The position numbers and the translations under genes were made by a program. From Qipengyuania sp. (GTDB lineage: Bacteria; Pseudomonadota; Alphaproteobacteria; Sphingomonadales; Sphingomonadaceae), in the NCBI RefSeq assembly GCF_042095715.1, contig NZ_JBELMO010000003.1, positions 66,779-130,778 on the forward strand: a stretch of 64,000 nt of DNA, written 5' to 3'. This document shows, piece after piece, positions 1 through 64,000 of this stretch. The notes below the pieces were generated by a model that was given only the letters and a program-made list of their open reading frames with translations, searched no databases and had not been told where the DNA came from. Numbering within the stretch: position 1 is the first letter of the stretch; every line of letters begins with the position of its first letter.

Positions 1-122
1 AACACATGCTGGCCTCCGCATCGCGCCTGGATGCCGCCGCCGGGCACGAGCCGGCCCCCGCCTATATCCCGCGCGAGCGCGAGGTGCGGATGGATGTGTC
101 CAGAGGGGAAGAAGCGGGCTGA
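1..122 (+). CDS. 3' end of an unidentified CDS entering from the window edge
   Basis: Open frame from base 3 (HMLASASRLDAAAGHEPAPAYIPREREVRMDVSRGEEAG) to TGA at 120-122 with GC-rich third positions; too short to identify. Confidence 0.35.
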   Translation, partial: HMLASASRLDAAAGHEPAPAYIPREREVRMDVSRGEEAG

Positions 123-337
123 GGCGAAATTTTCGATTTACCCTTGAAACTGATCGGAAGGCCGTGCATTTGTAAGAAGCGGGCCGGGCCCCTCTGGCGT
201 GCGCGACAATGGCGCACGTGATGTCGGACCGCATCGGACATTCCGATGCGCGCGAGTGGGCCTTTGCGATTTTCCTCCGGCCCGACACCAGACGCATCGA
301 ACGTCCGATCGACATAGCCTCGATCAAGGAGACTAAG

Positions 338-511
338 ATGACGGCCCTGAAGTTCAGACTTACCCAGATGCACCAGCGGATCGACGAGCACCTGCGCATG
401 GAACTGCGCAAGCGCCGGCCCGACTGGTTGGAGGTCCTGCGCCTCAAGAAAACCAAGCTGCGCGTGAAGGATGCGCTGCACCGCCTGTCGAGGACCGGCC
501 AGCCGGCCTGA
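338..511 (+). CDS. DUF465/YdcH-family small coiled-coil protein
   Basis: AAGGAG RBS before ATG 338; MTALKFRLTQMHQRIDEHLRMELRKRRPDWLEVLRLKKTKLRVKDAL matches the H..ID....E..R..PD...L.LKK.KL..KD pattern. Confidence 0.75.
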   Translation: MTALKFRLTQMHQRIDEHLRMELRKRRPDWLEVLRLKKTKLRVKDALHRLSRTGQPA

Positions 512-599
512 TCCCCGCGTGAAGCAGGCCGCGGCGGCACGCGTCCATCGCCGCCCGCCGCGGCCCTTCCCCTTGCACCGACGACCAACGGAGAATGCC

Positions 600-1778
600 A
601 TGGCCTTGGCGATCGCACCCATGCTGCGCGAATTCATGCAAAAGGAAAGCGCGGGCGGCATCGTGCTGATCGTGGCGGCGGCGCTCGCCCTCATCGTTGC
701 CAATTCCCCACTCGCTCCCGGCTATGGCGCTGCGCTCGACCTGCCCGTCATCGCCGGAATCGGCAATTTCATCATCGAGAAACCGCTGCTGCTGTGGATC
801 AACGACGGCCTGATGGCGGTATTTTTCTTCCTCGTCGGACTGGAGGTGAAGCGCGAAGTGCTCGCCGGCCAGCTCGCCAGCTGGGACGCCGCCTCGCTTC
901 CGCTGATCGCCGCCATCGGCGGCATGGCGATGCCCGCGGCGATCTATCTCGCCATCAATGCCGGCGAACCGGCGAACCAGCTCGGCTGGGCGATCCCGGC
1001 CGCCACCGACATCGCCTTCGCGCTGGGCGTGCTCGCGCTGCTCGGCCCGCGCGTACCCGTGGCGCTCAAGGCGCTGCTGCTGGCCATCGCAGTGATCGAC
1101 GATATCGGTGCCATCGCGGTGATCGCACTGTTCTATACCGGTTCCATCGACCTTGGGATGCTGGGCGCGAGCGTGGCGGTGCTGGCGCTGCTCGCGATCG
1201 TGGGCCGTCTCAAGGTCGCCTCCAGCATTCCCTACGTGGTGTTGTCGATCCTGCTGTGGGTCTTCATCCTCAAATCGGGCATCCATGCCACGCTGGCAGG
1301 GGTCGCGGCGGCACTTTGCGTTCCCATGGTGGCGCGCGGCGGTTCGCGTCCGCTGGAACACATGGAACATGCGCTGCACCCCTGGGTCGCGTTCATGGTG
1401 ATCCCGATCTTCGGCTTTGCCAATGCCGGGGTCCGCCTTGTCGGGCTGGATCCTGCTGCGCTGCTCGCGCCGCTCCCGCTGGGCATCGCGCTCGGCCTCC
1501 TGTTGGGCAAGCAGATCGGTATCTTCGGCTTCGCCTTTGCGGCGGTAAAGACGGGCCTCGCGCGCCTCCCTGAGGGGGTAACCTGGCGCCAGATCCATGC
1601 CCTGTCGCTGCTGGCGGCGATCGGCTTCACCATGAGCCTGTTCATCGGCAATCTCGCGTTCGTCGACCCGGAGCAAGTCGATGCGGTCAAGCTGGGCGTG
1701 TTGTCCGGTTCGCTGATCGCGGCACTAGCAGGCTTCGCCCTGCTTCGCAGCGTCCTGCCACGGAAGGCGGACGCATGA
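600..1778 (+). CDS. nhaA: Na+/H+ antiporter NhaA
   Basis: WINDGLMAVFFFLVGLEVKRE, PAATDIAFA, AVIDDIGAI and GFTMSLFI motifs; multi-TM; GGAG before ATG 600. Confidence 0.95.
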   Translation: MALAIAPMLREFMQKESAGGIVLIVAAALALIVANSPLAPGYGAALDLPVIAGIGNFIIEKPLLLWINDGLMAVFFFLVGLEVKREVLAGQLASWDAASLPLIAAIGGMAMPAAIYLAINAGEPANQLGWAIPAATDIAFALGVLALLGPRVPVALKALLLAIAVIDDIGAIAVIALFYTGSIDLGMLGASVAVLALLAIVGRLKVASSIPYVVLSILLWVFILKSGIHATLAGVAAALCVPMVARGGSRPLEHMEHALHPWVAFMVIPIFGFANAGVRLVGLDPAALLAPLPLGIALGLLLGKQIGIFGFAFAAVKTGLARLPEGVTWRQIHALSLLAAIGFTMSLFIGNLAFVDPEQVDAVKLGVLSGSLIAALAGFALLRSVLPRKADA

Positions 1779-2758
1779 TCGAGACCATCGCCTTGCTGAT
1801 GGGCGGGCTCGCAGCCCTGCTGATCGGTGGCGAACTCCTGGTGCGCGGCGCGGTGGGCCTGGCCGAAAGAGCCGGGGTGACACCGCTGATCGTGGGTCTG
1901 GTCATCGTCGGCTTCGGCACCTCGGCGCCCGAACTGGTCGCCAGCGTCGAAGCCGCACTGGCAGGATCGCCGGCAATCGCATGGGGCAATATCGTCGGCT
2001 CGAATATAGCCAACTCGCTGCTGATCCTCGGGGCGGCGGCGCTGCTGGCGCCCATCGCGGTGCGCGCCGGATCGGCCCTGCGCGACAGCGGGGTCGCGCT
2101 CGCCGCCTCGGCGATGCTGATCGTCCTGGCAGTGACCGGTCTGACTGGCATCTGGATCGGCGTGGCGATGGTGGCCGCGCTCGTGCTCTATATCGCCTAT
2201 TGCTATCGCCAGGAACGCGTCGACACGTCTCAGGCGGCGCACAGTGCCCCGCACGATCGCTCCTCGGCTCGCGAACTCGCCGATCCAGCCCTTCACCCCG
2301 ACAGAAATGGCTGGGGGAAACCCATAGTGCTGACGCTGATCGGGCTTGCCCTATTGGTTGTCGGGGGACGCCTGCTGGTGACGGGGGCGATCGATCTGGC
2401 GCGCGTGGCGGGTCTCAGCGAAACGCTGATCGGCCTGACCATCGTGGCCATCGGCACGTCGCTGCCGGAACTGGTGACGTCACTGGTCGCGGCTCGCAAG
2501 GGCCAATCGGAGGTCGCCTTCGGCAATGTCGTGGGCTCCAACATCTACAATATCCTGGGCATCGGCGGCGTCACCATGATCGTGGCCCCCGGCGCGATAC
2601 CCGAAAGCCTGTGGCCGCTGGACCTGGGGATCATGGCCGCGTCCGCTGCGCTCATCGTCGGGCTGATCGCGATGGGCCGGGGGATCGGACGCGCAATCGG
2701 GGGAACGCTGGTGCTCGCTTACGCGGCGTTCCTCGTACTCGCGACAATCATGCAATAA
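1775..2758 (+). CDS. Calcium/sodium (cation:Ca2+) antiporter, YrbG family
   Basis: Two alpha-repeats, GFGTSAPEL..GNIVGSNIAN and IGTSLPEL..GNVVGSNIYN; ATGA overlap with the nhaA stop. Confidence 0.92.
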   Translation: MIETIALLMGGLAALLIGGELLVRGAVGLAERAGVTPLIVGLVIVGFGTSAPELVASVEAALAGSPAIAWGNIVGSNIANSLLILGAAALLAPIAVRAGSALRDSGVALAASAMLIVLAVTGLTGIWIGVAMVAALVLYIAYCYRQERVDTSQAAHSAPHDRSSARELADPALHPDRNGWGKPIVLTLIGLALLVVGGRLLVTGAIDLARVAGLSETLIGLTIVAIGTSLPELVTSLVAARKGQSEVAFGNVVGSNIYNILGIGGVTMIVAPGAIPESLWPLDLGIMAASAALIVGLIAMGRGIGRAIGGTLVLAYAAFLVLATIMQ

Positions 2759-2786
2759 TTGACCAAGACTAGAAGGGAGTACCGGA

Positions 2787-3530
2787 ATGACAACGATATC
2801 TCGACGCAACGTGATAGGAAGCGCTGGCGCACTGGGTGCTGCCGCATTGGTCGGCGGCGGCGCGGCCGGATCGGCGACCGCCCAAACGGCGGTGAGGGGC
2901 ATCGCCCCGGCTGGCAAGGATCTTACCCCGGATCAGGCACTCGACCTGCTTCGCGAAGGAAACGCCGCTTTCTTGCAGGGTTCGCAGACCAATGTGCTGA
3001 CCGACGCGCAGCGGCGGCTGACCTTGGCCGGGGGGCAGGAGCCTTTCGCCGCTTACGTGACCTGTTCCGACAGTCGTGTTCCGCCAGAACTGCTCTTCGG
3101 GCGCGGGCTGGGAGAACTGTTCATCATACGCAATGCAGGCAACACCGTGGACACGGTCGCGCTGGGTTCGATCGAATATGCCGTCGCGGTGCTCAAGGTG
3201 CCGCTGGTGGTGGTGATGGGCCACGAAAGCTGCGGCGCGGTGAAGGCCGCGACCGAGGTAGTCAGCGAAAACGCCACTTTTCCCGGATCGATCGGGCGCA
3301 TGGTGGAGCCCATCATTCCGGCAGTGCTGCAGGCGCGTGGTCAGGAAGGCGACAAGCTGGAAAATGCGGTGCGCCAGAACGTGCGGCGTGTCGTCGGACA
3401 ATTGCGCAACCAGACCGATCCTCTCATGCTCGAACCGCAACAATCGGGTCGGCTGAAGGTCGTGGGCGCCTATTATTCGCTTGGTAGCGGCAAGGTGGAT
3501 TTCTTCGATCTGCCCGAAAATGCGGGCTGA
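2787..3530 (+). CDS. Beta-class carbonic anhydrase with Tat signal peptide
   Basis: Zn ligands in CSDSRVPPE and GHESCGAV; N-terminal SRRNVIG twin-arginine motif followed by a hydrophobic stretch. Confidence 0.92.
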   Translation: MTTISRRNVIGSAGALGAAALVGGGAAGSATAQTAVRGIAPAGKDLTPDQALDLLREGNAAFLQGSQTNVLTDAQRRLTLAGGQEPFAAYVTCSDSRVPPELLFGRGLGELFIIRNAGNTVDTVALGSIEYAVAVLKVPLVVVMGHESCGAVKAATEVVSENATFPGSIGRMVEPIIPAVLQARGQEGDKLENAVRQNVRRVVGQLRNQTDPLMLEPQQSGRLKVVGAYYSLGSGKVDFFDLPENAG

Positions 3531-3745
3531 GCTCGCCCGCCCGTTCCCATTATCTGATCGAAAGGATGTTTCCAGGTTTCTCCGGCCGGCATCTTCCGGT
3601 CCGGTCGGGCGCGCTTCGCGTGTCGAGCCGTTATGATGAAATGCGTCCGGGCCCTGTGCTCAACAGCCAGGAACCGGACGCTAATCATTGGGAAGGCTAA
3701 TGCACATCCCGTTGGTGATTCACGAAGAACCGTCCTCGAATGCGA

Positions 3746-3913
3746 CTAGGGGACTTTCGCCCCGCGGCCGAAGAGGAACCCTACCACGAGGATGACGGCC
3801 GCGATGATCAGGAAGATCTTCGCAAGATCTGCGGAAAGACCCGCAACCCCGCCAAAACCAAGTAGCGCGGCGATCAGCGCGATAACGGCCAGAATGATTG
3901 CCCAGCGGAACAT
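3746..3913 (-). CDS. DUF1328 (UPF0391/YtjA-like) 55-aa membrane protein, missing from the ORF track
   Basis: Manual translation [55 protein letters not shown]; AGGAG RBS upstream. Confidence 0.88.
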
Positions 3914-3958
3914 AAGACCACTCCTTTAAAAGGTACTTGGTTTCAAGCACTCGCACTG

Positions 3959-3983
3959 AACCGGTCCAACGTAGAATGGTTCC
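3959..3983 (-). promoter_or_regulatory. Putative EcfG/sigmaT general-stress-response promoter of the DUF1328 gene
   Basis: Minus strand reads GGAAC-N17-GTT, 45 nt upstream of the ATG; matches the alphaproteobacterial GSR sigma consensus. Confidence 0.55.
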
Positions 3984-4054
3984 GCCTGACTTTCGGATTG
4001 TCGCGATTAGGGACGGTTTGACGACCGTCGGGGGGATCGAAGGACCGACGCACT

Positions 4055-4384
4055 TCAGCCGCGACGCATGTCGTGGGCCTCATGGGGAATTGTCACTGTC
4101 AGCCCGTCAAGATCCTCGGTCAGCACGATCTGGCAGGAAAGGCGACTGGTGCGGCACGCACCGGCGGCAAGATCGAGCATGTCCTCTTCCTCCTCGCTCG
4201 CCTCGGCGAGCTTTTCGAACCACTCCTTCGCCACGATGACATGACAAGTGGAACAGGCCATCTGCCCTTCGCATGTCCCCTCCAGCGGCATGCCGGCGGC
4301 CTGGGCAACGCCGAGCAGAATGTCGCCCGCCGCCGCTTCCGCTTCTACCGTTTCGCCGTGGGGGGTGGTGAAGTTGACTTTCAT
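4055..4384 (-). CDS. fdx: 2Fe-2S ferredoxin (adrenodoxin/Fdx type)
   Basis: CEGQMACSTCH and RLSCQ cysteine pattern; start MKVNF overlaps the upstream stop. Confidence 0.92.
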   Translation of the reverse strand: MKVNFTTPHGETVEAEAAAGDILLGVAQAAGMPLEGTCEGQMACSTCHVIVAKEWFEKLAEASEEEEDMLDLAAGACRTSRLSCQIVLTEDLDGLTVTIPHEAHDMRRG

Positions 4385-5457
4385 AGCGCCTGCGCCTGCG
4401 CGGCGGCGTTGATCGTCTCCGCCGCCTCGTCGATGTCTTCCAGGCTCGTGTAGCGGCCAAAGCCGAGCCGGATCGAACTCTTTGCCTCCGCGTCGGACAA
4501 TCCGATGGCCTTGAGCACGTGGCTGGGCCGACCCGACCCGCTGGCGCAGGCCGATCCGGCGCTGAACATGATATTGCGGCAATCGCTCATCAGCCGGGCG
4601 ACATCCAGGCCTTCGCGGCGGAGGTTGAGGTTGCCATGCCAGCGCGCCTCCTCGCTCCCGTTCACTTGCCAGTCCTTGAACCGATCACGGGCGCGTTCCC
4701 ATAACCGTTCGATGTGTTCGCGGTCATGATCAAGCGATTGATCGGCAAGTTTCGCGGCCGCTCCCATGCCGGCGATCAGCGCCGGGCTGAGGGTGCCCGA
4801 GCGCACCCCTGCCTCCTGCCCGCCGCCGGTCTGGACCTCCTGCAACTCAAGGCCTTGCCTCACCCACAGCGCACCCACGCCCTTGGGTCCGTGGAACTTA
4901 TGCGCGCTGATGGCGATCATGTCCGCGCCGGTGACCTCGATCTTGCCATAGGCCTGGACCGCGTCGCACAAATAGAGCGCGTTGTTTTCCTTGGCCTTTC
5001 TATGCCAGTCGAGCGTGGGCTGAATGGTCCCGATCTCGTTGTTGACCTGCATCACGCACACCAGCCTGGTATCTGCCGGCAGATCCTGATTGACGTTGCA
5101 CTGTCCGTCCCTGGCGACGTTGAGGTAATGGGTTTTGCCCATGTCTCCAGCCGTATCCAGCACCGCGGCGTGTTCGATCGCGGACACGCTTACCGTCCCG
5201 CCGTGCCCGCTGCCACGGATTGCCAGATTGATGGCCTCCGTCGCCCCGGAAGTGAAGATCACCGTTCCCCCCGCCGGCAACAGCGCCGCGACCTGTTCGC
5301 GCGCCAGTTCCACCGCCGCCTTTGCCGTGCGGCCCATGCGGTGGGGGGAATGGGGGTTGCCGAACCCCGTGCCGCCCGGCCCGTCGAGCCATGCCATCAT
5401 CGCGTCGCGCGCTTCCGGAGCAAGCGGGGTGGTGGCCTGATAATCCAGATAAATCAT
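4381..5457 (-). CDS. iscS: Cysteine desulfurase (IscS/NifS family)
   Basis: IYLDYQATTP, SAHKFHGPKG (PLP lysine), RSGT and SAGSACAS (catalytic Cys). Confidence 0.9.
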   Translation of the reverse strand: MIYLDYQATTPLAPEARDAMMAWLDGPGGTGFGNPHSPHRMGRTAKAAVELAREQVAALLPAGGTVIFTSGATEAINLAIRGSGHGGTVSVSAIEHAAVLDTAGDMGKTHYLNVARDGQCNVNQDLPADTRLVCVMQVNNEIGTIQPTLDWHRKAKENNALYLCDAVQAYGKIEVTGADMIAISAHKFHGPKGVGALWVRQGLELQEVQTGGGQEAGVRSGTLSPALIAGMGAAAKLADQSLDHDREHIERLWERARDRFKDWQVNGSEEARWHGNLNLRREGLDVARLMSDCRNIMFSAGSACASGSGRPSHVLKAIGLSDAEAKSSIRLGFGRYTSLEDIDEAAETINAAAQAQAL

Positions 5458-6506
5458 GAGGAAAGTCCAGACCAAGCTTCGATGAAACGATCAAGCTCTT
5501 CCTTGGTCGTCGTCCAGCCCAGACTTACCCGGATGGTCCGCGAGGCCGTCGCGTCATCGATCCCGAACCCCTCCAGAACACGGCTCTTCCTGAGCGTGCC
5601 GGAGGAACATGCGCTGCCGGCCGACACTGCAAAGCCCATGGCATCGAGCCTGATGAGCTGGGCCTGCGCGCTCATCGTCCGATGCGCGACAGCAAATATG
5701 TGCGAACAATGATAGCCGGGTTGGATTACCTCGCCGAATTCCATCAGGCCTTGCTTGAAGTCCAATCGCTCCTCAGCGGTCGTCGGCCATCCGTCCATGT
5801 CCGCCACCTCCAGCGCCGCCGCCATTCCCAGCGCGCCGGGAAGGTTCTCGGTCCCCTGACGATAGCCCCGCTCGTGCCCACCCACCGGCTCCAGCAGGGC
5901 GAAATCGCGCACCAGCAACGCCCCGATCCCGATGGGTCCGCCGAATTTATGCGCGGAGATCACGACCATATCGCCCACCGGAAGTGCGAATTTTCCGGCG
6001 CTCTGCGAACAATCTCGCAGCAAGAGGGAACCATGAGCGCGTATCGTGTCCAAACCGGGCAGCGCCGTTTCCGGCCACAGAATGGTGCCGGTTTCGGAAT
6101 TGACACTCTGAACCGCGATCACCGCCGGTGGACCGCGCTCGAGCTCGCGGTGCAGAACATCGCCCGCAATATCGCCATCCAAAAGGGAAATCGTGTCGGC
6201 ATCGGGCGTAGCGCGGAACACGGCTTCGTGTTCGACTGCGGAAACGAGACGCCGCTTCGTCTTCGCGCGGTGAAGTCCAAGGGCCAGCGCCTCGCTCGCT
6301 CCGGACGTGAAAATCAGTTCTCCTTCCCAATTTAGCGCAACCTTGATCCGCGCGCGCGCGTCTTCCAGCAACGCGCGCGCCTTGCGGCCTTCAGCATGCG
6401 GGCTGCTGGGATTTGCCCAGTGCCGCATGCCTTCCGCCATGGCCTCCCTGGCCTGCGGGCGCAGGGGTGTCGTCGCGGCATGATCCAGGTAGATGCGTTC
6501 AGAGAT
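5454..6506 (-). CDS. Second cysteine desulfurase (NifS/IscS family); start codon uncertain
   Basis: IYLDHAATTP, SAHKFGGPIG, RQGT and SAGSACSSG; no ATG/GTG/TTG near the conserved N-terminus (ATC at 6506, next ATG at 6599). Confidence 0.85.
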   Translation of the reverse strand: MSERIYLDHAATTPLRPQAREAMAEGMRHWANPSSPHAEGRKARALLEDARARIKVALNWEGELIFTSGASEALALGLHRAKTKRRLVSAVEHEAVFRATPDADTISLLDGDIAGDVLHRELERGPPAVIAVQSVNSETGTILWPETALPGLDTIRAHGSLLLRDCSQSAGKFALPVGDMVVISAHKFGGPIGIGALLVRDFALLEPVGGHERGYRQGTENLPGALGMAAALEVADMDGWPTTAEERLDFKQGLMEFGEVIQPGYHCSHIFAVAHRTMSAQAQLIRLDAMGFAVSAGSACSSGTLRKSRVLEGFGIDDATASRTIRVSLGWTTTKEELDRFIEAWSGLSS

Positions 6507-6616
6507 GGGACGAAGGCTCGAAAATATTGCGAATTGGCGGTTTGCCCCTATATAGCCCCCACCTCGGACGCGCCAGCCACGGCCAGCGTACCGCCACATC
6601 TTCTGACAGGTTTGCG

Positions 6617-7273
6617 ATGCCCTCAGTCATCTTTCCCGGCCCCGAAGGCCGTCTCGAAGGTCGTTTTGCCCCCGCCCGGCGTCCGCGGGCGCCGGTTGCG
6701 ATGATCCTGCACCCGCACCCGCACGGTGGCGGGACCATGAACGAGCAGATCACCCAGCGGCTCTACAAGACGTTCGTCGATCGCGGCTTTGCAACCCTGC
6801 GCTTCAATTTTCGCGGCGTCGGCAAGAGCCAGGGCAGCTTCGACAACGGCGTGGGCGAATTGTCTGACGCGGCGAGCGCGCTCGACTGGGTCCAGCAGAT
6901 CCATCCCGAAGCGCAGACCACGTGGGTGGCCGGCGTCAGTTTCGGTGCCCTGATCGGCATGCAGCTTCTGATGCGGCGTCCGGAAATTCGCGGGTTCATT
7001 TCGATTTCGGCGCCCGCCAACATGTACGATTTCAGCTTCCTGGCGCCCTGCCCCGCCAGCGGGATCTTCATTCAGGGGGCGCAGGATACCGTGGTGCAGC
7101 CCAATTCCGTGCAAAAGCTGGTCGACAAGCTGCGCACGCAGAAGCACATCACGATTCATCACGAAGAAATTCCCCGTGCCAATCATTTCTTCGAGAACGA
7201 GCAGGAAGATCTGATGGCCTCGGTCGACAATTACCTCAATTTCCGGCTCGACCCGGCCTGCCCGATCCGCTGA
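6617..7273 (+). CDS. Alpha/beta hydrolase (Fe-S locus-associated)
   Basis: MPSVIFPGPEGRLEG, HPHPHGGGTMN, GVSFG nucleophile elbow and ANHFF; divergent from the desulfurases. Confidence 0.88.
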   Translation: MPSVIFPGPEGRLEGRFAPARRPRAPVAMILHPHPHGGGTMNEQITQRLYKTFVDRGFATLRFNFRGVGKSQGSFDNGVGELSDAASALDWVQQIHPEAQTTWVAGVSFGALIGMQLLMRRPEIRGFISISAPANMYDFSFLAPCPASGIFIQGAQDTVVQPNSVQKLVDKLRTQKHITIHHEEIPRANHFFENEQEDLMASVDNYLNFRLDPACPIR

Positions 7274-7378
7274 CCGACTGAAATCGCGTTGCTTTCAGCA
7301 ACGCGAAAACGCTTGCCAAGTCAGATATGTTGTAACATCCTCTTCGAGATGGCCGATAGAAGCGGTCACGAGGAGAGG

Positions 7379-8068
7379 ATGACCATGGCATTTCTTGACA
7401 GCAGAAACCGCCCCAGCGCCGCCAGCATGGCAGGGGTCGTCGCCATTCACGGCGCGGTTGGCGCAGCACTGATCCTGGGACTGACCATCAGCGGGACGAT
7501 CATCGCCAAGGATCCGCCGCCCAGCACCTTCGATCTGCCCAAAACGCCCCCGCCCCCGGAGCCGCAACCGGTCGAGCCCCAGACAGAGGCCCCCGTCCAG
7601 CGTGACATCCAGGTGCCCCAGCCACCGATCGAGTTCAACCTGGATACGTCTCGGGTAAAGACCACCGAAGATATCCGCCCACTTCAACCCACCATTCCCA
7701 TACCGAACACGGGCGACATCAAAATCGAGATTCCGGCGCCAACGCCAACGCCAACGCCAACATCCTCATTCGCCCCCACGCTCGCCAAGCCGCGCAACGA
7801 TCCCGGACGCTGGGTCTCTACGGAAGATTATCGCGGAAACTGGATCCGCCGCGAACTGACCGGGCGCGTCGGCTTTCGCCTCGAAATCGCTGCCGACGGA
7901 AGGGTGGCGAACTGCAGCATCACCTCCTCCAGCGGTCATGCCGAGCTGGACGAGGCGACCTGCGCGCTCGTGTCTCGGCGCGCGAAGTTTCAGCCCGCGC
8001 GAAACGGATCGGGTGACGCCGTTGGCGGGTCCTATTCCAATGCCGTCGAGTGGCGACTGCCCCAATAG
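7379..8068 (+). CDS. tonB: Energy transducer TonB
   Basis: N-terminal TM helix with His, Pro-rich linker, C-terminal YRGNW..GRVGFRLEIAADGRV..SSGHAELDEA domain. Confidence 0.85.
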   Translation: MTMAFLDSRNRPSAASMAGVVAIHGAVGAALILGLTISGTIIAKDPPPSTFDLPKTPPPPEPQPVEPQTEAPVQRDIQVPQPPIEFNLDTSRVKTTEDIRPLQPTIPIPNTGDIKIEIPAPTPTPTPTSSFAPTLAKPRNDPGRWVSTEDYRGNWIRRELTGRVGFRLEIAADGRVANCSITSSSGHAELDEATCALVSRRAKFQPARNGSGDAVGGSYSNAVEWRLPQ

Positions 8069-8086
8069 CGGGGGCCGACCAAGGGA

Positions 8087-8296
8087 TCAGGGCGTCGCGT
8101 TCGGCGGTGGCGCTTCGGCCGGGGCCTGCGGTGCCGGCAGGCTCCAGATCGCGACATTGAGCAGGACGACGAGAGCCGCAACGGCCATCAGAATGGCCCT
8201 GCGGCGCTCGTTCGGTTTGCGCCAGAGATATGCTGCCCCGCCGAAAAGGGCGAGCGCCGCCAATACGGCGAGCGAGAGTATCCAGTCGGAATTCAT
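8087..8296 (-). CDS. Small two-TM hypothetical protein
   Basis: MNSDWILSLAVLAALALFGGAAYLWRKPNERRRAILMAVAALVVLLNVAIWSLP; fills the gap between convergent genes. Confidence 0.65.
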   Translation of the reverse strand: MNSDWILSLAVLAALALFGGAAYLWRKPNERRRAILMAVAALVVLLNVAIWSLPAPQAPAEAPPPNATP

Positions 8297-8413
8297 GGCC
8301 GCGCCATAGCCGAGCACGCATACTTAACAAAGCGACTGTGGAACCGGGAGACACCGCCGCAGGTTTCTGAGCACGGGCGGCAAATTCGATGCGGCGCGCC
8401 AGGAGACCAGACA

Positions 8414-8809
8414 ATGAGTATTTTCGGCAAGATCAAGGACGCGATCTTCGGACATGACGAGAAGCCCACAGCCCCCGCGCCGCGAAGACCTACGCCTCCT
8501 GCCCCAGGAACCGTCCGCACCGATTCGACCGTAGCCACGCGGGAGAAACCGCATGCAAAGCCGGTCATCAATATCGAGAACAGTCTGGATTCCATGCCCG
8601 GCGCCGACCGACTCAACTGGCGCACCTCCATCGTCGACCTGATGAAGTTGATCGGTGTCGATTCGGACTATGACAGCCGCAAGGCTCTGGCGCACGAATT
8701 GGGCCGCGCGGATTACTCGGGAAGCCCGGAAGACAATATCTGGCTGCATCAACGGGTGATGCAGGAACTGGCCAACAATGGCGGCGAGGTTCCAGAGAAG
8801 CTGCGCTAA
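8414..8809 (+). CDS. DUF3597 domain protein
   Basis: MSIFGKIKDAIFG and LNWRTSIVDLMKLIGVDS..RKALAHELG..NIWLH..VMQELA; AGGAG RBS. Confidence 0.85.
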   Translation: MSIFGKIKDAIFGHDEKPTAPAPRRPTPPAPGTVRTDSTVATREKPHAKPVINIENSLDSMPGADRLNWRTSIVDLMKLIGVDSDYDSRKALAHELGRADYSGSPEDNIWLHQRVMQELANNGGEVPEKLR

Positions 8810-8854
8810 CCCACCCTCCCCCGGGGCTTTCGGCCCCGCCCAGAAAGAGGGCCC

Positions 8855-10111
8855 ATGTTCGGCTTCGAGCCTTATCATATCCTGCTGGCAGCGACCGGCA
8901 TCGCTATTGCCGCTTCGTACTGGTTGCCGCGTTTTCTATCGGGGCGGGAACCGGCGGCATCGGCAATGCTGGTCCTCACCGGCTGTCTGGTCTTCCAGTT
9001 TGCACCCGGCATGCCGGAGGCGCTCGATCCGGTCTCGGCGCCGCGCGTCTGGGAAGTGGCCGCAGAACTCTGCGTCATCATCGGACTGTTCGGAACGGGA
9101 CTGCGGATCGACCATCTTGCCGTGAAGGACCAATGGCGCGCGACCGCTCGGCTGCTCCTTATCGCAATGCCGCTTACGATCGCGGCGCTTGCCTTCCTGG
9201 GCTGGATGGCGGCGGGAATGACGCTTGCCGGGGGCCTTCTACTGGGTGCGGTCCTCGCGCCGACCGACCCGGTCCTGGCGGGGGATGTGCAGGTGGGGCC
9301 CCCCCACGAGGGCGGCGAGCACCCGGTACGTTACGCCCTGACCACAGAGGCCGGCCTCAACGACGGTCTGGCCTTCCCCTTCGTCCACCTTGGAATACTT
9401 ATAGCCGCCGCTGGCGGACTGACCGCAGGCCTGGCCGGCGAATGGCTGCTGCGCGACGTGGTTTATCGGATCGCCGTGGGAACCGCCGCCGGATGGGGCA
9501 TAGGCTGGCTGCTGGGAAAGATACTTTTCGACTGGCCGCGGCATAATCCGCTATCGAAGACGCAATCGGGACTGATCGCCTTCGCCGGCGTACTGATGGC
9601 ATATGGCCTGACCGAGATCGTCGAGGGATATGGGTTCATTGCGGCCTTCGTTTCGGGCATCACCCTGCGCCGTGTTGAAGAGGAGGATCACTTTCACAAC
9701 CGCCTCCACGATTTCTCCGAATCGCTCGAACACACGCTGACCGCGATCCTGCTAGTTGCGCTTGGCGGGGCGCTGCCCGCCTTGTGGCCTTATCTTGATT
9801 GGCAGCACGCATTGATCGGCGTGGGCCTGGTTTTTGTCGTCCGACCGCTCGCTGGACAGCTCGCTCTCATCGGCACACCGCTGGAGGGACGCCAGCGCTG
9901 GGTGACGGCGTTTTATGGTGTGCGGGGGATCGGCTCGATCTACTACCTTGCCTATGCCGGGCACCATGTGGAGCTCGTAAACGAAGAAACGCTATGGGCG
10001 ACCGTGGCGTTCACCATCGTTCTGAGCACGGTGGTCCATGGCCTCACCGCTGGCATAGCCGTAGAGCGCGCAACCGAGAACCTCGAAACGAAAGATCCCC
10101 GAAGCGCTTGA
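8855..10111 (+). CDS. Cation:proton antiporter (CPA1/NhaP type)
   Basis: LAPTDPVLA, EAGLNDGLAFPF and GVRGIGSIYY motifs; about 12 TM segments. Confidence 0.88.
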   Translation: MFGFEPYHILLAATGIAIAASYWLPRFLSGREPAASAMLVLTGCLVFQFAPGMPEALDPVSAPRVWEVAAELCVIIGLFGTGLRIDHLAVKDQWRATARLLLIAMPLTIAALAFLGWMAAGMTLAGGLLLGAVLAPTDPVLAGDVQVGPPHEGGEHPVRYALTTEAGLNDGLAFPFVHLGILIAAAGGLTAGLAGEWLLRDVVYRIAVGTAAGWGIGWLLGKILFDWPRHNPLSKTQSGLIAFAGVLMAYGLTEIVEGYGFIAAFVSGITLRRVEEEDHFHNRLHDFSESLEHTLTAILLVALGGALPALWPYLDWQHALIGVGLVFVVRPLAGQLALIGTPLEGRQRWVTAFYGVRGIGSIYYLAYAGHHVELVNEETLWATVAFTIVLSTVVHGLTAGIAVERATENLETKDPRSA

Positions 10112-10150
10112 GCGCTCCGGGGTCTCTCCTCTCCAACTGTGAAACTTTGA

Positions 10151-11755
10151 TCAGGCGGCTTGGGGGGCCGCGTCGCGCACGCCCTGGTCGACATGCGGCG
10201 CGAATGGGGTGAAATTGTCCACGAACAGCTGCACGAGCTTTTCTGCCGTCCGGTCGAAAGCATCCTTGTCGTCCCAGGTGGCCCTGGGATCGAGAATGGT
10301 CTGATCGATGCCGGCGTCCTGCAGCGCGGCCACGCTCACCGGGACCTCGAAACCGAAGTTCGGGTCCTTGCGGAACTCGACATTGTCGAGATCGCCGTCC
10401 AGCGCGGCGTTGAGCAAGGCCCGGGTCGCCTTGATCGGCATGCGGCTGCCCGTTCCGTATTTGCCGCCCGTCCAGCCGGTATTGACCAGCCAGCACTGGA
10501 CCCCGCCCTTGGCAATCCGCTCCTTGAGAAGATTGCCGTAGACGCTGGGATGGCGCGGCATGAACGGGGCACCGAAACAGGTGCTGAAGGTCGCCTCGGG
10601 TTCGGTTACGCCGATTTCGGTACCGGCGACTTTCGCGGTATAACCGGACAGGAAGTAATACATCGCCTGGTCGGGCGTCAGCCGCGCGATCGGAGGCAGG
10701 ATGCCGAATGCATCGGCGGTCAGCATGATCACGTTTGCCGGCACCGGGCCCATGTTCTTTTCCGAGGTGTTCGGAATGGCTGCCAGTTCGTAGGCACCGC
10801 GGGTGTTTTCGGCCAGGCTGTTGTCGTCGAGATCGATCTCGCCCGCCTCGTTCATGACTACGTTTTCGAGCACCGTTCCCGCCATCTTCGTGGTGGCGTA
10901 GATCTCCGGCTCCGCCTCGGGCGAGAGGCGGATCATCTTGGCGTAGCAACCGCCTTCGAAGTTGAAGACCGCGGTATCGGACCAGCCATGCTCGTCGTCG
11001 CCGATCAGGGTGCGGCTTGCGTCGGCCGACAATGTGGTCTTGCCGGTTCCCGACAGACCGAAGAACACGGCCGTCTTGCCGTCGGGACCGATATTGGCCG
11101 AACAATGCATCGGCATCACGCCCTTGGGCGGCAGCAGGTAGTTCAAGATCCCGAAGACGCTTTTCTTCATCTCTCCGGCGTATTTCGTGCCGCCGATCAG
11201 CACGAGCTTCTCTGCGAAATTGACGGCGATAACCGTCTCGCTCCGAGTACCGTGGCGTGCCGGATCGGCCTTGAAGCTGGGCAGATCGATGATGGTGTAT
11301 TCGGGCACGAAGCCTTGCAGTTCGTCGGCAGTGGGGCGCACCAGCAGCGTGCGGATGAACTGGTTGTGCCAGGCCAGTTCATTGACGACGCGCACACGTA
11401 CGCGATATTCGGGCTGAGACCCGCCGAAAAGATCGGCGACGTAGAGCGTGTCCTTACCGTTCAACGCATCGAGAAAATCGGTCTTGAGCGCTGCAAACTG
11501 ATCGGGCGCCATGCTGGCGTTGTTGTCCCACCACACGGTGTCTTCGGTCTCACCGTCGCGAACGATGAACTTGTCCTTCGCACTGCGGCCGGTGTGCTTG
11601 CCCGTCGCAACGACCAAGGGCCCGTCCTTGGCCAGTTCGCCCTCGCCGTTGCGAAGCGCATGTTCGGTAAGCTGCTCGGACGAAAGATTGGCGTGGATAG
11701 TGGCGTTGGTGGCAATGCCCTGGTCGGCAAGCGAATGCGATAGCGAGGTCGTCAC
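10151..11755 (-). CDS. pckA: Phosphoenolpyruvate carboxykinase (ATP)
   Basis: [12 protein letters not shown]-loop, [18 protein letters not shown] and [10 protein letters not shown]; GTG start with AGGAG RBS. Confidence 0.96.
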
Positions 11756-11963
11756 GCGTCTTCTCCTGGCGCGAATAGCTTTTTCAGCCAATGCTGGCGG
11801 TCCGAACGCATTCGTATGCGTCAGGCTTATGGGTGGCGCATAATGCGCTGCAATGCCGAGGTCAATTTGCACCTGCGAAGAAGGCGCGCCCGCCCGAACT
11901 CATACTGAAATCGATACTTTCCTCGCGTTGTATCGCGACGCCAAAGCGCCTAACCCGTCTTCG

Positions 11964-12716
11964 ATGAACGAGGCTGCACATACCGATCCCGAAATTGCGC
12001 CGACCTTGTCGCCGGTCGTGGCCCTAGTGGATGATGATCGCAATATCCTGACCACGGTATCCATCGCGCTCCAGGCGGAGGGCTTTGCGACCCGTCTTTA
12101 CTCGGATGGCGAGGCGGCCCTTGCCGCGCTTATCGAAAATCCGCCCGACCTCGCGGTTTTCGACATCAAGATGCCACGCATGGATGGGATGGAACTGCTG
12201 CGGCGCCTGCGCCAGCGATCCGCGCTCCCGGTGATTTTCCTCACCAGCAAGGATGACGAGGCGGACGAGGAAGCAGGCCTGGAGACGGGGGCGGACGACT
12301 ACATCGCCAAGCCGTTCAGCCTTCGCCTGCTCGTCGCGCGCATCCGCGCGATCCTGCGCCGGGGCGATGTAAACCTGCCATCGCCTGGAGAAGAGCCTGC
12401 AACCCGCGTTGCAACGTTCATCGAACGCGGGCGGCTCGTGATGGACCCGTCACGTCATCAGGTGACCTGGGATGACAAGCCCGTCAGCCTGACCGTCACC
12501 GAGTTTCTGTTGCTGGAAGCACTTGCCGCACGTCCCGGTGTCATCAAGAGCCGTAACCAGCTGATGGACTCGGCGTATCCCGACGATGTCTTCGTGGATG
12601 ACCGAACGGTCGATAGCCACATCAAGCGTATGCGGCGCAAGTTTCGCGGCGTGGACCCGGACTTCTCCGCCATCAGCACGCTGTATGGGGCGGGCTACAG
12701 CTTCAGCGATGAATAA
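11964..12716 (+). CDS. chvI: OmpR-family response regulator ChvI
   Basis: Receiver domain (LVDDDRN, FDIKMP) plus wHTH ([16 protein letters not shown]); canonical position between pckA and chvG. Confidence 0.9.
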
Positions 12717-14262
12717 GGCGGCTACGGCCGGCACGCCTGCCCCGCCCAAGTTTGGCGCCCGGCTTTCCCTCACCGCGCGCATCCTCTTGGTCAATGTCCT
12801 GCCGCTCGTCCTGCTGGGCGGCGGGGTCATCTACCTCGACGTCTATCGCAAGCAATTGCTGGACGAGCGCTTCAAGCTCGCACTGGTGGAGGCGCAGATC
12901 GTGGCTGAAGCCCTGGCCGGTGCGAACGATGCCCGGCAGGAGGCGCTGCTGATCCAGATCGGCAAGGAACAGAAGCTGCGACTGCGGCTCTATGCCGACG
13001 ATGGCACTCTGGAAGCGGACAGCTTCGCTCTCGCCCCGCCGACGTTCACGCTCGCCCAACCCGCCCGCGACGATTTCGCCCGATCCCTGGACCGCTGGTT
13101 CGATTGGCTGGTGGATGCGCCTCCGCTCCCGGACTATCGCGAGCCTGCCGAGGACGACGTTGCCGCATGGCCCGAATTGGCGCGCGCAAAGGACGAAAGC
13201 CTCACGCAGATCGTTGTTCGCGATGCCCCCGATGGCAGCCATGTCATCACGGCCGCCGCGCCGGTTGGCCTGCGCGGCGAGACCTTGCTGTTGACGCGCA
13301 ATCCGGTCGATATCGTGGAATCCGTGCGCCGCGCGCGCAGTCTGGTCGCGCTGGCGGTGCTGGTCGCTCTCGGCGTATCGACGTTCCTCTCCTTGTTTCT
13401 GGCGCGGACCATCGTGGTGCCTTTGCGCACTCTCGCCCAGGCGGCAGTGCGCGTGCGACAGGGACGCGATCGGCAAGTCGAGGTGCCGAGACTGCCCGAT
13501 CGTAGCGACGAGATCGGCCAGCTCGCCCGCGCCACTTCGGATATGACGAGCGCCCTGCGCCAGCGTATCGACGCCGTCGAAAGTTTCGCGGCGGATGTCG
13601 CGCATGAAATCAAGAACCCGCTGGCCTCGCTTCGCAATGCGACGGATACATTGGGCAAGGTCGAGGACCCGGCGTTGAGGGCACAGCTTCTCGATATCGC
13701 CCGCCACGATGTCAAAAGGATCGACCGCCTCGTTACCGAGATTTCGGACGCAAGCCGGATCGATGCAGAGCTCAGCCGCGCCACCTTCGCGCAGGTCGAC
13801 CTGGTCGCCCTCACCGAGGCCATCGTGGGATCGCGCGAGGATCGCGCCCAGAACGATGGCCACCCGATCAGGATCGCGACTACGCTGTCGACTGTTTCGG
13901 TCATGGGAGAGCCGTCCCGCCTCGAGCGAGTCATCGTGAACCTGCTCGACAACGCGGTCTCGTTCTCGCCGCCAATGGCCGAGATCGAGGTGGTCATTGC
14001 CCGTGATGGGAGGTGGGTCACGTTGAGCGTCATCGATTCGGGGCCGGGTATCCCGGAGGAGCGACGCGAAAATGTCTTCCAGCGTTTCCACTCGCTCCGC
14101 CCCGACGACGAGGACTTCGGCAATCATTCCGGGCTGGGCCTGGCCATCGCCCGCTCTATTGCGGAGGCGCATGATGGCCGACTGGAGGCCTTATCGCGAG
14201 AGGACGGCAACCCCGGCGCGCGCATGCGGCTGAGCCTGCCGGCGCTGGAGCCGGGCCGCTGA
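12709..14262 (+). CDS. chvG: Sensor histidine kinase ChvG
   Basis: Two TM helices, [16 protein letters not shown]-box, NLLDNA, DSGPG and SGLGLAI. Confidence 0.9.
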
Positions 14263-14263
14263 C

Positions 14264-14695
14264 ATGGAGATACTCGCCAACGTCAGCTGCGTTTCGATGA
14301 AAGGCCGTGGGCTGCTCATCTGCGGCCCCGTGGAAAGCGGCAAGAGCACCCTGGCCATGGCGATGATCGACCGCGGGGCAATCCTGGTCGGAGACGATGG
14401 CATCGTTCTCAGGCGCGCCCACGGGCGTTTGTGGGCCGATCCGCCGCCGAACATCGCGGGCAAGCTGGAGATACGCGGGGTGGGGATAGTCGAGCTTCCG
14501 ACCATTTCCGCACCCCTCTGTCTGGCGGTGACGCTGGGAGAAGACGGTCCGCGATTGCCCGACGTGGACTGGATGAAATTCGATGGAGGGGACCTCCCTC
14601 ACCTTCGGGCACGCAGTGACGCCGGGCGCCTCGACCTGCGTATGGAGTACGCGATGGACCTTCATGGGCTGCCAGGCCCCGACGCGTTCGTGTGA
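14264..14695 (+). CDS. hprK: Short HPr kinase/phosphorylase
   Basis: GPVESGKSTL Walker A, LVGDD and GKLEIRGVGI; conserved chvG-hprK synteny. Confidence 0.85.
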   Translation: MEILANVSCVSMKGRGLLICGPVESGKSTLAMAMIDRGAILVGDDGIVLRRAHGRLWADPPPNIAGKLEIRGVGIVELPTISAPLCLAVTLGEDGPRLPDVDWMKFDGGDLPHLRARSDAGRLDLRMEYAMDLHGLPGPDAFV

Positions 14696-14743
14696 AGCCA
14701 GCCCTTTCGCGCGTGCGGCATGCCTGACATGAAAGGCGCGCCG

Positions 14744-15661
14744 ATGACCAGCGATTCGATCCCGACCGACCCACGCCTCCTGATCGTTTCGGGCTTGTCC
14801 GGCGCCGGAAAGTCGACGGCGCTCGAGGTGCTGGAAGATCTGGGTTGGGAGACCATCGACAACGTGCCGATACGGCTGCTCGAAGGCCTGTTGGCGACCG
14901 GACCGGCGGATGGCGTGCCGCTTGCGATCGGCATCGATTCCCGGACCCGCGGGTATGATCCGGCCGCGATCCTGACTGTTATCGACCAATCCGGATCCGA
15001 TATCGAGATCCTGTTCCTCGATGCCGCCCCCGATGTCATCCAGCGCCGCTATAACGAGACTAGGCGCCCTCATCCGCTGGGGCGGGATCGGCAGATCGCC
15101 GACGCGATCAGGGCGGAGCGGGAAATGGTCGAGCCCCTCCAGCGCCGCGCCACGATGACGCTCGATACCAGCGATTATGGTGTGAACGAATTGCAGCAGG
15201 TGATGCGCAACCAGTTCGGGGACGCGGCCGGGGAAGCAATGGCAATCACCGTCACGAGCTTCGGCTTTGCACGCGGAATGCCGCCCCTCGCCGATCTGGT
15301 ATTCGACATGCGGTTTCTGGACAATCCGCACTGGGATCCCGTCTTACGCCCGCAAACGGGGCTCGATGGAGCGGTGGGGGAGCACATCGCGCAGGACCCC
15401 GCCTTTTCCCCATCCTTTGAACGGATCACAGCCACGATTCTGGAGCTTCTTCCCCATTATGCGGCGCAGGGCCGCGCCTATCTGACGATCGCCTTCGGCT
15501 GCACCGGTGGGCGGCACCGCTCGGTCTATTCGGCCGAACGAATGGGCGAAGTCCTGCGCGAGGCGGGGCATGATCCGATCGTCCACCACCGCAACCTCAC
15601 CCTGGCAGCGCCCGACGCATCGAATCGCACCGCAACGATACAACCCGGCCGGGGCGGTTGA
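14744..15661 (+). CDS. rapZ: RNase adapter RapZ (YhbJ/YvcJ)
   Basis: SGLSGAGKS, DNVP, FDMRFLDNP and GCTGGRHRSV. Confidence 0.92.
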   Translation: MTSDSIPTDPRLLIVSGLSGAGKSTALEVLEDLGWETIDNVPIRLLEGLLATGPADGVPLAIGIDSRTRGYDPAAILTVIDQSGSDIEILFLDAAPDVIQRRYNETRRPHPLGRDRQIADAIRAEREMVEPLQRRATMTLDTSDYGVNELQQVMRNQFGDAAGEAMAITVTSFGFARGMPPLADLVFDMRFLDNPHWDPVLRPQTGLDGAVGEHIAQDPAFSPSFERITATILELLPHYAAQGRAYLTIAFGCTGGRHRSVYSAERMGEVLREAGHDPIVHHRNLTLAAPDASNRTATIQPGRGG

Positions 15662-15739
15662 CATGGCAGGAAATGCAGGCCTAGTCCGCCGCACTTCGAG
15701 CGTCACCGTCTTGCAACGCCACCCGGGATCCATCGCCCC

Positions 15740-16168
15740 ATGATCGGCCTCATTCTGGTAACCCACGGCCGGCTCGCCGAGCATTTCGTCGAGGCGATGG
15801 AGCACGTCGTCGGAGCGCAGGACGATGTGGCCACGATCTGCATCGGGCCCAGCGACGACATGGAGCAGCGCCGACAGGACATTGCAGACGCCATCGCCAA
15901 GGTAGATACCGGATCGGGCGCCATCATATTGACCGACCTGTTCGGCGGTACCCCGTCTAATCTCGCGATCTCCCTGCTCGAAACCGGGCGAGTGGAGGTC
16001 ATCGCGGGCATCAATCTGCCGATGCTGATCCGACTGGCCGGCGCCCGCAAGGCCATGAACGTGGTCGAGGCGGTGCAGGCCGCGCAGCAGGCTGGCCGCA
16101 ACTACATCACCGTCGCGTCCGAGTTCCTGGGGCACAGCGAGGACTCGCCCAAGAAGGCTTCCGCCTGA
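15740..16168 (+). CDS. PTS EIIA component (mannose/fructose type)
   Basis: LVTHGRLA, LTDLFGGTPSN and AGINLPML. Confidence 0.9.
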   Translation: MIGLILVTHGRLAEHFVEAMEHVVGAQDDVATICIGPSDDMEQRRQDIADAIAKVDTGSGAIILTDLFGGTPSNLAISLLETGRVEVIAGINLPMLIRLAGARKAMNVVEAVQAAQQAGRNYITVASEFLGHSEDSPKKASA

Positions 16169-16178
16169 GGATGCCGGC

Positions 16179-16457
16179 TTGAGCGAAACGCGCCGCACCC
16201 TCACCGTGGTCAACCAGCGCGGCCTGCATGCACGGGCCAGCGCGAAGTTCGTCACGGCTGTGGCCGAGCTGCCCGAAGGCGTTTCTGTGCGCGTGGCCAA
16301 GGGCGGCAACGAAGCGGCGGGCGGCTCCATCCTTGGTCTGATGATGCTGGGCGCGGCGAAGGGCGACACGGTCGAGCTGATCGTCAAGGGCGAGAACGCC
16401 GAAACCGTAATCGAGTCGTTGTCGGCCATGGTCGAGGACGGGTTCGGGGAAACGTGA
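16179..16457 (+). CDS. ptsH: Phosphocarrier protein HPr/NPr
   Basis: GLHARASAKF (phospho-His) and SILGLMMLGA; TTG start. Confidence 0.9.
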   Translation: MSETRRTLTVVNQRGLHARASAKFVTAVAELPEGVSVRVAKGGNEAAGGSILGLMMLGAAKGDTVELIVKGENAETVIESLSAMVEDGFGET

Positions 16458-17269
16458 CCCGCCGCCGTATCACCGGCTTCTCCAATCCCAGCGTCAAGGC
16501 GATCCGCGCTCTCCGGGAGAAGAAGCACCGCCGGCGCGAGGGCCGCTTCCTGGCCGAGGGGCTGCGCCTGCTGACGGATGCGCGCGAGAACGGGCGCCTG
16601 CCCGAGACTCTGGTTCTGTCCGATGCGCGCGACCCGCACCCCCTGCTCGCCGCGCTGGAGGCGGCGGTGACCGAGGCAGGCGGAGAGGTTCTGGAAACGA
16701 CCCCGGATATCCTCTCCAAGATCACCGGCAAGGCCAATCCCCAGGCGGTGGCCGGGGTCTTCACCGAATTCGACACCTCGCTGGAGCGGGTGGACCGCAG
16801 CCGGGCGCCGATCTGGCTGGTGGCGCAGGCGCTGCGCGATCCGGGGAACCTGGGCACCATGCTGCGGACGGGCGATGCCGTTGGCGCTGGCGGGTTGATC
16901 CTGATCGACGACTGCGCCGACCCTTTCGGAGTAGAGACGGTGCGGGCCAGCATGGGGGCAATCTTCACGCAGCAGCTGGCCCAGGCATCCTGGCCCGAGT
17001 TCCTCGAATGGCTGCGTGCGGGCGCCGGGGAACAGGGGGGGCAGCTGGTCGCGGCGAGCCTGCGCGATGCCCGTCCCTATCGCGGCGCGCCCTATGCCGC
17101 GCCCTGCTTCGTGATGGTGGGTAATGAATCGCAGGGCCTGCCGGATGCTTACGAGGCAGCCTGCGATCTGCGCGTCACCATGCCGATGAAGGGCCGCGCC
17201 GACAGCCTGAATGCCGCCGTCGCCGCGGCGGTCCTTGCCTACGAAGTACTCGCCACGCTGGATGCGTGA
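16454..17269 (+). CDS. TrmH/SpoU family RNA methyltransferase
   Basis: DPGNLGTMLR, GNESQGL and RADSLNAAVAAAV SPOUT motifs. Confidence 0.9.
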   Translation: MTRRRITGFSNPSVKAIRALREKKHRRREGRFLAEGLRLLTDARENGRLPETLVLSDARDPHPLLAALEAAVTEAGGEVLETTPDILSKITGKANPQAVAGVFTEFDTSLERVDRSRAPIWLVAQALRDPGNLGTMLRTGDAVGAGGLILIDDCADPFGVETVRASMGAIFTQQLAQASWPEFLEWLRAGAGEQGGQLVAASLRDARPYRGAPYAAPCFVMVGNESQGLPDAYEAACDLRVTMPMKGRADSLNAAVAAAVLAYEVLATLDA

Positions 17270-17968
17270 TCAGTCCCCGTTGACGAAGCTGACGATCTGC
17301 CAGCCGTCACCGACCGGGGCGACGCGCAGGCGATAGTCTAGCGGCGAGCGCAGCATCGCCGTTTCGATGTAGCCCTGCGTCCCATCGGCGAGCGTCACTT
17401 TCTGAAACGTCCCCGCCGGGTCGAGACCGTCCGTCAGGGCTACTGCATCCCAGCTTACCGTGGCCAGTTGCGGGCCATCCGCCGCCGCGGCGGAGCGCAG
17501 CGGCACATCCTTGCCCGTGACGATCATGGAACGTGTCGGGTCAAGATCGTCCATCGGCTGCGCCGCGTACCAGGGCATCACCATCTCGCCATTGTCCGCC
17601 CGCGCGCAGCCCAACATCGTGGCCGAATCGAGAGCGCGCCACAGCTGGCCGTCCTTGTCCGACAGCCGTTCGCGAAGCGTCACCAGCCCCGCCCCGCCCC
17701 CGAAATCGAGCTGGACGTCGGCGCTGGTATTGCTGAGGAGAAGGTTTGCGTCCCGCATCCGGACCGCGTTTTCCAACGCCAGGAAGAACGCCTTCGCACC
17801 CGGCAGCTCGATACATTCGTTGCGGGGTTCGAAGCGCCCCTGAGGCGCCGCGGGCGTCGGTGCGGCGGCGACGGCATCCGCATCGCCCTCGGTCGGACCG
17901 TCCGCCGGCTGCCCGCATGCGGCCAGCGCGGCCAGGGCCATGGCGCTCAAGGCTCCGGCAATTCGCAT
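17270..17968 (-). CDS. Hypothetical lipoprotein with C-terminal SH3-like domain
   Basis: Lipobox LAAC; C-terminal VPLRSAAAADGPQLATV..FQKVTLADGTQGYI resembles bacterial SH3. Confidence 0.7.
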   Translation of the reverse strand: MRIAGALSAMALAALAACGQPADGPTEGDADAVAAAPTPAAPQGRFEPRNECIELPGAKAFFLALENAVRMRDANLLLSNTSADVQLDFGGGAGLVTLRERLSDKDGQLWRALDSATMLGCARADNGEMVMPWYAAQPMDDLDPTRSMIVTGKDVPLRSAAAADGPQLATVSWDAVALTDGLDPAGTFQKVTLADGTQGYIETAMLRSPLDYRLRVAPVGDGWQIVSFVNGD

Positions 17969-18148
17969 GTAAATCTTCTCCCGTGTCGCCAGCCCCTGTC
18001 GCGTGTTCAATCCCGGGCACCGCAGCAGGTTCCACAAAAGGATTACGCTACGTCACCTTGCTGTCAAACCTTTGATCGCGCGGCTAATAGGATTGGAAGT
18101 TCACACTAAGGTCAGGCCAAAATACACCCTTGCACCGAGCGGCTTCCG

Positions 18149-19606
18149 CTACTCCGCCGCTTCGCGCGCATCAGCGATCTGCGCAACATCGTCGCCCGTG
18201 TAGCGCGGCGCACTTTCCACCAGCGCCACCTCCTCGATCTCGCGTTTGCCGATCTCGATGCCCTTGTCCTTCATTTTCTTGGCGGACACGAGAACTCTCG
18301 ATTCAAAGCTCCGGTGGAAATCGTTGTAGCTCGACACGGCCCGTCCGAGATGCGTTCCCATCTTACCCAAATCCTCAGTAACCTTGGCAAGCCGGTCATA
18401 AAGTTCGCCGCCTAGTCTCCCGATCTCCTTGGCTTCTTGGGCCATCTTATCCTGCCGCCACACCTGCGCCACCGTGCGCGCGATGGCGACGAGATTGGTG
18501 GGCGTCGCCAGCAGCACCTTGTTGCGAAAGGCGAAATCCCACAGCTCCGGATCGGCCTCCAGCGCGGCGGCCACAAAATGCTCGCCGGGCACGAACATCA
18601 CGACATAATCGGGCGCGTCGTCGAACTGGCTCTGGTAACTCTTGGACCCCAGCGTCTGGACGTGGTTCTTCATCGCGCGCGCATGCAGATCCATGTGCCG
18701 CTTGCGCTCGCCATCGTCTTCCGCCTCGAACGCGGCCTGATAGGCGTTTAGCGAGACCTTGGCGTCGATCACCAGCTTCTTCTGGCCCGGCACGTTGACG
18801 ATGGCATCGGGCCGCAGCCGGCCCTCCTCGGTTTCCATCGAATGTTCGAGATGGAAATCGGTATGTTCGGCGAGGCCACATTGCTCCAGCACGTTCTGCA
18901 ACGCCCGCTCGCCCCAGCGCCCGCGCGCCTTGGGCGCGTTGGTCAGCGAATTGCCGAGCCTCTGCGCCTCGCGCCGGACCTCTTCCTGCCCCGCTTTCAT
19001 GGACTCGATCAGCCCGGTGAGCTGGCCGAAGGCATCCACACGCTTGGCCTCCAGCGCCCCCACCTGATCCTCATAGGCCTTGAGGCGCGCGCCGACGGGT
19101 TCGAGCAGCGCCTTCAGTTTTTCCTCGCTCGCCTTTTCGGAGTGGCCCAGCCGTTCGGCGGCCCGCTCGATCAGCGATTCCTGCGCCTTGGTCAGAACGG
19201 CATGACCGGTGTTCTGAAATTCCTTGAGCAGGGCTTCGCGCGCCTCCACCAGCAAACGCTTCTGCTCGTCGAAATTGGCGGTCTTTTCCTTGAGCGTTGC
19301 CAGTTCGGACCCGAGCGCGGCATTCTCCCGCCGCTGCGCATCGAGCGCGGCCTCCTGCGCACCGCGTATCTGGCGCAGTTCGGCATCGAGCGCATCCGCC
19401 CGCTCCGCGCGCACGGAGGCGTTTTCCAGCTCCACGATGGCGCGGCGAAACTTCTCGTCCAGCGCCTTCGCCTCCGCATCGCGCTCCCCATGCCGCGCCC
19501 GCCATTCAGCCACGGGCCGCCCCCCGAGAAACCAGCCGACAGCAAGCCCCGCCAGCAGGGCAACAATGACGAAAATGATCGCAAGCATGTCCATGCGCGG
19601 GAACAT
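18149..19606 (-). CDS. rmuC: DNA recombination protein RmuC
   Basis: N-terminal TM helix, coiled coil, RGRWGE, RPDAIV..IDAK and MFVPGE. Confidence 0.92.
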   Translation of the reverse strand: MFPRMDMLAIIFVIVALLAGLAVGWFLGGRPVAEWRARHGERDAEAKALDEKFRRAIVELENASVRAERADALDAELRQIRGAQEAALDAQRRENAALGSELATLKEKTANFDEQKRLLVEAREALLKEFQNTGHAVLTKAQESLIERAAERLGHSEKASEEKLKALLEPVGARLKAYEDQVGALEAKRVDAFGQLTGLIESMKAGQEEVRREAQRLGNSLTNAPKARGRWGERALQNVLEQCGLAEHTDFHLEHSMETEEGRLRPDAIVNVPGQKKLVIDAKVSLNAYQAAFEAEDDGERKRHMDLHARAMKNHVQTLGSKSYQSQFDDAPDYVVMFVPGEHFVAAALEADPELWDFAFRNKVLLATPTNLVAIARTVAQVWRQDKMAQEAKEIGRLGGELYDRLAKVTEDLGKMGTHLGRAVSSYNDFHRSFESRVLVSAKKMKDKGIEIGKREIEEVALVESAPRYTGDDVAQIADAREAAE

Positions 19607-19728
19607 AGCCGGAACGGGAGGTGTAGGAAAGGCCAGAAAATCCAGCTTTCCCCGGAATTCGGAATTCTTATCGCTTGCGCGCGTCGGTTACGGCGCACCC
19701 GCTTTGGGCTATTCCGAAATTGCCGCTC

Positions 19729-19758
19729 AACGTCTGAAATTGGGTGGAAAGCGGAAGT
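19729..19758 (+). repeat. Imperfect palindromic repeat unit U1
   Basis: aacgtctgaaattgggtggaaagcggaagt; aligns with the units at 20103, 20198 and 21871. Confidence 0.7.
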
Positions 19759-20096
19759 CACCGACCGCTGATTGTTTGCTGCAATCCCGCTCGATAGCGC
19801 TCTAGGTATCGTTCCGCTGCAATGCGCTTCCGTCTAGCACCATGCCAGCCCCACAGCAGACTAAAGGGAATGAGCAACATGGGCAGGCAGCCCCAAAGTG
19901 CTTCCGGGAGGTTCAGCGGGAAGACCACGTAGGCTGACAGTGCGACAAACCCGCAGAACGACATGCTGCTCAAGGTTAACATGACGCGCTCCGTCCCCCT
20001 TTCGGCTGACGGCGGCACAAACGGTTGCACACCTAGTGGACGCGTTCGCTGGGAATAGAGCATGGGCATCAGTAAAGAATGCCAAATCGCTCGCAT
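19758..20096 (-). CDS. Orphan 112-aa two-TM protein bracketed by repeat units
   Basis: MRAIWHSLLM...SMSFCGFVALSAYVVFPLNLPEALWGCLPMLLIPFSLLWGWHGARRKR; the ATG is 6 nt from U2 and the stop touches U1; atypical codon usage. Confidence 0.5.
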   Translation of the reverse strand: MRAIWHSLLMPMLYSQRTRPLGVQPFVPPSAERGTERVMLTLSSMSFCGFVALSAYVVFPLNLPEALWGCLPMLLIPFSLLWGWHGARRKRIAAERYLERYRAGLQQTISGR

Positions 20097-20102
20097 GCTC
20101 GC

Positions 20103-20225
20103 AATGTCCGTAATGGGGTCGTTTGCTGACAGTCCGGATTTGGGCCAATACAAACCAAAGCGGACGGACGCTGATGGACAGCTTCCCAAGCTTCGCGAAC
20201 GACCGATATGGGTGGATAGCTGGCA
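20103..20225 (+). repeat. Mosaic of repeat units U2 (20103-20132) and U3 (20198-20225) with a related internal hairpin
   Basis: aatgtccgtaatggggtcgtttgctgacag and aacgaccgatatgggtggatagctggca; the spacer contains gtccg...cggac. Confidence 0.72.
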
Positions 20226-20395
20226 AAGGATTACAGTCGAAAGCGTCTTCCCCTCTGGCCTAGGGCTGTTGAGCTGTTTGCTTTTGTCTGAACCACTGAT
20301 ACTGGCAATTGCGTTCAAGCCACAGCCAAGTGGGCTGCGCCATTGGCACTCGCCTTCCTGCCATTTGATCGATTGCAGCGCTTAGACCCAACACT

Positions 20396-21697
20396 ATGAC
20401 TTCACGAGAAACTACGCGCCTGTTCGCACTGCCGGACGATGAGGGCCGTGCCGAACGCGCTTCATTTTCTGACGTTGCGCACCGCCTCGCCTTCGGGGCG
20501 ATCGGATGGCCGTGGCTGCTATTCAGTCTGTGGGGCGGAACGAAGGCGTCAAAACAGCGGCTACTCGCGCGCATCGGACTGAATGAAAACTCGCTCCCCA
20601 ATCTCGGCAGTTGGAAGGCGGACACGGGTTTCCTTCATCGGATCGTCGATACGGTTGAAGAGCTTCGCCCTCAGGTTGTGGTCGAACTTGGCGCTGGGGC
20701 CTCGACACTTGTATGCGCCAAGGCACTGGCCCGGAACGGGGGTGGGCGACTTGTCAGTTTCGACCAGCACAAAGACTTCGTCGAAGCGACGGCACGCTGG
20801 ATTGAAGACGAAGGGGCGAAAGCTGATCTGCGTTGGGCGCCTCTTTCGAGCGAAGTAAATGACTGGCCCGGACGATGGTATTGCCTCCACGACATACCCG
20901 ATCGGATCGACCTCATAATCATCGACGGACCGCCGTGGACGGTCCATCCCTTTGTCCGAGGCGCTGCGGAATGCCTTTTTGATCGCCTCACACCCAACGG
21001 ACAAGTCCTGCTCGATGATGCCGCGCGTCCGGGAGAACGGGTCATTGCCAGGCGTTGGGCAAGAGATTGGCCCGAAATAACCTTCGAACGGGCAAGTGGT
21101 AGTACAAAAGGGACCCTCGTCGGGCGCAAACTGGATAATACCGGGGCTTCGGCTGCGCATATCACTTTGGTGAATGACAATCAGCCGCACGGAAGTTGGC
21201 GTCGGGCAGCAGCAATGCTCGCGCTTTTTGGTGCGGGCTGGATGGCAAACGGACTGATAGGCGATCTTGCCGAGCCGGCAGTTGCGGCTTCGATTGTGGA
21301 TGAGGCGCACGCCTCCGACGCGGCTAGCCGAGCGAGGCAGGCAATGATCTCGCTCGAAGAGTCGGAGCAGCTAGATCGCCGGGAGATTGCACAAACTACC
21401 GGTCTTGGCCTTCCCGATCTGCCTTCGGGGTGGAAGGTAAGCGACGTGCAACTCTTTCCGTCCGACCTAGGCAATTCGCTGACGGTAACCTTGATCACTC
21501 AAAGAGGTGAACACCTGTCGCTGTTTGCGGCGCGCGCCGAGACCCCTGCGGAGGAGTTGCCTCTCATGGAGCAGCGCGAAGAGAACGCCATTGCATATTG
21601 GGAGGAAGGTCCGCTGGCATATGCTCTTGTTGGCGAAATGGAAGCTGAGAGGCTTCTACGGTATGCTGCGCAGCTGAGTGAAACGCGGCAAAAGTAA
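20396..21697 (+). CDS. Class I SAM-dependent methyltransferase fused via a TM helix to an anti-sigma-factor-like C-terminal domain
   Basis: VVELGAGAS, IIDGPP and LLDD motifs; TM RRAAAMLALFGAGWMAN; C-terminal LPDLPSGWKVSDVQLFPS..SLF..AYWEEGPLAYALVGE. Confidence 0.8.
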   Translation: MTSRETTRLFALPDDEGRAERASFSDVAHRLAFGAIGWPWLLFSLWGGTKASKQRLLARIGLNENSLPNLGSWKADTGFLHRIVDTVEELRPQVVVELGAGASTLVCAKALARNGGGRLVSFDQHKDFVEATARWIEDEGAKADLRWAPLSSEVNDWPGRWYCLHDIPDRIDLIIIDGPPWTVHPFVRGAAECLFDRLTPNGQVLLDDAARPGERVIARRWARDWPEITFERASGSTKGTLVGRKLDNTGASAAHITLVNDNQPHGSWRRAAAMLALFGAGWMANGLIGDLAEPAVAASIVDEAHASDAASRARQAMISLEESEQLDRREIAQTTGLGLPDLPSGWKVSDVQLFPSDLGNSLTVTLITQRGEHLSLFAARAETPAEELPLMEQREENAIAYWEEGPLAYALVGEMEAERLLRYAAQLSETRQK

Positions 21698-21870
21698 AGT
21701 GCGATGCCCGACATGATCGATCCGCACAAATCCGCCAGGTCGATACCTGAGAGACCGCTTGCGGCCATTTAGACCCACCAAAGGCTGGTCGGCACAATAT
21801 AGATCACCCAGTCATAAACGAAGTCAAACACGCGACCGTCCTTTCCATGGGACAGCCTACCGCGCCAACC

Positions 21871-21897
21871 AATGTCCGCAATGGGTCGATAGCTGAA
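21871..21897 (+). repeat. Imperfect palindromic repeat unit U4
   Basis: aatgtccgcaatgggtcgatagctgaa; same orientation as U1-U3. Confidence 0.72.
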
Positions 21898-21922
21898 ACG
21901 ATTTGATCCGCGATTACGCGGT

Positions 21923-22054
21923 TCAGCTGTTCTTGATCGTTTCGAGGCCCTTGATCCCGCCAGGCTTGAGGCTCGGCTGCGATGCATTCGTTTTGACCTT
22001 TTCCGCCTTGGGCTTGCGGATTTCACGGTTCGATCGCTTTTGACTTTTTGCCAT
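21923..22054 (-). CDS. 43-aa basic small protein
   Basis: MAKSQKRSNREIRKPKAEKVKTNASQPSLKPGGIKGLETIKNS; strong AAAGGA RBS. Confidence 0.7.
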   Translation of the reverse strand: MAKSQKRSNREIRKPKAEKVKTNASQPSLKPGGIKGLETIKNS

Positions 22055-22100
22055 CGTCTTTTCCTTTGTAAGTTCTTTAGCGCTTGAATGGGGCCGGCAT

Positions 22101-22385
22101 TCAATCGTCGGCGCGGCCCCGGTCGGGGTTCTCGTTCGCCGCTTCGCCCTCGTTTTCCGCTGAAGCCGCATCGCAGGGGCCGGCGTAGCTGCCATAGATG
22201 ATGGTCTGGGGAGCGAGGGGGTTGGCTATGGTCGCACCGGTGGGGGCGATATCGCGCAGGTTCCGGATCTCCCGCGCGTATCTGGCGATCCGGCCGAAAT
22301 GATCGCTCGAGGACGCATCCCCGCCCGACGCACCCAACCGCATCACCTCTTCCTGATGAGCACCAAGCAGTTCGTTGAGATCCAT
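22101..22385 (-). CDS. Hypothetical protein (94 aa)
   Basis: MDLNELLGAHQEEVMRLG..HFGRIARYAREIR; AAGGA RBS. Confidence 0.7.
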   Translation of the reverse strand: MDLNELLGAHQEEVMRLGASGGDASSSDHFGRIARYAREIRNLRDIAPTGATIANPLAPQTIIYGSYAGPCDAASAENEGEAANENPDRGRADD

Positions 22386-22488
22386 GGCATCGTCCTTTTC
22401 GGTTCCTGCCCAAAAATTGGGACGTCTCGTGCTCCAGGGCGGGCAGCGCCCGAAGAGCCGACTTCGCGACCTCTTGTCGCGCATGCCG

Positions 22489-22746
22489 TTAGTTGGCGGC
22501 GAGTCGGTGCAACTTCGCCCGCACCTTGCTGGCGCCGGCTGTGCTTTCCGTCGCCAGCAGCAGAGGCTGCCCGCCCAGTTCCGCATCGTCGCTGTTTAGG
22601 AATGCAATTGCGGCATCCCTGCCCAGCGAAAGGAAGGCGAAACTGGTGATATCACCCTGCCTCGCGGCCTGATCGGGAGAAAGCGGAGAGGGCTTGGTAC
22701 GCCTGCGCCAATGAGCAGCCGGGGCGCGGGTCTTTTCTTCGGTCAT
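22489..22746 (-). CDS. DUF2384 / Xre-MbcA-ParS C-terminal-like protein
   Basis: LSPDQAARQGDITSFAFLSLGRDAAIAFLNSDDAELGGQPLLLA resembles the A..FL...N..LGG..PL.L antitoxin fold. Confidence 0.65.
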   Translation of the reverse strand: MTEEKTRAPAAHWRRRTKPSPLSPDQAARQGDITSFAFLSLGRDAAIAFLNSDDAELGGQPLLLATESTAGASKVRAKLHRLAAN

Positions 22747-22780
22747 AGAGGCCAGATCCCTGTGTAGGTTCCACGGAAGG

Positions 22781-22873
22781 TCAATTGATCATCCACCAGA
22801 TCAGGAGCGCCATTGCGGCCAGCAACGCGAAGATCGAGAGATATTGGGGCCCGGTATTGCCGCGAGGATTCAC
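22781..22873 (-). CDS. 30-aa single-TM small protein
   Basis: GTG start overlaps the upstream stop (GTGA); MNPRGNTGPQYLSIFALLAAMALLIWWMIN. Confidence 0.45.
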   Translation of the reverse strand: MNPRGNTGPQYLSIFALLAAMALLIWWMIN

Positions 22874-23097
22874 GGCGAAACAGGCTCTTGCTTCGCCATG
22901 CGGCGGGCCTGCGCAATCGCATCGGCGAGCGTGGTGTATCGATAACCGCCCACGAGATAGGTTTCGGTCATCTGGCGCACGATTCCGTGCATATCCGGCG
23001 GGACATCGGACGGCTGACCGCCCGCTTCGCCCGGTTGCGAAACAGTCTGGATATCGCTGGCGTTTAGCGTGGGACATCGACCGGCTCCCTTTTGCAA
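22870..23097 (-). CDS. Small hypothetical protein; start uncertain
   Basis: C-terminal GIVRQMTETYLVGGYRYTTLADAIAQARR reads like a compact conserved domain. Confidence 0.6.
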   Translation of the reverse strand: MQKGAGRCPTLNASDIQTVSQPGEAGGQPSDVPPDMHGIVRQMTETYLVGGYRYTTLADAIAQARRMAKQEPVSP

Positions 23098-23278
23098 GCG
23101 GGAGCTCTAAGTCTCTCAGTCGAGGGCGCTCACAAGCAGGATGCCTCTTCGATGATCCCGAAATGGGGAGCCGGGGGTCGAATACAAGGTGCCAGACGCC
23201 GTGGAGGCGCGATCTTGCAGCGTGCGGGCGCGGTCACCGCAACGGGATCGGTCGCCCTGCCTGCGCGCAATTGAGGGT

Positions 23279-23845
23279 TTACGCCGCCTCGCGCAGCTTC
23301 TTAAGCTTTTTCAGCGCCATCTGCCGCTTGAGGCGGCTCAGGTGGTCGATGAACAGCACGCCTTCCAGATGGTCCATCTCATGCTGGATGCAGGTGGCCA
23401 TCATGCCTTCCAGCGCTTCCTCGTGGGTGTTGCCTTCCAGATCCTGCCAGCGCACGCGGCAGGCGGCGGGGCGGTCCACGTCGGCGTAGATGTCGGGGAC
23501 CGAGAGGCAGCCTTCCTGATAGGTGGAAAGCTCTTCCGCCGGATCGAGGATTTCGGGGTTCACGAAGATGCGCGGTTCGTTCTTCGTGGGCTGGTGGTAA
23601 TGCTTGTGGCCGTCATGATGACATTCCTCGGGCTCGGCATCCGGATCGTCGGGCTGGAGGTCGATCACGAGGATGCGCTTGGGCACGCCGACTTGGATCG
23701 CGGCGAGGCCAATGCCGTTGGCATCGTACATCGTCTCGAACATGTCATCGACGAGCGTCTTGAGCTCCGCATCGAACTCTGTGACGGGTTCGGACACGGT
23801 TTTCAGCCGGGGGTCCGGCACTTCCAGGATTTCACGAATGGCCAT
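23279..23845 (-). CDS. def: Peptide deformylase
   Basis: GIGLAAIQVG, EGCLSV and QHEMDHLEG. Confidence 0.96.
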   Translation of the reverse strand: MAIREILEVPDPRLKTVSEPVTEFDAELKTLVDDMFETMYDANGIGLAAIQVGVPKRILVIDLQPDDPDAEPEECHHDGHKHYHQPTKNEPRIFVNPEILDPAEELSTYQEGCLSVPDIYADVDRPAACRVRWQDLEGNTHEEALEGMMATCIQHEMDHLEGVLFIDHLSRLKRQMALKKLKKLREAA

Positions 23846-23902
23846 GCGGGGCGATTTAGTGCGTGCGGGGGATTCGTTCAATCCCGCCGGAAATGGGGAG
23901 GG

Positions 23903-24499
23903 TCAGGAAACGGGCCGCCGTGCCCGCAGCGCCTGCGCCAGAGTGCCCTCGTCGAGATAGTCCAGCTCTCCGCCCACCGGCAGGCCGTGCGCAAGCTGGG
24001 TGATGCGCAGGGGAAATCCTTCCAGCCGCTCGGCCAGATAGTGCGAGGTGGTCTGCCCTTCCAGCGTGGCGTTCATGGCCAAAACGATCTCGTCCACCCC
24101 GCCCGCTTCCACGCGCGCCAGCAGCGCGGCGATGTTGAGGTCTTCGGGGCGGATGCCGTCGAGCGCCGACAGCCTGCCGCCCAGCACGTGATAGGTGCCG
24201 GTGAACAGCTTCGCCCGGTCGAGCGCCCACAGATCGGCGACATCCTCCACCACGCAGATCGCCTTGGCATCGCGGCGCGGATCGGCGCAGATGGCGCAGG
24301 GGTTGCGCGTGTCGACATTGCCGCAGACCTCGCACTCCACCAGAGTGTCGCGCACCGCGACCAGCGCTTCCAGCAGCGCGGGAAGTGCCTGTTCGCGCCG
24401 CTTCACCAGCCACAGCACCGCGCGCCGCGCGCTGCGAGGGCCGAGGCCGGGCAGGCGGGCGAGCGCGCTGCTGAGGGTTTCGATCTCTTGCGATGCCAT
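23903..24499 (-). CDS. recR: Recombination mediator RecR
   Basis: LPGLGPRSA HhH, CEVCGN..CAIC Zn finger, Toprim VVEDVAD and EGQTT. Confidence 0.96.
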
Positions 24500-24551
24500 C
24501 CCCCGCCAGATAGGGCCGCGCCCGCATCTAAGAAAGGCCCGGACCACCGCC

Positions 24552-25457
24552 ATGCGCATCGTTTTCATGGGAACCCCCGATTTCGCGGTGCCGACGCTGG
24601 CGGCGCTGCACGATGCCGCGCACGAGATCGTGGCGGTCTATACCCAGCCGCCGCGCCCGGCGGGCCGGGGGAAGAAACTGCAACCCTCACCAGTGCAGAA
24701 GGAAGCGGAAATCCGCCATCTGGAGGTCCGCTCCCCCACCTCGTTGAAATCCGCCGAGGAGCAGGAACGGTTCGCGGCACTGGAGGCCGATCTGGCGGTC
24801 GTTGCGGCCTATGGCCTGATCCTTCCACAGGCGATTCTCGATGCGCCCCGCCACGGCTGCCTCAACGTCCATGCCAGCCTGCTGCCACGCTGGCGCGGCG
24901 CGGCGCCGGTGCAGCGCGCCATTCTGGCGGGCGATCCGCAGACCGGCATCACGCTTATGCAGATGGAAGCGGGGCTCGACACCGGGCCCATGCTGGCCAC
25001 CGCGCGCGTGCAGGTGGACGGCAAGACCGCGGGCGAACTGACGGCGGAACTGGCAGAGGTCGGCGCGCAACTGATGGTCGGCACGCTGACCGAACTCGGC
25101 GCGCTCCACGCCATCGCGCAGGACGACGAGCACGCCACCTATGCGAAGAAGATCGACAAGGCCGAAGCCCGGATCGACTGGTCGCAGGAGGCCGAGCAGG
25201 TCGAGAGGCAGGTTCGCGCCTTCGCCCCGGCACCGGGCGCGTTCTTCGAATACGAGGGCGAGCGATACCGCATCCTGGCAGCCGAGATCGCCGATGGCTC
25301 GGGCACGCCAGGCGAGGTACTGGACGATGCGTTGACCATCGCTTGCGGCACGGGGGCGCTGCGCCCCCACACCATCCAGCGCGCCGGAAAGCCGGCCATG
25401 GAAACCGCCGCTCTGCTGCGGGGCAAGGCGATCCCGGCGGGGACCATGCTTGCGTGA
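24552..25457 (+). CDS. fmt: Methionyl-tRNA formyltransferase
   Basis: [27 protein letters not shown] and GLDTGP. Confidence 0.96.
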
Positions 25458-25483
25458 CTGCTCAAGTCGTCAGGTAGTTTAGA

Positions 25484-26230
25484 ATGACCCGCTTCGCGCT
25501 CACGCTGGAATTCGACGGCACGCCTTTCATGGGCCTGCAGCGCCAGCCCCATGGGCCCAGCGTTCAGCAGGCGGTCGAGGAGGCGGCGGGCCGCGTAACC
25601 GGCGAAGCGGTGACGCTACACAGCGCGGGCCGCACCGATACAGGCGTCCACGCGCTTGCGATGCGCAGCCATTGCGACATCGAAAAGCCCTTCGAAGGCT
25701 TCCGGCTGATGGAGGCGCTCAATCACCATCTGCGGCCCGATCCCATCGCAGTGACGGCGTGCGAAGTGGTGCCGCAAGATTGGCATGCCCGCTTTTCCTG
25801 CATCGGTCGCAGCTATGTCTATCGCATCGCCAACCGGCGCGCGCCGCTGGCCCTGGAGCGCAATCGCGCCTGGCAAATACCGCAGGAGCTGGACCACGAG
25901 GCCATGCACCGCGCCGCGCAGGCGCTGGTCGGTCATCACGATTTCACCACGTTCCGATCGGTCAACTGCCAGTCGCAAAGCGCGAACAAGACCCTGGATA
26001 GGCTCGACGTGGAGCGCGAGGGAGGTATGGTCCGGATCCACGCCGCCGCGCGCAGCTTCCTGCATCACCAGGTCCGCTCCATGGTCGGCTGCCTTGCGCT
26101 TGTGGGCATGGGCCGCTGGCGCGAAGATCAGATGGCGGAAGCTCTCGCCGCGAAGGATCGCGCCGCGCTGGGCCTCAACGCCCCGCCCCACGGCCTCTAT
26201 TTCGTCGCGGCCACCTACCCGAACGACTAG
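25484..26230 (+). CDS. truA: tRNA pseudouridine(38-40) synthase
   Basis: [28 protein letters not shown] and APPHGL. Confidence 0.96.
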
Positions 26231-26304
26231 TTTTTGCTCGCAACCCTTTTCTTGCCGGCAAACCCCGCCTAGCGAGACGGCAATTATCACATGGGAGACG
26301 AGAC

Positions 26305-27411
26305 ATGACGACGACCGGCAAGCAGATTTTCACGACACTGGAGGCCGACGGCACGCTGACCGTCGAAGTGGGTGAGACGCAGTTTCCCGATCCCAAGGGA
26401 AATCAGGTGCTGGTGAAGATGGAAGCCGCCCCGATCAATCCCAGCGACTTGGCGCTCCTGCTCGGTTCCGCGGATCTGGAAACGGCAGACTATTCCCCCG
26501 GCAAGCTGGTAGCCAAGATGCCCGAACCCTTCGCCTCCGGTGCGAAGGCCCGGCACGGCCAGCGCCTGCCGGTGGGCAACGAGGGCGCCGGCACCGTGGT
26601 CGCGGCCGGCGAAGGCGAAGCGGCGCAGGCGCTGATGGGCCAGCGCGTCGCCTGCGTGCCGGGGCAGGCCTATGCCGAATACGCCATCGCCGATGCCGGC
26701 ATGTGCCTGCCGCTCGGCGACCACAGTGCGGAGGCCGGCGCCTCCAGCTTCGTCAATCCGATGACGGCACTGGGTTTCGTCGAAAACGCGCGCATGGATG
26801 GACAGCGGGCCATCGTTCACGCCGCCGCGGCCTCCAACCTGGGCCAGATGCTGGTCAAGATCTGCCAGGCCGATGGGATCGAGCTGGTCAACATCGTGCG
26901 TAGCCAGTCGCAGGTCGATCTGCTCAAGGGCATCGGCGCCAAGCATGTCGTCAATTCGAGCGACGACGATTTCATGAAGCAGCTGCGCGCCGCGATCGAG
27001 GCGACCGGCGCCTTCTACGGCTTCGATCCGATTGGCGGCGGGAAGACGGTGGATAGCTGTTTCAAGGCCATGGAGCAGGTCGCCGCGAGCAAGATGGGCG
27101 ATTACAATCGCTATGGTTCCAACCAGCAGAAGAAGATGCACATCTATGGCCGGCTCGATCTGGGGCCGACCATCCTGACGCCGAGCTACGGTTTCGGCTG
27201 GACGCTTACGGGCTGGCTGCTCACACCGTTCATGGCGCAGGCCGGGCAGGAAACCGTCGGGCGCATGCGCCAGCGCGTGCTATCCGAACTGACCACGACC
27301 TTTGCCAGCAGCTACAAGCGCAAGGTGACGCTGGAAGAAATGCTGACCAAGGAAGCGGCGACCGAATATCGCGCGATGAAGACCGGCGAGAAATATCTGG
27401 TCACGCCCTGA
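26305..27411 (+). CDS. Zinc-independent MDR-family NAD(P)H oxidoreductase
   Basis: VLVKMEAAPINPSDL, GNEGAGTVV, FVNPMTALG and AAASNLGQML. Confidence 0.85.
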   Translation: MTTTGKQIFTTLEADGTLTVEVGETQFPDPKGNQVLVKMEAAPINPSDLALLLGSADLETADYSPGKLVAKMPEPFASGAKARHGQRLPVGNEGAGTVVAAGEGEAAQALMGQRVACVPGQAYAEYAIADAGMCLPLGDHSAEAGASSFVNPMTALGFVENARMDGQRAIVHAAAASNLGQMLVKICQADGIELVNIVRSQSQVDLLKGIGAKHVVNSSDDDFMKQLRAAIEATGAFYGFDPIGGGKTVDSCFKAMEQVAASKMGDYNRYGSNQQKKMHIYGRLDLGPTILTPSYGFGWTLTGWLLTPFMAQAGQETVGRMRQRVLSELTTTFASSYKRKVTLEEMLTKEAATEYRAMKTGEKYLVTP

Positions 27412-27546
27412 GGGGTTTCGGGCCGCCCCCGTCGTCTGCGCGACGGCGGGGGTGCGGCCTTGTCATTTCGCTGACTCACCGACTTCGCCCGCCCCGGGTA
27501 GGCTCCCCCTTCTCATCCCCGCGGTTATGACGAACGGGGGTTTGCA

Positions 27547-28533
27547 CTACCTCCGGTCGAAGTGCTCCTGCATCTCGGCAATTTCGCTGAGCCCGTTGGC
27601 AATCAGCAGTTGCAGGAGCACGCGCGCCTTGGGCGGGTTGAACGAGCGCGCGGCGACAAATCCAAGGGCATCGTCATCGATCTCGAGGTTCCGGTCGACA
27701 TATCCCTGATCGACGCGGCTTGCCCGGACCACCGGCACACCCGAGCGAACCGCTGTCGCCAGCGCATCGAGCACTGCGGCCGGGGCGTTGCCCTGACCCA
27801 TGCCCGCAAGAACCAGCCCGCGCGCACCGCCATTTAGCAGCGCGTCCACGACGCCCGGGTTCATGCCCGCATAAGCCGCGACGATATCCACCTGCGGCAG
27901 CGCATGCGGCCACCGCAGGCGCGCGGTGCGGTTGAGCTTGTCCGGCGGGCCGAACCAGTCGAGCGAGGAGGGGGTGACATTGCCGAGCGGTCCGCGCGGA
28001 AATCCGCGAAACGCATCCACATTGGTGGTGCGGGCCTTGCGGACGTCGCTGGCGGCGAAGACCTGATCCCCCATCACTACCATCACCCCGCGCCCTGCGG
28101 CGTCGGGATCGCGCGCCACCCGCACGGCGTTGGCGAAATTGCGCATCCCGTCGCTGCCGACCGCATCGGCCGGGCGCATCGCGCCGACCAGCACCACCGG
28201 CTTGGTCGCCGGCAGCGTCAGATCGAGCAGGAAGGCCGTTTCCTCTGCCGTGTCCGTCCCGTGGGTGATGACGATACCGTGGATGTCCGGGGCGTTTTCG
28301 GTCGCCAGAATGGCATCGTGCAGCTCGTCCCATTCGCGCCAGCCGATATCCTGGGACCCGATCGCGGCGATGGCCTTGGCCCGCAGTTCGACGGGAATGC
28401 CGAGTGCGCGGATCTCCGCTGCCATTTCATCGATGCTGACCTGCCCGGGCGCATAGGCGCGGCCCGTTCCCCCGGCTCCGCGGCCCGCGATGGTGCCGCC
28501 GGTTGCCAGCACTCTGATGCATGCGTTCGTCAT
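27547..28533 (-). CDS. L-asparaginase
   Basis: ATGGTIAG and THGTDTAEE active-site motifs. Confidence 0.92.
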   Translation of the reverse strand: MTNACIRVLATGGTIAGRGAGGTGRAYAPGQVSIDEMAAEIRALGIPVELRAKAIAAIGSQDIGWREWDELHDAILATENAPDIHGIVITHGTDTAEETAFLLDLTLPATKPVVLVGAMRPADAVGSDGMRNFANAVRVARDPDAAGRGVMVVMGDQVFAASDVRKARTTNVDAFRGFPRGPLGNVTPSSLDWFGPPDKLNRTARLRWPHALPQVDIVAAYAGMNPGVVDALLNGGARGLVLAGMGQGNAPAAVLDALATAVRSGVPVVRASRVDQGYVDRNLEIDDDALGFVAARSFNPPKARVLLQLLIANGLSEIAEMQEHFDRR

Positions 28534-28649
28534 GGGCGCAGGCGGTTAGCGACAAGGCTGCAAGAGTTCCAGCATCGCGATTGCAATTGCGGTGGCAAAC
28601 GCTATGAGGCGCTCCTCCCCGCGCAGCGCAACCATCGCTGCGTGTCGTG

Positions 28650-28725
28650 GGGCGCTTAGCTCAGTTGGTAGAGCATCTCGTTTACACCGAGAGGGTCGGC
28701 GGTTCGAGCCCGTCAGCGCCCACCA
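28650..28725 (+). tRNA. tRNA-Val (TAC)
   Basis: 76-nt cloverleaf; anticodon loop tt-TAC-ac; GGTTCGAG T-loop; encoded CCA. Confidence 0.97.
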
Positions 28726-28787
28726 CTTGCAAGTCGGAGCAGCCTGGCCCGGCCGGGTGGGCGCCCGGAGCGGGCGCACAGCGCTCG

Positions 28788-29360
28788 TCAGGCCGGGTCT
28801 ATCGCCTCGTCCAGCGCGCCGCGCACATCGGGGGCACCCCAGTCGAGATCGCCGACCACCCGCCAGACTTCCTTGCCATCCGAATCGTAAAGGATCGTCA
28901 CCGGCAGGCCGCCGCCGAATGCCAGGCCCAGAGCCCCTTCGCGGTCGATCCACGGTTTCAGACGCTCCAGCCCTTCCTTTTCGAAGAACTTTTGCACATC
29001 CGCGGGCGGGCCCATGTCCTGGCTGGCCGTAAGGACAGTCAGCTTCGGTTCTTCGAGCACCAGATCATCCAGCAGCGGCATTTCCTTGACGCAGGGCGCG
29101 CACCAAGTTGCCCACAGATTGAGGAGGACCGGGCGGTTCTCGATATCGGCGGGATTGAAGGCCTTGCCCTCCGGATCGACAAGATCCAGCGTCGGCATCG
29201 GCTCGCCGGCATGACTGCGGTCTATGGCACCCGCAGTCTTTGGCCTGGAAACGGGGGCGGCAGCGGCGGAGGTTTCTTGCGCCGGGGGTGGAGCGCCTCT
29301 ATCGCACCCCGCCAGCAGCAGGACGAGAGCAGCGGACGTAGTGAGCGAAAAGCGGGACAA
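28788..29360 (-). CDS. TlpA-family thiol:disulfide oxidoreductase lipoprotein
   Basis: Lipobox LAGC; [16 protein letters not shown]; probable TTG start. Confidence 0.88.
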
Positions 29361-29376
29361 TTCGGGCTCCAACCAG

Positions 29377-30753
29377 ATGTGGGGCGGCAGGTTCGCTGCC
29401 GGACCTAGTGCGATCATGCGGGAAATCAACGCTTCGATCCCATTCGACAAGGCGTTGTGGCGTGAAGATATCAGGGGCAGCCGCGCTCATGTGGCCATGC
29501 TGGCCGCGCAGGAAATTATTTCCGCCGAAGACGCGAAAGCCATCGACGAGGGTCTACAGGCCATCGCCGCCGAGTACGAGGCCGAGGGCGTTCCCGAGAA
29601 CTGGGACCTGGAGGATATCCACATGACCGTGGAATCCCGCCTCACCGACCTGATCGGCCCCACGGCAGGCCGGCTGCACACCGCGCGAAGCCGCAACGAT
29701 CAGGTCGCAACCGATTTTCGCTTGTGGACCCGTGCCGCCTGCGAGCGGGCGGAGCAGGGCCTGATAGCGCTGCAAACCGCTCTGGTAACGCGCGCTGGCG
29801 AAAACGCCGACACGATCATGCCCGGCTTCACGCATCTCCAGACGGCGCAGCCGGTGACGCTGGGTCATCACCTGATGGCCTATTTCGAGATGGCTAAACG
29901 CGATGTCTCGCGGTTTGCCGACGCGCGGGCCCGCATGGACGAATGCCCGCTTGGCAGCGCCGCTCTCGCCGGCACCGGTTTTGCCATCGATCGCAACGCC
30001 ACCGCAAGCGCCCTCGGCTTCACACGCCCGACCGCGAACAGCCTCGATTCGGTATCGGACCGGGATTTCGCGCTCGATTTCCTCCAGGCTGCGGCGCAAT
30101 GCGCGATCCACCTGTCCCGTTTGGCGGAAGAGCTGATCCTTTGGGCCAGCCAGCCGTTCGGCTTCGTCCGCCTGCCCGATACGCTGTCCACCGGCAGTTC
30201 GATCATGCCGCAGAAAAAGAACCCGGACGCCGCCGAACTGGTGCGTGGTCATTCGGGGCGGATAATGGGCTCCCTCACCAGCTTGATGGTGACGATGAAG
30301 GGCCTGCCGCTGGCCTATTCGAAGGACATGCAGGACGACAAGCCGCCCGTGTTCGAGGCGGCGGGCCTGCTCGATCTCAGTCTCGCGGCGATGCAAGGGA
30401 TGATCGCGGGCGCCACCTTCAACGCCGATCGGATGCGCGCCGCCGCCGAAGCGGGATTCGCCACCGCGACGGACCTTGCGGACTGGCTGGTGCGTGAAGC
30501 CGGGATTCCATTTCGCGAGGCGCATCATATCACCGGGGCGGCGGTGAAACTGGCCGAGAGTCAGGGCGTCGCGCTCGACGAACTGACCCTGGACCAGCTG
30601 ACCGGGATCGACGCAAGGATAGACGATCGGGTCTATCGGGCGCTTTCGGTCGATGCCTCTGTCGCTTCGCGTTCGTCCTATGGCGGGACCGCGCCCGATC
30701 GGGTACGCGAGCAGGTGGCTGCGGCGCGGCAGGCATTGGGGATGGACAGATGA
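29377..30753 (+). CDS. argH: Argininosuccinate lyase
   Basis: [17 protein letters not shown] and [12 protein letters not shown]. Confidence 0.97.
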
Positions 30754-30989
30754 TCAAAATTGCTTCCTTCACCCTGCTCGCCCTGGCGCTGGCAGGCTGT
30801 GCGCAGCGCGCGGAGCTGCGGCCTGCCGCGGGCGAGAGCCTTCCCCCCGCCCCGTTCGGAGCGCGAACCACGCCCGACGCCGATGCCCTTCTGGAACCGC
30901 CTGTCCTGGCGGTCCCCACGCGCACCACGGAACTGCGCAGCCGTTCCGAAGAGCGTGAAGACGATCCCTTCGACCTACCCCCTCAATAG
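30750..30989 (+). CDS. Small lipoprotein (LptM/YifL-like position before lysA)
   Basis: Lipobox LAGC followed by AQRAELRP; coupled to the argH stop. Confidence 0.7.
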
Positions 30990-30998
30990 AGTATTCCG

Positions 30999-32261
30999 AT
31001 GGCCGCCTTCGAATTCAGGAACGGCGTATTGCACGCCGAAAACGTCCCCCTGCCTCTCATCGCGGAGGAAGTGGGAACGCCGGTTTACGTCTATTCCCTG
31101 GCTGCCTTGCTGGATAACGCGCGGGCGTTTCGCGATGGCCTGAGCGAGCTGGACAATCCGCACATCGCCTTCGCCGTGAAGGCCAACCCCAATCTTTCCG
31201 TCCTGCGGGCCCTGGGGCGCGAGGGCTTCGGCGCGGACGTGGTTTCGGGCGGAGAACTCGCGCGCGCGATCGCGGCGGGCATTGCGCCAGAGGATGTCGT
31301 CTTCTCCGGCGTGGGCAAAACCCATGCGGAGCTGTTGCAGGCCCTGGAAACGGGGATCGGCCAGTTCAATCTCGAAAGCGAGGAAGAAGGTTACGAGCTG
31401 GCGCTGCTGGCCCGGCGCCATGGCTTCATCGCAAACTGCGCGCTGCGGGTGAATCCCGACGTGGACGCACGTACCCACGCCAAGATCTCGACCGGAAAAA
31501 GCGAGAACAAGTTCGGCGTTCCGATCGACCGCGCTGGTGCCCTCTATTCCGCGCTGGCGGCGGAAGATGGGCTGAACATGCGGGGCGTGGCTGTCCATAT
31601 CGGCAGCCAGCTTTCCGAACTCGAACCGCTTGAAACCGCCTTCGGCAAGGTCGGCAAACTAATCGGCGAGCTACGGGAGGCGGGTTACGCCGTCACCCAC
31701 GCCGACCTGGGCGGTGGCCTGGGCGTGCCCTATCGCGAGGGCGAGACGTTTCCGACCGCAGCCGAATACGGCGCGATGGTGGCGCGCGTCACGAAGGGGT
31801 GGGATGCCCAGCTGATGTTCGAGCCCGGGCGTTTCATCGCCGCAGACGCTGGGGTGCTGCTCACGCGCACTATCCGCACCAAGCGCAGCTCGAACGGCCC
31901 GCCCTTCGTGGTGGTCGATGCGGCGATGAACGATCTGGCCCGACCGGCGATGTATGGCGCATGGCACGATTTCGACGCCGTCGAGCCGACCGGCGAACGC
32001 TGCACCGCCCATATCGTCGGGCCCATATGCGAGACCGGCGATACCTTCGCAATGGACCGCGAATGCGATGCGCTTCAGGCGGGCGATCTCGCGGTCTTCC
32101 GCACCGCGGGCGCCTATGGCGCGACGATGGCGTCCAGCTATAATTCGCGGGGCTTCGTGGCCGAGGTACTGGTAAACGACGACAAGTTCGCCATCGTGGC
32201 GGAGCGCATCGAAGCCAGCGCCATCATGGATGCCGAGCAGGTTCCCGACTGGCTCGCCTAG
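30999..32261 (+). CDS. lysA: Diaminopimelate decarboxylase
   Basis: FAVKAN, HIGSQ, DLGGG, EPGR, GPICETGD and GAYG. Confidence 0.96.
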   Translation: MAAFEFRNGVLHAENVPLPLIAEEVGTPVYVYSLAALLDNARAFRDGLSELDNPHIAFAVKANPNLSVLRALGREGFGADVVSGGELARAIAAGIAPEDVVFSGVGKTHAELLQALETGIGQFNLESEEEGYELALLARRHGFIANCALRVNPDVDARTHAKISTGKSENKFGVPIDRAGALYSALAAEDGLNMRGVAVHIGSQLSELEPLETAFGKVGKLIGELREAGYAVTHADLGGGLGVPYREGETFPTAAEYGAMVARVTKGWDAQLMFEPGRFIAADAGVLLTRTIRTKRSSNGPPFVVVDAAMNDLARPAMYGAWHDFDAVEPTGERCTAHIVGPICETGDTFAMDRECDALQAGDLAVFRTAGAYGATMASSYNSRGFVAEVLVNDDKFAIVAERIEASAIMDAEQVPDWLA

Positions 32262-32272
32262 ACCCTTGGTGC

Positions 32273-32932
32273 CTAGACCCGGTGTCCGTCGTGGTGGGCC
32301 GGATCGAAGGTATAGAAGCAGCTGTGCGTGAAGCGTATTCCCTGGGTGACCTCCGTAACCCCGTGCAGGTAATCGGCGGTTGACGGGAAGAAGGCCATCA
32401 TGCGCGGCTTGATGGGCGGTTCGAGCCCCAGCTTCGGGAAATGGATCCGCCCACCCTCGAATTCATCGTTGAGATAGATGATCGAGGCAAAGGCCCGCCA
32501 CGGAAACTCGTTGGGTTGGCCATCGGGTTGCTCGCAGTCGGCATGGGCGTCCTGACTGTCTCCGGGCCGCCAGCGGACAAGCTGCAGGGTGTCGGCGTAG
32601 AGCGGTTCCGAAATGGCGTAGTGCGACGCGATGTGCCGCGCCGCGCGCCGGCGGATCTGCGCCATTAGTTTCAGAAGCTTTGGCGGCATGTCCACAGGGT
32701 CGATCATGCGGCCGAACCACACATCGTCCGGGGGCAGCCGGTCGTTCCATTTCGCGGTAGGAGACCGTGCGTGAAACAGGAGCTGCTTGCGCTCGGCTTC
32801 GGTAACGAAATCCTCGACCAGCCCGATGGGCTTGCCGCTCAGCGACCGTGCCGTTCGGACAATGTTGCCCTGCCTGGTGCGAACCTGGGGCGGCAGCGAC
32901 CTCCGCCTGTCGACTGGGATCGAAACATGCAC
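32273..32932 (-). CDS. 2OG-Fe(II) oxygenase (prolyl-4-hydroxylase-like)
   Basis: LQLVRW..HAD (HxD), IIYLNDEFEGG and LHGV..V..GIRF. Confidence 0.85.
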   Translation of the reverse strand: MHVSIPVDRRRSLPPQVRTRQGNIVRTARSLSGKPIGLVEDFVTEAERKQLLFHARSPTAKWNDRLPPDDVWFGRMIDPVDMPPKLLKLMAQIRRRAARHIASHYAISEPLYADTLQLVRWRPGDSQDAHADCEQPDGQPNEFPWRAFASIIYLNDEFEGGRIHFPKLGLEPPIKPRMMAFFPSTADYLHGVTEVTQGIRFTHSCFYTFDPAHHDGHRV

Positions 32933-33014
32933 CGATCAATACCCTCGAAACACGGGAGATTGTGCGACTTGATATAACGCCTTACAATTCCGCGCAATCG
33001 GGCGGATGATCTGG

Positions 33015-33995
33015 CTAGATCATCTTCAGCGCATCCTTACCCAGCGCATCGAAATATTGGGCCATGGCCTCCGCCGCCCAATCCGAAAGCGTGAGAAAAG
33101 CGCGCCTGCGATCCCTGTCGTCCTGCTCGCGCACCAGCAATCCCGCCTCCGTCATCTGGGCGATCCAGCGCAGCCCCGTGGTCGGCGGTACTGCCGCGGC
33201 GATACACAGCGAACTGACCGAAACCCGGCGATGTTCGGCACGCGCCGCCGTGAGATCCAGCAGGATATCCCATGCCGGATCGGCAAACAGATCGGGCTTG
33301 AAGTATCGCCCCCGCAAGCGCCGCTGGCGAATGATCTGCTGCACGAGGCGCGGATCGGGCAGAGACGGACGCGCATGTCGTTCACCACGGCTGCTCGTGT
33401 CGCCTGCAAGATCAGGAAAAGCAGAACGGCTATGGCTGTCGTGGGAAAGCTTCGTCCCGTACGCCGGGTCCAGGCGATCCACCTTACTGGCGAGCCGCGA
33501 AACCTCCTGCGTCAGGCGCAAGAGCGCGAGCCGCTCCTCCTCGTCCATTTCGCGGACCCGGGAGCCCGGCACCTGCCCAAGCGCCGCTCCCAGCGCGGCC
33601 AGGCGTTCCGCAGGAAAGGCATCGAGCAGATACTGGACCCGGGCAGACGCCAGGCAACCGAAGACATCTTCCAGAGCCTCTTCGCTGGTGAATGCCAGAA
33701 CTTCCGCCCCGGCCCGCGCGGCACGCGCGTCGAGTCGGACCAGCGCGGCCAGACTCGCGCCCGAAACCTGCCGGCACTCGACCATGACCACCTCGCCCAG
33801 TGGCACCGCCGTTTCCCCCAACAATCCGGCCAGCGGACCTGCATTACGCACGGAGACTCCCGCCCGGGCGACATCCGCTTTCATGCGCTCCAGCGCCCGA
33901 CCTTCGCCCAACAGCGATACGGTGGGCGCCATTTCGCCACCGGCAGACGTAAGCACGCCACCGCGGTCGTCAAAAGCGTAAGCCAGTTGCCCCAT
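33015..33995 (-). CDS. Winged-helix (MarR-like) DNA-binding protein with an uncharacterised N-terminal region
   Basis: LFADPAWDILLDL..VSVSSLCIAAAVPPTTGLRWI..DRRRAFLTLS. Confidence 0.8.
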   Translation of the reverse strand: MGQLAYAFDDRGGVLTSAGGEMAPTVSLLGEGRALERMKADVARAGVSVRNAGPLAGLLGETAVPLGEVVMVECRQVSGASLAALVRLDARAARAGAEVLAFTSEEALEDVFGCLASARVQYLLDAFPAERLAALGAALGQVPGSRVREMDEEERLALLRLTQEVSRLASKVDRLDPAYGTKLSHDSHSRSAFPDLAGDTSSRGERHARPSLPDPRLVQQIIRQRRLRGRYFKPDLFADPAWDILLDLTAARAEHRRVSVSSLCIAAAVPPTTGLRWIAQMTEAGLLVREQDDRDRRRAFLTLSDWAAEAMAQYFDALGKDALKMI

Positions 33996-34066
33996 GTTCG
34001 CACCTTTCGAATCGTGCGAACAAATGTAGAACACGCAGTCAGCTAGTCAAGTGTCGAGCGGCCCGA

Positions 34067-35356
34067 TCAGTCAAGGAACGGGTCGCGGACCAGGATTGTA
34101 TCGTCACGCTCGGGGCTGGTGGATATCAGCGCCACGGGGGTCTCGATAAGCTCCTGCACGCGTTGGACATATTTGATCGCCTGTGCCGGCAGATCCGCCC
34201 AGCTGCGCGCCCCGGCCGTGGTCTCGCGCCAGCCTTCCATCTCCTCGTAGATCGGCTCCACGGCGGCCTGATCGGCCGAATGCGAGGGGAAATAATCCAT
34301 GATCTTGCCGTGAAGCCGGTAGCCCGTGCAGATCTTCACTGTGTCGAACCCGTCGAGCACATCGAGCTTCGTCAGCGCGATACCGGTCACGCCGCTGATC
34401 GCACAGCTCTGCCGGACCAGCACCGCATCGAACCATCCGCAACGCCGCTTGCGCCCGGTAACCGTGCCGAATTCATGGCCGCGTTCACCCAGCCGCTGGC
34501 CAGTATCGTCGCTGAGCTCCGTGGGAAACGGACCGCTTCCCACGCGTGTGGTGTAGGCTTTCACGATCCCGAGCACGAAGCCCGTGCTGCCGGGCCCAAG
34601 GCCGCTTCCCGCCGCAGCCGTTCCGCTTACTGTGTTGGAACTGGTCACGAAGGGGTAGGTCCCGTGATCGACGTCGAGAAGCACCCCTTGCGCGCCTTCG
34701 AACAGGATGCGCGCGCCCGCCTTGCGCACTTTCTTGAGCCGCTTCCACACCGGCTGAGCATATTGAAGAACGTATGGTGCGATTTCGCGCAGCTCTTCCA
34801 GAAGGGCCGCCCGATCCACTGCCGGCTGGCCGAAACCGGCCCTCAGGGCATCATGATGCGCACACAGACGATCGAGTTGGGGTTCGAGACTGTCCAGGTG
34901 CGCCAGATCGCACACGCGAATGGCACGGCGTCCGACCTTGTCTTCGTATGCGGGGCCGATCCCACGCCCCGTGGTGCCGATCTTTCCAGCACCTGCCGCC
35001 GTTTCGCGCAGCCCGTCCAGATCCCGATGCAGGGGAAGGATCAACGCGCAATTGTCGGCCACGGCGAAATTGTCGTTCGTTATGGAAACGCCCTGCCCCT
35101 CGAGCTTCTCTATCTCCGCCTTGAGCGCCCAGGGATCGAGAACGACACCGTTGCCCACGATGCTGAGCGTGCCGGTCACGATGCCACTGGGAAGCAGGCT
35201 GAGCTTGTATGTCGTGTCACCGACCACCAGTGTGTGGCCGGCATTGTGCCCACCCTGGAAGCGCACCACGGCATCCGCCCGGCTCGCGAGCCAATCCACG
35301 ATCTTGCCCTTGCCTTCGTCGCCCCATTGCGCGCCGATCACCGTGACATTGGCCAA
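34067..35356 (-). CDS. purA: Adenylosuccinate synthetase
   Basis: [30 protein letters not shown] and TKLDVL; TTG start. Confidence 0.97.
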
Positions 35357-35539
35357 CTGTTGTTCCTTCCGTGTGGCAAATCGGCGGCGGCTTAGGCCCT
35401 TGGGCAATGGGCGGCAACAGCGTGAGCCATCCAAAGTCCGAATTGCGCGATTTTCTGCGACCAAAAAAGATTAACGGGGGGTTTACAATTGTGTTGTCGA
35501 TCGTGGTTAAAGCTGTCAGAGACCAGGCAATCGCCGGCT

Positions 35540-35745
35540 GGGGGCGGGTATGTTTTTGCTCACCTGACCGGTAGCGCTCGCGATTGTGCGAGTGGAGAAT
35601 TGGGGCGGCAATTGCCGTCTCCGGGATCGCGGCAGCGGCTCCGCCCGGAGCTTGCTTAGCTGCCGCGGGCCTCTCCCGGTTGGACCCGCCGGGAGAGGCT
35701 TTCCCCGCCCTCGACGCACCCCATGGACCCGGGCGCAGCCCGGTA
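35540..35745 (+). ncRNA. Candidate structured non-coding RNA (family unassigned; strand inferred)
   Basis: Five hairpins in a non-coding interval, including a perfect 11-bp stem (35669-35679/35689-35699) and a closing helix gggcggg/cccgccc. Confidence 0.5.
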
Positions 35746-35842
35746 ATGACAGCACAATCTTAAAAAGTGCCTTCGCCAGCGGCGCGAATGTCGGACACTA
35801 AGCGCCATACGTTCGTTCGTGCTTCAAGAGACGGAGAACCAA

Positions 35843-36658
35843 ATGACCGAACAACCAACACTTACCTTGAACGACGGCCGGCAAATTCCCCATCTGGGTT
35901 TCGGCACTTACAAGATCGAAAACGAAGACGCGCCGGATGCCGTCAGGAAGGCCCGCGACGTCGGTTACTGGCTGATCGACACGGCGGCGATATACCAAAA
36001 TGAAAAAGGCGTCGGTGAAGGCCTGGGCGATTGGGCCGATGTCTTCCTGCAAACCAAGATCTGGAACGAAAGCCAGGGCTACGATCGTACGCTGAAGGCC
36101 GCAGACAAGTGCCTGGAGCGGCTCGGCCGTGATCATGTCGACATGCTGTTGATCCACTGGCCCTGCCCCGGAAAGGACAAGTTCGTGGAAACGTGGAAGG
36201 CGCTGATCGCCCTGCGTGATGACGGCAAGGCCAAGTCCATCGGCGTATCGAATTTCCGTGAAGAGGATCTGAAGCGCATCGTCGACGACACCGGAGTGAC
36301 CCCGGCGCTCAATCAGATCGAATTGCACCCCAGTTTCCAGCAAACCGCGCTGCGCAAGGTGCACGATGACATGGGTATCGTGACCCAGTGCTGGTCTCCG
36401 CTGGGTCAAGGCAACGGTCTGGACAACCCGGTCATCGGTGCCATCGCCGAAGAAACCGGGTTGGACGAGAGTACGGTCGTGCTCCGCTGGCATTTGCAGC
36501 ATGGTCTTCTGCCGATACCCAAAGCGTCTTCGCGCGAACACATGGAGGCCAATTTTGCCGCGCTCGACGCCAAGCTGTCCGACGATCAGATGAGCCGCAT
36601 CGATGCGCTCGATGATCCGGACGGACGCATGGGGCCGGATCCGGCCGAACTGGACTGA
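35843..36658 (+). CDS. Aldo/keto reductase (2,5-DKG reductase-like)
   Basis: LGFGTY, IDTAAIY, TKIWN, LIHWP, IGVSNF, NQIELHP and PIPKAS. Confidence 0.93.
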   Translation: MTEQPTLTLNDGRQIPHLGFGTYKIENEDAPDAVRKARDVGYWLIDTAAIYQNEKGVGEGLGDWADVFLQTKIWNESQGYDRTLKAADKCLERLGRDHVDMLLIHWPCPGKDKFVETWKALIALRDDGKAKSIGVSNFREEDLKRIVDDTGVTPALNQIELHPSFQQTALRKVHDDMGIVTQCWSPLGQGNGLDNPVIGAIAEETGLDESTVVLRWHLQHGLLPIPKASSREHMEANFAALDAKLSDDQMSRIDALDDPDGRMGPDPAELD

Positions 36659-36795
36659 CCCGGCGTGAAGGGGCGGAACCGCCCCGCATGGTAAATTCCG
36701 ACCTAACCCCATCCTGAAAAGACCCGTTTAGAACCGCCGCGTAAAAGTGCGGGCTGGGTCGGGCGCATTCGCCCCTTGGACGGGATCGGGTCACG

Positions 36796-38604
36796 ATGAC
36801 GATGTGCGCAGGGCTCGCCGAAGCGGATGCCGATTGTCGGCCCGAAACCGTTGATGACGCAAGAGTTCATGCCCGGCCAGCACCACCCCTTGCCGCTGCC
36901 GGGCTGGCTCTTGCGGTCGCCGCATGTGGCGGCGGCGGCGGGGCCAGCGCCGGCAGCGGCACCGACGCCCCAATCGCAGGCGCGACTGCGCGAAAGCCGA
37001 CCAGCGATGCCGAGGCGGCCAGGTTTCTGCTTCAGACAGGGATAGCCGCATCCTCTCGCGAGCTGGAATCGCTCCGGAGCGAGGGCTACGAACCGTGGCT
37101 CAATCGCCAGATGGCGTCGCCGGGCGTGTCAGCGGTGCGGTGGCTCGAATCGAACAGCTTCACCGCGATCGACGACAACCGCTATTACGACATGAAGGAT
37201 CCGGGCGATCACATGGCCTGGTTCCAGCTGATGGACGCATCAGGAGAAGTGCGCATACGCGCTGCGCTGGCGTTGTCGGAAATGTTCGTGGTGTCTCTCA
37301 ACGGCGTGGACTTCCGCTGGAAAAGCCAGGCCATGGCACGATACTGGGATATTCTTTCCGAAGACGCATTCGGCAACTTCCGGACGCTGCTCGAGAAGAT
37401 AACGTTAAATCCCGCAATGGGCACCTGGCTCAACACTCTGGGCAACCGCGCGGCGGACGGAAAAGGGCGTCAGGCGGACGAAAATTACGCCCGCGAAGTG
37501 ATGCAGCTGTTCACCATCGGCCTGTACGAGCTCAACAATGATGGATCGCCGCGGCTGGATTCGAGCGGACAGCCCATCGAAACCTATGGCAACAGCGATG
37601 TTCAGGAGCTGGCCAAGGCATTTACCGGGTACGATTTCGACTGGACCGGGACGACCGAAGTTCCAGCACCGGGGGGAAGCGGCACCGTTTCCACTGTCGA
37701 TTACGCGCTGAAGCCGATGACGGCGGACCCGGCGAAATGGCGCAAGCCCCGAACCAGCGGCTACCATTCGGCGGAAGCGAAATTTTTTCTGGGCGCAACC
37801 ATCCCGGCTGGGACCGGGCCCGCGGAGAGCCTGCGGGTGGCACTCGACACGCTGTTCAATCACAAAAATGTGGGGCCGTTCGTTGCGCGCCAACTGATCC
37901 AGCGGCTCGTCACCAGCAATCCCGCCCCCGGCTACGTCCGGCGCGTCGCGTCCGTCTTCGACAACAACGGCAAGGGCGTACGCGGCGATCTGGCGGCGGT
38001 ATTCCGCGCGATCTGGCTCGATGACGAGGCCCTGGCCGGCGCCAATGCAAGCAGCAACAGCTTTGGAAAGCTACGCGAGCCGATCTTGCGACTAGCCCAG
38101 GCCGCACGCACCTTCGGCGGCAGCTCCGCATCGGGCAAGTGGACGATCCGCAACACTTCGGACCCCAGCTCGCGCCTTTCCCAAAGCCCCCTGCGATCAC
38201 CCTCCGTGTTCAATTTTTTCCGCCCCGGCTATGTCCCCGCCAATTCGAATGTCGCGGCCAATGCGATGGTCGCGCCCGAACTCCAGCTTGTCGACGAGAG
38301 TTCGGCACCGGCCTACGTCAACTTCATGCAACGCGTGCTGGAGGGGACGGAATGGGCCACCCGCGACCTGAGCCTCAGCTTCACCGATGAGCTCGCCCTT
38401 GCACACGACAGCACAGCGCTACTCGACCGGCTCGATCTGCTGCTGACGGCAAAACAGCTTTCCGAAACAAGTCGTTCGATCATCCTTGGCGCGCTGAACG
38501 CCAAATCGATCGCGCAGACCGGCGATGAGAAGACCAAGCTTCGCCAGGTGCGAACGGCCGTGCTGCTCGTCATGGCCGCACCGGAATATCTGGTCCAGCG
38601 TTGA
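36796..38604 (+). CDS. DUF1800 family lipoprotein; start uncertain
   Basis: Lipobox VAAC; ALALSEMFVVS, DENYAREVMQLFTIG, GKLREP and SPSVFNFFRP. Confidence 0.88.
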   Translation: MTMCAGLAEADADCRPETVDDARVHARPAPPLAAAGLALAVAACGGGGGASAGSGTDAPIAGATARKPTSDAEAARFLLQTGIAASSRELESLRSEGYEPWLNRQMASPGVSAVRWLESNSFTAIDDNRYYDMKDPGDHMAWFQLMDASGEVRIRAALALSEMFVVSLNGVDFRWKSQAMARYWDILSEDAFGNFRTLLEKITLNPAMGTWLNTLGNRAADGKGRQADENYAREVMQLFTIGLYELNNDGSPRLDSSGQPIETYGNSDVQELAKAFTGYDFDWTGTTEVPAPGGSGTVSTVDYALKPMTADPAKWRKPRTSGYHSAEAKFFLGATIPAGTGPAESLRVALDTLFNHKNVGPFVARQLIQRLVTSNPAPGYVRRVASVFDNNGKGVRGDLAAVFRAIWLDDEALAGANASSNSFGKLREPILRLAQAARTFGGSSASGKWTIRNTSDPSSRLSQSPLRSPSVFNFFRPGYVPANSNVAANAMVAPELQLVDESSAPAYVNFMQRVLEGTEWATRDLSLSFTDELALAHDSTALLDRLDLLLTAKQLSETSRSIILGALNAKSIAQTGDEKTKLRQVRTAVLLVMAAPEYLVQR

Positions 38605-38616
38605 GGAGTGACGCGC

Positions 38617-40047
38617 ATGTTCATCGGCCAATCGCAGGATCTTTCACGCCGTCTCTTTTTGCGGAGGAGCGGGCAATTGGCAGCCATGGGAGCCGCTTCA
38701 TCCTATGCTCTGGGTCTTGCCGGACTTGGCGAGGCGGCCGCCTTCAGCGCGGGGGACGATTACAAGGCGCTGGTCTGCGTGTTCCTTTATGGAGGGAACG
38801 ACCACAATGCGATGCTGGTGCCGTTCGATGCGACGAACTACGCGCGTTACGCAGAAATTCGCGGCGGCGACGGGGAAGGTGGCGGTGGGCTGACCCCTGC
38901 CCGCTCCGATCTTTCCGCGACAGTGCTCAGTATCCCCCCAGGGCAGGTGACCAATCACGACATCACCTATGCGCTGTCGCCTGCAATGCCCAACCTTGCG
39001 CGCCTCTATGCTTCGGGCGACATGGCTCCGCTGCTCAACGTGGGCCCCTTGCTGGCGCCGATGACGCTTGCGCAGTACAAGAGTGGTGCCGTCCCGCGCC
39101 CCCCCAAGCTGTTCAGCCACAACGATCAGCAATCATCCTGGCAGGCCTATTCGACAGAAGGCGCGACAATCGGTGCTGGCGGGCGGATGGGCGATCTGGC
39201 GATGTCCAGCAACCACAACGCTCTGTTCACCTGCATGTCCGCCGCCGGAAATGCTGTGTTCCTGTCCGGCCAGCGCGCCCTTTCCTATCAGATCTCGCCG
39301 AACGGGGCGATTCCAGTGAACGGGGTTAAGGGCGGCGTTTACGGCTCGCGATCTGCGGGTGATGCGCTGTCCGCGCTGCTCACACAGGCAAATCCGCATG
39401 TTCTTGCCGCCGATCACTGCGCCATCGTCAAGCGCTCGATCGAGGCTGAGGCCTTCGTCACCGCAGCGCTGGAACCGGTCAGGCTCGGGACCAGTTTCGC
39501 GCCCGCCAGCGGCAGCAACGGGCTTGCCGGTCAGCTCAACGTGGTCGCGCGACTGATTGCGGCGCGCCGGGCGATGGGAGTGAAGCGCCAGGTCTTCATG
39601 GTGTCGATGGGAGGGTTCGACACGCATGACAATCAACCGACCAAGCACCCGCAATTGATGGGGCAACTCGACTTCGCCCTCTCGGCCTTCCATGCGGCGA
39701 TGGTGGAACTCGGGGTCGCGGACAAGGTCACCACCTTCACCGCCTCGGATTTCGGTCGGACGCTTGCCTCCAACGGAGACGGCTCCGATCACGGCTGGGG
39801 ATCGCACCATCTGGTGATGGGCGGAGCAGTGCGCGGCGGTCGCTATTACGGTACGGCCCCGGCGATTTCGCTCAAGACGGAGGATCAGGTGGGCAATGGC
39901 CGATTGCTCCCGACAACATCGGTCGATCAGTACATGGGCACGCTGGGCCGCTGGTTTGGAGTTGCCGACAGCGAACTGAGCGCGATCGCTCCCAATCTCG
40001 GCAGATTCGCTACGCCCGACCTCGGTTTCATGGCGCCAGCGGCCTGA
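38617..40047 (+). CDS. DUF1501 family Tat-exported protein
   Basis: SRRLFLRRS Tat motif; ALVCVFLYGGND, LFSHNDQQ, GGFDTH, SDFGRT and GSDHGWG. Confidence 0.9.
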   Translation: MFIGQSQDLSRRLFLRRSGQLAAMGAASSYALGLAGLGEAAAFSAGDDYKALVCVFLYGGNDHNAMLVPFDATNYARYAEIRGGDGEGGGGLTPARSDLSATVLSIPPGQVTNHDITYALSPAMPNLARLYASGDMAPLLNVGPLLAPMTLAQYKSGAVPRPPKLFSHNDQQSSWQAYSTEGATIGAGGRMGDLAMSSNHNALFTCMSAAGNAVFLSGQRALSYQISPNGAIPVNGVKGGVYGSRSAGDALSALLTQANPHVLAADHCAIVKRSIEAEAFVTAALEPVRLGTSFAPASGSNGLAGQLNVVARLIAARRAMGVKRQVFMVSMGGFDTHDNQPTKHPQLMGQLDFALSAFHAAMVELGVADKVTTFTASDFGRTLASNGDGSDHGWGSHHLVMGGAVRGGRYYGTAPAISLKTEDQVGNGRLLPTTSVDQYMGTLGRWFGVADSELSAIAPNLGRFATPDLGFMAPAA

Positions 40048-40107
40048 GAATGCGGTCCGCGCCATCGCAAGGTGGCGAGAGGCACGCGCGCTTGGTATGG
40101 GCGCGGC

Positions 40108-41064
40108 GTGCCAGATCCCCAAGCCTACCGCATTGCCGCCCTTTATCGCTTCGCTCGCTTTTCCGAGCCCGAACGGCTGCGCGCGCCCTTGCTGCAATTG
40201 TGCGAACGCCAGAATATCTGCGGCACGCTTCTGCTCGCCCGTGAAGGTATCAACGGGACGATTGCCGGCAGCCACGCCGCCATCGACGTGGTGCTGGAGC
40301 ATATCCACGCCCTCCCGGGCTGTTCCGAACTGGAGGTGAAGTTCTCTCACGCCGCCGATCCACCCTTCCGCCGCATGAAGGTGAGGCTGAAGAAGGAGAT
40401 CGTGACCATGGGCCAGCCCGATCTGGATCCGCTAGGGGCCGTAGGTACCTATGTGGCCCCGGAAGACTGGAACGCTCTGGTCGCGGATCCGGAAACGATC
40501 GTGATCGATACGCGCAACGACTACGAGGTGCAGATCGGCACATTCGCCGGTGCCATCAATCCGAAGACCGCCAGCTTCAGCGATTTTCCAGCCTGGTTTC
40601 GCGACAATCGCACCGCGCTGACCCAGGGGCGCAATGCGCCGAAAATCGCCATGTTCTGCACCGGGGGCATACGTTGCGAAAAATCGACGGCCTTCCTCCG
40701 CTCGGAAGGTATCGAGGAGGTCTATCATCTCAAGGGAGGCATCCTCGCCTATCTCGAGCAGATGGAAGAACGCGAAAGCCTGTGGGAAGGTGATTGCTTC
40801 GTCTTCGATGAGCGGGTGAGCGTGGGGCATGGCCTCGAACCTGGCGAGCACACGCTTTGCCGTGCCTGCCGGATGCCGCTCACTGCGAACGATCGCGCCT
40901 CGGAGCATTACCAGGAAGGCGTTTCCTGCCCGCATTGCGCTTCGCAACGCAATGAGGAGCAGCGCGCACGGTATGCCGAACGTCAACGGCAGGAGGATTT
41001 GGCGGCGAAGCGGGGACAGACGCACATCGGGGCGCGCTATCCGGCTGACAGCGATAATGGCTGA
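40108..41064 (+). CDS. trhO: Rhodanese-domain tRNA uridine(34) hydroxylase (YceA/UPF0176)
   Basis: [38 protein letters not shown] and FVFDER. Confidence 0.9.
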
Positions 41065-41680
41065 GGCCGCCCTCTATAGCTTTCGCCGCTGCCCTTATGC
41101 GATGCGGGCGCGAATGGCCCTGCATGTGAGCGGCGTGTCCTACGAGCATCGCGAGGTCGTATTGCGGGACAAACCGGCGCAAATGCTGGAAGCTTCGCCA
41201 AAGGGAACCGTGCCGGTCCTCCAGCTGGACAGCGGACGTGTCCTAGAGGAAAGCCTCGATATCATGCATTGGGCGCTATCGGTGAGAGACCCGGAAGCGT
41301 GGCTGCAACGGCAGGATGCGGACCTGCTCGCGTCGAACGATGGCCCTTTCAAGCATCACCTCGACCGTTACAAATACGCGACGCGGTACGAGGATGCGGA
41401 CCCGGTCACGCATCGCACCCAGGCCATCCAGCATGTGATGGCGCTGGAAGAACGGCTCGCTTCTCAGAAATTCCTGTGCGGCGAACGGCGCGGCTTCGCG
41501 GATATCGCCATTTTCCCCTTCGTGCGGCAATTCGCCAACGCCGACCGGGCATGGTTCGATCAGCAACCCGTGCCCCGCGCGCGGGGATGGCTTCAAAGCC
41601 TGACGAGCTCGGACCTTTTTGAAGCCATCATGGCCAAGCATGAGCCCTGGCGCCCGGATCAGAGCACACGCGGCTCCTGA
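41057..41680 (+). CDS. Glutathione S-transferase family protein
   Basis: [28 protein letters not shown] and [10 protein letters not shown]. Confidence 0.9.
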
Positions 41681-42768
41681 TCTTGCAGCACATGCGTGCA
41701 ACCCAAGGCAGCCGCATCGTCATCGTCGGACAGCGCCGCCACCGTCCGCCAACCGATAGCGCGCAGGCGCCGCGCTGCTTCGAGGTCGTGTTCGGCAGGC
41801 AGGAACAGGACGTCGCGCGCTTCGCCTTCGAGACCGATCGCCTCCAGGAGAGGTTCGAGATAGAGCGAAAATCCGACCGCCGGCTCGTCGCTTCCGTGGA
41901 TGACATAGGTGCCCCCGCGACCGATCGCGTGCCGCGCACCGTAGGCATAAAGCGCGAACCCGAACCAGCTCTGATATTCGAAGCCATGTCGCTCGGTAGG
42001 ATCGAGCGTGACGCGGACCCCTTCGCCGAGCCCCGATGCGATTTCACGCAGCGCACCCAGCCGACTGGCAAGCGCACCGCCATCATCCATCTCGGCGAGG
42101 CGCCCAAGCGCTTCCTCCAGCGGACCCGCCGCATAGAGAAGCGGCAGATAGTCCTCACCCCCCGCTTCGACCAGGCCGCCCGCATCCTTCATGTCCAGCT
42201 CGCGGCGCACGGCATCGACCGCACCGGAGGGCAGTGGCAGCATCCCCGATGCCAGCGTGTCCACCAGATCGGGCAGGGTGAAATCGACCGAGATCTTCTT
42301 TGCGCCAGCGGCGATCACGGCGTCCACCGCCAGTTCCACGGCCTCACGCGCTGCCGCGACCGTGTCGCTGCCGATGATCTCCGCGCCCAATTGCAGGCGC
42401 TGGCGCGCAGGATCGAGCTGGTCCGCCCGGATCGTGGCGACTTCACCCGCGTAGCATAGCCGTAGCGGACGCGTGGCATGCGCCAGCGCGGTCGCGGCAA
42501 TCCGGCCGACCTGCGGGGTCATGTCGCTGCGAACCGCCAGCGTCCGCAGGCTGACCGGATCGGTGAAGCGCACCATCCGGCGCGTGCTGACACCCTCCAT
42601 GCGCTGGGAGAAAGAGCGTTCGAATTCGATAAGCGGCGGACGCACCCGGTCGTAACCGTGTGCGTCCATCGTATCGAGCGCCGCGCGCATGGCTCGTGTC
42701 ACCGCGGCGGCTTCCGCAGGGAGTGCATCGGCAAGCCCTTCGGGCAGCAGGTCGTCGAGTTCCGTCAT
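41659..42768 (-). CDS. hisZ: ATP phosphoribosyltransferase regulatory subunit
   Basis: LLPEGLAD, RSDMTPQVGRI, RLCYAG, QLGAEIIG, FEYQSWFGF and GRGG. Confidence 0.92.
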   Translation of the reverse strand: MTELDDLLPEGLADALPAEAAAVTRAMRAALDTMDAHGYDRVRPPLIEFERSFSQRMEGVSTRRMVRFTDPVSLRTLAVRSDMTPQVGRIAATALAHATRPLRLCYAGEVATIRADQLDPARQRLQLGAEIIGSDTVAAAREAVELAVDAVIAAGAKKISVDFTLPDLVDTLASGMLPLPSGAVDAVRRELDMKDAGGLVEAGGEDYLPLLYAAGPLEEALGRLAEMDDGGALASRLGALREIASGLGEGVRVTLDPTERHGFEYQSWFGFALYAYGARHAIGRGGTYVIHGSDEPAVGFSLYLEPLLEAIGLEGEARDVLFLPAEHDLEAARRLRAIGWRTVAALSDDDDAAALGCTHVLQDQEPRVL

Positions 42769-42783
42769 GAACGGCCCCCTGCC

Positions 42784-44370
42784 CTAGAACTCCAGCGGCG
42801 TCACCACCTTCACGCCTTCCAGCGCGCAGGCCGCCTTCACAACCTCCTCCGGGATCGGCTGATCGACACTCAGCAGCAGCACTGCTTCGCCACCGGTGTC
42901 CCTGCGGCCGAGGTGGAAGGTGCCGATGTTGATGCCGTTGTCGCCCAGCAGGGAACCGATGCGTCCGATGAAGCCGGGCGCGTCCTCGTTTACGATGTAG
43001 AGCATGTGGCCCGACAGTTCGGCTTCGATTCCCACTCCGAAAATCTCCACCAGACGCGGTGCGCTGGGGCCGAATAGTGTGCCGGCGACGGACCGATCTC
43101 CCTGGCTGGTCTTGACCGTCACGCGGATGAGAGTCTGGTATACGCCCTCGCGATCATGTCGAACTTCGCGCACATCGAGGCCGCGCTCCTTGGCGAGGAA
43201 CGGGGCGTTGACCATGTTCACGGTGTCGGAATAGCGGCGCATCAGGCCCGCTAGCACCGCGCCGGTGATGGGCTTTCCGGAAAGGCTCGCAGCGGCCCCT
43301 TCGCGTTCGATGCTGATTTCGCTCAGGCTGCCATGCGCGAGCTGTCCGACCAAGCTGCCGAGATTGGTCGCCAAGGCCATGTAGGGCCTGAGCTTGGGCG
43401 CCTCCTCCGCACTGAGGCTGGGCATGTTGAGGGCATTGGTGACGCCCCCCGTGACGAGATAATCCGCCATCTGTTCAGCCACTTGCAGGGCGACGTTTAC
43501 CTGCGCTTCGGTGGTCGAGGCACCCAGGTGAGGGGTGCAGATGAAGTTGGGCTTGCCGAACAGCGGGCTCTCCTTGGCAGGTTCGGCCTGGAACACGTCC
43601 AGCGCCGCGCCCGCGACCTGCCCGCTGTCGAGCGCGTCGGCCAGCGCCGCTTCGTCGATCAGCCCGCCCCTCGCGCAATTGACGATACGCACGCCCTGCT
43701 TGGTCTTGGCGAGATTCTCGCGGCTGAGAATATTGCGGGTCTCGTCGGTCAGCGGCGTGTGCAGGGTGATGAAATCGGCCCGCGCCAGCAACTCGTCCAG
43801 AGTGACCTTCTCCACACCGATCTCGATCGCGCGCTCGGGCGTCAGGAACGGGTCGTAGGCGACGACCTTCATCCTGAGGCCGTTGGCCCGGGCCGCCACG
43901 ATGGTGCCGATATTGCCCGCGCCGATCAGGCCCAGGGTCTTGCCCGTCACCTCGACACCCATGAACGCGTTCTTGGGCCATTCGCCCGCCTGCGTACGGG
44001 TGTTCGCTTCCGGAATCTGCCGCGCGAGTGCGAACATCATGGCGATCGCATGTTCGGCGGTGGTGATCGAGTTGCCGAACGGCGTGTTCATCACGACCAC
44101 GCCCTTGGAGCTCGCCGCGGGGATATCGACGTTGTCGACGCCGATTCCGGCCCGGCCGATCACCTTGAGATTGGTCGCGGCGTCCAGGATGTCGGCGGTT
44201 ACCTTCGTGGCGGAGCGGATGGCGAGGCCATCGTATTCACCGATAACGGCTTTCAACTCGTCGGGCGTCATGCCCGGCTTCACATCCACGTCGCAGCCGT
44301 TTTCGGCGAAGATACGCGCGGCGTTGTCATCCATCTTGTCGGAAATGAGGACTTTGGGTTTGCTGGTCAT
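42784..44370 (-). CDS. serA: D-3-phosphoglycerate dehydrogenase
   Basis: IRSATK, RAGIGVDN, GAGNIG, NCARGG and PHLGAST; C-terminal ACT domain. Confidence 0.97.
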   Translation of the reverse strand: MTSKPKVLISDKMDDNAARIFAENGCDVDVKPGMTPDELKAVIGEYDGLAIRSATKVTADILDAATNLKVIGRAGIGVDNVDIPAASSKGVVVMNTPFGNSITTAEHAIAMMFALARQIPEANTRTQAGEWPKNAFMGVEVTGKTLGLIGAGNIGTIVAARANGLRMKVVAYDPFLTPERAIEIGVEKVTLDELLARADFITLHTPLTDETRNILSRENLAKTKQGVRIVNCARGGLIDEAALADALDSGQVAGAALDVFQAEPAKESPLFGKPNFICTPHLGASTTEAQVNVALQVAEQMADYLVTGGVTNALNMPSLSAEEAPKLRPYMALATNLGSLVGQLAHGSLSEISIEREGAAASLSGKPITGAVLAGLMRRYSDTVNMVNAPFLAKERGLDVREVRHDREGVYQTLIRVTVKTSQGDRSVAGTLFGPSAPRLVEIFGVGIEAELSGHMLYIVNEDAPGFIGRIGSLLGDNGINIGTFHLGRRDTGGEAVLLLSVDQPIPEEVVKAACALEGVKVVTPLEF

Positions 44371-44482
44371 CAGGGAAATCCTTGGATCGTAACCCCGGAG
44401 ATGCTCCGGGGTCCCGCGTCCTTGCGGACGGCGGGACAGAAGAAAGAGCGGAACCCCGGTGCAAAACCGGGAGACACATGAA

Positions 44483-45607
44483 TTAGTTGCGGAGCGTGTC
44501 CCAGGCCCAGTCGAGCCAGGGGCCGAGCGCTTCGATATCGGCGGTCTCAACGGTCGATCCGCACCAGATCCGCAGGCCCGCTGGCGCATCGCGATATCCG
44601 GCAATGTCGTAGGCGGCATCTTCGGCTTCGAGCAGACCGCCGAACTTCTTGATGAAATCCGCATCCGCGCCCTCAACCGTCAGACAGACGCTGGTGTTGG
44701 AGCGGTTGGCCGGATCGGCAACGAGATGGCCCAGCCACGCGCGTTCCTGAACCAGTTTATCGAGCGCAGCGGCATTGGCTTCGGCGCGGCGCTTCATTCC
44801 GGCCAGACCACCGACGCACTTCGCCCATTCGAGCGCGAAGATCGCATCTTCCACCGCCAGCATGGACGGGGTGTTGATGGTTTCGCCCTTGAAGATGCCC
44901 TCGATCAGCTTTCCGCCCTTGGTCATGCGGAACAGCTTGGGCAGCGGCCAGGCAGGCGTATAACTTTCCAGCCGCTCGACCGCGCGCGGACCCAGGATCA
45001 GCACGCCATGCGCGCCCTCGCCGCCGAGCACCTTCTGCCACGAAAAGGTCAGCACATCGACTTTGTCCCAGGCGATATCCTGCGCGAACACGGCGCTGGT
45101 GGCATCCGCGATGGCCAGGCCTTTACGATCCGCCGCGATCCATTCGCCATCGGGCACCTTCACCCCGCTGGTCGTGCCGTTCCAGGTGAACACCACATCG
45201 GTGGACCAGTCCACCTGCGAAAGATCGGGCAGTTCGCCATAATCGGCACGGATAACGGTCGGATCGATCTTGAGCTGCTTGAGAGCGTCGGTCACCCAGC
45301 CTTCGCCGAAGCTTTCCCAGGCGAGCGTGGTCACACCGCGCGCACCCAGCATCGTCCACATGGCCATTTCGACGGCTCCGGTATCGGAACCGGGCACAAT
45401 GCCGATCAGATGGCTGTCGGGCACCTCCAGAACCTCTCGGATCAGGTCGATGCAATATTGCAGACGCGCCTTGCCCAGCTTGGAGCGATGCGAACGCCCG
45501 AGCGATTGGGTAGCAATCTTGTCGGGGGACCATCCCGGCGGCTTGGCGCAGGGACCGGACGAGAAGAACGGACGCGCTGGCTTGCGCGCCGGTTTGGAAG
45601 CAGTCAT
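44483..45607 (-). CDS. serC: Phosphoserine aminotransferase (alphaproteobacterial/Methanosarcina type)
   Basis: FSSGPCAKP, GSDTGA, WNGTTSGV, SWQK, NTPSM and LRIWCG. Confidence 0.95.
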   Translation of the reverse strand: MTASKPARKPARPFFSSGPCAKPPGWSPDKIATQSLGRSHRSKLGKARLQYCIDLIREVLEVPDSHLIGIVPGSDTGAVEMAMWTMLGARGVTTLAWESFGEGWVTDALKQLKIDPTVIRADYGELPDLSQVDWSTDVVFTWNGTTSGVKVPDGEWIAADRKGLAIADATSAVFAQDIAWDKVDVLTFSWQKVLGGEGAHGVLILGPRAVERLESYTPAWPLPKLFRMTKGGKLIEGIFKGETINTPSMLAVEDAIFALEWAKCVGGLAGMKRRAEANAAALDKLVQERAWLGHLVADPANRSNTSVCLTVEGADADFIKKFGGLLEAEDAAYDIAGYRDAPAGLRIWCGSTVETADIEALGPWLDWAWDTLRN

Positions 45608-45611
45608 GTAT

Positions 45612-45655
45612 TCTCTCCTTGCAGAGAGCACGCGCGGCGTTGGGACCGCGTGGCC
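45612..45655 (-). promoter_or_regulatory. Probable serC leader RNA element
   Basis: Two short hairpins (cgcgg-tcccaacg-ccgcg; ctctc-tgcaag-gagag); the second sequesters the serC RBS, matching the described architecture of the alphaproteobacterial serC motif. Confidence 0.6.
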
Positions 45656-45781
45656 CGGCGCCGCACATAAAGTTGCGAGCCGCCGAGTCAATGAATACCG
45701 GTAATTATGCGGTGAAGCGCGCCGGGTGAAGGATCGTTGCCGCCCTCGCCAAATCAAGCGGCGCAAACTAAGGCGCGGCGA

Positions 45782-46930
45782 ATGAAGATTTCGGACCTAC
45801 GGATCGCACTCGTCACCGGCAATTACAACATGGTGCGCGACGGGCCAACGCAGGCGCTGGGCCGCCTGGTCAGGTTCATGCTGGACGAGGGCGCACAAGT
45901 GCGGATCTTCGCCCCAACCATCGATAATCCGCAGGTGGAACAGCCGGGCGAGATTGTGCCGCTACCCAGCTTCGCCATTCCGGGGCGGAGCGAATATCGC
46001 ATTCCCCTGGGCCTCTTCGGCGAAGCGAAAGAGAATTTCGAGGATTTCCGCCCCAATATCGTCCATGTCGCCAGCCCCGACCGGGCGAGCCGACAGGCCG
46101 CGAAATGGGCGCGCGGACACGGCGTTCCGGTCCTCGCCAGCGTCCACACCCGGTTCGAGACTTACCCGCAGTATTACCATCTGGGTTTCATGCAGGGCGC
46201 GGTCGAGGCATGGCTGCGCGCGCTTTATCGCAAGTGCGATGCGCTGGTCGCCCCTTCTGACGGGATGGTCGACGTGCTGCGCGAACAGCGCATGCATCGC
46301 GATATCGGCATATGGTCCCGCGGGGTAAACCGCGACATCTTCAATTCCGGTGTGCGCGACCCGGCGCTGCGACACGGGATCGGGATCGAGGACGATGAGG
46401 TCGCGATCGGCTTCCTGGGCCGGGTCGTCATGGAAAAGGGGCTGCCCGAATTCGCCGAAACCATGAAGGAACTCCAACGCCGGAAGGTGCCGCACAAGGT
46501 TCTGGTCCTGGGCGATGGGCCGGCAAGGGAATGGTTTTCAGAGCAAGTGCCCGAAGCCCGTTTCGCCGGATATCAGACGGGTGATGATCTGGGGCGCTGG
46601 GTCGCCTGTATGGACATGTTCTTCAACCCGTCGATTACCGAGACCTTCGGCAACGTCACGCTGGAGGCGATGGCCTGCGGAGTGCCGGTGGTTGCCGCCC
46701 GCGCAACCGGGGCGACCACGCTGGTAAAGGATGGCGTCACCGGCGTGTTGGTGACGCCAGGCGATACGGCAGGTTTCGCAGATGCGCTGCAACGCTACAT
46801 CGAACAGCCCGAGCTGCGGCAAGAGCACGGCGCGGCAGGCGAAGCGCGCAGCCGGCTGTTCGACTGGGACCGGATCAATCGCGAAATGGCCGACACCTAT
46901 TTGCGGCTGGTCATGGCGCGCCAACGCTGA
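45782..46930 (+). CDS. GT4 family glycosyltransferase
   Basis: SVHTRFETY, WSRGV, GRVVMEK and ETFGNVTLEAMACG. Confidence 0.9.
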   Translation: MKISDLRIALVTGNYNMVRDGPTQALGRLVRFMLDEGAQVRIFAPTIDNPQVEQPGEIVPLPSFAIPGRSEYRIPLGLFGEAKENFEDFRPNIVHVASPDRASRQAAKWARGHGVPVLASVHTRFETYPQYYHLGFMQGAVEAWLRALYRKCDALVAPSDGMVDVLREQRMHRDIGIWSRGVNRDIFNSGVRDPALRHGIGIEDDEVAIGFLGRVVMEKGLPEFAETMKELQRRKVPHKVLVLGDGPAREWFSEQVPEARFAGYQTGDDLGRWVACMDMFFNPSITETFGNVTLEAMACGVPVVAARATGATTLVKDGVTGVLVTPGDTAGFADALQRYIEQPELRQEHGAAGEARSRLFDWDRINREMADTYLRLVMARQR

Positions 46931-46933
46931 CGT

Positions 46934-47428
46934 TTATCGCAGCACGCCCTTGCCGCGCATGCTGATGGCGTGGATCAACAGGAAGGTCGCAACCGACCAG
47001 ATCACGATGGTCATCGGGGTCGATGAATCTATCCAGTCAGGTTGCGGCGTCAGCAGCTGATACAGGGTGTTGACGCCCAATCCGATCAGGGAACCCGCGA
47101 AGGCCCAGACGGCCAAACGCGTGCGCAGCAACAACAGGATGGACCCGGCAACGGCGCCCCATACGCCAAGCGCCCAGAAACCCGTCACGCCGACGGGAAA
47201 GCTCTGGAAATACGCCATGGCCTGCGCAGGGGTAACCTCCATGCCGCCCAGCATGGTTTCGAAATAGGCTAGGTTGCCCAGCTGCGTCTGGAGATAATCG
47301 TTAGCTCCGAAGGCATTCCACAGCAGAGAGACGACCCCCACCGCCCACAAATGCCACGGCGTGCCTTCTGCCGTGGCGGTGCGCACCGGCACCGCGCGCG
47401 CCGAATCATCCTCTACGAACTCAACCAT
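46934..47428 (-). CDS. Conserved four-TM hypothetical protein
   Basis: TPWHLWAVGVVSLLWNAFGANDY..FWALGVWGAVAGSILLLLR. Confidence 0.8.
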   Translation of the reverse strand: MVEFVEDDSARAVPVRTATAEGTPWHLWAVGVVSLLWNAFGANDYLQTQLGNLAYFETMLGGMEVTPAQAMAYFQSFPVGVTGFWALGVWGAVAGSILLLLRTRLAVWAFAGSLIGLGVNTLYQLLTPQPDWIDSSTPMTIVIWSVATFLLIHAISMRGKGVLR

Positions 47429-47487
47429 GGTGCTCTCCCCGCAGACTGCGCGCCCTGCGGGGAGGGATAGCATCCGGGCGACGCGAC

Positions 47488-48192
47488 TCAAAGGCGTTCG
47501 ATCTTGCGAGCCATTTCGTCGATAAGGTCGACGATCTCGGCCATGGTGTCTTCGTCCAGTCTGCCGTGACGGGCCTTGTTCTTCACGACCTGCGCGAGAT
47601 TGCCGAGCGCACGGAACATCTCCGGCGTTGCGAAAGCGCGGTGGCGCTGCGCGCGGTCTTCCGCCTGGCCGGTAAGCCGTTCCATCAGAGCTGCCGCATC
47701 TTCGGCCCGCTCCTTCAATTCATCGCGGCCCTTTTCGGTTACTTGGTAGGCCCGGCGCGGTTCATCGCCCTCGACCTCGCGGATCGCGCCTTCGTCCTCC
47801 AGCAGGGACAGAGTTGGATAGATCGTGCCGGGGCTGGGTGCATAGCTGCCGCCGGTCATGTCCTCGATGGCCTTGATCAGTTCGTAGCCATGACGCGGCT
47901 CGTCGGCGATCAATCGCAGGAGCAGGAGCCGCAATTCTCCTTGCGCGAACATGCGTTGCCTGCGCCTGCCGCGATAGCCGCGATCTCGTCCACGCTGGTC
48001 GCCGCCCGGACCGAAGGGGCCTTTGGGGCCGAAGGGACCATCAGGACCGAAGGGACCCCTCGGTCCGAAAAAACCGTCCGGGCCGAAGAAGCCGCCCATG
48101 TCGCCAAAATCGCCGTCGCGCCCCTTGGCGCCCATGGTGATCGTTACCGGCCAGTCCCGACCCCATTTCCTGAAATTCCTCGATCCGTACAT
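47488..48192 (-). CDS. PadR family transcriptional regulator with Gly/Pro/Phe N-terminal repeats
   Basis: GELRLLLL..PRHGYELIKAIE..YAPSPGTIYPTL..YQVTEKG. Confidence 0.9.
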   Translation of the reverse strand: MYGSRNFRKWGRDWPVTITMGAKGRDGDFGDMGGFFGPDGFFGPRGPFGPDGPFGPKGPFGPGGDQRGRDRGYRGRRRQRMFAQGELRLLLLRLIADEPRHGYELIKAIEDMTGGSYAPSPGTIYPTLSLLEDEGAIREVEGDEPRRAYQVTEKGRDELKERAEDAAALMERLTGQAEDRAQRHRAFATPEMFRALGNLAQVVKNKARHGRLDEDTMAEIVDLIDEMARKIERL

Positions 48193-48209
48193 CGCAAAGC
48201 CTCTCCATG

Positions 48210-48235
48210 TTAAGATATGTCTAAGATATATCGTA
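48210..48235 (-). promoter_or_regulatory. Putative PadR promoter/operator
   Basis: TAAGATAT twice at an 11-bp period, including GATATATC; overlaps TTACGA-N18-TAACAT on the minus strand just upstream of the ATG. Confidence 0.45.
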
Positions 48236-48374
48236 AGAGCCGTCCGACAAGGGGGAAAGAAAAGTTTTTCGCCCGCCAGATGATGAGGAACGCCACCCCG
48301 GTTCGACTCCATGCGAGGACGGTTCGCGCTCGGGCAAACATGGCAATTCGTGTGTCGTACGCTATCTGTTGGAG

Positions 48375-49691
48375 ATGGCAGATCTGTTCGCCGACGAAGC
48401 GCCCCCCTCCCCCGCCCCCATTCCTTCCCCGGACGATGCCCCGCTGGCCGATCGGCTGCGGCCCAACGTGCTGGGCGAGGTGGTCGGGCAGGATCATCTG
48501 ACCGGTATCGAGGGCGCCATCGGGCGTATGGTGGCGGCAGGTCGGCTTTCCAGCATGATCCTGTGGGGACCGCCGGGGACCGGAAAGACCACTATCGCCC
48601 GGCTACTGGCCGATGCCGTGGGGATGCGCTTCGTGGCGGTCAGCGCGGTGTTCAGCGGCGTCGCCGATCTGAAGAAGGCCTTTGCCGAGGCCGATCGCGC
48701 CGCCGAAGCCGGGCAGCGCACCCTGCTGTTCGTGGACGAGATCCATCGGTTCAATCGGGCACAGCAGGATGGCTTCCTGCCTTTCGTGGAACGCGGCACC
48801 GTCACCCTCGTGGGCGCGACCACGGAGAACCCCAGCTTCGCGCTCAATGCAGCGCTGCTCAGCCGTGCGCAGGTGCTGATCCTGCACCGCCTGGACGCCG
48901 CGGCGCTCGCCAGCCTGCTGGATCGGGCCGAGGAACTGGAGGGGCCGCTGCCCCTTACTGGCGAGGCGCGCGACGCGCTGATTGCCAGCGCAGACGGCGA
49001 CGGGCGCTTTCTGCTCAACCAGGTGGAAACGCTCTACAATGCGCGGATCGAAGACCCGTTGGATCCCGCCGCGCTGGGGGCGTTCCTGCAACGCCGTGTC
49101 GCGGTGTACGACAAGGACCGGGAGGGGCATTACAACCTTATCTCCGCGCTTCACAAATCGGTGCGGGGAAGCGACGTGCAGGCATCGCTCTACTACCTCG
49201 CGCGCATGCTCATGGCGGGTGAGGAGCCTCGCTTCCTTGCGCGTAGGCTGGTTCGCATGGCGGTGGAGGACATCGGCATGGCCGACCCGCAGGCGCTGGT
49301 GCAGTGCATGGCCGCCAAGGATGCCTATGAATTCCTCGGCAGCCCTGAAGGCGAGCTGGCGCTGGTCCAGGCCTGCATCTACCTCGCCACCGCACCGAAA
49401 TCGAACGCAGCCTACAAGGCGATGAAATCCTCCTTCCGCAACGCGAAGGAGACTGGGAGCCTGATGCCCCCGCAGAACATCCTGAACGCCCCCACCAAGC
49501 TGATGAAGCAGATCGGCTATGGCGCCGGCTACAGCTACGATCACGATGCCGACGAGGGTTTTTCCGGCGACAACTACTGGCCCGAAGAGATGGAGCCGCA
49601 GAGCTATTACGCGCCCGTGGATCGCGGGTTCGAGCGCGAGGTGAAGAAGCGGCTCGATTACTGGGACAAGCTGAGGCGTGAACGCGGATGA
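48375..49691 (+). CDS. rarA: Replication-associated recombination protein A (MgsA)
   Basis: PLADRLRP, GPPGTGKTT, DEIHRFN, ATTENPSF, SALHKS, EDIG and APKSN. Confidence 0.96.
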   Translation: MADLFADEAPPSPAPIPSPDDAPLADRLRPNVLGEVVGQDHLTGIEGAIGRMVAAGRLSSMILWGPPGTGKTTIARLLADAVGMRFVAVSAVFSGVADLKKAFAEADRAAEAGQRTLLFVDEIHRFNRAQQDGFLPFVERGTVTLVGATTENPSFALNAALLSRAQVLILHRLDAAALASLLDRAEELEGPLPLTGEARDALIASADGDGRFLLNQVETLYNARIEDPLDPAALGAFLQRRVAVYDKDREGHYNLISALHKSVRGSDVQASLYYLARMLMAGEEPRFLARRLVRMAVEDIGMADPQALVQCMAAKDAYEFLGSPEGELALVQACIYLATAPKSNAAYKAMKSSFRNAKETGSLMPPQNILNAPTKLMKQIGYGAGYSYDHDADEGFSGDNYWPEEMEPQSYYAPVDRGFEREVKKRLDYWDKLRRERG

Positions 49692-49698
49692 GGCCCGG

Positions 49699-50574
49699 AT
49701 GATAGGGCGCTTCACGCACTTCGTGGCGATCGACTGGTCCGGCGCAAAGGGCCCCCGGCAGAAAGGCATCGCGCTGGCCATCGCCGATGCAGTCGGAGGG
49801 CCGCCGGTTCTCGTCAGGCACGATTGGTCCCGGGAAGCGATTCAAGCCGTCCTGCGCGACGAACTGCCGCCCGACACGCTCGTCGGGCTGGATCTCGGCA
49901 TCGCGCTCCCCTTCGCAGATTGCGGCGCCTATTTCCCCGGATGGGACAAAAGCCCCGAGGACGCGCGTGGCCTGTGGGCATTGATCGACCGGGTGGCGTC
50001 GGCGGAGGCAAACCTTGGAGCCAACAGCTTCGTGGCCCATCCGTCCGCGCGGCCGTTTTTTCGCGATGGCACGCAGACCGGGGTGCATTTCGGCTGCGAC
50101 GGCGCTTCGCACGGCCGCGGACGATTTCGCGTCACCGAGAAGGTTCAGGCGAACATGGGATGCCGGCCCTATTCCAATTTCAATCTGGTCGGCGCCGCGC
50201 AAGTCGGCAAATCCAGCCTGACCGGAATGCGCATGCTGCACGGCTTGCATGGCGAAATTCCCGTGTGGCCCGTCGATCCGCTGCCCGCGACCGGCTCCGT
50301 CCTCGTGGAAATCTACACCACGCTGGCTGCGCTGGAGGCTGGACGCACGCCCGGCACCGCGAAAATGCGCAGTTTCGAGGAACTGAACCGGTCGCTAACC
50401 ACTCTGGGCAGTCCGCCGGTCGCGGGGCGGGGTGCGATCGAAGACCACGCATCCGACGCGTTGCTGGCCGCTGCGTGGCTTCGAAAGGTGGCGGGCGATA
50501 CGAGACGCTGGTCCCCTTCGGGCCTCACCAAAGATATCGCTCGAACCGAAGGCTGGACTTTTGGCGCGTTTTGA
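49699..50574 (+). CDS. Hypothetical protein, RNase H-like (DUF429-like) fold
   Basis: AIDWSG, VGLDLGIALP, VEIY and HASDAL acidic motifs. Confidence 0.7.
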   Translation: MIGRFTHFVAIDWSGAKGPRQKGIALAIADAVGGPPVLVRHDWSREAIQAVLRDELPPDTLVGLDLGIALPFADCGAYFPGWDKSPEDARGLWALIDRVASAEANLGANSFVAHPSARPFFRDGTQTGVHFGCDGASHGRGRFRVTEKVQANMGCRPYSNFNLVGAAQVGKSSLTGMRMLHGLHGEIPVWPVDPLPATGSVLVEIYTTLAALEAGRTPGTAKMRSFEELNRSLTTLGSPPVAGRGAIEDHASDALLAAAWLRKVAGDTRRWSPSGLTKDIARTEGWTFGAF

Positions 50575-50595
50575 GCTTAGCGGCGGCGCGCAAAT

Positions 50596-50671
<76 letters not shown>

Positions 50672-50747
50672 AACTCTTCGATTTTGATTTTTGTTCGGAA
50701 TTCCTCGCGGCGCTGCGGGCCTTTGCTTCGAAAACAGGCCGGATAAC

Positions 50748-51200
50748 TTAGCCTCGGCCCCGGTAGCTCTGGACACCTTGCTCGGGCACCCACAGCCCCT
50801 CGGGCGCCGACCCGCTTTGCCAGAACACGTCGATTGGAATGCCGCCACGCGGATACCAATACCCGCCGATTCTCAGCCAGCGCGGCGCCATCTCCTCGAA
50901 CAGCCGTTTTCCGATACCCACGGTCACATCCTCGTGAAAACCGCAGTGATTGCGGAAGCTGCCCAGGAACAGCTTCAGGCTTTTCGATTCGACGATGGTT
51001 TCCCCCGGCGCGTAGTCCAGCACCAGATGGGCGAAGTCCGGCTGCCCGGTTACCGGGCACAGAGAGGTAAACTCGGGGGCGGCGAAGCGAACCAGGTAAA
51101 GCTCTCCCGCCCGCGGATTGGCGACATAGTCCAGTTCCGCCTCTTCGGGCGAAGACGGTAGCGGCGTCGTAGCGCCCAGGAATTTCGGTGTGCCGTTCAT
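50748..51200 (-). CDS. queF: preQ0 reductase (7-cyano-7-deazaguanine reductase)
   Basis: [27 protein letters not shown] and RGGIPIDV. Confidence 0.96.
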
Positions 51201-51305
51201 GCCGCGCATCTGGCCCCATCGCAGCCTGGAGGCAAGCGGGCGCTTGGAATGCATCTGCTTCACCGCGTATTCACGCGCTTCCCTCGATTCCCCGGCTCTC
51301 TTCTC

Positions 51306-52433
51306 ATGCGACTGCGTACATTTCTTCTATCGAGCCTCATCGCGGCTCTCGCCGCTCCCTCTCTCGCGCAATCGGGCGGGGGGTTTTCGCTGGAGCCGGG
51401 ACCCACGCCCACGCCGACACAGGGCAATTCCGTGCAGGGTCCGGTCGACACGGACGGGCCGATCCCGGTCCGGCCGCGTGCCATCGTCACACCATCGCCC
51501 AGTCGGGCCGCGCCGCAGGAGGCACCGCAGACGCAGACGCCCGTTCGTCCGCCCAGACCCGAACCGGCCATTCCGACGACCGCGCCGCGACCCGCGCCAG
51601 TCCGCGCCCCATCAACTGTCGAGCCCCCCGCCAGCCGGGTAAGCGATGGCACATCGACTGCCGAGCAGGCGTCGGTTGATACGCCAATCGATGCGCCGGG
51701 CATCGACGAGCCGGCGGCGCTGGAAACCGCGGAGGCCGGCGCCTCGGTCGAGACCCCGGTCCCTCAGCCTGTCCCAACACCGGCGGATGAGCCATCGGGT
51801 GAGGAAGACAGCGGATTTTCCGCCATCCTCGTCACCGCTGCCGCGCTGGTTCTCGCCATTCTCGTTGGCGCGGTGGTTTTCCGGCGCCGTCGTCGCTCGG
51901 ATCCGGTGACGGAATTTGTCCCGCCAATAGTCGCACCTCGATCGGAACGGGCCAGGCTGAAAATGGAAGTGGCCGCGCTGCGCATGGACCGGAGCCTGAT
52001 GAACGTAACCGTCGCGTACCGGATCACTCTTCACAATCCGTCAGCGCGTGCCCTGTCGAACCTGGTGATCGAGGGCGATCTGGTGTCTGCTGCGCGCGAC
52101 ACGCATCTGGATAGCCAACTGGCTTCCCCCGATGCGCCGCTCCCGCTGCGCCATCAGGCGGACCGCATTGCGCCGGGGGGATCGCAGCGTTTCGAAGGGC
52201 AGCTTCGCCTGGCCCTTTCCGAGGTAACCGCGATCAGGCAGGGCAATGTCGCCTTGCTGGTGCCCCTGATGCGCGTGCGTGCCCTTGCCGACGAAGTGGA
52301 TCCCGTCGTCACCACGCTGGTCATCGGCCAGGGGTCTGGCGCACGCCCGCAACCCTTCAGGCTTGACGAGGGGCCGCGCAGCTTCGCACCGCTGGCTCAG
52401 CGCAAGCTCGACAGCGCCCCAGTCGCTGTCTAG
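51306..52433 (+). CDS. Signal peptide + Pro/Thr-rich linker + TM + C-terminal domain hypothetical protein
   Basis: Signal LAAPSLA-Q; PT/PA-rich region; [27 protein letters not shown]. Confidence 0.7.
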
Positions 52434-52444
52434 CAAATCCGGCG

Positions 52445-53287
52445 ATGGACAGTCTCGTTTCCACCGAATGGCTCGCGGACAATCAGGATGGTGCGGACCT
52501 GATCGTCCTCGATGCCAGCCGTCACTTACCCGCCGCCGACCGCGATGCCGAAGCCGAGTTTCGCAGCGGACACATTCCGGGCGCACGCTTTCTGGACCTC
52601 GCTGATCTCACCGATCCCCACTCGTCGGTCGGTAAGACCCTGCCCGGCCCGGAACAGGCGGCGCGGGTCTTTGCCGCAGTCGGGCTCGACCGGTCCCAGC
52701 GGATCGTGCTCTACGATGACAGCGACGTGAAGACATCGGCGCGCGCATGGTTCATCCTGTACGGATACGGATTTTCGAATTTGGCGATCCTCGACGGCGG
52801 GCTGGCCAAGTGGAAGACAGAAGGGCGCCCGCTGGAAACGGGGTCACATCCGATTTCCAGCACACAGGTGCAGCAAACCGGCTTTACCGCCAGGGTCAGG
52901 CGCAAGAGCGACATTTTTCAGAACCTTTCGAGCAAGGCGGAGCAGGTCGTCGATGCCCGCGACGCGGGCCGATTCAGCGGCGAGACTACGGATACAGTGC
53001 ATAATCTGCCCGGCGGCCATATCCCCGGTGCGAAGAACGTGTTTTTCCGCGATCTGTTTGCAGACGACGGCACCTTTCTCCGTCCCGCGGAACTGCGCCG
53101 GCTATTCGAGCGCGCCGGTGTCGATCTGAGCCGTCCCATCGTCACAAGCTGCGGCAGCGGCGTAACGGCATCTGTCCTGCTGTTCGCACTGCAGCTTGCA
53201 GGCATCGAGGACGCCGCCCTTTACGATGGAAGCTGGTCCGAATGGGGCGCGGATCCCGACCTGCCGGTCGAGACCGGCGGCGGCTGA
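52445..53287 (+). CDS. sseA: 3-mercaptopyruvate/thiosulfate sulfurtransferase
   Basis: Two rhodanese domains; GHIPGA twice, SARAWF, CGSGVTA and YDGSWSEW. Confidence 0.92.
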   Translation: MDSLVSTEWLADNQDGADLIVLDASRHLPAADRDAEAEFRSGHIPGARFLDLADLTDPHSSVGKTLPGPEQAARVFAAVGLDRSQRIVLYDDSDVKTSARAWFILYGYGFSNLAILDGGLAKWKTEGRPLETGSHPISSTQVQQTGFTARVRRKSDIFQNLSSKAEQVVDARDAGRFSGETTDTVHNLPGGHIPGAKNVFFRDLFADDGTFLRPAELRRLFERAGVDLSRPIVTSCGSGVTASVLLFALQLAGIEDAALYDGSWSEWGADPDLPVETGGG

Positions 53288-53340
53288 CTTGCGGAGCGGG
53301 TGGGCTTGCCGTTAGGACTATGCCGTTCCAGGGGAGGCGG

Positions 53341-54525
53341 ATGAAAGACTTAGATCAGGACCTCTCCAGCGCGACCAAGCTCGCAGCCACGGGAAGGTCC
53401 CCAGACCCGCATATCGTCAATCCGCCGGTCTATCGCGCCAGCACGCACCTCTATCCCGATTGCGCCAGCCTGCGGAGTGGTCTCGCCACCAATGCCGATG
53501 GCCGCTTCTTCTACGGGCGCAGGGGATCCCCGACCCAGTGGGCGCTGTGCGAGGCACTGACCGCGCTCGAACCCGGTGCGGAAGGAACGGTGCTTTATCC
53601 CAGCGGCGTGGCCGCCATCGCGGGGGCTCTGCTGGCCGCGCTCGATCCGGGCGACGTTTTGCTGGTGACCGACAATGCCTATGAGCCGAGCCGCGCCATG
53701 GCCACCGGGATGCTGGCGCGATGGGGGATCGAAACCCGCTTCTTCGATCCCATGGACGTGGAAGGCTTTGGCGCCCGGTTCTGTGAGCGAACCAAGGCTG
53801 TGCTGCTGGAAAGCCCGGGCAGCCTCACCATGGAGGTGTGCGACACGCCTGCTCTCGCCGCAGAAGCGCGAAAGCGCGGGGCGGCCGTTTTGATCGACAA
53901 CACGTGGGCCAGCTCGCTCGGGTTCGCCGCGCTCGACCACGGGTGCGACATATCGATTCAGGCGCTGACCAAACATGTCGGCGGCCATTCGGATCTGATG
54001 ATGGGCTCCTGCACCGCCGGGCGGACATGGTATGCGCGCCTCAGGACCACCGCACAGCAACTGGGGCAGGTCGTCTCCCCCGATGATGCAGCCCTGGCGC
54101 TTCGTGGTCTGCGGACCTTGGGTTTGCGGCTCGAACGCTCCACGACCAGCGCCCTCGTTATCGCCGCCTGGCTGGATGGCAGGGAAGAGGTCGCCGAAGT
54201 GCTCTGTCCGATGTACCCGGGCGCGGTCGGTCACGATCTGTGGAAGCGCGATTTCACCGGTGGCTGCGGCCTCATGAGCTTCACGCTGGCGGATGCAGAC
54301 GATGCCGCAAGGTGCCGGATGATCGATGCGCTTTCGCTGTTCGGCATCGGTTACAGCTGGGGAGGATTCGAAAGTCTTGCCCTGCCCGTAGATCCGGCGC
54401 GCGTTCGCACGGAGACCGAATGGCCCGAGGGCAAGCCCGCAATCCGCCTCTCGATCGGGCTGGAGGATCCGGCCGATCTTATCGCCGATCTCGAACGCGG
54501 GTTCGCCGCGATGAGGGCGCTCTGA
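53341..54525 (+). CDS. metC: Cystathionine beta-lyase
   Basis: VNPPVYRAST, YGRRGSPT, DNTW, TKHVGGHSD and SWGGFESL. Confidence 0.92.
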   Translation: MKDLDQDLSSATKLAATGRSPDPHIVNPPVYRASTHLYPDCASLRSGLATNADGRFFYGRRGSPTQWALCEALTALEPGAEGTVLYPSGVAAIAGALLAALDPGDVLLVTDNAYEPSRAMATGMLARWGIETRFFDPMDVEGFGARFCERTKAVLLESPGSLTMEVCDTPALAAEARKRGAAVLIDNTWASSLGFAALDHGCDISIQALTKHVGGHSDLMMGSCTAGRTWYARLRTTAQQLGQVVSPDDAALALRGLRTLGLRLERSTTSALVIAAWLDGREEVAEVLCPMYPGAVGHDLWKRDFTGGCGLMSFTLADADDAARCRMIDALSLFGIGYSWGGFESLALPVDPARVRTETEWPEGKPAIRLSIGLEDPADLIADLERGFAAMRAL

Positions 54526-55604
54526 TGGCCCTCCCCGCGATACCGACCGACGCCCCTACCGACGCAGCGACCGCCACGGCAGCACCGACGCCGCCCCCCG
54601 AGCAAGCGTGGAGCCTGGCCCAGCCGATGCCGGAGGAGACCCAGGTCGCCGCGGCGCAGGAAATCAAGAGGGCGGTTCAGCAAAGCGAGACACTGGGCGG
54701 ATTCGTCAACTCGCTCGATGCTCTGGCTATCGAACTCGGTAGCTTCCGGATCTCGGTCTGGGATTTGATCATCGTCCTTGCGATCCTGGTATTCACCTAC
54801 ACTGCGGGCAAGCTGGCCGGGAAAGCCGCGCGATCGCTTGTCCGTCGCACCACGCGGATGGACAGCACGCAGCAACTGCTGGCCGAAAAGATCATCTCCA
54901 TCGTGATCTGGGCGGGCGTGTTCTTCCTGACCATCGATCTGCTGGGCATCGACCTTACCGCTCTGGCGGTGTTTTCGGGCGCATTCGGCCTGGCGATCGG
55001 TTTCGGCCTCCAGAAGACCTTCGGCAATCTGATTGCCGGAATCATCCTGCTGATGGACAAGTCCATCAAGCCAGGGGACGTCATCGTGATCGCGGATTCC
55101 GCGGGCAATTCGACCTTCGGCCAGATCCGCAAGATCGGCGTGCGCGCCGTCAGCCTGGTGACGCGCGACCAGAAGGAATATCTCATTCCGAACGAGAACC
55201 TGATGATCAATCAGGTCGAAAACTGGTCCTATTCGAGCAGGAACGTCCGGATCCAGGTGCCGGTGGGGGTCAGTTACGAAGCCGACATGGACCTGGCCGA
55301 AAAGCTGATGCTGGAAGCGGCGAAATCCTGCGCCCGCGTGCTCAAGAGCCCGCCCCCCATAGCCTGGATGAAGGGTTATGGTGAAAGCTCGGTGGATTTC
55401 ATCATCCACTGCTGGATCCAGGACCCGGAAGAAGGCGTGGGCAATGTGCAGTCCGCCGTTCTCAAGAAGCTGTGGTGGCTGTTCAAGGAGAACAACGTCG
55501 AAATCCCGTTCCCCCAGCGCGATCTCCACCTACGCTCCTCAGAACAGCTCGAGAAGCTGCTGGCGATCATGGAACGCCGCGAAAGCGCGGCCGAAGAGAA
55601 TTAA
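54525..55604 (+). CDS. Small-conductance mechanosensitive channel (MscS family)
   Basis: GAFGLAIGFGLQ..NLIAG, PGDVI, IPNE..NWS and IEIPFPQR-like C-terminus. Confidence 0.92.
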   Translation: MALPAIPTDAPTDAATATAAPTPPPEQAWSLAQPMPEETQVAAAQEIKRAVQQSETLGGFVNSLDALAIELGSFRISVWDLIIVLAILVFTYTAGKLAGKAARSLVRRTTRMDSTQQLLAEKIISIVIWAGVFFLTIDLLGIDLTALAVFSGAFGLAIGFGLQKTFGNLIAGIILLMDKSIKPGDVIVIADSAGNSTFGQIRKIGVRAVSLVTRDQKEYLIPNENLMINQVENWSYSSRNVRIQVPVGVSYEADMDLAEKLMLEAAKSCARVLKSPPPIAWMKGYGESSVDFIIHCWIQDPEEGVGNVQSAVLKKLWWLFKENNVEIPFPQRDLHLRSSEQLEKLLAIMERRESAAEEN

Positions 55605-56515
55605 AGCCAGCCGTTCTCGCGATACCAGCGCGCGGTCTCGACCAGACCTTCCCGACCCTGGATCTGGGGGCGCCAGACCTCCCCGGGCACGGCAAGGGGT
55701 GGGCGCGCGACCCAATCGGGATGCGCCATATAGCCCACCCGGTCCAACGTGAGCCGGGCCTTGTTCCCCCTGATCATCCCGTCCGCCTGCGCGGCAACGC
55801 GCATGATCGTCTTGGGAAGATGGGGCGCGAAGACGCGGTCTTTTCCCACGGCAGCCCCGATCGCGTTCGCCAGCGCCTTATGAGACCAACCGCCGGCGCG
55901 CCCGTCATCGGGCTCGAACAGCCCGCGCCGCACCAGATTGCGCGGCGCGCCGCAGACGTCGAGCAACAGGCGCGCGAGATCCGCGACGTGGATGATCGAA
56001 CTGGCGCCTGGAGGTGGAAGAGGCACGAAGCCGCGCTTTGCCGTGCGAAACATCTCCAGATAATCCACATCGCGCGGACCGTAGACGCCGGGCGGTCGCA
56101 CGATGGTCCAGTCTAGCCCACTCGTCTCGACCAGCCGCTCCGCCTGCGCTTTCGACGCCCCATAGGCGGAAAGGCCCGGCTCGCGCGCCGCGAGCGAGGA
56201 GACGAACACGAAGAGCCGTGACCCACTGTCCTTGGCGGCGCGAAGCATGGCCGCCGTGCCGTCGACATTCGCGGGGCCGAACGCGGCAGGATCGGGCGCG
56301 CTGGTGAGACCGGCGATGTGAACCACCGCCTCCGCCCCCTCGGCCAGACGCGCCAGCGCGGCATCGTCACCCAGCGTACCTTCGATCCAGGTCACGCCAA
56401 AGCGGTCCTCTTGGGCACGACGTGTCAGCGCGCGCACCGTCAATTCGCGCCTTGCGGCCTCGTCCAGCACGGCCTGACCCACGAAGCCGGTCGCGCCGGT
56501 GATCGCCACCGTCAC
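55601..56515 (-). CDS. NAD-dependent epimerase/dehydratase family protein
   Basis: ITGATGFVG, VSSLAA, YGASK and RPPGVYG; GTG start overlaps the proB stop. Confidence 0.88.
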   Translation of the reverse strand: MTVAITGATGFVGQAVLDEAARRELTVRALTRRAQEDRFGVTWIEGTLGDDAALARLAEGAEAVVHIAGLTSAPDPAAFGPANVDGTAAMLRAAKDSGSRLFVFVSSLAAREPGLSAYGASKAQAERLVETSGLDWTIVRPPGVYGPRDVDYLEMFRTAKRGFVPLPPPGASSIIHVADLARLLLDVCGAPRNLVRRGLFEPDDGRAGGWSHKALANAIGAAVGKDRVFAPHLPKTIMRVAAQADGMIRGNKARLTLDRVGYMAHPDWVARPPLAVPGEVWRPQIQGREGLVETARWYRENGWL

Positions 56516-57633
56516 AGCAGCACCATATGGTCCCGATGTACCACCGCCGCACGGGGGGCATAGCCGAGCCGCGCCGCCTGTTGCGCCTGCGACAGGCCCA
56601 TGATGGTTCGGCATTCCTGCGCGCCATATTCGGCGAGCCCCTGCGCCATGCGCCTGCCGTTCGCATCGACGATCACCACCAGATCGCCGCGCCGGAATTC
56701 GCCCTCGATACCGGTGATCCCCGCCGCAAGAACGCTGGCGCCGTCCGCAAGCGCGGTGGCACAACCCGCGTCGACGATCAGCGTACCCGCCGGGGCGAGC
56801 CGCCCGCCCAGCCATACCTGGCGGGCCCGTGCGCCCCGCTGCGCGGCGAAGATCGTCCCGCGCGCGTCGCTCGCCGCTCGGGAGAGTGGCGCTTCGTGAG
56901 TCCCATTGATGATCGCCAGGGGGATGCCCGCCCGGTCGGCAATCTGCGCTGCTTCCAGCTTGGATGCCATCCCGCCCGACCCGATGCCCGATCCGATACC
57001 CGGTACCGCCATCTCCATGATTTCCGGCGTCACGCGTTCCACCAGCGGGATCAGGCGCGAATTTTCGGCGCGCGGATCGCCATCGTAGAGGCCATCGACG
57101 TCCGAAAGCAGCGCCACGGCCTGCGCTTGCGCCACCTGCGCCACGCGGGCAGCCAGGCGGTCGTTGTCGCCGAAGCGGATTTCCTCGGTCGCGATACTGT
57201 CGTTCTCGTTGATGACGGGGATCGCATCGGCATCCAGCAGCCGGGCCAGCGTCGCCGCGGCATTCAGATAGCGGCGCCGGTCTTCCAGATCGGAGAGCGT
57301 GACCAGCAATTGCGCGGCGACCAGACCATGTGCGCCGAGCATTTCCGACCACAGCGATGCCAGCCCGATCTGCCCGACCGATGCAGCCGCCTGCGCATCG
57401 GCAAGGCTTCCGCGCCCGCCCTTGTCCAGATGAAGCCGGGCGGCGCCCAGCGCGATCGCGCCCGAACTGACGATGACGATGTCCTGACCCTTGCGTTTGA
57501 GGTCGCGGATATCCTCTGCGAAGCGCGCGAGCCATCGGGTCCGGACGGCACCGGTTGGGTCCACGAGCAGGGAGGACCCGACCTTCACGACCAGTCGCGG
57601 CGCGTTCAGCAAATCGGAAATCGTTTTTGGCAT
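56512..57633 (-). CDS. proB: Glutamate 5-kinase
   Basis: VVKVGSS, VSSGAI, NENDS, FGDNDRL and GGMASK; C-terminal PUA domain. Confidence 0.96.
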   Translation of the reverse strand: MPKTISDLLNAPRLVVKVGSSLLVDPTGAVRTRWLARFAEDIRDLKRKGQDIVIVSSGAIALGAARLHLDKGGRGSLADAQAAASVGQIGLASLWSEMLGAHGLVAAQLLVTLSDLEDRRRYLNAAATLARLLDADAIPVINENDSIATEEIRFGDNDRLAARVAQVAQAQAVALLSDVDGLYDGDPRAENSRLIPLVERVTPEIMEMAVPGIGSGIGSGGMASKLEAAQIADRAGIPLAIINGTHEAPLSRAASDARGTIFAAQRGARARQVWLGGRLAPAGTLIVDAGCATALADGASVLAAGITGIEGEFRRGDLVVIVDANGRRMAQGLAEYGAQECRTIMGLSQAQQAARLGYAPRAAVVHRDHMVLL

Positions 57634-57689
57634 CGACCTGATGCCCCTATGAAATTCGCGGGCCCGTCAAAAGCGAATTATGAACTTGC

Positions 57690-58754
<1,065 letters not shown>

Positions 58755-58796
58755 TTAGCCTCAGTTGCCATCCACGCCATCCGGCCCTTCAGGCTT

Positions 58797-58948
58797 TCCT
58801 CGCGCCTGCGGCGCTGCGGGCGGCCGGTCGGCCTTGCGGTCGGATAGCCACCGAAAGGACTAGCGACCAAATCGAAGTTTGCGCAAGATCGGTCGCCTTG
58901 CGACCGCAAGTGCGAATGCGCGCCCTTTGCACCTGAACGGCGCGAGGA
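58797..58948. repeat. 152-bp element with nested inverted repeats (REPIN/MITE-like or structured leader)
   Basis: Outer IR tcctcgcgcc/ggcgcgagga; inner IR cttgcggtcg (58833-58842)/cgaccgcaag (58901-58910); partial similar copy near 50701. Confidence 0.55.
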
Positions 58949-59010
58949 CATCGCACGCCGGAGGGCGTGCGGAAACGAAACAGCCCAGGGAAATTTCGGC
59001 GAAATCGACC

Positions 59011-59086
<76 letters not shown>

Positions 59087-59170
59087 GTTCCAGGTCATGC
59101 GCGCCGACGCGAAGGTCTCTGCGGCAACGCGAACGGGCGCCTTAGCGAAGCCGAGGCGCCCGGAAAAGAC

Positions 59171-60064
59171 CTATTTGCCCGGTGCGTCGTCGGGTATCGG
59201 CTGCACCACCGGGCTCGATTGCTGTTCGGGCTTTACCGGAACCACCGGGATCTGCGCACCGGTTTCCTGATCGGTTACCTTGCTCTGCGATAGCGGCGCC
59301 GAAGTAGTGGTGACGGGATCGCTGATCCCACCCGCTGCCGGAACGGTCATGCTGGCGCGCGCCTTCTGAACGGCCACATATCCTGGCTGAGAAGCACCGT
59401 AGCGATCGCCATAACGCGCATCCCAAGCAGCCGAATCGCGCTGGTACTGCTCGTAGGCGGTGTAGAAGGTTTCGAACGGCTGTTCCATGATCGGCAGATT
59501 GGTCTGCGCGAACACGATCGGGTCCATCTCCTCCGTCGCCGATGCGCGGCTGGCGACATCGAGCGCGGCGGCGCAGAAGTTGTTGCGCGCGGGCGGAAGC
59601 GCGAAATAGTTGTAGACCGTGGTCATGATCTTCTCGCGCGCCTTGATGGCATCGCGGCGGACCTTGTATTCCTTGCCATAGCTGGCATCGATCCGCTCGT
59701 TTACCTTCCTGAGGGTGCGGGCATTGTCCTTGATGTAGCTGGCGTAGCCATCGAGGATCGGGGCGTGGGCCGCATCCGTGCAATTCAGCGCGGCCACGTT
59801 CCAGGCCGAGCGGAAGTACCAAACCTTTTCGTCATCGCTGAGCGAATTGAGCACGGTAACGCGGCGACCGTCCGCGCCCATGGCGGGAATGTCCATGATA
59901 TAGGCGGCGCCCGCCGGCGGATTGGGCCGGTAGGGAATGACCTCTGCCGGAGGCGGGGGTGGCGGCGGCGGTGGCGGTGGCGGCGGTGTGGCGCAGCCGG
60001 CGGCGGCGGCAGTGGCGACTGCGATCAGCGTAAATCGAAGCGGTGACTGTGAAGTGCGAGGCAT
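59171..60064 (-). CDS. Hypothetical lipoprotein with a poly-proline tract
   Basis: Lipobox AAGC; P12 run; [14 protein letters not shown] helical domain. Confidence 0.8.
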
Positions 60065-60164
60065 TGCGAACCCTTCCCGTAAGCACGGCCAATATCAGGC
60101 GACGACCATCGCATCGCATCGCTTGACCCGTGATGAAGCGCCCTGCTTACGCGGGCATAGCGCA

Positions 60165-60200
60165 TAAGAAAACGCCCGAGGGGTAATTTCCCCCCGGGCG
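60165..60200 (-). terminator. Intrinsic terminator of the YccA/Bax inhibitor-1 gene
   Basis: GC hairpin cgcccg.gggg/cccc.cgggcg followed by TTTTCTT on the minus strand. Confidence 0.7.
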
Positions 60201-60228
60201 CCTTCGCTTGGTTCCGGATGATCCGCGC

Positions 60229-60975
60229 TTAGTTGCGGTTGCCCATGAAGCTGAGCAGGAACTGGAACATGTTGATGAAGTCGAGGTACAGGGACAGCGC
60301 CCCCAGAACCACGGCCTTGCCTGCGAAATCGGTGCCGCGCAGCTGTGCGTACTGATGCTTCAGACGCTGCGTATCGTAAGCGGTAAGGCCCGCGAAGATC
60401 AGCACACCCAAGAAGCTCACGACCATCATCAGCGTGCTCGACTGCAGGAAGATGTTGATCACCATCGCGATCAGCAGGCCGATCACACCCATCACGAGGA
60501 AGGTGCCCATGCCGGACAGGTCCTTCTTGGTGGTGTAACCGAACAGGCTGAGCCCCGCGAAGGCACCCGCCGTGGCGAAGAAGGTCGCGGCGATGGATTC
60601 ACCGGTGTAGACGACGAAGATCGTCGACATGGAGAGACCCATCAGGGCCGCGAAGCCCCAGAACATCAACTGCAACGTACCGGTGCTGAACTTGTTGGCC
60701 CCGAAGCTCATCGCGAAGACGATCGCGAGCGGCGACAGGATCACGAGCCACATCAACGGACCGCCCATCAGCGTGTAGACGAGGCCGGTGCTGGCGGTGA
60801 GAAGGGCGATAATGCCCGTCAGCAGCACGCCCGAGGCCATGTAATTGTAAATCTTGAGCATGTGGGCGCGCAGGCCCGTGTCGTAAGTCGCCTGACGGGC
60901 AACGGCGTCGCCGGCGCGCGGGACCGAGCCAAAGCCCGGGCGCTGCTGCTGCCTGGTGTCGTTCCAATCGGCCAT
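60229..60975 (-). CDS. Bax inhibitor-1/YccA family membrane protein
   Basis: YDTGLRAHMLKIYNYM, GYTTKKDLS, TAYDTQ and LSLYLDFINMF. Confidence 0.93.
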   Translation of the reverse strand: MADWNDTRQQQRPGFGSVPRAGDAVARQATYDTGLRAHMLKIYNYMASGVLLTGIIALLTASTGLVYTLMGGPLMWLVILSPLAIVFAMSFGANKFSTGTLQLMFWGFAALMGLSMSTIFVVYTGESIAATFFATAGAFAGLSLFGYTTKKDLSGMGTFLVMGVIGLLIAMVINIFLQSSTLMMVVSFLGVLIFAGLTAYDTQRLKHQYAQLRGTDFAGKAVVLGALSLYLDFINMFQFLLSFMGNRN

Positions 60976-61297
60976 GATGACTTCAAACTCCCTTTGGCGA
61001 AGGCGAAACGCTCCGCTTCATGCTTGCGAATATCGCGTGCCCGGCCACGATTTTCAAGGAGAACCGGGCGAAATCCTTGTCGCATTTGGTAACACGGCTG
61101 GCAACAGAATACCGACCGGCCGACCGAGCTACAGACGCGAAGTTTACACGAAGTTTACACCCGCCCCGGCGGCGGGCACCATTCTCCGGCAGCTGCACTC
61201 AAAACGCAGCGCGGGCTTGCAGGATCCGGCTCGGTCGCGCTGGAGTTATGCTTCACAACAGCCGCCAGGCTCAGCGGCTGGATAGCGGAGGTGTGTC

Positions 61298-62323
61298 GTG
61301 AAACGGATCGGCGTGGGAATAGTCGGCAATGGGATGGCGACGCGCGTCTTCCATGCGCCCTACATTGCCAGCATGCCGGAGTTCGAGCTGCGCGCCGTCA
61401 CATCCCGCCGAGAGAGTGTTGCCCCGCCGCTGCCCGGGGTCACCCTCGTCGCATCCATCAACGCCTTGCTCGCCGATCCGGCGATAGAACTTATCGTCAT
61501 CGCCACGCCGAGCGGCAGCCATGCGTCACTGGCGAAACAGGCCTTGCAGGAAGGCCGTCATGTGGTGGTCGAAAAGCCTTTCACGCTCAGCGTGGCCGAC
61601 ACGCAAGGCCTGCTCGATTTGGCCAGTAACAAGGGCCTCCATGCAGTCGCCTTTCACAACCGGCGCTGGGACAGCGACTTTCTGACCATCGGCGAGGCCA
61701 TTGCGGATGGGCTGGTAGGGGACGTGCTGCATTTCGAATCCCATTTCGACCGCTTCCGCCCAACCATCCGCGACCGCTGGCGCGAGGACGGCGGGCCGGG
61801 ATCAGGCATATGGTTCGATCTAGGCCCACACCTGGTGGATCAGGTTCTGTCTCTGTTCGGAATGCCGCTTTCCGTTTCAGCGGACATCGCTGCCTTGCGA
61901 CCGGGCGGGACGGCGGACGATTGGGCGCATGTGGTGCTGGAATATGCGGGCAAGCGCATCGTGCTGCATGCCAGCATGTGCGTGGCAGGCGGATCGCCGC
62001 GCTTTGCCGTCCACGGCACTGGCGGATCGCTTATAAAGACGCTGGCCGATCCTCAGGAGGCGCAGTCCAATGCCGGGCTGCGACCCGGCGATAAGGGTTG
62101 GGGCGTCGATCCAGACTCGCTGGCGTGGTGGGATGCGGAGGGAGAAACCCACCGGCGCCCGGCCCTGCGCGGCGCGCAGCAGACGTTTTACCGCCAGATG
62201 GCTCTGGCATGCACGGGAAAAGGTCCGCCGCCGGTTTCGCCCGATGAAATACTCGCGGTGCAGAAGGTCATCGAGGCGGCGTTCTTGTCTTCGCAGGAGA
62301 AACGATCGGGGTCGCTGGCCTGA
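61298..62323 (+). CDS. Gfo/Idh/MocA family oxidoreductase (YdgJ-like)
   Basis: VGNGMATRVFHAP, VVEKP, FHNRRWDSDF, FDRFRP and DLGPHL. Confidence 0.92.
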   Translation: MKRIGVGIVGNGMATRVFHAPYIASMPEFELRAVTSRRESVAPPLPGVTLVASINALLADPAIELIVIATPSGSHASLAKQALQEGRHVVVEKPFTLSVADTQGLLDLASNKGLHAVAFHNRRWDSDFLTIGEAIADGLVGDVLHFESHFDRFRPTIRDRWREDGGPGSGIWFDLGPHLVDQVLSLFGMPLSVSADIAALRPGGTADDWAHVVLEYAGKRIVLHASMCVAGGSPRFAVHGTGGSLIKTLADPQEAQSNAGLRPGDKGWGVDPDSLAWWDAEGETHRRPALRGAQQTFYRQMALACTGKGPPPVSPDEILAVQKVIEAAFLSSQEKRSGSLA

Positions 62324-62352
62324 ACGCAGGGCCGGATCCGCCGCGTCCCTGC

Positions 62353-62856
62353 TCAGGCCTCCCCCGCTGCGTCTACCATGGCGGCGGTCAGCGCCTCGCG
62401 GGGCTTCTTGTCGCCCCACAACACGAACTGGAACGCGGGATAGAAGCGGTCGCATTCGTCAACGGCGGTTTCGATCAGCGCCTGCGCCTGCGAAAGGCTC
62501 AGCAGGCCATCATCCCCCAGCAGGGTGGCATTGCGGTAGAGCAGCGTTCCGCCATTGGACCACAAGTCGAAATGGCCGATCCACATCTGTTCGTTGACTA
62601 GCGCCAGCAGTTCGTTGGCGACCCCCCGCTTGTCTTCCGACACGCGGATGTCGGGCAGGCACAGGACCTGCAGAACATTGTCGTCCGCGCGCCAAAGGCA
62701 CTTGAGCTGGTACTTGATCCAGCTGCCCTGAATTTCGCCCGAAAGCTCCTCCGGCCCAGCCTCGCAGGGCCAGCCATGCGCCCTGAACAGCGCAGCCAGC
62801 ATCGCCAGCGGCGCGGCATTGTCATCGGCCGTCATGGCTTCGCTTTGCGTTGGCAT
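62353..62856 (-). CDS. YbjN domain protein; start uncertain
   Basis: GSWIKYQL..LLALVNEQMWIGHFDLW..ECDRFYPAFQFVLWG. Confidence 0.85.
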   Translation of the reverse strand: MPTQSEAMTADDNAAPLAMLAALFRAHGWPCEAGPEELSGEIQGSWIKYQLKCLWRADDNVLQVLCLPDIRVSEDKRGVANELLALVNEQMWIGHFDLWSNGGTLLYRNATLLGDDGLLSLSQAQALIETAVDECDRFYPAFQFVLWGDKKPREALTAAMVDAAGEA

Positions 62857-62995
62857 AATTCCCGGTCCTGTCACTAGGTGAGGCCGTGACATAGCAGGCG
62901 CCCAACAGGGCTTGGCAATCGTGCGGGCGGCGGCTCCTGTTGAGAAGTTGGCTGGCCGCGTAAACTCTGTGCAAAGCCTGTGAACAACCTGTCGA

Positions 62996-64000
62996 TCAGT
63001 CCAGCTTGGTGACCTTCTCGCCCGCTTCGCTGGTGAAAGGCAGAGATTCTATTTCCTTTTCTTTCAGTTGTTTGATGACGTCTCGGGCACCTTCGGCGTT
63101 GGGGAACGGCCCGGCCAGCATGCGCTGAGAGACCCCGTATTTGGCGATCCAGGGCCCCTTGCCGGTGATCGCGCCCCCGGCCTTGCGCACCAGCCGGCGC
63201 CAGTCGAATGCAAGCGCATCCTTGTCCTTGCCGACCGCGACCTGGACCCAGATGCGCGAGGGCTCGGGTGGTGGCGGCGGGGGAGATGGCGGGGCGGGCG
63301 GCGCCTCACGCTTCGGCTTGATCGAAGAGATATCGACCGCCCCCGCTGAGGCTGCAGGTGGCGCGCCGGGGGCCGGACCGAGATCGGCGAAGGCTTCCGC
63401 AAGATCCACTTGCTCGAGTGGCGGCGGGGCGACTGGCGCAGGAGCGGAAGCGACCACCACCGGCTGAGTTTGTGCCTGGGAAGGTGCGGGTACCGGAGCC
63501 AATTCCTGCGTACGCGCTGCCGCCACCTGTACCGGCGCGGCACCAGTGGGAGGTAGCAGCGAGGCCGGCGGCGGAGCCGGTGGAACGCTCGGCTGCGCGG
63601 AGGGTGCCGGGAGCGATGATGTGGCTGTGCGGTCGGGGCGCTGCCGACGCGCGGGCGGCGGGGCTGCGACCTGCGCGGCGCCGAGCGCTGGTCCGGACGG
63701 CGTCAACGAATTGTCTGCGCGGGCCGCTATCTGCGCGCCGCGCGCCGCATAGCCCGCAATATCCGCGGAATCGCGCCCTATCTCTGCTGCCGCCGGAAAG
63801 GTGCCCAGATTGCTGGCCGCCGCCTGCTGCGCGCGGGTGAGGCGCGGCATATAGCGCAAATAAGGTGCCATCCTGAGCGCCAGATCGGTGGACAGCATGG
63901 TGTCGGCGATCGCCACCGCCTCTTCCGGTTTGCCGAGGATGGCAAGGCCGAAGGCGCGGGTGCGAAAGGCCGTGCGGTCGCCCATCTGAAGCAGAGGATA
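62996..64000 (-). CDS. SPOR domain protein (TPR-type N-terminus), truncated by the window edge
   Basis: C-terminal IWVQVAVG..RMLAGPFPNAEGAR SPOR domain; Pro/Ala linker; the frame is open to the window end. Confidence 0.85.
   Translation of the reverse strand, partial: YPLLQMGDRTAFRTRAFGLAILGKPEEAVAIADTMLSTDLALRMAPYLRYMPRLTRAQQAAASNLGTFPAAAEIGRDSADIAGYAARGAQIAARADNSLTPSGPALGAAQVAAPPPARRQRPDRTATSSLPAPSAQPSVPPAPPPASLLPPTGAAPVQVAAARTQELAPVPAPSQAQTQPVVVASAPAPVAPPPLEQVDLAEAFADLGPAPGAPPAASAGAVDISSIKPKREAPPAPPSPPPPPPEPSRIWVQVAVGKDKDALAFDWRRLVRKAGGAITGKGPWIAKYGVSQRMLAGPFPNAEGARDVIKQLKEKEIESLPFTSEAGEKVTKLD

Follow-up and report, generated by a model that had tools for sequence, protein, structure and literature searches.

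A low-GC island between the core genes rmuC and def of Qipengyuania sp. carries four short repeats (U1-U4) which, judged by their sequence, are copies of a 30-bp site family, U4 being intact and the other three degenerate or hybrid. We consider it probable that these units are the roughly 30-bp sites of a small tyrosine recombinase, and that the island represents a small orphan array belonging to such a system. A preliminary description of the window, that is, of the whole 64-kb stretch of DNA analysed here, had suggested that the units may serve for recombination in a so far uncharacterised system of cassette capture or shuffling, with the recombinase supplied in trans. Its observations are partly confirmed and its interpretation is partly supported: arrays of units, exchange bounded by units, a covarying recombinase clade and a strain-level break inside U1 speak for such a system, while only U4 is well preserved and the island does not end at a good unit on its right side.

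The rmuC-def island and its repeat units

The island spans positions 19607-23278 (3.7 kb) and has a GC content of 0.54-0.60, compared with 0.65-0.70 outside. Its features, together with the two core genes that border it, are as follows.

18149..19606, minus strand: rmuC, the left core gene (Pfam RmuC, E 9e-96)
19695..19722, plus strand: U0, a possible relic half-unit (cacCCGCTTTGGGctattccgaaa) that fits CCGNWWTGGG and has 71% identity to 20134-20154
19729..19757, plus strand: U1, degenerate, inside which a strain variant diverges (cmsearch 10.8 bits, nhmmer E 0.06)
19758..20096, minus strand: cassette 1, an orphan ORF of 112 aa that takes up the U1-U2 interval (ATG 6 nt from U2, stop codon abutting U1)
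20103..20130, plus strand: U2, left arm and centre (AATGTCCGTAATGGGGTCG) with a GCTGAC-type right arm (cmsearch 11.7 bits, nhmmer E 1.5)
20131..20197, plus strand: U2-U3 spacer with unit fragments (GTCCGGATTTGGG ... CCAAAGCGGAC), from reading the sequence
20198..20224, plus strand: U3, centre and GCTGGC-type right arm (nhmmer E 1.2-1.4; 80% identity to U4)
20396..21697, plus strand: cassette 2, a class I SAM methyltransferase of 433 aa whose tail is anti-sigma-like (Pfam Methyltransf_24)
21868..21903, plus strand: U4, the sole well-preserved unit, with canonical left arm and centre and a GCTGAA right arm (cmsearch, nhmmer)
21904..23152, minus strand: island remainder, small low-GC ORFs without a match in Pfam and NCBIfam searches and with no unit found among them
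23153..23178, plus strand: U5, a possible relic unit (ATCCCGAAATGGGGAGCCGGGGGTCG) that fits CCGNWWTGGG, ~100 nt before the def stop codon
23279..23881, minus strand: def, encoding peptide deformylase (Pfam E 4e-57, NCBIfam E 4e-52), the core gene on the right

The positions first given for U1, U2, U3 and U4 (19729, 20103, 20198 and 21871) are exact on the plus strand. When the whole window was searched with family models (nhmmer), the top four matches were U4, U1, U3 and U2, all in plus orientation and all within the island, which bears out the claim of four related, co-oriented units confined to this AT-rich segment. Given the first hit, the probability of such clustering (3.7 kb and one strand out of 64 kb) is ~2e-5. 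U4 is a strong family member (cmsearch 36.7 bits, E 1.8e-8; nhmmer E 7e-8). Taken singly, U1-U3 are weak or marginal matches (E 0.06-1.5 by nhmmer at a search size of 1 Mb), and the covariance model (cmsearch) misses U3. U3 and U4 are 80% identical across 25 nt, the 5' halves of U2 and U4 agree at 15/16 positions, and a 25-nt IUPAC consensus matches only U3 and U4 in the 64 kb, with 0 matches in 100 shuffles. The shorter motif CCGNWWTGGG occurs six times on the plus strand of the window, five of them within the island, and never on the minus strand. U0 is weak because the family models do not detect it; U5 is likewise weak, with no family-model match there.

The window units are 27-36 bp long. 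Their description as palindromic does not hold for these copies, as U1-U4 fold no better than shuffled sequences (z 0.0 to +1.3). U2, the spacer and U3 may together form a single compound site; folding of 20100-20228 gave no significant signal (z -1.4).

The orphan ORF described as starting 6 nt from U2 and stopping at U1 was confirmed as cassette 1, for which neither Pfam nor NCBIfam gave a match. Homologues of the cassette 2 methyltransferase, at 55-85% identity, are found across Erythrobacteraceae, with three genomes presenting three different loci; in two relatives, these loci are devoid of units. The family models find no convincing unit in the right 1.4 kb of the island, and its right edge does not coincide with a good unit. 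Homology to relatives restarts exactly at the def stop codon, with blastn matches to L132 and L133 beginning at window position 23278. On the other side, RmuC has its nearest relatives in Qipengyuania (81% identity), and no exact protein is on record for its 485-, 481- and 479-aa forms.

The preliminary description had proposed comparing the rmuC-def interval across strains for gain or loss exactly at the units. In Qipengyuania sp. YG27 the island is missing, leaving a def-rmuC gap of 216 nt, and a second Qipengyuania has a different orphan at this position. A contig of metagenome run X5 equals the window over 19659-19753 and diverges directly after GGGTGGAAAGC, inside U1. Against the orphan-array reading stand the closest relatives, which have zero units across the 21 kb surrounding rmuC. 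In metagenome runs X5-X8, cassette 1 is uncovered and 20103-22100 is patchily covered. The assembled contigs of runs X1-X3 contained no joints at U1-U4, which is no argument against excision, as assembled contigs lose rare variants. In keeping with the earlier remark that no integrase is present, the 64-kb window contains no recombinase. An orphan array of small size, without its own recombinase within 64 kb, is the most likely reading of the island, and we infer that it was built by the cassette system.

A family of short sites in Sphingomonadales

Scanning genomes for the repeat, as had been proposed, revealed a large family: an exact 23-nt pattern is present at at least 120 genome loci, mostly in Sphingomonadales. 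The canonical unit reads AATGTCCGC-WWT-GGGTSG-AAA-GCGGACATT and consists of two 12-bp inverted arms (AATGTCCGCWWT / AAAGCGGACATT) around an asymmetric 6-bp centre, either GGGTCG (201) or GGGTGG (160). Core sites of tyrosine recombinases have an asymmetric centre of 6-8 bp between two inverted arms of 11-13 bp, and the canonical unit has this layout. The right arm was left unconstrained in the search, yet it is complementary to the left arm. The canonical unit folds into a perfect hairpin without conserved bulges (-12.8 kcal/mol, z -7.7).

Units lie nearly always between genes, in every kind of intergenic context. Single units also occur on plasmids of Pantoea, Pseudomonas and Massilia and in gammaproteobacterial MAGs that are rich in AT, with no recombinase nearby. 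No Rfam family was found for the unit in a gathering scan of the window and an E-value scan of 8 loci, and literature searches by sequence fragment and topic returned no description of the site family or of such a system.

A second arm type, GGCAGC/GCTGCC, is doubly compensated. The two arm types show partial matching (odds ratio 10.7), which indicates some constraint on palindromy. In U2-U4 and in the X5 allele of U1, the right arm resembles the second type. Covariation of outer-arm pairs does not exceed that of shuffles, and arms are as complementary within a unit as between different units. Furthermore, the mutual complementarity of the arms flanking one cassette is not significantly raised (6.26 vs 6.06 of 10, p 0.08).

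Arrays, spacing and shared cassettes

Two or more copies are present at 89 loci, 79 of which have a single orientation, and copies in the majority orientation outnumber those in the minority by 286 to 12 (p 3e-69). The fixed orientation relative to ORFs that the preliminary description had envisaged was not found, since units point in the direction of the neighbouring gene in 21 cases and against it in 23. Replication-strand bias was considered as a cause of the co-orientation and rejected, as orientation correlates neither with local GC skew, corrected for strand or not, nor with the coding strand. In Sphingomonas rhizophila, moreover, polarity switches several times inside 20 kb, which also argues against replication-strand bias.

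Array L036 has 17 units within 6 kb and L079 has 16 within 8 kb. Gaps between units have a median of 527 nt (IQR 325-964); doublets closer than 60 nt occur 30 times, and gaps of 60-150 nt are nearly absent. GC content is 0.582 between units and 0.630 far from them. In L134 and L137, about one gene is called per interval, and cassette genes are found in both orientations. Compound or split units are frequent in arrays elsewhere, and on Novosphingobium plasmid p1 a U2-like unit is followed by a similar next unit.

Cassettes are also exchanged and shared at unit boundaries. An orthologous site contains one segment in L030 and four unrelated single-ORF segments in L110, all of them bounded by units. 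Cassette A of L044 recurs in L091 (88% identity across 730 nt), and its neighbour, cassette B, recurs in L137 (89% across 386 nt, unit to unit). In the cleaner of these two cases, that of L044 and L091, both ends of the homology lie in unit centres, where the X5 variant of U1 also breaks. The boundary between L044 and L137 lies at the outer edge of an arm, and the right arm beside the common cassette is not conserved. In a comparison of soil metagenome contigs with array L036, every apparent joint fell at units with only 20-34 nt on one side; such joints represent other repeat copies and are not evidence of excision.

Association with a small tyrosine recombinase

When the ORFs of the 120 loci were clustered all against all, only a small tyrosine recombinase stood out among the recurring families. 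The protein has 197-204 aa and consists of the Pfam PF00589 catalytic domain alone (E 8e-21), in which the residues R, K, HxxR, H and Y are invariant. Its nearest solved relative is the catalytic domain of XerD, and its best NCBIfam matches are far under the cut-off.

The recombinase adjoins units in 5/120 loci ascertained by site and in every locus ascertained by protein (L134-L138, L148 and L149). Among 80 metagenome loci, units accompany 24/24 members of the clade (>=69% identity) and 3/56 members of other clades (Fisher p 2e-17); the metagenome contigs with the recombinase are mostly ~1 kb long. A recombinase that covaries with the repeat, as the preliminary description had foreseen, is thus found, and of the two types it had named, the tyrosine type gains support from this clade and the HUH/RAYT type has none. 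Plasmid homologues of the recombinase (~60% identity) are without units.

Array polarity reverses at the recombinase gene, which sits between two inverted sites. Upstream of the gene, 36 units are in minus and 5 in plus orientation; downstream, 31 are in plus and 1 is in minus orientation. Taken at sequence level, the 12-6-12 units would be the cognate site of a ~200-aa tyrosine recombinase clade in Sphingomonadales.

Proposed mechanism and alternative explanations

We propose a system in which two inverted sites flank the recombinase gene and arrays of co-oriented sites run outward on both sides, with one small, lower-GC gene in either orientation between consecutive sites. The asymmetric 6-bp centre would confer direction on the site, and the recombinase is predicted to act on the sites by strand exchange in or beside this centre. 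Recombination between direct sites would excise a cassette as a circle, which could then re-insert at any site, and recombination between the oppositely oriented arms would invert the intervening segment. On this view, the rmuC-def island comprises two well-delimited cassettes and an unpunctuated remainder; among its sites, U4 is good and the other three are degenerate or hybrid, with right arms of the second type (GCTGNN). Several points weigh against the recombinase-site reading. RecA-dependent exchange at 30-bp repeats would yield similar unit-bounded mosaics, and the crossover position is inconsistent between cases. The non-significant complementarity of arms flanking one cassette counts against it too, as do the single units in other Proteobacteria with no recombinase nearby. 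For the window, the weak matches of U1-U3, the lack of a recombinase in 64 kb, the right 1.4 kb without a convincing unit, the unit-free methyltransferase loci in two relatives and the unit-free surroundings of rmuC in the nearest relatives have the same bearing.

It is unlikely, but deserves serious weight, that the units are passive REP/MITE-like selfish palindromes accumulating between the genes of accessory islands, an option already raised in the preliminary description. Homologous recombination would then produce the mosaics, and the recombinase gene would be a mobile element whose terminal inverted repeat is this palindrome and whose miniature derivatives are the units found scattered elsewhere. 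The strong hairpin of the canonical unit is consistent with this, as are the intergenic placement in all kinds of context, the lone copies in many Proteobacteria without a recombinase and the doubly compensated, partly matched second arm type. Inverted copies flank the recombinase as they flank RAYTs and IS elements, and a Bosea homologue of the recombinase lies between 35-bp inverted repeats with GTCCGC inside. However, REPs and REPINs typically form inverted pairs, whereas the units run in direct orientation over many kb and reverse polarity at the recombinase gene. The cassette-sized spacing with about one gene per interval also argues against passive palindromes, as does the arm complementarity, which within units is not above the between-unit level and in the outer-arm pairs shows no covariation beyond shuffles. 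In addition, no other recurring family than the tyrosine recombinase stood out in the ORF clustering, a comparison confined to the ORFs of the 120 loci.

We regard it as improbable that U4 alone is real, a stray copy, with U1-U3 being chance resemblances and the island having arrived by ordinary horizontal transfer with no relation to the repeats. The marginal scores of U1-U3 taken singly, the failure of the covariance model to find U3 and the unit-free setting of the cargo methyltransferase in relatives would fit such a coincidence. It is countered by the position of the four best hits of 64 kb on one strand of a 3.7-kb island and by the similarity of U3 to U4, which shuffles do not reproduce. 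The second-type right arms of U2-U4 and of the X5 allele of U1, the orphan ORF that exactly fills the U1-U2 interval and the X5 break inside U1 point in the same direction.

It is very improbable that the units work in RNA, terminating transcripts or forming hairpins at the ends of genes that stabilise or process mRNA. The canonical hairpin is stable and 30/87 copies lie <=60 nt from a gene 3' end by crude gene calls, but units are oriented independently of the adjacent gene (21 vs 23), and the conserved asymmetric loop holds one genomic direction over genes of both strands. Units have no T-run and no match in Rfam, and the window copies do not fold better than shuffles.

That the units are attC sites of a classical integron in an integrase-less cluster (CALIN) has practically no chance of being correct: the co-oriented arrays would fit, and the tight ORF-site geometry and the GTTRRRY end of U1 had been read as integron hallmarks, but GTTRRR occurs in 2/375 family units and within the window in U1 alone, ATT being the family's sequence there, so that the U1 end is a chance match; units of 30-36 bp (27-36 bp in the window) are shorter than the 57-141 bp of attC, as the preliminary description had conceded; genes lie on both strands; a survey of 243 alphaproteobacterial genomes recorded no integron, In0 or CALIN, an absence termed 'extremely puzzling' (Cury et al. 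2016, PMC4889954), and that description had likewise mentioned that classical integrons are reported as rare or absent in Alphaproteobacteria; and a recombinase of ~200 aa, closest to the XerD catalytic domain, has no room for the IntI-specific insertion.

Relationship to known systems

Parallels in organisation are shared with integrons, among them sedentary chromosomal integrons and CALINs; in integrons, a tyrosine recombinase likewise adjoins arrays of co-oriented short sites. Integrons are the textbook case of recombinase-driven gene-cassette arrays. In both, an interval holds one small, mostly orphan gene in a cassette of ~0.3-1 kb, unrelated arrays have cassettes in common, and orphan arrays without a recombinase occur, the window being one example. 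The hosts differ, as Alphaproteobacteria are reported to be without integrons (PMC4889954). The units are simple 12-6-12 palindromes of ~30 bp without a GTTRRRY core, whereas attC sites have R and L boxes and extrahelical bases. The recombinase lacks the IntI-specific domain, and arrays extend on both sides of its gene with opposite polarity. As cassette genes lie on either strand, the logic of a common Pc promoter does not apply.

The pdif modules of Acinetobacter plasmids are plasmid-borne, with 11-6-11 sites in alternating orientation that are served by the host XerC/XerD. Like pdif and dif-Xer sites, the units are short and have two inverted arms, here predicted to bind the recombinase, around a 6-bp centre. 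They also delimit separate gene modules that travel from one context to another, and XerD is the nearest solved relative of the recombinase. Unlike pdif, a dedicated small recombinase is encoded at the array, and long arrays on the chromosome are made up of directly repeated sites; the unit sequence is unrelated to dif. Shufflons and the FimB/FimE invertases resemble the system in their small tyrosine recombinase of ~200 aa and in the gene's position between inverted sites, from which inversions of the intervening DNA are expected. Shufflons, however, rearrange segments of one gene at 19-bp sites, whereas independent genes lie here between mostly direct sites.

With REPs and REPINs, the units share their short, abundant intergenic palindromes and an enzyme gene between inverted copies. 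In contrast to GTAG REPs, the unit consensus nCnAATGTCCGC...GCGGACATTnGn has no GTAG (GTRG) tag, and the flanked gene encodes a tyrosine recombinase of the phage integrase family rather than the HUH Y1 transposase of RAYTs. According to Di Nocera (2013, PMC3733652), CGTC REPs occur chiefly in Alphaproteobacteria and 'lack a dedicated transposase'; they bear a CGTC or TGTC tag, a stem of 8-9 bp that begins with AT, a 4-5-nt loop and a CCA tail. The 9-bp stem beginning with AT is present in the unit as well, but the unit spacer has 12 nt (6 if TTT/AAA pair) instead of a 4-5-nt loop, the bases before the stem are variable without a CGTC tag, and copies are clustered in direct orientation and not as head-to-head dimers. 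The def-rmuC spacer of YG27 contains a genuine CGTC REP (cgtcatcctgaactcgtttcaggatcca), which differs in sequence from the units.

Implications

On a wider reading, which we find plausible but would stop short of calling probable, Sphingomonadales and perhaps other Alphaproteobacteria may possess a gene-capture platform that is analogous but not homologous to the integron, with a ~200-aa tyrosine recombinase between two inverted 12-6-12 sites from which bidirectional arrays of single-gene cassettes would grow and shuffle, and the rmuC-def island may be a decayed orphan array of it. If true, this would give a concrete and testable answer to the unexplained absence of integrons from Alphaproteobacteria. 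It would also account for many low-GC islets of orphan genes in Sphingomonadales genomes, for assembly breaks around arrays and for recurrent spurious ORFs that read through units, and it might provide a compact pair of recombinase and site for genome engineering. For the window itself, an unexplained repeat would become the likely history of the rmuC-def island.

Repeat units of the rmuC-def island

The island of low GC content in the window lies between two core genes and is delimited as follows:

18149..19606, minus strand, rmuC, left neighbour of the island
19607-23278, the island (3.7 kb)
23279..23881, minus strand, def, right neighbour of the island

Its GC content is 0.54-0.60, compared with 0.65-0.70 outside. 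The island carries four units of about 30 bp, U1 to U4, and the preliminary description of these was confirmed in part. Their starts (19729, 20103, 20198 and 21871) proved exact, as did the co-orientation of all four on the plus strand, and the orphan ORF between units (112 aa, 19758..20096, minus strand) spans the U1-U2 interval to within 6 nt. In contrast, the proposed palindromic hairpins fold no better than shuffled sequences (z 0.0 to +1.3), and the GTTRRRY end of U1, regarded as a hallmark, is present in 2 of 375 family units and is thus no family trait.

Over 25 nt, U3 shares 80% identity with U4, which also agrees with U2 at 15 of 16 positions. With a degenerate 25-nt consensus, U3 and U4 were the sole matches in the 64 kb, and shuffled sequence yielded none. 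Family copies served to build a covariance model and nhmmer profiles; in a scan of the window with these, U4 scored 36.7 bits (E 1.8e-8) and the next-best hits of all 64 kb were U1, U3 and U2, every one on the plus strand and within the island. The right arms of U2 (GCTGAC), U3 (GCTGGC) and U4 (GCTGAA), together with that of a U1 allele from metagenome run X5 (GCTGCC), resemble the second of two arm types of the family, which would account for the missing self-complementarity of the window units.

A widespread family of 12-6-12 sites

The minus strand read through U2-U3 hinted at a widespread palindromic repeat, and an exact-pattern scan with AATGTCCGCWWTGGGKSGAWAGC retrieved 10 viral contigs and at least 120 genome loci. 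Among the genome loci listed, the majority belong to Sphingomonadales (Sphingomicrobium, Allosphingosinicella, Sphingomonas, Altericroceibacterium), and the remainder to Caulobacterales, Hyphomicrobiales, Kiloniella, Xanthomonadales and a few AT-rich MAGs; Pantoea, Pseudomonas paraeruginosa and Massilia plasmids hold single copies. Alignment of 136 copies gave the consensus nCnAATGTCCGC-AAT-GGGTCG-AAA-GCGGACATTnGn, in which the right arm is complementary to the left, although the search pattern had left the right arm free. The canonical unit therefore comprises two inverted 12-bp arms on either side of a conserved, asymmetric centre of 6 bp, which reads GGGTCG (201 units) or GGGTGG (160 units).

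The two arm types, GTCCGC/GCGGAC (L1/R1) and the doubly compensated GGCAGC/GCTGCC (L2/R2), differ at two compensated base pairs. Copies not fixed by the search include pure and hybrid combinations (128 L1/R1, 8 L1/R2, 9 L2/R1, 6 L2/R2), possibly reflecting two recombinase specificities or attL/attR-like products. Beside simple 30-bp units, many loci contain split or compound sites, with a left arm, GGGTCG and TTATC..., then 20-40 nt, then GGAATGGGTGG and a right arm, for example:

L134 (Sphingomonas rhizophila), 15938-16017
L134, 5432-5489
L044 (another family locus), 645-667

Half-units without a left arm are also recurrent, and U2...U3 of the window may constitute one compound site.

No Rfam family matches the unit. 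Elsewhere in the window, Rfam identifies a terC RNA motif (176-236, 65 bits) and three tRNA genes (28650-28722, 50596-50668 and 59014-59086). The first ~100 nt at the left end are the same in three IMG/VR viral contigs (L002, L006, L009), and a unit comes next at position ~105, which places it near a contig or prophage boundary. Translated in three frames, units give rise to the recurrent peptides NVRFGSKADI, MSAFDPKRT, CPLSTHCGH and WVESGH (ORF list of locus L036; C-terminus of P0148), which inflate spurious ORFs and put false C-terminal extensions on real genes in annotations.

Oriented arrays and shared cassettes

The 8-kb genome loci from the listed matches contain 339 copies. Two or more are present in 89 loci, 79 of which show a single orientation (majority versus minority copies, 286 versus 12). 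Unit direction is independent of the adjoining gene (21 same, 23 opposite) and shows no relation to GC skew or coding strand. Dense arrays reach 17 units in 6 kb (L036) and 16 units in 8 kb (L079). Consecutive co-oriented units are separated by a median of 527 nt (IQR 325-964), while doublets closer than 60 nt form a distinct class and gaps of 60-150 nt are nearly absent. GC content is 0.582 between units and 0.630 at more than 1.5 kb from any unit. In L134 and the metagenome locus L137, where gene calls are present, each interval holds about one small gene, on either strand and in the majority without a Pfam family. Genes for an IS6-family transposase and a serine resolvase are embedded in the Sphingomonas rhizophila arrays (L134:7701-8417 and 17355-17933), the IS within a ~2.3-kb unit-free stretch where array polarity switches.

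At an orthologous site of loci L030 and L110, with flanks ~76% identical, a unit directly follows the stop codon of the upstream gene in both. Beyond it, L030 has one 355-nt segment, whereas L110 has four unrelated segments of 316-549 nt, each with one ORF and co-oriented units at both ends. L044 and L091, whose flanks are unrelated, share a lipoprotein-encoding 730-nt segment at 88% identity; the homology extends from GGAATGGGTGGAAAGC in the upstream unit to CAATGTCyGCAATGGGTCGAA in the downstream one. The next L044 cassette is 89% identical, unit to unit, to one of L137 from a different metagenome. Adjacent cassettes thus have different partners elsewhere, indicating shuffling at the units. 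The crossover point is variable, the right arm beside the cassette shared by L044 and L137 not being conserved. RecA-mediated exchange between the repeats, in place of site-specific recombination, is a live alternative for these events.

A small tyrosine recombinase associated with the units

ORF clustering across the 120 listed loci revealed one notable recurrent family, a ~200-aa protein encoded at five unrelated loci; in three of the five, a unit follows its stop codon at a distance of 6-10 nt. The protein belongs to the phage-integrase family (Pfam PF00589, E 8e-21), with invariant R, K, HxxR, H and Y and only ~40 residues ahead of the catalytic domain, and its nearest solved structure is the XerD catalytic domain. 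Thousands of relatives are present in the protein database, the majority on ~1-kb metagenome contigs and named only 'tyrosine-type recombinase/integrase'.

Loci ascertained through the protein, not through the repeat, all contain units (L134-L138, L148, L149). In L134, the recombinase gene is preceded at 155 nt by a minus-strand unit and followed, 1 nt past its stop, by a plus-strand unit, with thirteen plus-strand units downstream; in L137, six minus-strand units precede the gene and eleven plus-strand units follow. L135, L136, L138, L148 and L149 show the same pattern. A recombinase homology search gave 80 metagenome loci, split at 69% identity to the query: units are present in 24 of 24 loci at or above this value versus 3 of 56 more distant homologues (Fisher p 2e-17). 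Across these 80 loci, upstream units are 36 minus to 5 plus and downstream units 31 plus to 1 minus. Presence of the repeat thus tracks one recombinase clade, and the arrays switch polarity at the gene for that recombinase.

No units accompany the more distant homologues on plasmids. A homologue with 60% identity, encoded on Bosea sp. plasmid pNBC550, is located between ~35-bp inverted repeats (L142:2800-2860 and 3690-3730), each with two GTCCGC motifs, GAATGTCCGC-N16-GATGTCCGC / GCGGAC-N-GAAGCGGACATTC, which hints at other recombinase clades with related cognate sites.

The rmuC-def interval as a variable spot

The host belongs to the Erythrobacteraceae near Qipengyuania (RmuC 81% identity) and occurs in aquatic metagenomes. 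The def-rmuC gap measures 216 nt in Qipengyuania sp. YG27 and is filled by one unrelated AT-rich 216-aa orphan in a second Qipengyuania, with no units within 21 kb in either. Given these differences, the interval is a variable spot and the 3.7 kb of the window an insertion. Homology to the relatives is lost ~40 nt ahead of the rmuC start and restarts exactly at the def stop. The possible relic half-unit U0 (19695..19722) and U1 are found 55-90 nt inward of the left boundary; close to the right boundary there is only a weak relic (23153-23178). The YG27 spacer (L132:9785-10000) contains several copies of another palindrome, cgtcatcctgaactcgtttcaggatcca; ggaccctgaaacaagttcagggtgacg, which fits the description of CGTC-tagged REPs (Di Nocera 2013, PMC3733652) and is unlike the unit family in sequence. 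No close copy of it was found in the window.

In run X5, which represents a 95-99% similar strain, a contig matching 19659-19753 diverges directly after GGGTGGAAAGC of U1, and the following contig begins exactly at U2. This is one strain-level breakpoint inside unit U1, at low coverage. The U1-U2 cassette is uncovered in all of X5-X8, and 20103-22100 is patchily covered in the same runs. Contigs of runs X1 and X2 join 18941 (rmuC interior) to 23343 (def interior), skipping 4401 nt; the shorter side of this joint is just 30 nt, and the contigs probably come from another species and align only in part.

A 433-aa methyltransferase/anti-sigma-like cargo gene, conserved in Erythrobacteraceae at 55-85% identity, was located in three genomes of this family:

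window, 20396-21697
L145, 6001-7302
L147, 6001-7308

Its sites differ (rmuC-def, corA-amino-acid permease, methyltransferase-ribE), which suggests single-gene mobility; the copies in the two relatives have no flanking units.

Proposed mechanism and relation to known systems

In their 12-6-12 layout and asymmetric centre, the units conform to simple tyrosine-recombinase core sites such as dif, lox and FRT. A recombination site bound by protein accounts for them better than a hairpin selected for its structure, owing to the cognate recombinase, the direct orientation within each array arm, the cassette-sized spacing and the unit-bounded modules, and also because within-unit complementarity is not in excess (6.15 versus 6.06 of 10) and the outer pairs show no covariation. 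A model in which the units are passive repeats appears unlikely. Under site-specific recombination, direct sites would recombine to excise cassette circles, which could re-insert at any site, and recombination between oppositely oriented array arms would invert the recombinase-bearing segment, keeping the observed pattern of minus-strand units, recombinase gene and plus-strand units.

In their way of working, the arrays most resemble integrons and Xer-site (pdif) modules. They are not integrons: the units are too short for attC sites and have neither R/L boxes nor a GTTRRRY core, the recombinase has no IntI-specific domain, cassette genes occupy both strands and the arrays are bidirectional. 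By sequence and arrangement, the units match neither the GTAG REP/RAYT nor the CGTC REP class (PMC3733652). Among 243 alphaproteobacterial genomes, no integron, In0 or CALIN was found, an absence termed extremely puzzling (Cury et al., PMC4889954). We found no description of these arrays within the limited literature accessible to us, and an earlier one is possible.

The initial proposal of recombination sites of a cassette system is supported in substance, but its attC reasoning is not. Judged from sequence, the family rather likely represents site-specific cassette arrays driven by the recombinase, whose catalytic activity is predicted. The 64-kb window contains no homologue of this recombinase, and in our reading its island is an orphan array of small size that has partly decayed, CALIN-like in integron terms.

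Follow-up and report, generated by a model that had tools for sequence, protein, structure and literature searches.

Anti-sigma factors are usually studied as devices that convert an envelope signal into a transcriptional response. Known anti-sigma relatives of the protein described here, such as RseA and RsiW, act through sequestration and proteolysis. The proteolysis of RseA and MucA is gated by periplasmic partners, RseB and MucB, which are LolA-like and lipid-sensing. COG5662 or "RsiW-like" anti-sigma factors are reported to be the partners of ECF26 sigma factors, for example SMc01420 and SMc04050 of S. meliloti with RpoE1 and RpoE4 (PMC3511301). In the Firmicutes, the extracytoplasmic juxtamembrane domain of an anti-sigma factor has been reused in other architectures, the RsgI SEAL-domain proteins (bioRxiv 10.1101/2023.06.27.546760). 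Here, we describe a gene from a 64,000-nucleotide stretch of Qipengyuania DNA (the window) that belongs to a family in which the signal-receiving half of an anti-sigma factor has been separated from the sigma-binding half and joined to enzymes.

The fusion gene and its insertion site

The gene encodes P0001, a 433-aa protein, and translation upholds the single uninterrupted reading frame of the original prediction (Table 1). The methyltransferase motifs quoted there are all present (VVVELGAGAST at aa 94–104, LIIIDGPPW at 173–181 and VLLDDAARPGE at 204–214), and its TM segment, WRRAAAMLALFGAGWMANG, and C-terminal motif, AYWEEGPLAYALVGE, are located at aa 268–286 and 400–414, respectively. Full-length homologues form >120 protein clusters with 54–85% identity over 99% of the length. 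Whole-gene dN/dS against the nearest relative is 0.14; by domain, it is 0.13 in the methyltransferase and 0.15 in the periplasmic part (dS ~0.5, unsaturated). Because of these clusters and ratios, sequence comparison identifies the frame as genuine coding sequence, rather than a chance ORF of GC-rich DNA. At the very N terminus, the pattern MTSR..T....L (T2, S3, R4, T7 and L12) is invariant in 25 fusion proteins (alignment A1).

The gene had also been placed within an island, and this is borne out by the spacing of rmuC and def, which lie ~325 bp apart in a genome of the same genus (G097) and ~3.8 kb apart in the window, and by low GC3 (0.59 in P0001 versus 0.80–0.84 in the flanking core genes). 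Overall GC is 0.54–0.60 within the insertion and 0.64–0.70 in its flanks. When the locus of the nearest relative (L031) is compared with the window by blastn, positions 20214–21729 align at 84% identity, and nothing aligns outside them. An EcfG-type general-stress promoter was considered as a family feature and rejected; the candidate, TGAAC-N18-CGTT at −107, is shared with L031 only and not with other genera. The direct repeats that bracket the gene were likewise considered as the signature of a multi-copy mobile element, and no further good copy was found in the genome. The source genome is a metagenome assembly, and its sequence was matched in DNA metagenome runs only.

Table 1. Positions in the window of the fusion gene, its parts and its surroundings
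Feature	Position	Strand	Basis or remark
~3.4-kb low-GC insertion carrying P0001, between rmuC and def	19508..23280		same-genus comparison, GC
Direct repeat, left copy, 25 nt	20198..20222	+	repeat families D1, D4
Upstream non-coding stretch, presumed promoter and 5′ UTR	20214..20395	+	conserved with nearest relative L031 only
Whole fusion gene P0001	20396..21697	+	ORF and translation; 433 aa
N-terminal peptide, aa 1–23	20396..20464	+	predicted disordered, pLDDT 44–69 (AlphaFold2)
Methyltransferase domain, aa 24–245	20465..21130	+	PF13578, Foldseek, invariant residues
Flexible cytoplasmic linker, aa 246–266	21131..21193	+	pLDDT ~53, variable columns
Single TM helix, aa 267–289	21194..21262	+	hydropathy, AlphaFold2, invariant G281-W282
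Periplasmic domain, aa 290–433, ~145 aa	21263..21694	+	profile A2, tblastn, AlphaFold2, Foldseek
Direct repeat, right copy, 80% identical to left	21871..21895	+	brackets P0001

The enzyme domain and its membrane module

The N-terminal part of P0001 was predicted to be a class I SAM methyltransferase, and both the domain match and the fold agree. Pfam family PF13578 (Methyltransf_24) matches aa 96–208 with E 1.5e-11 and 45.5 bits (cut-off 26.3), and AlphaFold2 assigns pLDDT >90 across most of aa 81–250. Using this model, Foldseek retrieves COMT-like O-methyltransferases of the catechol/caffeoyl-CoA type, with E ~2e-9 and target-normalised TM-scores of 0.53–0.67. Invariant in 25 fusion homologues are E97-x-G99-x-G101, D123, D177-G-P-P-W181, D207-D208 and R211-x-G-E-R215. 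In a broader set of 98 sequences, stand-alone relatives included, E97, G99, G101 and D123 are each conserved in at least 90%, as are most positions of SAM motif I, the acidic residue after strand 2, DGPPW and LLDD. The invariant residues D177, D207 and D208 may correspond to the metal-binding Asp/Asp/Asn triad of COMT, as matched by eye; the position of the catalytic lysine of COMT would be taken by the invariant G-P-P-W motif. Taken together, sequence and structure model show that aa 1–245 form a predicted SAM methyltransferase of the COMT-like kind, which is intact and conserved and faces the cytoplasm.

P0001 is a bitopic inner-membrane protein. Hydropathy analysis gives one peak, at aa 270–292, after W-R-R, and AlphaFold2 places a helix at 267–287, in keeping with the RR-preceded TM helix originally proposed. 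By the positive-inside rule, W-R-R before the helix would put the methyltransferase in the cytoplasm and the C terminus in the periplasm (N-in/C-out). The ~20-aa linker shows the highest dN/dS within P0001 (0.16–0.37) and carries a short NDN motif; relatives have either ANDN or V-I-x-F-P. The spacing between the methyltransferase and the GW motif of the TM helix is 34–41 aa in 72 of 74 fusions. These data bear on the one-component switch of the original prediction, taken as allosteric, in which a periplasmic ligand alters methyltransferase activity through the TM helix, with no proteolysis. Such a switch would account for the joint conservation of the two domains and for the fairly constant linker length. 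However, the TM helix is a single one, and the linker is of low predicted confidence and variable in sequence; the same module sits on five unrelated cytoplasmic folds (see below), which is hard to square with specific conformational coupling; and the known anti-sigma relatives work differently, by sequestration and proteolysis. The features of the linker fit a tether or a proteolytic gate better than conformational coupling via a single helix, and we consider the allosteric switch improbable.

The C-terminal half was originally likened to the extracytoplasmic part of anti-sigma factors, and homology searches confirm the resemblance. A profile of the TM helix and periplasmic domain (A2) matches ~250-aa proteins with E values of 1e-25 to 1e-41; two of these have N termini that score as zf-HC2 above the Pfam cut-off of 22.2 bits, at 37.2 and 23.7 bits. 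An ECF sigma gene lies directly upstream of the anti-sigma gene at all 12 of the 12 anti-sigma loci sampled. Conversely, when three sigma-linked anti-sigma factors were compared with the genome by tblastn, only the C terminus of P0001 was matched (34–37% identity, E 1e-14 to 1e-19). The periplasmic domain and true anti-sigma factors have invariant core residues in common (alignment A4), and two P0001 homologues carry the automatic JGI name "anti-sigma factor RsiW". Judged by sequence homology, the TM helix together with the periplasmic domain derives from zf-HC2 ECF anti-sigma factors, and the enzyme has replaced the sigma-binding domain. The periplasmic domain is present in 45 of 301 alphaproteobacterial genomes.

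AlphaFold2 models this domain, with pLDDT 89.9, as a six-stranded sheet combined with two helices and a further helix at the C terminus. The domain includes an invariant R-A-E-T-P-A-E loop and an A-Y-W-E strand. Of known folds, the predicted one most resembles RseB/MucB: the top Foldseek matches in the PDB are 2v42_B (RseB; E 3e-4) and 6jau_A (E 9e-4). The match is modest, with a query-normalised TM-score of 0.48 over ~97 columns, and does not distinguish which domain of RseB is matched. Sequence searches returned no Pfam MucB_RseB or LolA match and no match among solved structures. DUF4245 gave weak matches in 17 of 35 module members (best E 4.7e-4), and DUF4367 gave one match.

Even with E values of up to 10 allowed, P0001 shows no zf-HC2 match, and the genome shows none at E up to 0.1. 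It was noted at the outset that no sigma gene is nearby, and the ECF profile in fact finds none on the entire contig. The best ECF matches of the genome lie on other contigs (C47 and C83), and neither adjoins an anti-sigma gene of the P0001-module type. The same holds more widely, as none of seven enzyme fusion loci has a sigma gene within ~3 kb. Single-sequence and profile searches for a second copy of the module in the genome found P0001 only; therefore there is no paralogous anti-sigma factor for comparison in the same cell. One could still imagine that the methyltransferase domain, which sits where the anti-sigma domain sits in sigma-binding relatives, sequesters a sigma or other transcription factor encoded elsewhere, such that transcription is still the process controlled. 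This is very improbable in our estimation. The SAM-binding and active-site-region motifs are all invariant, a pattern that argues for catalysis, and the genome has no ECF sigma factor of the type paired with the module, its two closest being only 30–41% identical to module-paired sigmas. Moreover, sulfotransferase, AsnB and FkbM domains fill the same position in other members.

Distribution and recruitment of the module

The full-length fusion is found in Erythrobacter, Qipengyuania, Croceicoccus, Aurantiacibacter, Sphingobium and other genera. Its architecture is seen in ~500 stretches from species-representative genomes, and isolate or complete genomes with the fusion include those of Croceicoccus naphthovorans (CP011770), Sphingobium sp. 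CR28 and Erythrobacter sp. NFXS35. Thus, the methyltransferase fusion is conserved across hundreds of sphingomonad species, and the recurrence in distant genomes that was at issue in the original prediction, checked here by homology search, extends across genera. The alternative offered at that time, a recent deletion-generated chimera, is refuted by the many genera involved and the purifying selection on both halves. That P0001 is a non-functional chimera or an assembly artefact confined to this one metagenome-assembled genome might be suspected from the nature of the assembly and from the compositionally atypical insertion that holds the gene. Yet the same architecture occurs in isolate and complete genomes and in the ~500 species-representative stretches, under purifying selection, leaving this idea a practically negligible probability; we regard it as ruled out by the homologues (>120 clusters), dN/dS and species spread.

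The module is joined to other cytoplasmic domains as well. We find it fused to a Sulfotransfer_1 domain (P0130), to Asn_synthase plus GATase (L022), to an FkbM methyltransferase (L020) and to an unknown domain of ~400 aa (P0185). In a tree of the module, the methyltransferase fusions form a clade in which the sulfotransferase fusion is nested (support 100/99); the FkbM fusion is placed inside the main anti-sigma clade. As judged from these sequences, the module has been recruited independently at least twice, and it carries five different cytoplasmic domains in all. These four further fusions of the anti-sigma module, of which L022 has an AsnB-like amidotransferase, are new here. Literature on PF13578, COG5662, ECF26 and DUF4367 yielded no paper on enzyme fusions, which, with incomplete coverage, is weak evidence of absence.

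Possible roles of the module and relation to known systems

Stand-alone methyltransferases of ~250 aa (e.g. P0123, P0134, P0141–P0161) belong to the same subfamily as P0001. They are 40–50% identical to it across the enzyme domain, and the motifs LP..G.W.A..DFL and DGPP are common to both. They differ in having no C-terminal TM helix or periplasmic module; most have a hydrophobic, TM-like N-terminal segment instead. We infer that the methyltransferase of P0001 acts at the cytoplasmic face of the inner membrane. The anti-sigma-type module would be more than an anchor: its 145-aa domain is kept at dN/dS 0.15, the anti-sigma core residues are retained, and the stand-alone relatives manage with a TM-like segment. 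The best explanation, in our view, is a membrane tether with envelope-signal-dependent, possibly proteolytic, gating of the methyltransferase. We put it forward tentatively, at somewhat less than even confidence and by analogy with anti-sigma factors, and favor it over an allosteric switch. The RseB/LolA-like domain would sense or bind an envelope cue; this would lead to removal of the periplasmic domain and to intramembrane cleavage, as for RseA and RsiW; and cleavage would either set the tethered methyltransferase free or lead to its destruction. In this way, an enzyme instead of a sigma factor would come under post-translational control.

Several observations weigh against such gating. The linker length is fairly constrained, which implies some geometric requirement. 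The similarity of the periplasmic domain to RseB/MucB is modest. Neighborhoods of the gene differ among Erythrobacter, Croceicoccus and Sphingobium sp. CR28; those of the fusions to the sulfotransferase and to the unknown domain, and of two stand-alone methyltransferases, differ as well. The neighborhoods compared do not point consistently to a partner, a protease or a substrate pathway. Finally, the same data would be explained by a permanent anchor whose periplasmic partner is structural. Several members have ion-transport genes (CorA, TerC, GDT1, Na/Ca exchanger, MscS) nearby, a recurring pattern that is not separable from shared synteny.

It is also possible, if somewhat doubtful, that the role of the module is a static one. 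The TM helix and periplasmic domain may only fix the methyltransferase at the membrane as an anchor or scaffold, without signal-dependent cleavage or switching, and may dock the enzyme to some partner in the periplasm or outer membrane, for instance an export machine. The general membrane tethering of the enzyme's relatives, via their TM-like segments, implies that localization is important, and the lack of a conserved protease or sensor partner nearby is in line with this. In 51 Sphingobium species, an ABC_membrane/ABC_tran exporter lies 58 nt downstream of the fusion on the same strand, which fits a membrane-associated pathway of modification and export. This is the only long-range synteny seen, and it may reflect mere shared ancestry within one genus. 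On the other hand, a 145-aa domain with the invariant core of anti-sigma factors, under the selection noted above, is costly for a plain anchor. The only known ancestry of the module lies in signal-transducing anti-sigma factors, and its repeated recruitment by unrelated enzymes suggests that it brings a function of its own.

If the gated tether is extended to the whole family, the TM helix and periplasmic domain of ECF anti-sigma factors may serve as a signal-gated tether that can be moved onto arbitrary cytoplasmic enzymes (methyl-, sulfo- and amido-transferases), which an envelope cue then directly releases or destroys by regulated intramembrane proteolysis. We consider this generalization rather unlikely. 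Were it true, it would represent a post-translational output of anti-sigma-type signaling that bypasses transcription. If the module is still responsive to a cue, the state of the envelope would bear directly on where the enzyme is located or how long it lasts. The fusions would then offer a simple experimental handle on what this widespread periplasmic domain senses, and on whether intramembrane proteolysis controls metabolism besides gene expression. Should the module be no more than an anchor, annotation is still corrected, in that P0001-type proteins are not anti-sigma factors, and a membrane-tethered subfamily of methyltransferases is defined.

Like the COMT/caffeoyl-CoA-type O-methyltransferases (SafC, TomG, YrrM/TrmR) and Methyltransf_24 proteins, P0001 has the Rossmann fold, SAM motif I and the strand-2 acidic residue. 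It differs from COMT-type enzymes in sequence, with only 13–19% identity; in the invariant D-G-P-P-W, which appears to replace the region of the catalytic lysine; and in its extra N-terminal region of ~95 aa and membrane tether. With the zf-HC2 (class I) ECF anti-sigma factors, it shares a homologous TM helix and periplasmic domain, the predicted N-in/C-out topology and the same invariant core residues, whereas a 245-aa methyltransferase stands in place of zf-HC2. P0001 also has neither an adjacent sigma gene nor a downstream GMC oxidoreductase. RsgI SEAL domains are a conceptual precedent only: their fold and phylum are unrelated to those of the P0001 module, and the variety described for them lies in extracytoplasmic partners, not in cytoplasmic enzymes. 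RseA/RseB of E. coli and MucA/MucB of P. aeruginosa likewise involve a single-pass membrane protein with cytoplasmic cargo. P0001 differs from RseA/RseB in having no MucB_RseB Pfam match, and any likeness in cleavage would be by analogy. In P0001, the RseB-like fold would be built into the membrane protein itself, and the cargo would be an enzyme.

The gene and its predicted product

The original prediction described a single uninterrupted 433-aa reading frame, and the frame is indeed open throughout (see table), with all the quoted motifs present. Public data hold >120 clusters of full-length homologues (54–85% identity, 99% coverage). Both halves are conserved: measured against the nearest relative (85% amino-acid identity, dS about 0.5), dN/dS is 0.126 for the methyltransferase domain, 0.16 for the linker, 0.08 for the TM helix and 0.15 for the periplasmic domain. 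The many homologue clusters and the low dN/dS show that this is the real coding frame. Databases name the family 'class I SAM-dependent methyltransferase', so the sequence family is already catalogued.

The N-terminal half is of the class expected. PF13578 (Methyltransf_24) matches aa 96–208 with E = 1.5e-11, over the gathering score, and in Foldseek the domain model groups with COMT/caffeoyl-CoA-type O-methyltransferases (E about 2e-9). The closest solved structures by sequence are catechol O-methyltransferases, weakly (E = 0.08); an NCBIfam search of the protein gave nothing useful. Invariant in 25 fusion homologues are E97-x-G-x-G101 (SAM motif I), D123, D177-G-P-P-W181, D207-D208 and R211-x-G-E-R215, and at most of these positions the residue is shared by at least 90% of 98 sequences, stand-alone relatives among them. 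Because these SAM and other motifs are so well conserved, the domain looks catalytically intact. The family-specific DGPPW stands in place of the COMT catalytic-lysine region. At the extreme N-terminus (aa 1–12, encoded by 20396–20431), M-T-S-R-x-x-T-x-x-x-x-L is invariant across genera, though the segment is predicted to be disordered; the closest stand-alone relative likewise begins MTSR. These residues may form a recognition or degradation signal.

An AlphaFold2 model built from a 98-sequence alignment has a mean pLDDT of 85.5. Hydropathy gives a single strong hydrophobic segment, aa 270–292, with W-R-R just before it, which together with the modelled helix bears out the predicted TM helix. 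From the positive-inside rule, we infer that the methyltransferase is cytoplasmic and the C-terminus periplasmic. Linker length, from the methyltransferase to the GW motif of the TM helix, is fairly constant at 34–41 aa, a reason for care before the linker is dismissed as having no function. Short juxtamembrane motifs travel along with the module of TM helix and periplasmic domain: A-N-D-N occurs in 33 of 84 fusions and V-I-x-F-P, by eye, in others.

Features of the fusion gene, its product and related loci (window positions unless a locus, contig or aa range is named)
Feature	Location	Strand	Details
Methyltransferase fusion gene	20396-21697	+	433 uninterrupted codons
Disordered N-terminal peptide	aa 1-23		AlphaFold2
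Methyltransferase domain	aa 24-245		AlphaFold2, pLDDT mostly above 90
Linker	aa 246-266		AlphaFold2, low-confidence
Helix	aa 267-287		AlphaFold2
Two helices, six-stranded sheet, C-terminal helix	aa 295-429		AlphaFold2, pLDDT about 90
Insertion (vs same-genus genome)	19508-23280		about 3.4 kb between rmuC and def
Short ORFs in insertion	19758-20318, 21769-22413, 22101-22586, 22489-22746, 22870-23097	minus	no Pfam match
Imperfect direct repeats bracketing gene	20198-20222 and 21871-21895		80% identical
Imperfect direct repeats bracketing gene	20102-20117 and 21870-21885		94% identical
NepR-like anti-sigma gene adjoining EcfG-type sigma gene	contig C47, about 10434-11368	minus	own genome
Three-gene unit	L008-L019; e.g. 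L010 1517-4474	minus	
ABC_membrane + ABC_tran half-transporter	L056-L112 (Sphingobium); e.g. L095 5390-7177		595 aa
Sulfotransfer_1 fusion (P0130)	L026 8001-9455		484 aa
Asparagine-synthase/GATase (AsnB-like) fusion	L022 2360-4870	+	836 aa
FkbM-family methyltransferase fusion	L020 3159-4688	minus	509 aa
Fusion with unassigned 400-aa domain (P0185)	L027 8001-9740		579 aa

Anti-sigma ancestry of the C-terminal half

Of 121 genomes from the same GTDB family, essentially one per genus, 19 contain a match to a profile of the TM helix and C-terminal domain. In 12 of these the match is a protein of about 250–300 aa (E = 1e-25 to 1e-41) with an N-terminus resembling class I anti-sigma domains; of four N-termini tested, two pass the zf-HC2 Pfam threshold of 22.2 bits (37.2 and 23.7 bits) and two are sub-threshold. 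An ECF sigma gene (Sigma70_r2 + r4_2) lies directly upstream on the same strand at all 12 anti-sigma loci, and a gene for a GMC-family FAD oxidoreductase of about 555 aa directly downstream at seven. When three anti-sigma factors were compared with the window's own genome by tblastn, only the C-terminus of the fusion protein matched (34–37% identity, E = 1e-14 to 1e-19). The predicted likeness to anti-sigma factors is thus upheld, and we regard the anti-sigma ancestry of the module as established by these sequence matches.

A profile of the periplasmic domain alone matches in 45 of 301 alphaproteobacterial genomes, and most of the frames concerned are 250–470 aa long. JGI automated names call two homologues 'anti-sigma factor RsiW', which we take to reflect assignment to COG5662; sigma factors of group ECF26 are reported to be paired usually with COG5662 proteins (PMC3511301). 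The conserved unit of ECF sigma, zf-HC2 anti-sigma factor with this periplasmic domain and GMC-family oxidoreductase occurs in other Sphingomonadaceae genera, and neither a signal nor a regulon for it turned up in the literature.

As predicted, no sigma gene is nearby. None of the seven enzyme fusions in the 121-genome sample has one within about 3 kb, and the window's own genome carries its two ECF sigmas nearest the paired type on other contigs. Behind the one on C83 comes a 352-aa ORF with no match to the module. The other is on C47, where a NepR-like anti-sigma gene (motif ...LRQLYDEVVEEDLPDSFRDLLSKLD) adjoins an EcfG-type sigma gene; this is the general stress response pair, unrelated to the fusion but informative as to the ECF systems that the genome possesses. 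zf-HC2 has no match in this genome. The protein has lost both the sigma-binding domain and the sigma gene. With neither an anti-sigma domain nor a sigma partner, it does not qualify for annotation as an anti-sigma factor; it is a Methyltransf_24 enzyme with an anti-sigma-derived module attached. A pseudo-anti-sigma role, which the module's ancestry might suggest, is very improbable.

Distribution and genomic setting

When one genome per species was scanned with a pattern, 507 stretches proved to encode relatives. Of these, the 80 best all span residues 1 to about 428, and come from Sphingobium (the most represented genus), Erythrobacter, Qipengyuania, Aurantiacibacter, Croceicoccus, Croceibacterium, Novosphingobium, Rhizorhabdus and Sphingomonas. 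Since the full-length fusion recurs in many genera, complete isolate genomes included, with low dN/dS in both halves, the alternative of a recent deletion-generated chimera is ruled out.

The distribution is patchy (about 5 of 121 genus representatives have the methyltransferase fusion), and the gene is probably mobile. In its own genome it sits in a recent insertion, as the original prediction of an island had it: the rmuC-def gap is about 325 bp in a same-genus genome without the gene vs about 3.8 kb here, GC within the insertion falls to 0.54–0.60, and GC3 is 0.59 for the fusion gene vs 0.80–0.84 for neighbouring core genes. Similarity to the nearest relative's contig is limited to 20214–21729, which takes in the gene and some 180 bp in front of it. 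The gene is flanked at about −175 and +175 by imperfect direct repeats, with no further good copies in the genome; the left repeat coincides with the left end of that similarity. Otherwise the insertion holds only short ORFs, and neither integrase nor tRNA is found at its edges.

Reuse of the module and its possible working

The module is portable. An exhaustive representative search and a genome scan found it behind four other cytoplasmic domains (see table); the AsnB-like fusion best matches the NCBIfam XrtA/PEP-CTERM amidotransferase, under that family's cut-off, and the P0185 gene stands between an RND efflux operon and a PLDc_2 gene. Maximum-likelihood analysis of the periplasmic domain groups the Methyltransf_24, AsnB, sulfotransferase and 400-aa-domain fusions in one clade, whose sister group consists of two true anti-sigma factors (support 99/89). 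Nested among the methyltransferase fusions is the sulfotransferase fusion (100/99), in which the enzyme has been exchanged in place; the FkbM fusion falls within the main anti-sigma clade and was recruited independently.

Stand-alone homologues of the enzyme are abundant (about 250 aa, 40–50% identity over the whole domain), and most have a hydrophobic, TM-like stretch at the start and basic residues after it. Membrane tethering, with the catalytic domain cytoplasmic, therefore appears to be general in the subfamily and suggests an acceptor close to the membrane, whether lipid, lipid-linked intermediate or membrane protein. Gene neighbourhoods differ across genera and name no acceptor. In 51 Sphingobium species an ABC_membrane/ABC_tran exporter gene lies 58 nt downstream of the fusion on the same strand, and in 38 of them an MscS-family channel gene lies about 1.5 kb upstream. 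Fusion and exporter may form an operon, or the arrangement may merely be synteny within one genus. Further downstream are a PilZ protein gene and two ORFs reading like ExbD/TolR. Near Erythrobacteraceae fusions (L001, L004/L005, L026, L032), ion-homeostasis genes recur (CorA, TerC, GDT1, Na/Ca exchanger, MscS, P-type ATPase), a pattern not separable from inherited synteny.

A static anchor or scaffold would suit such a membrane-bound subfamily, and we consider it possible, if rather unlikely. Given dN/dS of 0.15, an invariant core in common with true anti-sigma factors, and stand-alone enzymes for which a bare TM segment is enough, we infer that the module does more than anchor. Its anti-sigma relatives are known to act by membrane sequestration until a signal sets off site-1 and site-2 proteolysis. 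The allosteric switch originally proposed, with a periplasmic sensor controlling the methyltransferase, is improbable: a sequence-variable, low-confidence linker fits a tether better than a rigid transducer. Because of the relatives' mode of action and this linker, we favour over all three alternatives, at slightly less than an even chance, a module that would tether the methyltransferase at the membrane, with a signal gating the tether so that the enzyme is released or destroyed.

The predicted fold offers a further lead. Modelled alone from 35 diverse sequences (pLDDT 89.9, pTM 0.85), the periplasmic domain has RseB and MucB as its best PDB matches in Foldseek, modest at E = 3e-4 to 2e-3, with a query-normalised TM-score of about 0.48 over about 97 aligned columns, the matched RseB domain not being indicated. 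RseB and MucB are periplasmic binding partners of RseA and MucA, whose proteolysis they gate. By sequence, the domain matches no solved structure; Pfam gives weak DUF4245 matches in 17 of 35 members and one DUF4367 match. We use 'RseB/LolA-like' as a pointer only, without claiming that the domain belongs to the family.

The main interest lies less in this single gene than in an anti-sigma sensing module repeatedly rewired to enzymes. The searchable literature yielded no account of enzymes fused to this module; the nearest idea is that of RsgI SEAL domains, which are reused in other architectures in Firmicutes (bioRxiv 10.1101/2023.06.27.546760).
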